38,434 bases of DNA, from contig FLMG01001764.1 in NCBI GenBank assembly GCA_900088475.1, positions 1-38,434 of the forward strand, in the 5' to 3' direction. This document shows positions 1 through 38,434 of this stretch, one piece after another; position 1 is the first letter of the stretch, and each line of letters opens with the position of its first letter. A program made the translations under genes and the position numbers. The DNA is from Hyphochytrium catenoides (Eukaryota; Protista; Hyphochytriomycota). The notes beneath the pieces are model-generated. The model saw only the letters and a program-made list of their open reading frames with translations, ran no database searches and was not told where the DNA came from.

Positions 1-3000
1 GATAGGTCTGAGGGCAGGAGAGAGAGAACAAAGAACATCATCTCCGCCACTCGAGGCAAGAGGAGTGAGCGTTCCTTGCAGTGCTGGAGGAAGGTAGACA
101 TTGGGAGAGATCTAGGTAACAGGATGTCCTTGAAGGACTGGAAGGCTGATGGATAGAGCGCAATAAGGCCAGAGGACAGCTGTAGGATGAGCTTCAACAA
201 TCGCCCGACCTCCTCTGTCTCTACCAGGCGGTTGCCCTCTATTTGCGCACAGGTCAAGCTTGTGGACTGGTTAACATCGAGGAAATGTTGAATCAGACGC
301 TCTGTCAAGTCTCTGACAACGTGTTCCCTCAAGAGGTTCTTCTCTTCTCCCTGTCCTTCACCCCAGCTATTCTCCTCCGGATCGCTCTTCTCTATGTCAG
401 CTTCCGGGACATGTCGAGCTTCCAGGAGGTTGCGGACCACTCTCAGGACACGATCAACGGACCAAGGCAGACAGCTCGCTTGGAACCAAACGTCATCTTG
501 GTCTTTACCATTCGTTTCCTCTGTGTTTGCCTTCTCTCCAGTGGTCCTGGTTAGCTGGAGACTGTCACTCAGCCAGAACCATAAGGCAGCAGAGAGGAAG
601 CTACCAAGATAGGGCCTCGCAAGAGAGTGATTGTGCTTCTCCATCGCGCTTGGGTGCCCTCCAGAGAGAGAGATATAGCAAGAAGAGTCTCTACGAGTCC
701 TGTCTCCTCTCCACAGTTTGCTCATTGTGTCGATTAGACCAAGCTCCTCTTCGCCTAACGTCTCTGCGATGGAAGAATGGAGCTCAATTCTCAGAGTAGA
801 CCAATGATAGCAAAGGAGAACCATGAGACCTCGGCTACCAGCCACACGCGTCATGAAGGCGCAGGACCTCTCTGACTTCTTGTCTTGTCTTTTCACGGCC
901 ATGAGGACAAGAGTCATTGAACGTCTAGACACGGGATAGAGCTCCCCAACAAGTGCTCTATCCTGCTTCAGCAAATGGTCAACATCCCTTGCTAGCTGTG
1001 CACAGGCTTCTCCGGCCTCCTCCGCCGTCATTGTGCTATCTGCCTGGTTCAGAATTGTGCAATAGAGCTGCAGATAAGCCATCCACATCCTTGGAGTACA
1101 TTCCCTTCCTCTCTCCTTCTCAAGACCTCTTTGCAGACCCAGCTCCATGCGTCTCCAAGCCGCAGAATAGTTCCCGAAGAGTTCTTTTAAAAGAGAGACT
1201 GCGAGCAAGAATCCTGATGGAGCGTGGTCAATAAAGCAAGCCGTTTCACCACTTTCTGCCCTCAAGTCAGCCTTTAAAAGGATATATTCCTCTGTGACAA
1301 TAATGAAGATTGTGGAGGTTAGAGCCATCTGAGTCGTGAAAGCCGGAGCTAACGATGGGTTGCTAAGCAAGAGCTGATGGTGGCTTGCCAGGATAAGGGA
1401 TGAGGTAAGAGAAGCAGCGCTATACTGAGAATCCTCTACGCAACCCAAAGCTAAGGATAGGCATGCAAACTGCAATGGTATAAAGACGAACAGTTCATCA
1501 CTACGGTCGATAAGCAACCGAAGTCATACCTAATTCTCTCACAATGCAAGAGGCGACCTCCCAAGCTACCTTCTCCATATTCCCTTGCAGACTGAGAAGG
1601 AAATTTTTGACAGATTTTCGACGATGAGGCTCTGGACTAGCATTGTCCTGAACGTGGAGCTCGAATTGCAGGAATTGCTGCACGGATAGGGGTTTCTTTT
1701 TCAGGATGTCTGGTCCAAGGTACGGCAACCGAGAGTGAGAACAGAATGGAAAAGTAGTGTACAAGGAACGTCACGCAGACTGCGGAAGCATACCGGCGAT
1801 GAGAGGCATTCTTAGAAGTTGATTTAGAAGATGCTGGTCTTCAACAGTGGCAGCTATGCATCGTATGTGGAACCAGTGCAGAAAGTAAAGCAGTTTGACT
1901 GGAATGAATCCTGGACAGAAGTGATCAGGAGTTATATCAGAGATCGTATCGAAGGAACGACAGCGGCTACTGAGGTGACATGGGCGATAAGTAAGGCCAA
2001 GAGTTTTGAGCGGATTTCAAGCATTGTGGGGAAGGTCAGGTGCGGAAGGGGATCTATAGTATAGGAAAAGCAGCGGAAAGAAGACGGAGGCTCTAACGCA
2101 CTCGAGTTACCTAAGCTATCTCGTGCTGCCACGAGCATTCTGTTTTCCTCGAAGGTCACTTCTGCAAACTGCCAAACCGTGGAGGAGATGTATTTCATAG
2201 AGAACGCGGCGGCAGACCTGATGTCTTTTAAGGTCTTACCCCTTGTACTGCAGAGAGCATCGACGACTTTTCTGCTGAACGCTCGAATGAATGATCGATC
2301 TGATGAAGTCATTTGCGGAGCCAGCTGCTCACTCGTTGGCTGGAGAAGTTTCGGAGGATGGGTTTGAGATAAGGAGAGAGAGCAAATAAGGCCAAAAATG
2401 GCAGCGGTCGTAAGACAGCCTCTAGAGGAATCTCGTTCCCCTTCACCAAGCTGCAACCCTATAAAATGTTCCATTGTCTCAAGCATGTGGCTGAGAAGAG
2501 AGGAAGCTGCCCGTCCTTTCTCGGTCTGGGATGTCTTCGCCTCACCAAATTCGTTGTGCTTCGTCCTCTTGGTGTCTACAAGCAAGTGGACGAGAAGGTA
2601 CCTCGTAGTCCGAGCCCGGGCTGCATTGTTCTGTTTAAAGGCCAGTACTAAGAGTCGGTGAAGGAGGTTGAGGACCAAATAAGCGCAATGAGGGAGCTGA
2701 GCCAAAAGCAACGCTTAGCTATCTCCCCTTGCAGGCGTCACTTGTTTTGGTTTTTAGCTTACCTCTTCCACCTTCAATTCTGCTACCAACTGCGTGAGCT
2801 TAGAGACATCAGAGATATCAGGTTGTTCACCTAAGAAAAGAATGAGTCCGGGGGAGGTGAATGGCAATTAAGCTCCAATGGAGAGGCTAGTCAATCAGCT
2901 TCCAGAATCTGAGGAATGACAACTCATAGCAGAGCAGAGACGAAGTAAGATTAAGCTTGAGAGATGGCCGTGATAGAAAAATTCCTTTTATAGAAAGATT

Positions 3001-5652
3001 TAGGAAGCAGAGCTCGTCGAGAGGTACTAGGTACCATGGAGAAGGCTGTACCTGATGGGCCAGCCGCAATTAGAGTTTGTTCTACCGAACGGAAGGTTGA
3101 CTCAAGTGAGGAAGGAGAAGTGCTTGTCTGGCTATTAGCGCTGTCCTGGGCTTTTTTGGCCCTCTGCAGCAACTCTTCATAGCGCTTGGAGACGCTCTCT
3201 AGCTCTTCCTTGGACACCAAACCTTCGGCCTGTAAGGCCCTAATAAGCTCCACTTGGTATTGGGCAGTGCAAAGTCCATCCTGGGCTTCTTCTAGTTCCT
3301 ATGAAAAGAGGGATGAACGTTTAAACTTTGACTAGTAAGAGGCAGGGCAAGAGATAACATCTGGGAAGGGGGTGCCGGAAGAGAAAGGAACAAAGAGAAA
3401 GACCGCTACTTTTGAGGCGGCATGGAACTGTTGACCACCAGATGCGAGGAGTCCAAGCCATGCCACGGATTTGAGGGAGGTGAAGAACGACCTTGAGCTC
3501 TCTGACGTTGGCTGGCAGAGTAAGCAGCGCCTTTTTTAACTTCAGCCACTTTGCCCTTTGGAAGAGAACAATTTCCTTCACTCTTCGAGGCAAAGCTTTC
3601 GTTCTTGCGAATGAAGCGACTAGTTGCTGGCATTCAGAAGCTATGGGATCAATCAGAGGCTTAAAGCCAGATATATCGGCTGTAGATAGGTCCTCCACCT
3701 ATGAGTATGAGTGAAGACATAGAGGTGAACTTGGAGCACTTGGCGCAGTAGAGCTCGATGCAGACGGTACCGACAGCCTTCAACATGTTATCACATCCTC
3801 CTTGTCCATTCCTCTTCTTAGTCACAGGGCTGCGTCCAATGCCCCTTGCTCCTTCCCTGACCCTTCCTTTGGTATCCGTGCAAATGGTGTTGCCGTCTAT
3901 TGTCACTCTCCGTAAGGCCAGGACGTAATACCTTCCACTCCTGCTCTCGTACTACCTCTACTTTCAACACATCATCAACTGTCTTGGTACGAACCTTAGT
4001 CAGGTCATGAAGCCGGGTGCGCACCAGCGATATGAAGTCCGAGACCTCAGGTGCTTGACAGAGCACCTTCACTGCTTTCTGATGGGCCCGCAGCTTCTCG
4101 ACACAGTCTGTCGGGACACTAAGAGAGAGGCACTCCATCCAGACAATAGTTCTCTTTTTCTGAATGAATGCGTTGTCGTCACTTCTCCAGTTAATGGCTG
4201 CACCTAGTCGCTGTCTCAGCTCCCGCATCGTAAGATTGAAGGACTTCATGCAGGCATCTTCCGACTCCTGGTCGTAAGCCACTTCTTCGATACTTCCACA
4301 GCTCAAGCATAGCTGCAGCCACACCAGATATAGAAAAAACATGCGCAAATTCTCTCCCTTTCGCGGCTCCATGTCCGTAGCAAAATGGTTCCAAAGGAGT
4401 GCGACAAAGACGCTAGCACGCTGTGGATTTCCTTGTTCTATACTCTTGGTGACAGACTTCGATGTCACCTTGTACAAAGCCTGAATGTATGGAAAGAGGC
4501 CCTCCTTCGAAACTGCCTTGGAATAGATACAAGCCAACGTCGAGATGGCGCCTGATAGAGTGATATCGTGGGCTTCAAGGACGTCACAAAGTAGAGCAAG
4601 GACGCACTCACACGACAGATAAAGAAGAAATAAATCTAAGAGCAGAGCAAGAGCCTGAGGACAGACATGGCCCCCACGCTCTACCGCTTCCTGAGGTGGA
4701 AAGCTCTCTTCCAGTGACCATCGCAATAAGCAAGACATTAACTGCTGAACATCGCGGATAGATACGAATGAAGCAGCAGCCTCTACAATCCGTTTGACGG
4801 AGGAATATCCCCCTCGGGCCCCTACGCTGCTGCGGAAGAGCTGCCTATACGTTTCCTCCAGAAGAGCTTGGGAAAGCCTAGATTCGCCTGGCCGTATCGC
4901 CGTCGAGGCGATGGTGTTTAACCATCGCGAGATAAGCCAATGAAGAATCTCTTGCCCTATGGCACATACAGAGCACCCTTCGATGTCCCCAGAATCACAG
5001 ATAAGCAAAGCCTTTAGCTGGTTAGTTAGAGCTGACAGTCGATCCTCATCTGCAGAGAGACCGGATGGGGAGCACCTTAGTCAACAAATGGTGGTCTAAC
5101 CTAAAAAAAACGCGCGGGGTGAAGGTTACCTGACGGCTTGGCAAAGAGGCTCTGGAATTCTGCCAGTCGAGAGCTGCTGAGTAGCCATAGACCAAGGAGT
5201 GAAACTGTTCCACTTGCTAATTTAGCGTGCAGCTTTTCCTGCAGTTGCTGCAGGACCAAAGGTGAGACACTGATAAGTGATAACGCTTCAAGAGACGAGG
5301 CCAATTCGACCACTCGTCTTTCCTGCAAGGACTATAAGGAAAATCATCAGTCCAAGGCATCATGATGGCAAGGGATGGATAGACTGTCGCTTACGTGCTG
5401 TTCTGCGGGCTGGCTGAGTAGCTTGTCAAGGATAGTTTTAGGATCAAGAGAAGGCTTGCCTTTGCTTCCACATGCAGATCTGAGCCGCCCATTGAGGGCC
5501 GAACCTTTCTTATTTACGAGGCTGCTTTGTAAGATGGAGGTACTGACATCTACCTCTAGCGGCTTGCAGTGACGCTTCGTATTGCTGTTGTTGGCCGCCA
5601 CGTCAAGCTGTAACCCTTCCAGCAAATCGAAGACGTGCGGTCGCTTGGGCAT
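1..5652 (-). CDS. Large alpha-helical protein, FANCA-like (Fanconi anaemia group A-like); 3' end lies beyond the window start
   Basis: Phase-consistent GT-AG model with exons 5652-5395, 5331-5130, 5049-3932, 3698-3492, 3298-3052, 2830-2763, 2696-2111, 1910-1794, 1709-1530 and 1435-<1. The last frame stays open to base 1, so it is missing from the ORF track. Total is ~1,470 aa or more. Motifs KKRTIVWMECLSLSVPTD..LRAH..VSDFISLVRTRLHDL, VEDLSTA, LVASFARTKALPRRVKEIVLFQ..KALLT, ELIRALQAEGLV and LSVQQFLQFELHVQ parallel human FANCA as I recall it. The gene is well supported; the FANCA call is moderate. Confidence 0.7.
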
Positions 5653-6703
5653 TACACAGTGCTCTCATGCTTTCTTCCCTGCACAGGGCACAACTCTTTT
5701 TGCTGGCTGATACCGACCAAAGCGCCCCTGAGCCAACGGAGACCCCTATGGCATTTTATCTATTCAGACATCATTCTGAGGACCACTATCAACAGGGGTG
5801 AGCGGACAACACGTCTCCAGCCATCTCTGAACTGAGCTTCAGAGCTAGCTCCATTGGCGGGAACAGCAGTTTGGAAATTTCTTAGCGCGCCACCCCCGCA
5901 CTTGGGAAGCGGTTTGCCGCCAGAAAGCCGTTAGCGGCTACCTCGCGCCACGCCCTTGAACCCAGTAATAAATCTTCAGCTTGTAGCCAACCGGCGCCTG
6001 TGCGTGGCGAGGGCCGCAGCCTCATCAAGGCTTGTCATTGCCGCCTCTCTAGCGCAGAACATGGCCATCGATCCACCTTGCGGAGGCCGTGCACCATCTA
6101 ACGCTCATGAAGGTGCAATGGGCAACAGGGCAGATGGGCTCCAAGATGGGCCTAGCGGTATGTTCTCTTGAGGCGAAACGATCAGACGGTGCCATCACCT
6201 TCGCAAACGTGCGGCGAATCATTACGAGCGGTCTCTGCGTCATCACCGCTTCGAGGGTAAACGTGGCGATGTGGCAACCGCCTGCCCAAAGGAGTGCACT
6301 CAGAAGTAACGACCCTAGTTCGGTGAGCCAGACACACCGAGGAACAAAGTTGAGATAGCCTCGCGTTGCCTTACCAGCGTTTAGCCTCGGTTATTGCGGA
6401 CCAAAACGGTTCCCGTCCTTTCGGATCTACATTGTCCTGTCTCTCCTGTGCGAGTAGAGGCTCTCTCGTCCTGCAGCGCTGTATTGTTCCTTTCTCATCT
6501 GACATATATTGTATATTCTTGTACCAGCACTTAGACCACAGGACCACTATCCTCTTCATCCTAAGGCTGTAAGATTATCGCTGCCTCTCCCACCTTCTAG
6601 TTCCCTCCTCGCGCTATTCCCCGGCGGCTCTGCCTTCATTTTCTCCCTCACAAACATCAGCAGTCTTGTCTCTCTATATTAAGGGTTGCACGTCCTCACG
6701 TTC

Positions 6704-8937
6704 CTACGTTAGACGGGTGAAGAGCATTCTCTCAGTAATCTTGCTGGGTTCATCCGGAAGATCAGCAAAGTCTGCAAAGCGCAGTAGCTCGTCTTTATCC
6801 TCTTCGCCTTCGGAGTCGTCCCGTGGAGTCTCAGGATACAATCCCTCAGTTTGGAGGTCGGCCGACAAGCCTGGACGAGTCGATCCATCGCCCTCTAACT
6901 CCGTTGACTTTCTTTACTAAACGTTCCAAGAAGTCTCCCCTTCCCATCTCCCGTTCGTACTTCACGCTGCATTCTAGCCGGGGAACATTGTACCTGATGG
7001 CAGCGATCTGATCTATCTCTTCTGGTCCCAGATGATTGACACGCTGAAAGTAAGCCTGCTGCTCCTCAGCAGTTCTACATGTCTTCCTGCTTTCCTCTCT
7101 TGCTACACTCGCGGGGTTGAGATGTATCTGGATTAGAAGAGGAGCTAGGGCTCGGTACTCGTGCTGGACTGTAGACCAAGCTAAGGCTGGCTGTAACCGC
7201 ATGTTGGCTAGTAGCGGATGGGTAAGATGGTGCGCCTTGATGCAGAAGCTGGCGAATTCTCCAATCAACTTTGTATAGTTCTCGTCAAAGCTGTCACTGA
7301 GAAGCTTCAGCGCTTTGTGGCACTGCTCCATCAGAGGGCCCTGGCCCAGTTCTAAGAAAGAATGGCCAAATCTTGTCTCTACAGCCTTTCTCATCTCGAA
7401 GAAGAAGGGGTCAGTGTAGAAGGCAAGAGCATGCAGAGGTGAATAGATGCCAGCCAGCCTCTTGTCGAGCAGCGCGTAGATGTCCTCAACAGCTTCGGGC
7501 TCCTCTAGTGACAGATTCTTTCTAACCTGCTTGTCCAACGTTGCTAGGTGGATCTTGCAGTACAGAAAGCAAGCATACACGGAAGATAGAGTCGTTCCTT
7601 CCTGCTCGAGATAGTGCGTGCAACTAGAGATAGGCCCCAAAAGCGCTTCCATTGCTGAGCATCGCTGCCAGAATCTCTCGTCTTCAAGTAGCTGCTTCAC
7701 AGTTTCTACGAGCTCTACGTCTGTCTTCAGCAAGGATCCATCACAAGCTGACCTGCTGGAAAGCCGTGTGGCCGCCGGCCGAACCCTGTTGAGCCTCTCA
7801 AACATCCGGACTGAGGTAGCCCAACGGGTCCTGGTAAAAAGAGCCAGGTTAATAGGCTTCCCTAGCTCCTCCTGGCAAATTCGTCGCAAGAGATCCTGGA
7901 GAGGAGAGGTCTCTTCAATGTGCCTTGTCACAGAAATCGCCTCTTTGAGGCTCCGGAATGGCTCTGGAAGCTTCAAGATGTCCACTACGACGTCGTTGAG
8001 GTTCTGAGACGCACAGCCATAGACTATGACAAAGGGCTTATCCTCTGGTGGGGACTGACGCATTTGGCGGACAACGGCGGGAGAGTCAGAAACGAAGCTC
8101 CATAGGATTCTGGGCCTATGCGCCTTCACTTCTCCAATGGCTTCCAATAGCTGGGTCTTAACCTCTACTAGTTGAGGGAGCAGACTATCTGCCAACCCAT
8201 TGTTTTGCCTGACTCTCAGGTGTTTAAGGAAATAATGCTCGGGACCACACGCCTCCAGCTTGAACACCTGTTGGCCGCGACGACTGCTGAGCGCCGTCCC
8301 AGCAGACAGACAGATTGTGCTCCACGACTTGATCTTTACCATTGTGTCGTCCATCACGGTCCGATACTCAGCTTGCAGGAGCTCCCCTCGAATCCGGGCG
8401 GCTCCGGGCAAAGTGTAGCCAGGCATTAGCGAGCCAAAGAAGTCTAACCAGAGTGGGTCCTCGAACGCATTGAAGGGAATGCCCGTACAGCATATGGCTC
8501 TCGCCAGCCTCCGGTCTAACGACAGCTCTCTCTGAGAAGAGATGGTCTTCGTTGCCGCAAATGCTGCTGTGGCGCCACTATTATGAGAGCGTCCTTCCCT
8601 TCTTTCATTAGACTTTTGCCTCTTTGCTGCTTTTTGCCTGTGGCATCGTTCAGGTTCACTTCTGCCAGGACCAGGTCCGTTGGACCGTCTAGCCTTTCGG
8701 ATCAGCTAAGAGGCTGGCATTTGACGAAGATGACGAGCTCTGCGTGTGGAAGAGCAGCGTTTGCCTTTCATCGCCCTGGTCTCTCTTTGGACACTTAAGG
8801 AGGTGCTGGCGGAGGCGGCCAATCAAAGCGACAACGTCTTTCCCACAGTGTTTGCAATCAACTCGCCAGCCTTTGGTCCCGCATTTATGATACTTCGCAC
8901 CGAACTCCGCCCAAGCGACATGTGCCGTTGGCGGCAT
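6704..8937 (-). mobile_element. hAT-superfamily (BED zinc finger + DUF659/RNase H-like) transposase-derived gene, probably inactive or domesticated
   Basis: BED finger AWAEF..VDCKHC..RLRQHLLKC lies in 8937-8689. The core frame is open 8705-6846 and contains LARAICCTGIPFNAFEDPLWLDFFGSLMPGYTLP, FVSDSPA, GCASQNLN, TRWAT, HALAFYTDP and NPASVAREES. An acidic tail sits in the +1 frame at 6913-6704. No convincing TIR/TSD pair was found. Confidence 0.85.
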
Positions 8938-9223
8938 TGTGCTCTGCTGGGTGCTTTGCTCCGTGCTATGCCTCTACCTTGAGAGCTATCTGGCTCTATG
9001 AGTAAGCAGGTCGAACGAAGAAGAAGCACCACTCCTATCGCGACAGCCTCTATCCACAGGCAGACCAAGCACAGACGTAAGATTTGACATAAGAACCTGG
9101 AGGGACGAAGTGGCACTCAACGAAGCTATTAGGCAAGCACAAGGACTGCAGCAGGACCATAAGTGTGATCGAGTCCCCAGCGCCAGTTTACATTTGCGGC
9201 TGGTGTTGCCGCGGCTTTATTGA

Positions 9224-9345
9224 TGGTGCCTGTCGCCTTCTGTCTGCTGCTGTTGCCTGGCTGGCCCCTTGGTGGTGCCCACTGGCCTTCTGCCTGCTGC
9301 TGTCCCTGGCAGCCCCTTACTGGTGCCTCTGCCCCGCTGCTGGTG
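9224..9345. repeat. Degenerate ~49-bp tandem repeat (about 2.5 copies)
   Basis: Units begin tggtgcc at 9224, 9273 and 9321. Compare gccttctgtctgctgctgttgcctggctggcccctt (9235) with gccttctgcctgctgctgtccctggcagcccctt (9285). Confidence 0.7.
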
Positions 9346-10055
9346 CGGCTGCTACTGTTGCTGCCAGGAAGAAGCCTTCAATAGCTCGTCCGATCTTACA
9401 ATCCAACGCTGATCTCTTCCCCAACCAGTTTCCCTTCCCTCACATCAATTGTTAGATAATGTGTCTTTCCAACTTCAAACCAGTGCATGGTGCATTTTAT
9501 TACATTTATACCAGGTTTAACCCCTTCAAACAGGGTTATTTATAGGATATCTAACATTAACACAGTTTTAAACCAACCCCAAATCTGGCCTCAATCTGTC
9601 AATCTGCCTCTCCTCAAACTCATCAGGGCCTGGTCATCCAGCCAGCCTCATCACCGTGCTGTCCTTAGCGGGCATCAGGCACTCGAGGCACGCTCATCAG
9701 CAGTACTCGCTCGTGACTGACGATGGAGATCTCTGGCAGGCGGCAAGCAGCCCTAGCAGCATTGTACCTGCCTCTTAGAGCGAAGATGGCGATTAGAACG
9801 AGCACGCAGACCGCTGCTATGAGAGGTGCTAGGCCAGGCTGCGGTAAGATTTCTAGGAGCGGGTTGTGCTCTGCAGACGAGCTAGGCAACGGCTGGTATG
9901 TCCTAGAATAAGTCCTAGGGATTGGTCTATGTCTCTCCCCATTGTCGGTCTCATAAATAGTGAAAGCCCTTGACGTCGGGCCAATAGATAGAAAGAGGTC
10001 CAACAGTAGATAAAGAGGTTCTCCTTTCCAGAGCACGGCCGGCCCACCTGACCTG

Positions 10056-13000
10056 TCAGAGAGACGGCAGCTGCAGTTGCGTCCGTGGAGAAGAGCTTTC
10101 TCCCTTCTTCGTTGCCCGTCCGCCACTGCCTCGAGGCATTATCTTCGGAAGAAGTTTGCTGTTGGATAGAGCGAGAGGGGTAGATAGCCGGTAGCTCACT
10201 GGTTGAGCAGACGGAGCTATGACGATGGACCGCTGTCTGTGCTGTATGTCCTCTCCTAGCACGAGCTCTTGACTGGTGCTGCCAACAGAGACGCAAGAGT
10301 CGTCATCTGAAAGGACGTAGGGTCCTTTCTCCTCCCTGCTCCCTTGTCCCTTTTGCTCTTCCTTCTCCCTTTTCTGCTCGCTCTGTGGCTCATAGTCTTC
10401 CTTTCCATTCTTTATTCGCTCCGCCTCCTCAAGAAGAAGAGAATGGCGGCTTTTCTGCTTAGCCCTGATCAAGGCTTCAGGTACCCAGGAGGCCGTGATG
10501 CGATACGAAGCTTCAATGTCTCTGTCATTAAAGAGAGAGAAGAAGTACATCTCACTGCTTGAGTCTCCCTTCCGCTCCGCCGGAGTGATCACAAGCTTCT
10601 CAGTGCTGTATGACATATACAAGCGCCGCAGAGAGAAAGATGGTCAAAATATGTGCACTCAGAGGACCTCCAACACAAGGAAGAGTGACAGATAAGGGAG
10701 AACAAGCTCCAACCAAGAGGAAAGAGTGACGCAGGGGTGAAGATCTTCATATGCTAATAACAAGCAGGCGCAGCAAGGGACAGACGAACTTCCACCATAA
10801 AGGGCAAGGTTAAAGCAAAGAAGACAGCGTGCAAACACAGGGAACTGAGAGGGTAGACTCCACCGCGTGAGGAACTGAAGCGAGTGACAGGCCAACAATG
10901 AGAAGCTATGCTAGACCTGATAGACTTCCACTCATGGTCCAGGCGCGATGGGATAACTCTTCGGCTAGCGTAGAACTCATAGTCCCGATGGCTGAACTGT
11001 AGCTGCACCGTGATGAAAGTCCTCGGCTCATGAACCTCAAGAGAAAAGGAGGCGGATCCTTTCCCTGGAATAGAGCCTTCAAGAGGTTGCCGGTCATTAA
11101 GCTCTAGGAGAGTCTCTCCGGTCCACGTCTCAAACTTTCTTTTGAGACGATCTCGTCTCCATGAGTTTTTGTCACCGCTATGAGAGCTACTATCGACCTC
11201 GTTACGAGGAGAAGCATCGGAGCAAACGAACCTTTGAGGGCTGGACTTTGAAGGGGAAGCAAGAGAGCTCACACTGTCTCTCATTCTCTCTTCTAACCGC
11301 CTCACCACCTCTCCTACTGCCTCCACCTTTGTTTTAGGGACACTGCTCAGCTCTTCCTGTCTTTCCGGTCTCCCACTCTCCACGCCTTCACGGCTTGGCT
11401 CCTCTAGGACCTTGCGAAACACTTCTCTTTTCGTCTTCTCAAAGAATGTCTGCCAGGGGAGAGAGGACTCAACGAAAAGAGGATTTGCTCTTTTGATGAG
11501 TTCATCCGTGCCTCCCATGGTATAGAGGTGCTCTAGCCTGTTATAGTCAATCGAGTTCTCTGGCACTGTCTGGAACCTCTTCTGGGGCCTGATGGAATGA
11601 GAAGAGCAAGTAGTATGAGACAGAGTAACGAAGGGGGAAAAGGGCTACCAGGAGATAGATAACCTGAGGGACAGTAGTTGCAACTTTGGGGCGAGGAAGA
11701 GACAGAGAGGAAGACCGAAGCACGAGAGACGAAAGATGTTGACAGCCTGATCCTGGAAGTAAAGGGTATAAAAGAGCTTGTGGGGAGTGCCAAGGAGCTG
11801 GATGGGGCTGGGGAAGTCACCTTTTTGGAGCGCCATTCTTCTTCTTTGTTCTCCATACTTCTTTCTCTTCTTCACTATCCCAAGGCGCATTGTCATCATC
11901 TTCCTCTTCACCAGCTACTCCAGGCTTCCATCCTGGAGCGCCTCCTCTGAGCTTTGTGATAAAAAGATCTGGAGAAAGTTCAATGTCGTCCGTAAAGTTG
12001 AAGCCAGAGAGGAATGGCTTCCTCTCCATGGGAAGAGGAGCTCCTCTGGTAACCGGAGGCGGCTTCTTCACTGAAGCGGGAGACGCAGCTTCTCCCTCTG
12101 CATCTTCAGGCGGTATTTCTCCATCCTCTTCTTGCCTTCTCTCTTCTACCACTGAGACATGGAGATCAGGAGAGTCCACATCCGGTACGGATGAGGGAAC
12201 AGGATATTGAAGCGACTCTTCGCTGTGCTCTGATGATGGAGACGGGGTTACCTCCTGGTACGGTATCGCTCCATCCTCTTTGACTGGCTCCTCATGAATA
12301 GAGACTGCCAGCTCTTCGTGCACCTGGTTGACCAGGAAAGGGAGTCAAGGGTAAGGAAAGTATTGGCAACAAATACGTAAAGGTAACGAAAGGGAAGACA
12401 GGAGCATTCTTTCAGGCCGTAACCACAGGTTAGGAAGAGGGAGATGGGCGGCCATGAGACAAAGTAGCGGAAGTACGGGAATAACAATCCAATAGAGGTG
12501 TGACATCTGCCGCTCGTACCATTTGTGAATCCTCAGCTTGAACTGGCTCCGTGCTGAGAGTGGAGACGCTCTGATCGGTAGGAGCGATGGTCTCATTTCC
12601 AGCAGGAGCTGGTGCTTCATCCTGAAGAAGCGGAGCAATGCTCTGGTCCATAGAGGGAGAGGGAAGATTTTCGTCGTTCTCATATCTCTCCTCTGACGTT
12701 AAAGCAACTTCCTGCGCCAAAATCGAACCTCTGTCTAGACTTTCGTCTTCGTCTTGGCTTAGAGATGAGTCATCTTCCTCATGTGACCCTTGCTCTTCCT
12801 CTTCCTCATCTTCCACATCTTCCTCGGTGAGTGAGTCCGCTTGATGTTCTTCTGTAAGATCATCTTCCTCCTCGACGCCCAGCTCCACCGATTCCTCTTG
12901 TTCGTTCTCACCTAGCGCAACGAAGTCATCTCCTACAGTTATCTCTTCTTTCTCTTGTAGGTCCAGAGATTCTCTGCCTTCTTGGGCCGACTTCCTCTCA

Positions 13001-16000
13001 CGCACCTTGTTTCCTTTGACTGAGGACGCTATACTTCTCAGCTCCTGTCCATAAATAGATAGTTTCTGCTGTCTTTTATCTCTGTCTCCTTTTAGACTCC
13101 TAGATCTAACGGGGACCACATTGTTTGGCTTCGGAATATGTCTCTTCGGTCTCTTTCTTCGGTCCCCAGCTCTTTGGGGGCTCGTTGTATCTAACTTTGG
13201 CTTCACACTCCTGCGCTTGAAGAATGAGTACGCTCGGCGTATCTCCGCCAAATGTTTCTCTTCTTCCTCTAAACTCAGACCTCTCTGTCCTGCTGTCACA
13301 CCCATTAGCTGCAGGTCTTGCTCTCCAGCGCGCTCTGCTCCCTGCTGCTGGTCTCCTGTGTCCAATGTATTTGGGTTTCGGCTGGACACTGATCCAACTA
13401 ATCGAGAGGGATCAAGGACATCCGTTCGAGAGAGGAAAGAGGATTCTTTGTCCTGGTCCAACGTAGAGAGGCTCCCGTCCTTTGCCCCCTTTCCTTTCGC
13501 TTTCTCTAAATCTTCCGGCTGACCCTTCACCGAAAGCACATCGGGGAGCTGTGGGATGACCAGATGAAGTGGAGCTGGGGACTTAGCCTCATCCTCTCTT
13601 CTCCCCTTCTCTCTCAAAAGGTCCAAAGAGAAGGCCGAAGCTGAAGAAGAAGGAAGAGGAGTTCCGGGAGGAGAGGAAAGGGCCAGGGCACTTCTCTGCT
13701 GCTCCAGCGCTACCTTAGCCTCTGCGGGTGTAAGGAGCTGGGCTTTGGAGACAACCAAGTATCCGGAGGAATGGATGTTCTGAGCCCCTTCTCGTCTATC
13801 CTCTGAGCCATCTTGTTTCCTCTCTTCAATTCTGTCTCCATCTCGTGCCTCATTGTCTTCTTTAGGGACAGTGCCCGTCAAGTCCAAAGTCCCTGCCATA
13901 TCAATGTGCTGGATAGAAGGAAGGCGGTGTTCTCTCTTTCCCTCCGGAAGAGGAGCTAAATAGGTCTGTACATAGTCGCCAATGTATCTCTGCTGTTGCT
14001 TTGTCACGACATAGTCATAGTCTCGGGCACAAAGTGCAATTCTCTCAAAGGGAAGAACCTCCCTCTCCCGTACTAGGTGGACGTAGAGTACTGCCCATAA
14101 GTCTAGGTAGCAGATGGCAGAGCTTTCTAGCTGATCAGAAAACCATTCGCAGAGGAGACAAAGCTCTTCTTGTCTTGCTTTCAGGGAGATGCCCCAAAGC
14201 CTCTGCGCCTGTGCATAGAGGACTCCGCAGAAGAGAGAAAGCTTGACACATCCTGTTCTGTCCTCATCAACTTCAAGAAAGGCATGAAGCAGACTCCTGA
14301 TCTTCTCTAGGATTTGGCTATGGTCTTTACGTACTTTTTCCTCGTTCCCCTTCTGCTCGTCTTCAGTCTCTTGGCCTCTCTCAAAAGGAGCGTCAAAGAG
14401 CTGATATGCTGCTTCTTGTGCCATCACTCTAAATCTGAGCCACTCGGCAAGGTAGGAGAGAGAGTAGGCATCCAAGTCAACTGCAAAGCGCACAGAGTTT
14501 GTCTCCGCGAGAGCGGATGCCTTCTCCTTTAAACTGGAGACAAAAAACGGCGTGCCCACTTTCCACTCCAGAAGCTTCTTCAAGAGGACATCGACATTTC
14601 TCAGACTAGCGTGCTGAAAAAAGAGGTAATCAGAGAAGGCGATCGGTGAGCATGGAGACAGAGAAACCAAGATCCATTAAAAGAACGCCCTAGTGAAGGG
14701 CTAGACTGCATAAAAGAGAGCAGAGTAGGTGAATTAGACGTCAGATTTGTCTCTCGCTGCACACGAAAGCAATCAGAGGCCCCAGAGCTGTGAAGCAGAT
14801 AATGAACTCAGAGAGTTGGACGGAGAGAATAGAGGCTGGACCGACGCACAATGGAGAAACCTGAGTGAGAGCGTTTATCCTATGTTTTCCTACTTACCGA
14901 GGTCTTCGTAGTGGCTGGCGCAGATGACCAGTGTTCATACACAGGTCCTTCTATGAGCAGATCCAAAGATCGGAAATAGTAGCCAAAGTCCAAGTAAGCG
15001 CGCAATGCGTCATCATCCACCTTGTGATAGTCCAGCAGAGAGATGAAGCACCCAAAGGTAGCGCAGAGTGGGACATCGTCATACATCAGGATAGAATCAA
15101 AGAGCTGGGTGAGCCTTCTCTGCGCCACCATTCGGTCCCCATACTGGTGAATGAAGTCTTCACAGACCATTTGGACCAACTTCTCCGGAAGAGACGGAGT
15201 CGATGTGGTGAACGGGGAGGGACAAGCAGATGATTTCTGCAGCGTACCATTGCTTTCCTTGTTCGTTTCGCTAGAAAGGGTCAGAGAAGCAGAGGCTGAG
15301 GAAGGTGAACCGCCAGAGGTGCCATTCGCCCTAAGCCTTTGCGTTTTCGTATCCCAGAGCGTAAGATCAGCAAGCATGCGCTGGATGAAGGAGACGACAG
15401 TCTCTATCCCTAATAGAGGAGAGTCTTTTAACCTGACTTTTTCCCGATACCGTCCGCAGTCGTCGCAGTAGTAGCTACTGGCAAGAAACCTGGAGACAGG
15501 AGGTAATAGCAGAAGCATGGTGAGGCCCAAAATATGACCCCTTGTGTACAAGCCATGACGAAGGAGGAGCAAAGCCAGAGACGACGGTTAAAGCCAACAG
15601 TCTCTTTACGGAAGGACGGAAAGACAGGTACAAGGGGAAGAAGAGCACAACGAGAACGAGTGGGAGAGACAGTAAGTACAAGATACACCAATAGACAGAC
15701 AGCAGAGCGACCCGATGGCCAACAAGACAGAGCGCGGGACTGGACGTACACAAATCCACAAGTGCAGTTTGGCTCTAGCATGTAGTACTCCCTTGCCGCC
15801 TTCGCGTACTTCTCTCCTCCCCAGAAGTCGTAGAAAGGCGCTGGGATCTGCGCTACCGGTCTCTCCATAGACATATACTTAGGACGTGAGACCGAGTGCC
15901 GGATAGGGCTCTTCCTCCCAGTCTGACTAGTAAGCATTGGCTTTCTCTTTTCGCCCTGAGTGGCTCGGAAGATAGATGTGACGACATCTTTCCCCGTCAC

Positions 16001-19000
16001 AACCCGAAAAGACGTCTCTAGAACCTCCACCTGCTGGGACGAGCGGACGGGCTCTCCCATGGAGTTGTATGAAACAGTCACGCGAGTGGTGCGCATGGCC
16101 TTTAAACAGAACCGGTCAATGGTCAGGAAGCGGCAAGCTATAGGACCTTTTAACATTTGGAAGGACTTGGAATGCAGACGTGCAATATGCAAGGAAACAA
16201 TAGAATGCCAGCAGGAAAGAGTGGACTGGATCCTATACTAAGATGGAGACAGACGAAATTAATTCTATCGACGGGCGGAGCGGAGTTGGCTTTCGATGGG
16301 GGATATTGTGCTTAGAGGAGAAATGGTGATGGAGAGACACCCTATCGGTATATGCTTGCTCAGAGCGGCAGAGAAAAGAGTGTGTTCTTACTTCATAGGG
16401 GAGATGCTTCCGTCCTTCTCTCTCCTCTGCCTTCGGCGTAGGAGTGAGCTGAGCACCTTGATTGCTCACATCCGCATTAGTCTCATGTCCAGAAACCTGG
16501 GGAGCCTCTGACGGTATCCAGATGATGAGTCCGCAGTTGTCTAATAGGGCCCAGCCGCACTGTATCTCTCTCTTTCACTTTCTGCTGAAGTCCATCGATT
16601 CCCGTCAATATATTTTCTCTCTTTGATGCGATGTGGCATGCATTTAGACCGTCGCACTAACTCCCCTTCCTCGTCTCTTTTTCTCTCTCTCCCTCTCCCC
16701 CTTCTCTTTCACTCTGTCTCTCTCTCTTCTTTTTTTCCTCTCTCCGACCCGGATCTTGTTTAGATTGGGGTCGCGATCGCTAATGCTGATCTCCATCCTC
16801 TGTCTCCCTTACCTTGTTTCAACTCTTGAATGAGCTCGTCNNNNNNNNNNNNNNNNNNNNNNNNNNNNNNNNNNNNNNNNNNNNNNNNNNNNNNNNNNNN
16901 NNTCTACCTCTCCAGACGAGGCATCAGCATAACGGGCGAAGAGATCCTCAAGGTCCGTCTTAACCTGCAAGGAAGAATAGAAAAGGATAAGAATACCAGC
17001 GCTAGACGAAGGTGCTGGCATGCTTCGCATGGCTTTAGAAAAGAGAAGCCAAAAATTAAGTCTGAGGCTAGTGAGGAAGCTATGGGACTTCCATAAAGGA
17101 GTCAAAGGAAACACAGAGGTCTCTCATCTCTCTGACTCACCTCTTTGATTCTTTCACCCGTTACTATCAGACTGTGCGGGAGCGAAGGACCAACCAACGA
17201 CCCTTCCGGAGGAGGAGACAAAGCATCGCTCCTGTCGTTTATAGTCGTCCTTACTACTTCCTTTGAATGTCCAGCAGAGACTATAGGACACGAACGACTC
17301 TGAGCGACCAGTCAGACGAAGTGTGCAATGGGGGTTATAATACCTGTGCTGATAGAGGAATGAGGGAGAGAAACAGAGTGACAAGAGCCCCAAAGCTGTG
17401 CCGGTGACTGCTCGAGAGGAATAGCAACAGGCTCCTGCACGATATTCAGTTTTGCCGCAAGGTCCTTGCTGTTCCCTTCGGTCAATTTTCCTCTTATCTC
17501 GTTCCTGCTGATCAGTATGAGGTTTTCAGAGCCCAAGCAGACAATCTTTTCCACGCTCTGGGCAAAAAAGTAGTACTTCAGCGGGATCAGATCGATCCTC
17601 ACGTCCTCTCGAGAGGAAGAGTAAGAGACAGTGCGGGTCACTCCCCATAGAATGACCTGATGGTCCAAAGAAGAAGAAAGAAAGTAGCTGCGTTGATGGA
17701 GTGGATTGGCCTTCAGTTCCGAAGCCTCGTCAGGAGAGTAGCCGGGGTTATGGGGAGTAAAGGGCACAATTGAGGTGACGTGGTCCGAGTGCTCTTGAAC
17801 GTAGAGCTTCTTATCTGTTTTTCTCTCTTGATCTTCACTGCCAGAATCAATGGCCCAGACAGCAATCAAACCTCCTGTCAGGCCGCAGACGACCGCCGGC
17901 GGAGAAGGTAATGCGATAAAGCAGGAAAGAGAGGAGGCACTTCTAATCAGACTGCGTGAATCAATGCCAGAAGTGGAAGGAGACGGGTGACCCTTTCCAG
18001 TGTCCATGAATGTTTTCTTCAACACGTTGTACGTAGCAGCGCAAAGAACATGAATGAAGCCGTCGCTTCCAGCCGTCACAAGCACTCTCCTCTCTCCAGT
18101 TCGAACCTCTTCTTCAGTTATCTGTGAAGCGCAAAAGCCATAGGGCGAAGATGACGGGGAAGAGCCTGGGCATCTTAGATTACATAGCTGCATCCCGATT
18201 ATGGAAGCGCCATGCAGCCTCCAACACTTAGAGAGGTGCGGAGGGGCAGAAGCGGGCAAGCTCCAGACGTAGACGATGCCTTCGCTTGTCCCTGCCACGA
18301 TGTGATAGTTTGAAAGTGAAGAAGGATATAGAGTTGGCTCCCGCTCTTTACGATAACTTCCTTCCTTAGTCCTCCGTGGCAGTTTGCCACCCCAAGGAGC
18401 AGCGACTTCCTCCTTAGGAGCTACGTTACTTACTAAGTGCTCACTTGCTTGCTGCAGCGAAGTGAGTGCGGACGGAGGGATGAGACAAAGAGAGGATATC
18501 GATGCTGTGGCTTCGGGATGTTGAAGTCTGCAGCTGGGATGTTCCCCATTTGCATCTATTACGTCGATTTGCCCGTTCTCCCAACCTACTATGAAGCATG
18601 AACAAGAAGGGTCGTAGTGAAGAGAGGTTGTCCTCAACTGAGAGGACGCTGGCCTCTCCCCTCCCGTAGCTAGAGAGGAAGAAGGAGATGAGCCAAAAGG
18701 GTAGACAGAGAACATTCTGAAGCCTGCTGGCCCTCCCGTCGTAGAAACAAGGGCGCCAGAGGAGGTGATGGCTGTTCCAGCCTTATAAATAGTTGGAAAC
18801 CTCTCCTTCAGTTTATGAAAGGATTCTTCGAGGGTCTTAATGTCTGCCACCGTACTCGAAGAGAGAGAGACAATAGCTTCCTTCGGATTGTTTGGGGTGA
18901 AGTCCTCCTGCCCAGCTCCGCTGCTTTCTGCTTGGCCGGTGGACTGTCCTTTGGGGCGATCCACGGCATAGAAATGCATCTGGTTATCGTCAGTGAGCAT

Positions 19001-21114
19001 TACCATTCTTCCAATATATTTCTTTTGCCCCTCTTGCTTCCCGGGTTCGTCTCTCTCTTGAAACTCATAAAGAGACTGAATTGAAGCAGGCGAAGAGTCA
19101 AACGTGTGACACCTCGTTCTGATCCTAAACGTAGATATAGAATCAACCGCTACAACGATAAGGGCGGGGGCATTGCAATCTTTTGATGCCAGCTTGGCAT
19201 CTACGAGAAAACGTGCCCAAATTGGCCCAGAAAAAGAGAGGACAGGTGATGACGAAGCAGAAAGTCCTCCGGGGCAGGCCAAGTTGATTTCTCCCAAAAG
19301 TTCCCAGCTTTCATAGTTCCACTGACGGACATAGCCATCCTCTCCTGCCGTGAATAGGCTGCTGGAGGAGAGCTTGGCATTGCCGACATACCTGGGAAGA
19401 AGGGGACAGCAGAGACAGCCGCGCGAGGAGAAGTAAATAAGAGTTAATTAGGGGCATCTGGGAGAGAAGAAGTGCTTGCATCCCAGGATGGGAATAGAGA
19501 GTATCTGAACAAAGTTTAGAGAGGGAAAAAGGGGTCATAGTCCCCTTTCGAAAGATGTGTTAAGAGAAGAGTAGCTCTACGAGGAGTCACTCAAAATAGA
19601 AAAATGACGAGGAGCAATAAGTCCGTAGCCAGGTGCAGGTCCTACAATGCAGAGATCCTGCCTTCATGAAGCTGCTTCTTCTGATGCGACACACGGCCCA
19701 GTGCAGCCTCTTCTGCTGTCATCTTGGGAGCCCGCTCATCCCAGATGCGCACAATACCGCGCTCATGGCCGGTGATTACCTTACTAATTCCAGGAAGAAA
19801 ACATAGAGTCGTCACTTTTCCTCCTAGAAAGTTCTCAAAGCAATGAGAGAGAGAAAGGGTGGCCAGGGACCAGATCCAAATGTTAGCTCCATCTTCTGTA
19901 CAGCCAATTACCACGTTCCGCCTGCTATTGAGGTGAAGGAGCCCGACAGGGCGGTCGTGACCCATCAAAGTCCCTACCAAGGTAAGAGAGAGCGGAAGCG
20001 CCTTTCCTCCCAATCCTTCCGCCCCTACCTCTCCCCCTTGCCCTGCATCAGCGTCTGCCGCAGAGCTGGTGTCGCTAGGTATCGAGAACTTCCAGACTTT
20101 AATGACGGAGTCAAGCATGTCAGGGCGCCCTAGTCCAATCCTGTCCGCCGGAAAAGGCTCAGTCTTATCTATCTCTCCCCCTTTATCACTGCCACATGTT
20201 ATGAGACAAGAGTGCGAATCATCATAGGCTGCGCACTGAGTGTAGGACTTATGCAGGCGAATAATAGCAGCAGGCTGAAGAGAAGGGAGAAGCAGCCTTG
20301 CTGTCCCAGCATCCTGAGGTCGAGCCCCTTCCAGTGCTTGGGTCACTACTTCAACAGTGCCGCTAACTTCTTCGAGTGCCTCTCTTTCTTCAGTCCAAGT
20401 GTCTCCTCGTTCTTTCCCCCCAAAAGTAATGAGATAGCGGTCCAAGGCAGACACGTAGGAAGCTTGAATAACTCTGGTCCGCGCGACTCCTCGCTCGCTG
20501 AGAGGAACTCTTGCAATCTCTTTCTGAGACGAACTTAGAAGTAGGGCAGCAAGAAATAGTTCAGAGAGATATAGAGACTAAAGCCAGAAACCATCATCAA
20601 AGGGAACGGATCGGGTATAGACTAGAGGCCAAGGGAAAATTAGCTGAGTCGTGAGAAGGAGCAAAAGAATGGAAGAGACTTCAGATAAGCAGCGGAAGGT
20701 TGTGGGCTGTGGTCAGACTTAAACTTTCATCTTCGACTTTCGACTATAAAAAATGTGGCGCTGGTTCGGACTGTGCCGGCTGATACTGTAAGGAGAGTTA
20801 ATGAAGAGAAAGAGTGTGCTTACAAGAGCTTGAAACAGGCTTGGTCTGCCAGCAAGGTGGCATGTCGCCGCCAGTCGTAAGCGAAAGCATCCGTTCGGAA
20901 AGGTGCGACTCCCAAAGGGATTCGATATGCAAGCTCCAGGGAGCAAAACTGATGACTCCCTTGGCCTTCTTCCTCTGTGGACAGTTTTAATGTCTCCTCC
21001 ACTCTCGCCCGCTATAATGCAGACCTAAGACCTTTGACTATTGAACCTGTAGCGTAGAGAAGTGGCACTTACCCCTTGGCTACCAGCCTCAACGTCCGAG
21101 GTATCCTCTTCCAT
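10056..21114 (-). CDS. Very large WD40-repeat protein with EF-hand-like motifs and an acidic low-complexity C-terminal half (~2,800 aa)
   Basis: The model joins MEEDTSDVEAGSQG (ATG 21114) | RARVEE..ACFKL | FSSQKK..HEGRISAL | YVGN..FTAGEDGYVRQWN.. and the ORFs 19297-17312, 17114-16809, 16192-15428, 15572-14880, 14670-12430, 12323-11817, 11566-10754 and 10622-10056. Most joins use phase-compatible GT-AG sites. WD40 signatures: GHDRPV..IWIWS, ITGHERGIVRIWD, AGTSEGIVYVWS, TAGSDGFIHV, EHSDHVTSI..SSSLDHQVILW. EF-hand-like motif: AFLEVDEDRTGCVKLSLF. The junction near 14897-14613 and the exact ends are unresolved. Confidence 0.7.
16841..16902. other. Assembly gap (N-run) inside a coding exon
   Basis: The run of N interrupts an EF-hand-like exon (DLFARYADASSGEV..DELIQELKQ). 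The stated gap length does not preserve the reading frame, so it is only an estimate. Confidence 0.98.
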
Positions 21115-21889
21115 ATTAGCTGGAAAGGAAAGCTCTTGTCATGCAGCGACCATAGGCACCGGTGCCATTCTTAGTGAAATGAGACTCTCAGTTCTCAACA
21201 CGCTGAAGAAGAAGACCGCAGACTCTCGTATCCCATTTAGCGGACATGCCAGCGAGTGCTGGCACTTCCTTGTGGCTCGCTCCCCAGTACTGCCATGGCG
21301 GCAACTCCAGCACCAGTTAATAAGGTAAGTTTCTCTGCTAATAATTGGCTACATGATGAGCGCCAAGAGGCGCAGTACAGTCGCCGTGATGCTTGCAGAC
21401 CAAGGTAAAGCTTCATCACCATTGATCGCCGATAATCTTCATCAATAAAAGCTTCAGAAGAAATGAGAGCTTTTCGGCCCGCTAATAATTCCCAGCCGTT
21501 ACTCCTCAGAAGGCATCGCACGCCTCCCCCAGGAACTAAACTGCATCAAACCGGAATCAAATGCTAATGATAACTGAACGGGATGTCTCATCGAGACAGA
21601 GGGCTACAAGCGCGAGAGCGAGTGTGGACCTTGAGTGTGTTATCCCAAGCCAAGTGCTAAGCTTATGAGGGTGAGATATTGGCTGTCGTAGAGAGACTGG
21701 GTTTGGAGAGAGAGATCTAGGGATGCTTTGGGGTGGAGTTATTTTGGTGAAAGTACCGAAAGTGCCGGAGGCTCCACATACAGTAATAAGACTATAAGAA
21801 GGCGCCCAAAGAGAGCAGAGAGAAAGAGTGGAACAGAGACGTCAGGGGAGCGAGACAGAGTCGGAGAAAACAAAGCAAGAGGTCAAACA

Positions 21890-21968
21890 GGGTGAGAGAA
21901 AGAGAAAGAGAGTGAAAAAGAGAGACGGAGTACGCGAGCGAGCGTGAGAGAGAGAAAGAGAGAGAGAA

Positions 21969-22006
<38 letters not shown>

Positions 22007-22075
22007 GGAGAGAGAGAGAGAAAGAGAGAAAGGGTAAAGGAGGGAAGGAGAGGAAAGGCAAGAGGAAGAAACACA
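21890..22075 (+). repeat. (GA)n / GAAA polypurine microsatellite
   Basis: Nearly pure purine tract with (GA)n runs, e.g. 21945-22030, between the divergent WD40 and HECT genes. Confidence 0.9.
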
Positions 22076-22477
22076 AAGAACCTTGGTTCACTCTGTCTGC
22101 TGGCGACAGCTGGGAGATGGATGACATCTGATGCGAAAGCAGCAGCAGAAGCTGATGGAAGCTGCTTGACTGTGACCTTCTACATACGCACAAGTCTTTT
22201 CCTGCTGAAGGCACATCCAGCGATAGAAGTATCTGCTGACAGCTCTACGGAAGAGAGGAGAGCAGGACGTAAGGGCAGAAAGAGAGAAAGGTGAGGAAGA
22301 AGAAGATCCACCGCAAGACTTCTCGCCTCTTCACTAAACTTGGTCGGCTTTGAATGCCAGCAACCAGGCGAGGGACGTGATGGCTGCGCTGTTAGTCTGA
22401 CGAAGCTCAGCAGAGCTCAAGAAGGGTGAAATATTGGAATAAGAAAGAGGATATATCTAGTCCCAAAGGGCATCAGC

Positions 22478-25400
22478 ATGGACCTAGAGATGTCTGAGTC
22501 TAGGGCAGAGGGAGCCAATGACGGCGTGAATGGGGATCAAGCTTCTAATGAGATGGCCAACACATTTTACAGGTAGGCAAGGGAGAGAAGGAAAACAAGG
22601 AGAGAGAGAGAGAGAGAGAGTAGAAAATTGAGAGGATACAGAGAGAAGAAAAGAGAGAGAGAGATTATGAGGCAGAGACACAGAGAAAGGTACTTCGAGG
22701 GACAGAGATTGAGGAAGAGGGAGAGGCGCGACAAAGAGAAAGATTGGACCAGCTGGGAGGGATAGGGATCAAGCTCCAGTCCTTGCTGACGTTTCCTCCC
22801 TCTTGTCGGCCGACTCTAGGCTAAATAGCCAGCTTACTGGGCAGTTCCATTTATCGCCCGTAGAGGCAGCCGTCAAGGCTCTGGAGCTTCTCCAGGCGGG
22901 GCCACCATACATTGTGGATGGTGTTGACATCACGAGCACTGTCGTCGGTGTAGGAACGAGCGGCGGCATCCCGCCCGCTATGGACAGTGCGAAACCTGAG
23001 AGTGAAGACCCTGAACATCCAGAAACAGAGTTAAGAACCCAGGAAGATGACGTGACAATGGAAGATGCCCCAGCGCACCCCCAGCCTCAAGAAACGGTCA
23101 CGCCTTCGTCATCAGTCGCATCTCCCGCAAATCCACCGTCTGCGTCAACACAAGGGACAGCTAGGGAGCACGGGCAAGGTTTAGATCTTTCCTCGATAAA
23201 AGAAATGGTGGAGGTTGCTGGCTCATTGGATGACTTCAAAGCGCTCAGAGAAAGAGTGTATGCCGTCTTCTCTTCCACTGAAGCCCTATCTGTGTCCTTT
23301 CTCTCCTCTCCCACCCTGTCTCCTCCGAATTCTGTAGATCTGGATGCGGCGCATGAAGCGTTCAGTCTGCTAATCTCTCTCGGAAACGAGTCGATATTGA
23401 ACTCTTTGAAGTATGCTTTGGAGTCACTGATGGCAAGTCTTCAGTACAGGAAGTTCGAGGAAGATGACGAGAACGGCGTGAATCAACTTCTCATAGTCAT
23501 GGAGTATCCTCTATTGCTGGACCCGTCCTATCATCGACACGTTCTAGGAGTCTTGGTGGCCATTCTATTTCATCTTCCTTCTAAGCTCAAGGAGCAAGTC
23601 AAAATGCTGTGGTCTCACTCGAAAGAACGCTTTGAGCGTATCCTCTCTACACTTCAGCAGTTTATCACAGTCCGTATTTATACCTTGCAAGGCTCAGGCT
23701 TGGACTTTGCCCAGCCAGACGTGATGTGCGCGGCCTCCATGATAGGGATTCTACATGAGATCAATGCGGAGAAACACTATATCTCTTCTGCAGACTTCTA
23801 TAACGATGCAGTCAATAGCGAGATGAACGTAGTCCAGGACTATAAGAAGTGGAGGACAAGAGAGCTTGAGAATCTCACAAGCTCAAACACTCCTTCCCAT
23901 CTCTCTGCTCTTACTTCAGACCAATTGGCTTTCTCTGACTTTCCGTTTATGTTGGACGCTGCAGTGAAGGCGAAGATCCTCCAGCTGGATGCACGGATTC
24001 AGATGAGGGCTGAGCTGCAGGTACGGTCCCCGTCTTTGCAGTTCTGTTACGAGAGAGACAATTGAGCTTCTGCTGTTTCTTGCTACCTTTTCTACGGTGC
24101 CGATTATTCTCCTCCTCAAAATTTTACCTCACTATCTTCCAAACATCTGTGTACGCGGATCGTGGAGCCTGACTGTGTGTGTAGCACCCCTTTGTGCTCC
24201 ATAATGGCGGGTCTCTAATCTTTTACTCTTGCGCTCTCTGACCCCTAGGATGCCATGCTCCGCACCCTCCTTTTGGGTAGAAGTAGCCCTTATCTCTTCC
24301 TTAGAGTGAGAAGAGACAACATTATTCAGGACACTCTGCAGCAAATTGCTTCCATATCTGCAGAGAACAAGAACGATTTGAAGAAACCCTTAAAAGTTCA
24401 GTTCGTGGACGAGGAGGGAGTAGACGAAGGAGGAGTGCAGAAGGAGTTTTTTCAAATACTCATTAGGCAGCTGCTAGACCTAGATTATGGTAAGGAAGCT
24501 ATGCCGGTGGGAGGACACACAGGGTCAATGGGGAGGTGTACAGAGTTAGGTCGCACTTGGTGAAGGAATGAGTTCTAGAAAAGAGGCAGGTGTAGCTGGT
24601 GGAAAGGTACGAAGATTACCGGGGATCCTTTGGCGCATGGCAAGACGAAAGGGTTAGAAGCTATAAGGGCAGTCCTTGCATGCTGTGGAGCGAATGGCGA
24701 TCCTTAGGAAGGAGTTTGAAGCTGAAGTAAGGGCTTAACAGGAGGATCAGCACCTGATATTAGACATGTCTGGAAAGATGCTCAACTTTCTTTGTCTCAA
24801 CAGCCATGTTTATGTACGACGAAGAGACGCGGACCCTTTGGTTTAACAGCCATTCTCTAGAGTCGTCTATGGAGTTTGAGCTGATAGGCATTCTGATGGG
24901 AATCGCAATCTACAATGGAGTCATCCTGGATGTAAACTTCCCGCCTACTCTGTACAAGTTGCTATTGGGTGGGAAACCCAGTGTGGAAGACTTGATGGAC
25001 TGTAAGCCGGTAAGAGAGCCAGGAGTTATATCATTTCGGTTTGAGATGCATGAGCTACGTCCGACGAACGTTAACCTAACAAAGGAACTATGTGTCTGAT
25101 CAACTTGCTCGCTCTCTTTTTCCCATATCGCTCTCTCCTTCTCTGCGCATTCCTGCCACGTAACTTTTAATCAGTCACTGGGTAGGGGGCTGAAGTCCCT
25201 CTTAGAGTATGACGGAGACGTGGCTGAGACGTTTGGCCTGACTTTCCAGATCCAGCAGGAGGTGTTTGGAGAGAAGTTTGACGTAGACCTTAAGGAAAAT
25301 GGAGCAGACATACCTGTCACCAAAGAGAATAGGCAAGGTGAGACTGAGATCGTGACGGAGGATGGCTCAAGGAGAAGGGAAGGTTAAGAGTGTGCAGATG

Positions 25401-26631
25401 GCCTGTGAAAGACTGAAGTATCGTTGGCCTTCGGTTGCATTTTATCTTCTTTTCTGGTGGAGCTCATGTTGTGCGCTTTGTACGCAGAGTTCGTCGAGCT
25501 TTACGTGGAGTACATCTTCCAACGTTCGGTCGAAAAGCAGTACAAGGCATTTCATCAAGGTTTTCATCTTGTCGCTGGAGGAGATATTCTCAAGGTTTAC
25601 GCACCTTATTATAAGGAGACCAAGAGATTGCCCCTGGCCGCCTTCCTTGTCTTTAGTACCGTTCTTTTATCCTATTGAGCGTCTCCTCTACGACTGGAAG
25701 TGTGCTCCTCTCCCTCCTCTCTATGGACTGAGTACTCTTACCTCGCCCCTCGCACGATAACCTTACTACCGTCATTTATTCCCCAGATGTTCGTTCCTGA
25801 GGAGCTCGAGCTTCTTATCTGTGGAAGCAGCGATCTGGACTTTGAAGCATTAGAGAAGGTTACACACTATGAGGATGGATATAACCAGGACAGTCAGTGT
25901 ATCAAGTAAGTAAGAACCATCGAATGTGAGGAAGGATCAATTTTGGGACTAGAGAGCAGAATGGCATCGGATATGGAACAGAATGGCATGAGTTTGGGTT
26001 GAGGAGTTAAGGAAAGAAAGACGCCGTCTACTGGGTCGTTGGATGCCCTCTGTGCCTTAAGGTTATTGCCTTTTAGGTGGTTCTGGAGTGTGGTGCACGA
26101 GATGACGATGGAAGAGAAGAAAAAACTTTTGGCATTCTGCACTGGCAGCGACCGTGTGCCTATCAACGGCCTGGCCAGTCTGACATTTGTAATCTCTAGG
26201 AACGGGCCAGACTCTGATCGGTGAGCGCTCGCCATCTCTATTCATAGCACTAAGGCGCTCTATATTACTCTTTTACATCCTCTATGACCTCTTACTGTTC
26301 CTTCTAAGCATTGCCATCGGCCTAACAGCTTCTTCCCCCTGCTATTCTTTAAATGCTTCCATGCACCTTCCATCATAATGGGTTGGGCCAGCCTTCCGAC
26401 AGCCCACACTTGGTAAGTTCCATGATAGACGGCATACCAAGGAACCAGAAGTTTCAAAAACACTGACCGTCGCTCTTCCTGCCCTCAACCTCTCGTACGC
26501 GGCACATTTACCTGAACTGACCTTCTCTCAGCTTCAATCACCTCCTGCTTCCTGACTACAAGTCAAGGTCAAAACTCAAAGACAGGCTACTTCTCTCAGT
26601 GAATCAAGCGGAAGGATTTGGGCTTATGTAA
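22478..26631 (+). CDS. HECT-domain E3 ubiquitin ligase, UBE3A/E6AP-like
   Basis: Exons 22478-22572, 22820-24020, 24249-24489, 24804-25009, 25175-25337, 25488-25594, 25787-25905, 26077-26220, 26392-26412 and 26532-26631 are all GT-AG and phase-consistent. Motifs: [100 protein letters not shown] and GFGLM*. Confidence 0.93.
22580..22745 (+). repeat. GA-rich low-complexity tract in HECT intron 1
   Basis: (GA)n run at ~22601-22620 with surrounding purine-rich sequence, inside intron 22573-22819. Confidence 0.75.
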
Positions 26632-26863
26632 AGCATGTGGGGAAAGCGAGGCAGAAGGCGGGAGAAAGGGAAAGCAGGTACCTGAGGACCTGGACCTCAC
26701 ACGCACCAAAGGCGCTCGGAAAGACTGAGGACCTGGACCGACATATCTCCCCGATCACATCCTATCCATGTCCCTTACTATTTAACGCTGCAGCTAGCAC
26801 ATATAATATTGACCTATCTCAGCTGCTTAGCCATTTTAGACAGGGGTACTCCTTTCGACATTA

Positions 26864-28016
26864 TTAGGCACATTTTGAAGCTGTGCTGATAGTTCCTCTC
26901 TTTATAAGACGCCGAAGGCTTTCAAATCTCTGCGAATGTCCACCCGTTGTCGTCTGCGCGTTCTCTATCACCGTAGGAGGAGGGCAGCTCACTTTTGTCA
27001 GTGCATTTTTGGTCTGAATATATAAGCAGCTCTGATCTTCATTTAGTTGAGAGGGCCTGCTGGTTTGCATGGAGGAGAGATATGGGCCTAGTTGTTGGAG
27101 TTCAGACGTGAGGTTTTCTCTAAGAGCTTCGTTTTCTTGAAGAGCCTTTATTCGTTCAGGGTCGGAGAGAGCTTGGGCAATGGCGCTAGCCATTCGCAGC
27201 GCCGACGGATCCACCATAGCTCCAATCTAGAGCGATATGAGGGCCAAGGGCAGGAGAAAGACCGGTGACACTTGCACCGACGGTCCTGCTTCAGATAAAA
27301 TCACCATACCATAGTACTTAGCTAGCAGGACTCCAACTGGCAGACCTCAGAGACGAACCCCAAAGGTAATTTTGAAGCAGTTTGAGAGACGGGTAGGGGA
27401 TGGCAGAAAGATCTTTATAAGACTCAGAGGACCCACAAGGTTCTGGCTGGTCCTCTTCCGAGCTCCTCCATGCTATAGCGGCGATAGCAACAGACTTTGG
27501 ATTCCCTATTTGACCGCGGTTGATTGCGAAAGTATAGAGCCTAAGGCAGCCGCTGGTTCCATTGCCAGGCTAGCGGTTCTGCTGCTGGTTGGCGCTAGTC
27601 AACCGCGAGTCAGAAGACTGACGACGTGGCTTGATGCCAACTACTAAGCTATATTTGGAAGAGGAAGAATGATGAGAGCTAGACAGACTATGAAGACAAA
27701 GAGAGAGGGGAGAGAACGATGGGAGGACGTGCCGCGGTCTGACGTCGCTCCCTCCTTCCGAAGCCATAGATCATCAGCGAGAGAGGTCAAAGATCTCGCC
27801 AACATCCTCAAAGTGCGACAGGCGGCAAGAAAGAGATTACGCACATTATGACCAATACCCTAGGGGAATTTGGGGTTTTCTCCAGGATAAGTTAGTGAGG
27901 ATTGGGGATAGAACATTATGACGTGCGATGTACAGCCATACATTGTCTTTTTCGGTTTCAGAAGCGTCTAACGGTCCTATGTTAGCCAGTTGTTCTGGGT
28001 CAACATCCGTGCACGA
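26864..28016 (-). CDS. Multi-exon hypothetical protein (5' end unresolved)
   Basis: Exon-like open segments flanked by AG/GT: SCTDVDPEQLANIGPLDASETEKDN | GIGHNVRNLFLAACRTLRMLARSLTSLADDLWLRK.. | LVVGIKPRRQSSDSR | LYTFAINRGQIGNPK..LLQNYLW.. | ..MVDPSALRMASAIAQALSDPERIKALQENEALRENL..ALTK | RFESLRRLIK..CA*. No family recognised. The junction near 27360-27227 is unresolved. Confidence 0.5.
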
Positions 28017-28770
28017 CTACAACGCACTGACGGTATGAAGTATTCAGAAGCGCGTGGTGGTTATGGCGGATCTGTATCTTTTGATTCTTGATCAGTATTG
28101 CTGCCTCCCCATCCACCAGAGAATGCGGGTTTAGGGGATGGGTTCAGAATGTGGATGAGGGACGGGTGGGCGATTCGAGAATATTCCTCGCATCTTTCCT
28201 TGGCTACAGAATCCTCTCAGTCAAATGCCTGATCCGATTCACACCTCGCTAGTACATTGACCCGACTCCCATTACAGTGTAGTCACAACCGCGCTCGCTC
28301 TGTCTTGCTAATCCTGTGTCGCTCTCTGCCTCTCTGTCTGGTCCTCTGTTTTTGTTTCCTTTCCTCACCTCTTACCTATCCGGCCTTCTCTTTCATGATT
28401 CTCTTTTTGATGCTCTGTCTCTTGGTCTTTCTTCATCTTGCTCGATTCTCTGTCTTGCTCTCAAAGTACCAGTGTTCACTCTCCTCCAACGACCGCTAAA
28501 TCTGTGACTGTCGATCTCTCACAAATCTGCGGTCTCGTTGTCTCCATCATCTTCCAAGAACAACGCGCTTTATTGCGTCATTCTTTGACCTTCCACATAG
28601 CCACATCGCGTACCAAGAGACGGTGACGAAGAAGCTGTCCACATACTTTCTTCATAAGTGAGATAGTAGTTTGAGATCGGCTGAGCTTCCAGGCTTTTGA
28701 AGACAAAGGGCGTCTTGGACTCAGATTTCGTCAACCGGAGTGTCTTTGAAGACCACGCTAGTAAACGAAG

Positions 28771-29420
28771 ATGGACCAACAGTGGGCTCCCCAAGGCTGG
28801 GACAAGAGGGCACAGCCCAAGAGTCAGCAAAACACTGAAGCAGCGATCAACAAGGCTAGAAGGCAAGGTGCTGCCATTCTTACAGAGAAAAAGTGTAAGC
28901 GAGCCCATGTTTTTCAATTTTCGTCCTTCAGACCACAGTGTGATTGGCGTCTCTTGCAGATGGAGCGGGGGGCAATAAAAGTGCACACAGCGGTGCCAGT
29001 CTGAATGCAAAGAAAATTGAAGAGTCAGACGAACTCAAGGTTGATAGAGTAGATCTGAGCCTCTCAAGAGCAATTCAACAGGCTCGTTTAGCAAAGAATT
29101 GGACTCAGAAACAGCTGGCCACGGTACGGCACCGCTGAAGATGTCTAACTGTTCTTCTACTCCGGTTCCAATCCGTTTTCTCCACCTTTTGTTCCGCTTC
29201 TCTCTCATTGCCTCTCGTTTTGCTTGGTCGCTCTCCTTAGAAGCTTTTGATGTCCATTGACACGCTCCTTTCAAAACATTGAAACTCTGTATAGGCCATC
29301 AATGAGAAACCTCAGGTTATTGGAGAGTACGAGTCTGGAAAAGCTATTCCCAACCCTCAGATCATCTCCAAAATTGAAAGATGTCTGGGTTGCCGCCTCC
29401 CTCGCGGGAAGAAGAAGTAA
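28771..29420 (+). CDS. MBF1: Multiprotein-bridging factor 1 (MBF1/EDF1), HTH coactivator and ribosome-collision factor
   Basis: Exons 28771-28894, 28960-29123 and 29295-29420. Motifs: [77 protein letters not shown]. Confidence 0.96.
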
Positions 29421-30204
29421 AGTATAAGTTAACTTATTATCAACAGGGATACATCATGTTGATGACATGTTAATGGGCCTTGCATGACACTTTCGTCGCT
29501 TAGTACCTCTAGCTACAGTCTGCCCCGGTCACTTAATATTCCTATCTTCAAGTCTACCCTGGTCGCTTTACCATCCTATCATTAAGTCCACCCCGATGGC
29601 TTAGCACTCCTATCGTAAGTCTTCTCTGGCCATCTATCGAGCCAGCGCAATCCAAGCGAAAATGCACGGGTACAATATGTCTTGGTCACGACCGTCTTAC
29701 AGTTCGGTACTGAGACCACTGCCACCCGCTTAAAGAGGATTCTTGCCGTCGTAAAATGCCTGAAGCGGGCCATTAGGATTATTTAACCCAGTCATGCTGA
29801 TGGACTATTGCCGGTCCACTGCTCTGCTGCCATTTAGAGCACTGTCGTCTATCCCTAAAAGTGTTCGGATGCATCGCGGGGCTCCACTTGTCAATGTTTT
29901 TGTGTAGCTCGAACTTGTTTGTCGCGCTGGCTTTCATTATAAGCTTTGCTCCAACATCACCATCTCTACATTGGCCCTAGCAAAGGATCGCACGTGCCGC
30001 AACGTGCCTCTCGCAAAAGTCTCGTGCGTCCTGCTACTTGCTGACAGCAACATTGCGAAATGTGTCCTCCCATCTTTCTATCTTATCTAAGCATTCACAA
30101 TTGAAACGCTTAGGATCTGTGCCACATCAAAACGTAAGAAGTCGCTGGGCCGGTCAATAAGTAGCTGGCTCCCGATGCTCCTATCTTATCCAGTGAATTG
30201 GATC

Positions 30205-32864
30205 TCACATTTTCCCGGGTGGGTGGAAGTGATGCCCATCGCTCGAGCTCCAATACCCAGTGCTATACAAAAGGCGAAGAAGCAGCAGCTCTCGAAGCAT
30301 TGAGAGACTGGCACCCGCAAGGCTCAGCTTGGAGCCCGGAACCTCAGTCCATCGCACAGGCACCTCCTAAACGAAGAGGTGCAAGCAATGGAGGGATGAG
30401 GAAGGGCCGCTTACTCTGTATCTCGTCGCCCCGCCGTGCTCCGTGCGTCATACTGAACCTCTGTTGCGCAATACCTAAGTCACTATAGCACGCCAATGTA
30501 TTTGCTTGGTCCTCTTCAGCTAACATAACCTCCTATATCCCTCAACTCTTTTAACCATTCCCTACCACGTTGATATATATTGATTGGTCCACGAAATCCC
30601 AGGTCATACCTTCACTATTATATGCTCCATACGTGCCACATACAGAAGCTCGACGTCGAAGGCCCAACGCTCAATGTGCATTGCTGGAAAGAGCTTTCTG
30701 GCGGCTGTCCTAGAAAAGAGCTTAAAGCCACATTGGGTGTCTCTCACGCCGGTAGGAGTCAAAGTGTTCACCGTGAAGTGAAACCCCTTCATGAGAATGT
30801 TGCGATACCAAGCCCTCTGCGTAGTCAGGGAAGGAGACAAAAGGGTAGCAAAAAACTTTAGGGCTCCTAAGCCGTCAGGCTGTGTCGTAGGAGGACTTGG
30901 AGATATCGAAAGCGTGAAGGGTGGCACCCTTAGATTGAATGGTAGAGGTACAGCAAAGTTACAGATACTATGGCAATGAGATACGACGCCGAGGAAAATC
31001 AAACGGCAGGTTTCCAGGAAGAAGAGCCGTTCAATGTACGATTGAAAATTCAGTCCCTCCGGTGCCATTCAGCCAATATGACTCCGTCTCTTTCTTTCTC
31101 TGCTCCACCTCTTCCCGCCTGCCTGATATCTGCCTCGTGGTCCCAAATCCCCCACATACCTTGGCCAGCGCCACATCCTCTAAATGGGCCCTGCTCCCTG
31201 CAACAATCAAACTTCGTGGGTCATCTACTGGTGGAATCTCCTTCCATAAAAGCTCAAGGTCTTCAAATTTTGTCGCCCCATCGGCGTCAGCCATCAAAAT
31301 ATATTCGCCAGATGAGCGAAGGACTCCCTACACACAGATTGTGATTAGTACAATCAAAGACTGGCAGGCGATAACAGTCTCACACATCACAATAAGAACG
31401 GTAAAGAAACATCAAGGAATGTATGGCTAACGACCGATTAGATCATAGTGCATCGTCTAAAGCGATAATAAGACATGCAAAGTGTTTCTGTCGGGAAACT
31501 GAGGATAAACTCTTTGACTCAGAGAGAGTCAAGAAAAGCAGAAGCAGTAGAGGAAGCAAGACCTTGCGGACAGCGCCTCCTTTGCCATTGTTCTGCACAG
31601 ATTTAACCAGTTTGATGGACGTTGAGGGATGGTCTGCAGCGTACTGAAGGGTGACGTCTGCCGTCCGATCCTTACTGCCATCATCCACTACTATGATCTC
31701 GAAGGAGAAGCTACTACAAAGAAGAGAAGGAAGAGCGAGGCCCACGCCATCTTGGTAAGTACCCGGGAGAGCTCCGAGTTAGGAGAGCGACCGCTTCAAA
31801 TATATAGGCGAGACCGTCTCGGCTAAACGTCTTTGCAATCATGAAGAAAGAGATAGGAGGCTTCGCTGCCCAAGGGCAGGCTCTCGTGTAGGTCTTTGCA
31901 AACGGGTCTCCGCCTTCACACTGTCCTTAGCAAACGGTTTCTTCCTCACTATACCTCCTTATATAATGAAGAGTCGCGGAGACCATAGTTACCTTTCCTG
32001 ATTCTTTTTCCTTTTCAGATAACGGATGGTTTCGTCGAGCATGACTGGAAGTCTGTCTTCTTCGTTATAGGCAGGAACTACAACGGAAAGAGTGACAGTG
32101 GCCTCGTCGAAGAGAGAAGGAAAGGGCACTCTGTGGAGATTAAGAAGAGGATGTGAATAAGAATATAAGTTACAAAGGAAAGGAGCCCAACGTATAGCTA
32201 GGAAGAGGACAGAAGTAGCGAACTGCACGGAGACTGGTTGTCAATATAGTGGCTAAGAAGAGGCTGAAGGACTGGTAGAGCGGGAACGCGTCCGTAGTAG
32301 ACACGCAACACAATCTAGCAGACAGGCCAAGAAAGTAACCAGACGTCGACGATTTGTAGACCTGGAGTTACGACAGGACTTTGGAAGCAGGAGCGGACAC
32401 CAGATGAAGAGCTGGATTTCGGCCCACATGACCAAACGCGAGAGAGCGGTTCTTCATGCTGTTACCTCTTTCCGGTGTGTGGCTGAAGGAAAGTACTCTC
32501 AGACTCGGGATATGGATCACTAAGGCTCCTTTCTAGCTGCCGCAACGGTCCCAGTAGCCATTGAAGGGCGAAAGCCTGCTTTGAGAGAGGCGATCCAGAC
32601 TATCTTTAGCGATAAATTGGCAGCAAAGCAGAGGAAGTTGTCCGCAGAAAGGAAAAGGTATAGAAAGCTTTCCCTTCACCTCGAAAGAGCTATGAGTGGG
32701 GAGAAAGAGCCATTAAAACGACAGCCCGAAGGTAAAGCAGTGGAGGCAGGCTGTCAGCAATGCCCAGGACTAAATAGTGCGAAGCGTCGGCATTGCTTGA
32801 GACAACTTTGACCCACCAGCAGCACGGCAGCCAGGACGAACGCAACACCGAACCCAGGCTTCAT
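30205..32864 (-). CDS. ALG5: Dolichyl-phosphate beta-glucosyltransferase (GT2 family)
   Basis: N-terminal membrane anchor [16 protein letters not shown]|AFALQWLL, then [102 protein letters not shown] and [21 protein letters not shown]. Seven GT-AG exons, with the stop at 30205. Confidence 0.95.
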
Positions 32865-33459
32865 GGCGCCCCAAGCTATACTGAACTATAAGCTCTAGCT
32901 AATGTGGCCAAGCACAGCTCTTCGGTCCTCCCAGTCCCTGGCGCCTTCTTTCCCTTCCCTCCGCCAGAAGTGAGCTGGGCCTGGGCTGAGGCTCCAACCG
33001 TTAGAGGATGCCGGTCGCGCGACTTGGACAGTGATGTGGTACAGGGCGCCCTTGGCCAGGTGAGTAGACTCTCAGCTTCTCAATGCTCCATTGATGACTG
33101 CACAGGTCTTCTTCCTCCTCACCGGCTATTGACACGAAGATCGGGGCCGCTATTGGGGACCGATGCACTGGTGCTGTCTCTCTGAATATATCTGTCTCTC
33201 TCAGTTAGCCAGGCATGGTAGAATAGCAATATCATCTCAATATCTCTGTCCAACTCTGTCTCACTCTTTCATATCTCTAGATCACCTATCAAGGTCAAAG
33301 GCCGCTGATTTTTTATGCTTCCCTTTATCTTCGTGTTGGAGGGTAGCACCTCGATACCCCAGAAGAAGCTACCCCTGTCTTCTTCTTGTCCATAGCTAAT
33401 GCCTCTAGCACGACAGGGAAAGCCCTCCCTCGGTAGGTGGTGAAGCACCTTTTATCCAG

Positions 33460-36004
33460 AACACCCCTTGGATCTGGTGCATGCTTTCTCCCTCGTCAAG
33501 CTCTGGCCAGGCCTGCAGTCCCCATCAGAAGCGACAGCACACAAGCTAAACTCTGGACGGCGACAAAGTCAGCATCGACAGCAAGCTGAGGTGGTGGACA
33601 GTCAAGGAGGACAAGAGAGAGAGAAGCAGAGGCGTTAGTAAGTGTAGATAGGGCGCGAAGCGGGACAGGTTAGACGGAGACGCAGCTGAAAGGACACAAG
33701 AGTTCAAAAGTAGTGACGGGTGACGAAAGCGTGACACTCACAGGAATGGAAAGCTCATAACGAGATTATTCTGAGAAAGCTCGTTGGCCGGATCAACTGA
33801 AGTCTCCGTCTCTCCCTGTCATTGGTTCTTCATCAACGCTGCGGCGAGTATTGCCAGAGGACAGGGTCTTGCCTGACGTCTTTTTACAGAAAGAAGCCTT
33901 CGACGGCGTTACGGGCCGCACGAACCTGTTGCAGCGACGCAATGGTCTCAACGATGGTAGGGACGCGGCTGGAGGAATCTCCAGAAGGCATTGTCTACTG
34001 TGTCCCCCCACCTNNNNNNNNNNNNNNNNNNNNNNNNNNNNNNNNNNNNNNNNNNNNNNNNNNNNNNNNNNNNNNNNNNNNNTTATCCTTCCTCTTTAGA
34101 GCTGATCTCAGACATGCAAACAGTTTCCTGGCCCTGATGACTTCCCGGCTGTTGCTTGCCCCTCACCCTCCTATTCCTTATACCGTCTTGGAAGCCTTGC
34201 CCTTTGAGCACATCAATGCCCCATTGGAGACCTTCTTGGGACGTCCTCGTTTCGCCGGTCGACTCCTGCATTCGCGTCCGTCCTCTATAATCTGTCCTGC
34301 GGTGGAACTAACTTGCTCCTGAGTAGAATCAAGTCAAGAACTGCTAGAAAAACTTCGGAAGGCACAGAGAGTGCGGGACAGAATGGTGCGCAGTGCAGAG
34401 CTAAACCTGAAGAGGCAGCTGGATAATATTGATATCTTATACCGCCATGAGTGCGATGAAGCTGAAGCTGTCTTCGAGGTAAGAACCAGAAAAAGCCTTT
34501 CTCCTCTTTCTTCTTTTCTATAGTCTATTTTCATCTTTCATGCTATCAACCTCAATACATCGATTGCCATGTCATCCGATGGTGTCTCTTTGACTGTATC
34601 GCAAACTTAGTAGATCGCAACACGGTATTGGGCGTCTCCTCCATCTATCCTTGGGTGCTATACACTTGCTGGGTCTTACATGGTCTCCATCTTACACATG
34701 CCAGCTGCCAGTCCGCCGTTCCATCCCACACTCACTTTCTTATAGCCTCATCGTAGTACTTCGACAATTCAGTCGACGAGAACGCACGTAACGTTATGTT
34801 CTCTGTAGGCATCAAAGGGCCAGGTTGAGGACAAGCATCTATCGGACATCAGGGAAAGGATTAGGAGAATGGAAGAGATAAGGGACGGTGTAGGGGATGG
34901 TAAGGGGCATCAGAGGCACAATATTCTGCCATTCCTCTTACAGTTCATCTTTGCTAGATCGATTACTTGTTTAACATCTGGATTGCCGAGGTTCTTAACA
35001 TTCCGTTGTCCGCTTGCGCTGCCTCTTCTAGTGTCTGAACGTATGACAACTCGCATGCTCCGGAGTAAGGCCAAGGTTGACTTTGATGACAAGGGTCAAA
35101 GCAATGGAAACAATAGGAAGAAGAGGCAGAGTACCATGTTTCCTCCCTTAGTGAAGGAAGTTGATGAGGAAGAGGCGATGCAGGACATAAGTGCCATTGA
35201 AAGCCAAATCAGGAAGGTGCAAGGTAAGACGTCACAACACTTCTGTAGGTTACCAGTCTATGGAGAGCAGTGTCGCTGACTAGTTCTAGGACTCCTTCGC
35301 CTAAGATAGACATGGCATCTTGATGAGTCCAAGAACCATGGTCTCTTCTAATCCTGTTGGTTTCCTGTTACTTCGCCACGGCTTCTGCTTCTTTTCCTCA
35401 CACCCTTGGTACCTCCTTGCCCAGCAATGATCCCTGCGACTCGCCCAACTACCGTCAGCGTGGAATCCGGACGGCTGAACTACCGTGGCGAGATCTTTAG
35501 CAAGGGAGATGCAGTCATCGTGCGCTCAGAACTCACCAAGGAAGACTTCTTTGGTACTATCACTTCAATCAACAGCACAGAGGTAAGAAAGAGGAGGTGA
35601 TAGGAAGGAGAGTGTATTGTTCTTCTCAGCTTCTGTTTTTGATACTGTCTTTCTCTGCGCGGATGTTGCTTGATTAGAGATTGGAAGTGAGCTGTCCTTC
35701 TCTCTTTCTCTTTGCATTCCTAGTCTTATGTCTGGTACATCCAGACGTCTTCTCAATTTAGTCGCTAGCTCTACGTGTCTCTGCTTCTTTTTGTCCCTTA
35801 GTGGCCTGCCGCTTCCTGCCTACTCTCACAACTTAGCTAAATCCTCTCTGTGTGGCCCTCGCCATTTTTAAGGTGTATGTAAGGCTTCAAGATGGCAGCA
35901 AGAGCCGTGTCTACCTCACACATCTGCGAAATGACCGCTGCTCCCTCTCAGCCCAGAAAAAGAAACCTGAGGATGGCGAAGAAGGGGGCGCAGGCGATTC
36001 CTAG
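33460..36004 (+). CDS. SDS3/SUDS3-BRMS1 family Sin3-HDAC corepressor subunit (start codon unresolved)
   Basis: Coiled-coil exons KEAFDGV..LLQRRNGLND|ESSQELLEKLRKAQRVRDRMVRSAELNLKRQLDNIDILYRHECDEAEAVFE|ASKGQVEDKHLSDIRERIRRMEE, then TTRMLRSK and EEEAMQDISAI. C-terminal beta-barrel segment VSVESGRLNYRGEIFSKGDAVIV..GTITSINSTE|VYVRLQDGSKSRVYLTHLRN. Stop TAG at 36002-36004. Confidence 0.82.
34014..34082. other. Assembly gap (N-run)
   Basis: Run of N, probably intronic in the SDS3-like gene. Confidence 0.98.
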
Positions 36005-36354
36005 GAGTTATCTCAGCTTCATTTGTCTCTTTATTATTTAGCCGATCGCACTCCAGTGTCGCCTTCTGTCGCTTCTCTCCCGCCTTTCCCTGTCCCTAGG
36101 GTCTATTCCCTTTTCTAATCTACATCCTAACGTTCTACCCCGCAACGATCCCGCACCGGGTCCACTGCCCTTTCTTTTTCTAGGCACCGCACTAAGGCTG
36201 CATGGTGTGTCTTCGCTTATGCCGTCTCCCAGTCATACAGCTATCAACTGAAGCTGAGCGCTTTTTGCCTAAGCACCTTTCTGTGTCTCTATTCTTTGCT
36301 CAATTTCCTCTCCTCGCATGCTTCTCCTTCTGCACACCTCCAACGTTTGATCTT

Positions 36355-38434
36355 TTATTGCTTCGCTGCTCGGCGTCTCTCTTCCTGCACCAGCACCTCA
36401 TAGTCTGCCTTGAGATTCGAGGGAAGATGATTCTGCAATTCATGAAAGAGAGAAGGCTCCCTTGCTGCAGCGCCTTGTACACTTTGAAGGAAGAAAGATA
36501 AAGGATCCACATCGTCCAGAGCCGACGTATACTCATCCTCCTCTTCCTCATCATCGTCATCATCCCCAAGATAAGCAAGGAAATTTGCCTCGTCTGTCAT
36601 CTCCTTCTCCATCTTGGCCAATGCCTTTACATATTCCTCTTCATCCGCGTCAACAGCGTCGCCTTCGTCCTCATTGAAGTCTTCATCCTCATCTTCTTCC
36701 TCATCATCTTCCTCGTCTTCATCCTCCTGACGGTGAAAGGGAGCAGACGTATAGGTTAGAAGTCATTGATAACTTAGTACCAGGAAGGATGAGGATGTCC
36801 GGTAGACAGACCATGAGAGAGAAACTAGGGAATAGGAATTACGGGATTTCCTGGGTAACAAAAGAAAGACTATCTGTCCGATATTCTCCCCCAAAACTCG
36901 CTTGACACCAAGAAAGAGCTTCAGCGGAGGAGAGAAAGAGAGAACCGCCGAATTGCAGGAGAGCGGAAGGCATACTAGCAATTAAGAGTAAAAAGTGGCA
37001 AGGTTCAAACACAGCGCGTCCGCAATCATTCTACCTCTTCTCCTTCTTCATCGTCTCCATCTACCAGAGCTTTCGAAAGTTCTATGCTCTTTCCCAAGAC
37101 GGCGCCAAGACCGCTCTTCACTAGTGCAGGAAGCTCAGCAGAAGGCATTTGGAGGAGAGCACTCAGGCCAATAACGGTCATCTTCTTGGAGAAGACGGAG
37201 TTGAATAGCTCCAGCTACAAAGAGGAAGAAGGAACAGCGAGAAGGACGAATTAGAGATTAAGCGAGAACCTCAGGTGAATGCTCAATCAAGCTCTTTTCT
37301 CCTTCACCCGAGCTGCCTCACTCCTAGCCCTAGCCTCTAATAGCCATCAATTGAGCTTCCTGGTCAGTTGCATGGCTCGGCACACCACCCTTCCCACCAA
37401 TCGGTCCTCTCCTTTCTTACCTGCTGCATCCAGACATTGAACACTAAGGAGGTGGCATTGGCCTGCTCTAGGAAGGAAACAGCGAGAGGAGGGGAGTACC
37501 AGAGCGCACTCGCAATGGCGATGAGATCTCTCCTGATGACACGCCGCAGAACTTTGACAAGTGTCTCGGCTCTCTTGGACGAGGATTTCTCTACTACTTC
37601 TAGCCGCTTCACTGTCTTCTGTAAGCTCTCCACTACCAGCTTCAAAACCGCAGGAACAACTGCATCTACTTTTCCCTACGTAAGAAGCACCAGCCAAGTA
37701 AGCCACTAAGATCAGCAGGAGTAACCATTGAAGCCCATTACTTCCTGTCCCTCTGCTTACGCGCTTACCTTACACATCTGCAGGGTGCTAATAACCAACC
37801 AGAGCACTTTGGCTTTCTCCGCTTCCTCTTGCACTTCGTACTCGTTCTCCCCGTCCTCGCTAGAGTCTTTGCCCATAATCTTCTGCACGAAGTCAAAGAC
37901 CATTTCTAGGTAGCTCATCTGCTTGCCATTGACCACTCCGCGGCCGGAGAGGTAGACCTCTGGGTCGTGGGTGATGAAGTTATCAATAGGAGTCACCAGG
38001 TTATTTACATAGTCCGCCGCCCATTCGTTGAAGGCGTTGAAAAGCATCGGAAATAGTCCCCAGAAGTCCATAGAAGCCTTCTTGCAGTAGAAGGTGTAGA
38101 AGGTGATAACCTGCAAGCCACTTTCCATGTATTCCATGTACTCCCCGTCTTCGCGCAGGATGAGCTGTAAGACTGGGATAAGGTGGCACTCTGCTAGACG
38201 GTACAGTTCCGGTTTGGTATGCATAGCCTAAGAGAGAGGACCGGGAGATAGAGAGAGCGAGACCAGGTTGAGATTAGAAGTCGCTATGAGACCAATAGAT
38301 CAAACGACAGATGCCTCTCCAAGTGCAGAAAAGGTGAAGCACAGGCGACATTATCCAGAACCGAAAGAAAATAAGGAGTTCAGCTGGACGGTGGATAAGC
38401 CAAGACGAAGAGCACACTTTCAAAGCCCTTGGCA
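36355..38434 (-). CDS. Importin-7/8-like karyopherin-beta (C-terminal part; gene starts beyond the window end)
   Basis: HEAT-like exons ..LIPVLQLILREDGEYMEYMESGLQVITFYT..FWGLFP..WAADYVNNLVTPIDNFIT, IASALWYSPPLAVSFLEQ..VFNVWMQ and SVFSKKMTVIGLSALL. These are followed by an acidic loop and YTSALDDVDPLSFF..*, with the stop at 36355. Confidence 0.88.

Follow-up and report, generated by a model that had tools for sequence, protein, structure and literature searches.

A candidate, strongly diverged FANCA orthologue in the hyphochytrid Hyphochytrium catenoides

The known range of FANCA covers animals, choanoflagellates and some early-diverging fungi (PMC6792448, PMC11061109). As Fanconi_A_N has been reported from choanoflagellates (PMC6792448) and FANCA from Mucoromycotina fungi (PMC11061109), the notion of a largely animal-restricted protein, on which the preliminary description of the present locus relied, is dated. 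Further, the FANCC-FANCE-FANCF subcomplex is reported to be conserved in plants (bioRxiv 10.1101/2022.07.05.498687; PMC10085685), implying that core subunits are able to persist outside animals. For stramenopiles, a literature search found no report of FANCA.

The locus discussed here occupies one end of a window of 38,434 nucleotides, the whole stretch of Hyphochytrium catenoides DNA that was analysed (contig FLMG01001764.1, positions 1 to 38,434 of the forward strand; assembly GCA_900088475.1). Its product is apparently a large, all-helical nuclear scaffold of at least 1,458 amino acids. Judged by the order and spacing of its motifs, we lean towards regarding it as a very diverged FANCA orthologue. 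With the chances about evenly balanced, it may be the first FANCA beyond animals, their closest relatives and fungi.

The protein resembles vertebrate FANCA (human 7KZP chain A, Xenopus 6LHS chain B) in length (at least 1,458 residues against 1,477 in human and 1,437 in frog), in predicted helical content and in three motif blocks of the same order and nearly equal position. In contrast to the vertebrate proteins, PF15865, PF24781, PF24783 and PF03511 are undetectable in it, pairwise comparison on a database scale reaches no significance, and neither the N-terminal domain proper nor the available part of the C-terminal region gives a signal, the true C-terminus lying off the contig. With Mucoromycotina and choanoflagellates it shares a non-animal setting and a reduced FA pathway in which a FANCA-like protein is kept beside FANCD2, FANCL and FANCM. 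Those lineages, however, are opisthokonts whose proteins were found through Pfam domain matches, whereas the hyphochytrid protein fails the Pfam models. The plant FANCC-FANCE-FANCF case differs in that it concerns other subunits and is backed by genetics, while the hyphochytrid candidate is known from sequence alone.

A ten-exon gene at the contig start

The gene is real, and runs on the minus strand from position 5652 to base 1 as ten exons joined at GT-AG introns, stop-free over 1,458 codons (Table 1). The exon count is that of the preliminary description, which had put the length at more than 1,470 amino acids. As the contig start cuts the gene, the model lacks the C-terminal end of the protein. 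The minus strand has long open stretches at 5664-5350, 5331-5104, 5080-3821 (420 codons), 3698-3324, 3298-2954, 2867-2757, 2714-1935 (260 codons), 1770-1504 and 1523-3 (507 codons). The last of these is open through the contig end and is lacking in the list of open reading frames because it runs off the source DNA; that the list had missed the final exon was therefore correctly noted.

The ATG of exon 1 is the first after an in-frame stop and opens a basic N-terminus (MPKRP...). Use of another in-frame donor, near 3932, would lengthen exon 3 by 21 codons, and exon 4 can be joined in frame to exon 5 through the phase-0 donor at 3491 only. Several solutions exist for the junctions of exons 7 to 9, so that the model is not unique there; choosing among them by maximising coding length was rejected, as the resulting models were implausible. 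The intron after block A may lie close to an exon boundary of human FANCA, but a single near-coincidence in a set of nine introns would not be significant, and it was given zero weight.

Table 1. Exons of the gene model and motif blocks, in positions of the window
Feature	Position	Strand	Description
Exon 1	5395..5652	-	86 codons; ATG at 5652-5650; donor GTAAGC
Exon 2	5130..5331	-	phase 1 end; alternative in-frame acceptor at 5322
Exon 3	3995..5049	-	352 codons; inside the 420-codon open stretch
Exon 4	3492..3698	-	69 codons
Exon 5	3052..3298	-	one helix, then a Ser/Thr/Glu-rich low-complexity stretch
Exon 6	2763..2830	-	23 codons
Exon 7	2111..2696	-	3' end uncertain; frame open as far as 1935
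Exon 8	1794..1910	-	model; not unique
Exon 9	1543..1709	-	splice model
Exon 10	1..1469	-	489 codons, open up to the contig end
Motif block A	3995..4161	-	KK..(8)..LS..VP..(6)..L..H, then [YF]ISL..TRL.DL; human FANCA 466-521
Motif block B	3543..3635	-	F..T..LP..V.E..LF.R; human FANCA 550-580
Motif block C	1639..1692	-	L[ST].Q..L..EL..Q; human FANCA 926-943

Motif blocks in register with vertebrate FANCA

The motifs lie where they had first been placed, in exons 3, 4 and 9, and follow the order of human FANCA. Exon 3 contains KKRTIVW..LRAH and SDFISLVRTRLHDL, exon 4 contains EDLSTA and F.RT..LP..V.E..LF.R with ALLT, and exon 9 contains SVQQFLQFELHVQ. Of the seven human FANCA strings originally quoted, the four that could be checked are exact (7kzp_A 466-492, 506-521, 550-580 and 926-943). 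The positions of the motifs in the model and in human FANCA are 451 and 467, 490 and 507, 528 and 551, and 922 and 928, which places them 6 to 23 residues apart. A profile seeded from the first motif reached the second unaided, with an indel of two residues, in the human as well as the frog protein; block C was not recovered in the frog chain by seeded profile search. In vertebrate FANCA, the matched blocks belong to the best conserved 15-column windows, with ranks 1, 3 and 5-6.

The matches were evaluated with profiles made only of genuine FANCA proteins of vertebrates, 12 to 107 in number (P0001-P0124, each with Pfam FANCA domains). With these FANCA-only profiles the top matches of exons 3, 4 and 9 are blocks A, B and C, at per-exon P values of 0.006-0.05, and they share one diagonal (offsets 58-75). 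Profiles restricted to fish, sauropsids or mammals leave the motif positions unchanged. Block A is the top hhalign match (P 0.021); by hmmsearch its score was reached in 7 of 1000 shuffles with the 12-sequence profile and 34 of 1000 with the 107-sequence profile, and its in-band score is 26.3 against 13.6 for the reversed exon. Block B is likewise the top hhalign match (P 0.034 and 0.049) and was equalled in 6 of 1000 shuffles by hmmsearch with the 12-sequence profile; the hmmsearch score of exon 4 with the 107-sequence profile is not significant. Against real open reading frames of the same genome, 2 of 606 windows scored as high as block B, and a second null of this kind gave none of 34. Block C is the top hhalign match (P 0.021), was reached in 37 of 1000 hmmsearch shuffles (107-sequence profile), and has an in-band score of 20.0 (11.6 reversed), with 20.0 attained by 2 of 600 shuffles and none of 101 shifts; by hhalign exon 9 scores 22.0, compared with a maximum of 14.5 among 10 shuffles only.

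Of the nine other exons, five have their best domain within the diagonal band that exon 3 defines (P 0.001-0.008). The in-register band score is 156.1, compared with 124 +/- 3.5 for 101 shifted profiles, none of which reaches it, and with 125 +/- 6.5 for 1,500 shuffles, one of which does. Reversed exons still score 142.8, so that regional composition accounts for part of the excess; similarly, exon 5 scores 19.1 in band against 17.1 reversed, and its signal is mostly compositional. The colinear chain score exceeds exon-order permutations at a P of only 0.036. Order-specific signal was absent outside the three blocks (55, 30 and 18 residues), including the first 300 residues of exon 3 and the whole of exon 10. 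Those two regions are where the best-known FANCA domains are expected. Collectively, the blocks are colinear and in register to an extent that appears modestly beyond chance and partly compositional.

The same numbers leave room for a different account, in which the locus encodes a lineage-specific, fast-evolving helical protein with no kinship to FANCA, and the motifs are chance resemblances between long leucine-rich helical proteins, aided by length and regional composition. We consider this account a serious one, though somewhat short of an even chance. It would explain why single motifs reach only the P values given above, and that against one family, as well as the high score of the reversed exons and the weak dependence on exon order. 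It accommodates less easily that the best matches of three exons fall on a single diagonal within so few residues of their human positions and on the most conserved blocks of FANCA, and that shifted registrations come nowhere near the observed score.

Family and database searches

The preliminary description had proposed comparison with the Pfam FANCA profiles, and this went against it: PF15865, PF24781, PF24783 and PF03511 gave no match at E 10 on any exon or sub-piece. For Fanconi_A_N (PF15865; cut-off 27 bits) nothing appeared on exon 3 or its pieces at that threshold and the whole genome offered no candidate, while FANCA_helical (PF24781; cut-off 28 bits) did not match exon 4. FANCA_arcN (PF24783) matched none of the exons and, in the genome search, had no candidate at the locus. 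FANCA_CTD (PF03511) matched neither exon 10 nor the genome, and the true C-terminus is perhaps outside the assembly. Ten short pieces and the exon reading frames returned no FANCA family, and no Pfam family at all at E 0.01. The only PF24781 match in the genome, of 23.6 bits on contig C229, was considered as a better FANCA locus and rejected, since its frame contains two stops and is intergenic, flanked by an ankyrin gene on one side and an IBR gene on the other. This spurious match demonstrates that motif-level chance matches to FANCA_helical do occur, and it counts on the side of a chance resemblance.

Searches beyond Pfam gave a similar picture. With phmmer, six exon pieces retrieved no FANCA chain at E 10 among all PDB chains, and exon 3 had zero relatives in an exhaustive comparison with 1.84 billion representative proteins. 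A word search with exon 10 gave no relative, nor did two metagenome scans, so the motif blocks are known from one sequence. AlphaFold2 single-sequence models of exons 3 and 10 had pLDDT values of 38.6 and 38.4, too low to look for the FANCA fold, which consists of an N-terminal helical domain, an arc and a C-terminal dimerisation domain. The neighbours of the protein in ESM Atlas feature space are assorted helical scaffolds (NELF, Integrator, Mediator, Tra1, DOP1, LINES) with scores of 0.86-0.93 and low recognition values; a FANCC fragment, the top neighbour of exon 3 at 0.88, was treated as noise. Every unbiased database-scale test is thus negative and the language-model neighbours are generic helical-repeat proteins, both of which favour a protein unrelated to FANCA.

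The Atlas neighbours could also be taken to mean that the locus belongs to another established family of large helical scaffold proteins, such as HEAT/ARM-type factors of transport, transcription or trafficking, whose members the tools fail to recognise. This is very improbable, as the neighbours have no family in common, the exons are free of Pfam families at E 0.01 and the exhaustive search with exon 3 came back empty. For the FANCA likeness itself, as originally proposed, three exons on co-registered blocks provide modest support; Pfam families and solved chains provide none.

Other Fanconi genes and the proposed role

A profile search of the genome found FANCD2, with seven exon matches of up to 54.6 bits, and FANCL, at 91 bits; their presence counts in favour of a FANCA orthologue. 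FANCC and FAAP100 had no match in a six-frame, exon-wise search, by which absence is not proven, and FANCE (16.6 bits, 11 bits on the reading frame) and FANCF (15.7 bits, interrupted by a stop) fell below cut-off. For FANCG, the table in PMC11061109 lists no Pfam accession. The fuller FA core complex that had been anticipated for this lineage is unsupported, and the core subunits that were not found are a further point for a protein unrelated to FANCA.

If the protein is a FANCA orthologue, it would presumably fold as a helical solenoid and serve, by analogy with animal FANCA, as a non-catalytic subunit of the FA core complex. Such a complex would help to position and stabilise the FANCL ubiquitin ligase, and FANCL so placed would monoubiquitinate FANCD2-FANCI at DNA interstrand crosslinks or stalled forks. 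It is a balanced question whether this is a genuine stramenopile FANCA, too fast-evolving for domain models, in which case FANCA, perhaps with the FANCA-FANCG-FAAP20 module, would be older than opisthokonts and reach back to early eukaryotes.

Should the match be due to chance, the locus is merely another orphan helical protein. A true stramenopile FANCA, on the other hand, would shift the origin of the scaffold module to a much earlier time, and would mean that core-complex subunits have been missed through divergence and not through loss. It would also offer a simple microbial system for FANCA function in which most core subunits are missing or unrecognisable.

A ten-exon gene open to the contig end

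The window is an entire contig of a 61 Mb assembly comprising 4,759 contigs. The minus strand of positions 1-5664 carries a series of long open stretches, three of which (420, 260 and 507 codons) are far above chance expectation at 50% G+C. As the preliminary description had noted, the last exon escaped the ORF track: the final open stretch is absent from the ORF list because it is open to base 1. Reading of the DNA together with a scripted frame check gave a ten-exon model of 1,458 stop-free codons, with GT-AG junctions and introns between 63 and 296 bases long. Exons 7 to 9 have the least certain junctions. All similarity searches were conducted exon by exon, and joined exons were used just for frame, length and motif positions.

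Features of the contig (positions in the window)
Feature	Position	Strand	Remark
Exon 1, FANCA-like gene	5652-5395	-	GT-AG model
Exon 2	5331-5130	-	GT-AG model; alternative in-frame acceptor
Exon 3	5049-3995	-	GT-AG model; alternative in-frame donor
Exon 4	3698-3492	-	GT-AG model
Exon 5	3298-3052	-	GT-AG model
Exon 6	2830-2763	-	GT-AG model
Exon 7	2696-2111	-	GT-AG model
Exon 8	1910-1794	-	GT-AG model
Exon 9	1709-1543	-	GT-AG model
Exon 10	1469-1	-	GT-AG model; open to base 1
Repeated stretch	240-320	+	inside exon 10
Two long open frames	17312-20454	-	661 and 270 aa
(GA)n microsatellite	21894-22029		~67 copies
Open frame	6846-8426		526 aa; no Pfam family
Open frame	12430-14670		746 aa; no Pfam family
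Open frame	22803-24065		420 aa; no Pfam family

About 70 bases of the repeated stretch are 86% identical to G000:C2920:63284-63353, on another contig of the genome. Read antisense to the gene, the two copies give similar short peptides (LRTGQACGLVNIEEMLNQTLCQ and LRTSQAPGLANIEERLNEKICQ), and the likeness may come from a short repeated element or from antisense conservation. Elsewhere, the microsatellite lies in a kilobase with a strong purine bias (GC skew 0.27, AT skew 0.30 at 22-23 kb). The paired frames at 17-20 kb, with weak WD40/beta-propeller Pfam matches, are probably exons of a single propeller protein. With the three frames that match no Pfam family, the contig seems rich in orphan genes.

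Resemblance to FANCA

The likeness to FANCA had been proposed from quoted human motifs, and the four of seven quotes that were compared proved accurate: SKKALVF..QVH is located at residues 466-492 of the solved human chain (7kzp_A), where the frog chain (6LHS chain B) closely resembles it. A two-row profile of 57 window residues and this human quote extended unaided into a second motif across a 2-residue indel (human 506-521, also matched in the frog chain; SDFISLVRTRLHDL in the window). Beyond these exon 3 motifs (block A, 3995-4161), the exon 4 block (B, 3543-3635) aligns with human 550-580 and the exon 9 block (C, 1639-1692) with human 926-943, where the frog chain was not recovered. Motif positions in the gene model and human FANCA are 451/467, 490/507, 528/551 and 922/928.

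A word search seeded with the short quotes and two 56-residue stretches from the second-motif alignment yielded 12 partial FANCA proteins, the source of a narrow profile. Searching again with an alignment of these 12 brought up 180 proteins, of which the best 120 were all vertebrate and all carried Pfam FANCA domains. The window sequence was excluded from the FANCA-only profiles (12 and 107 sequences). With hhalign, the 12-sequence profile matched block A alone in exon 3 (P 0.021) and block B alone in exon 4 (P 0.034).

Exon tests: hmmsearch was filter-free and compared with 1,000 shuffles of each exon; hhalign used the broad (107-sequence) profile
Exon	12-sequence profile	107-sequence full-length profile	hhalign top-hit P	Offset
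3	7/1000	34/1000	0.021	69
4	6/1000	340/1000	0.049	75
9	not significant	37/1000	0.021	58

The remaining exons were not significant with either hmmsearch profile, and residues 1-300 of exon 3, as well as exon 10, gave no FANCA signal. A null of real open frames, windows from 232 kb of the same genome, was consistent with the shuffles (2/606 at 69 residues, 0/34 at 351), and reversed exons reached P < 0.05 in hhalign with the broad profile in 1/9 cases. Further, the three blocks rank with the best-conserved 15-column windows in the vertebrate FANCA profile and were recovered again, weakly in each case, with fish-only, sauropsid-only and mammal-only profiles.

Exon 3 defines a diagonal band that holds the top HMMER domains of exons 1, 4, 5, 9 and 10 (P 0.001-0.008 by band width, with band centre and width picked after this anchor was known). 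Summed over exons, the banded local score in register was 156.1, against 124 +/- 3.5 (maximum 134.8) for 101 circular profile shifts and about 125 +/- 6.5 for 1,500 residue shuffles, one of which reached the real value; the excess persists when exon 3 is removed (129.8 vs 109.4 +/- 3.8). Reversed exons in the same band scored 142.8, so much of the excess is regional composition, clearly for exon 5. The order-specific part comes from exon 3 (26.3 vs 13.6 reversed) and exon 9 (20.0 vs 11.6 reversed). An unbanded colinear chain score exceeds shuffles (z 4.1), and exon-order permutations at just P 0.036.

Family searches and the Fanconi pathway

FANCA families were absent from a Pfam scan of every exon and ten shorter pieces up to E 10, a genome search with four FANCA Pfam models gave no candidate at the locus, and FANCA was never among the phmmer matches of six exon pieces to all PDB chains. 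Zero relatives were found for exon 3 among 1.84 billion representative proteins or for the last exon in a word search, and neither had a relative in metagenome contigs. AlphaFold2 models of exons 3 and 10 (pLDDT 38.6 and 38.4) were unusable, having no alignment to build on, and language-model neighbours of the exons were mixed helical scaffolds. The top-scoring genome match of Pfam FANCA_helical (23.6 bits; G000:C229:81958-82131, or L030:1501-1674 in sub-stretch coordinates) was rejected as spurious: it is an intergenic frame with two stops, flanked by genes for an ankyrin-repeat and an IBR-domain protein. Chance motif-level matches to the FANCA family thus occur.

The genome contains FANCD2 (seven colinear exon matches on contig C51, top 54.6 bits) and FANCL (contig C1171, 91 bits). 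The proposal of a fuller FA core complex was not supported, since the genome search gave no match for FANCC or FAAP100 and those for FANCE and FANCF fell below cut-off. The FA_FANCE match (G000:C3695:7425-7652, sub-stretch L008; 16.6 bits genome-wide and 11 bits for the 115-aa ORF) could be a diverged FANCE; that of FANCF (15.7 bits) has an internal stop. The pathway of Dictyostelium has been described as minimal. The origin of Fanconi_A_N was placed in the animal-choanoflagellate ancestor (PMC6792448), FANCA was reported in Mucoromycotina (PMC11061109), and core subunits were absent from dinoflagellate transcriptomes (PMC6680887). Our literature search found no report of FANCA in oomycetes or other stramenopiles.

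Weighing the FANCA reading

The gene and its motifs stand as originally observed. Their reading as FANCA is plausible but unproven, with chances about even. The probability of the whole pattern arising by chance, for one protein against the FANCA family alone, is estimated at roughly 1e-3 to 1e-5. Combined with an assumed candidate pool of long helical proteins that lack annotation, possibly a few hundred across the genome, and an uncertain prior of 0.1 to 0.3 for the genome retaining FANCA, this gives a posterior of about 0.25 to 0.9. Judged from sequence, we lean slightly towards a diverged FANCA. If true, the gene would be a new, very distant member of the known FANCA family and not a new kind of system.
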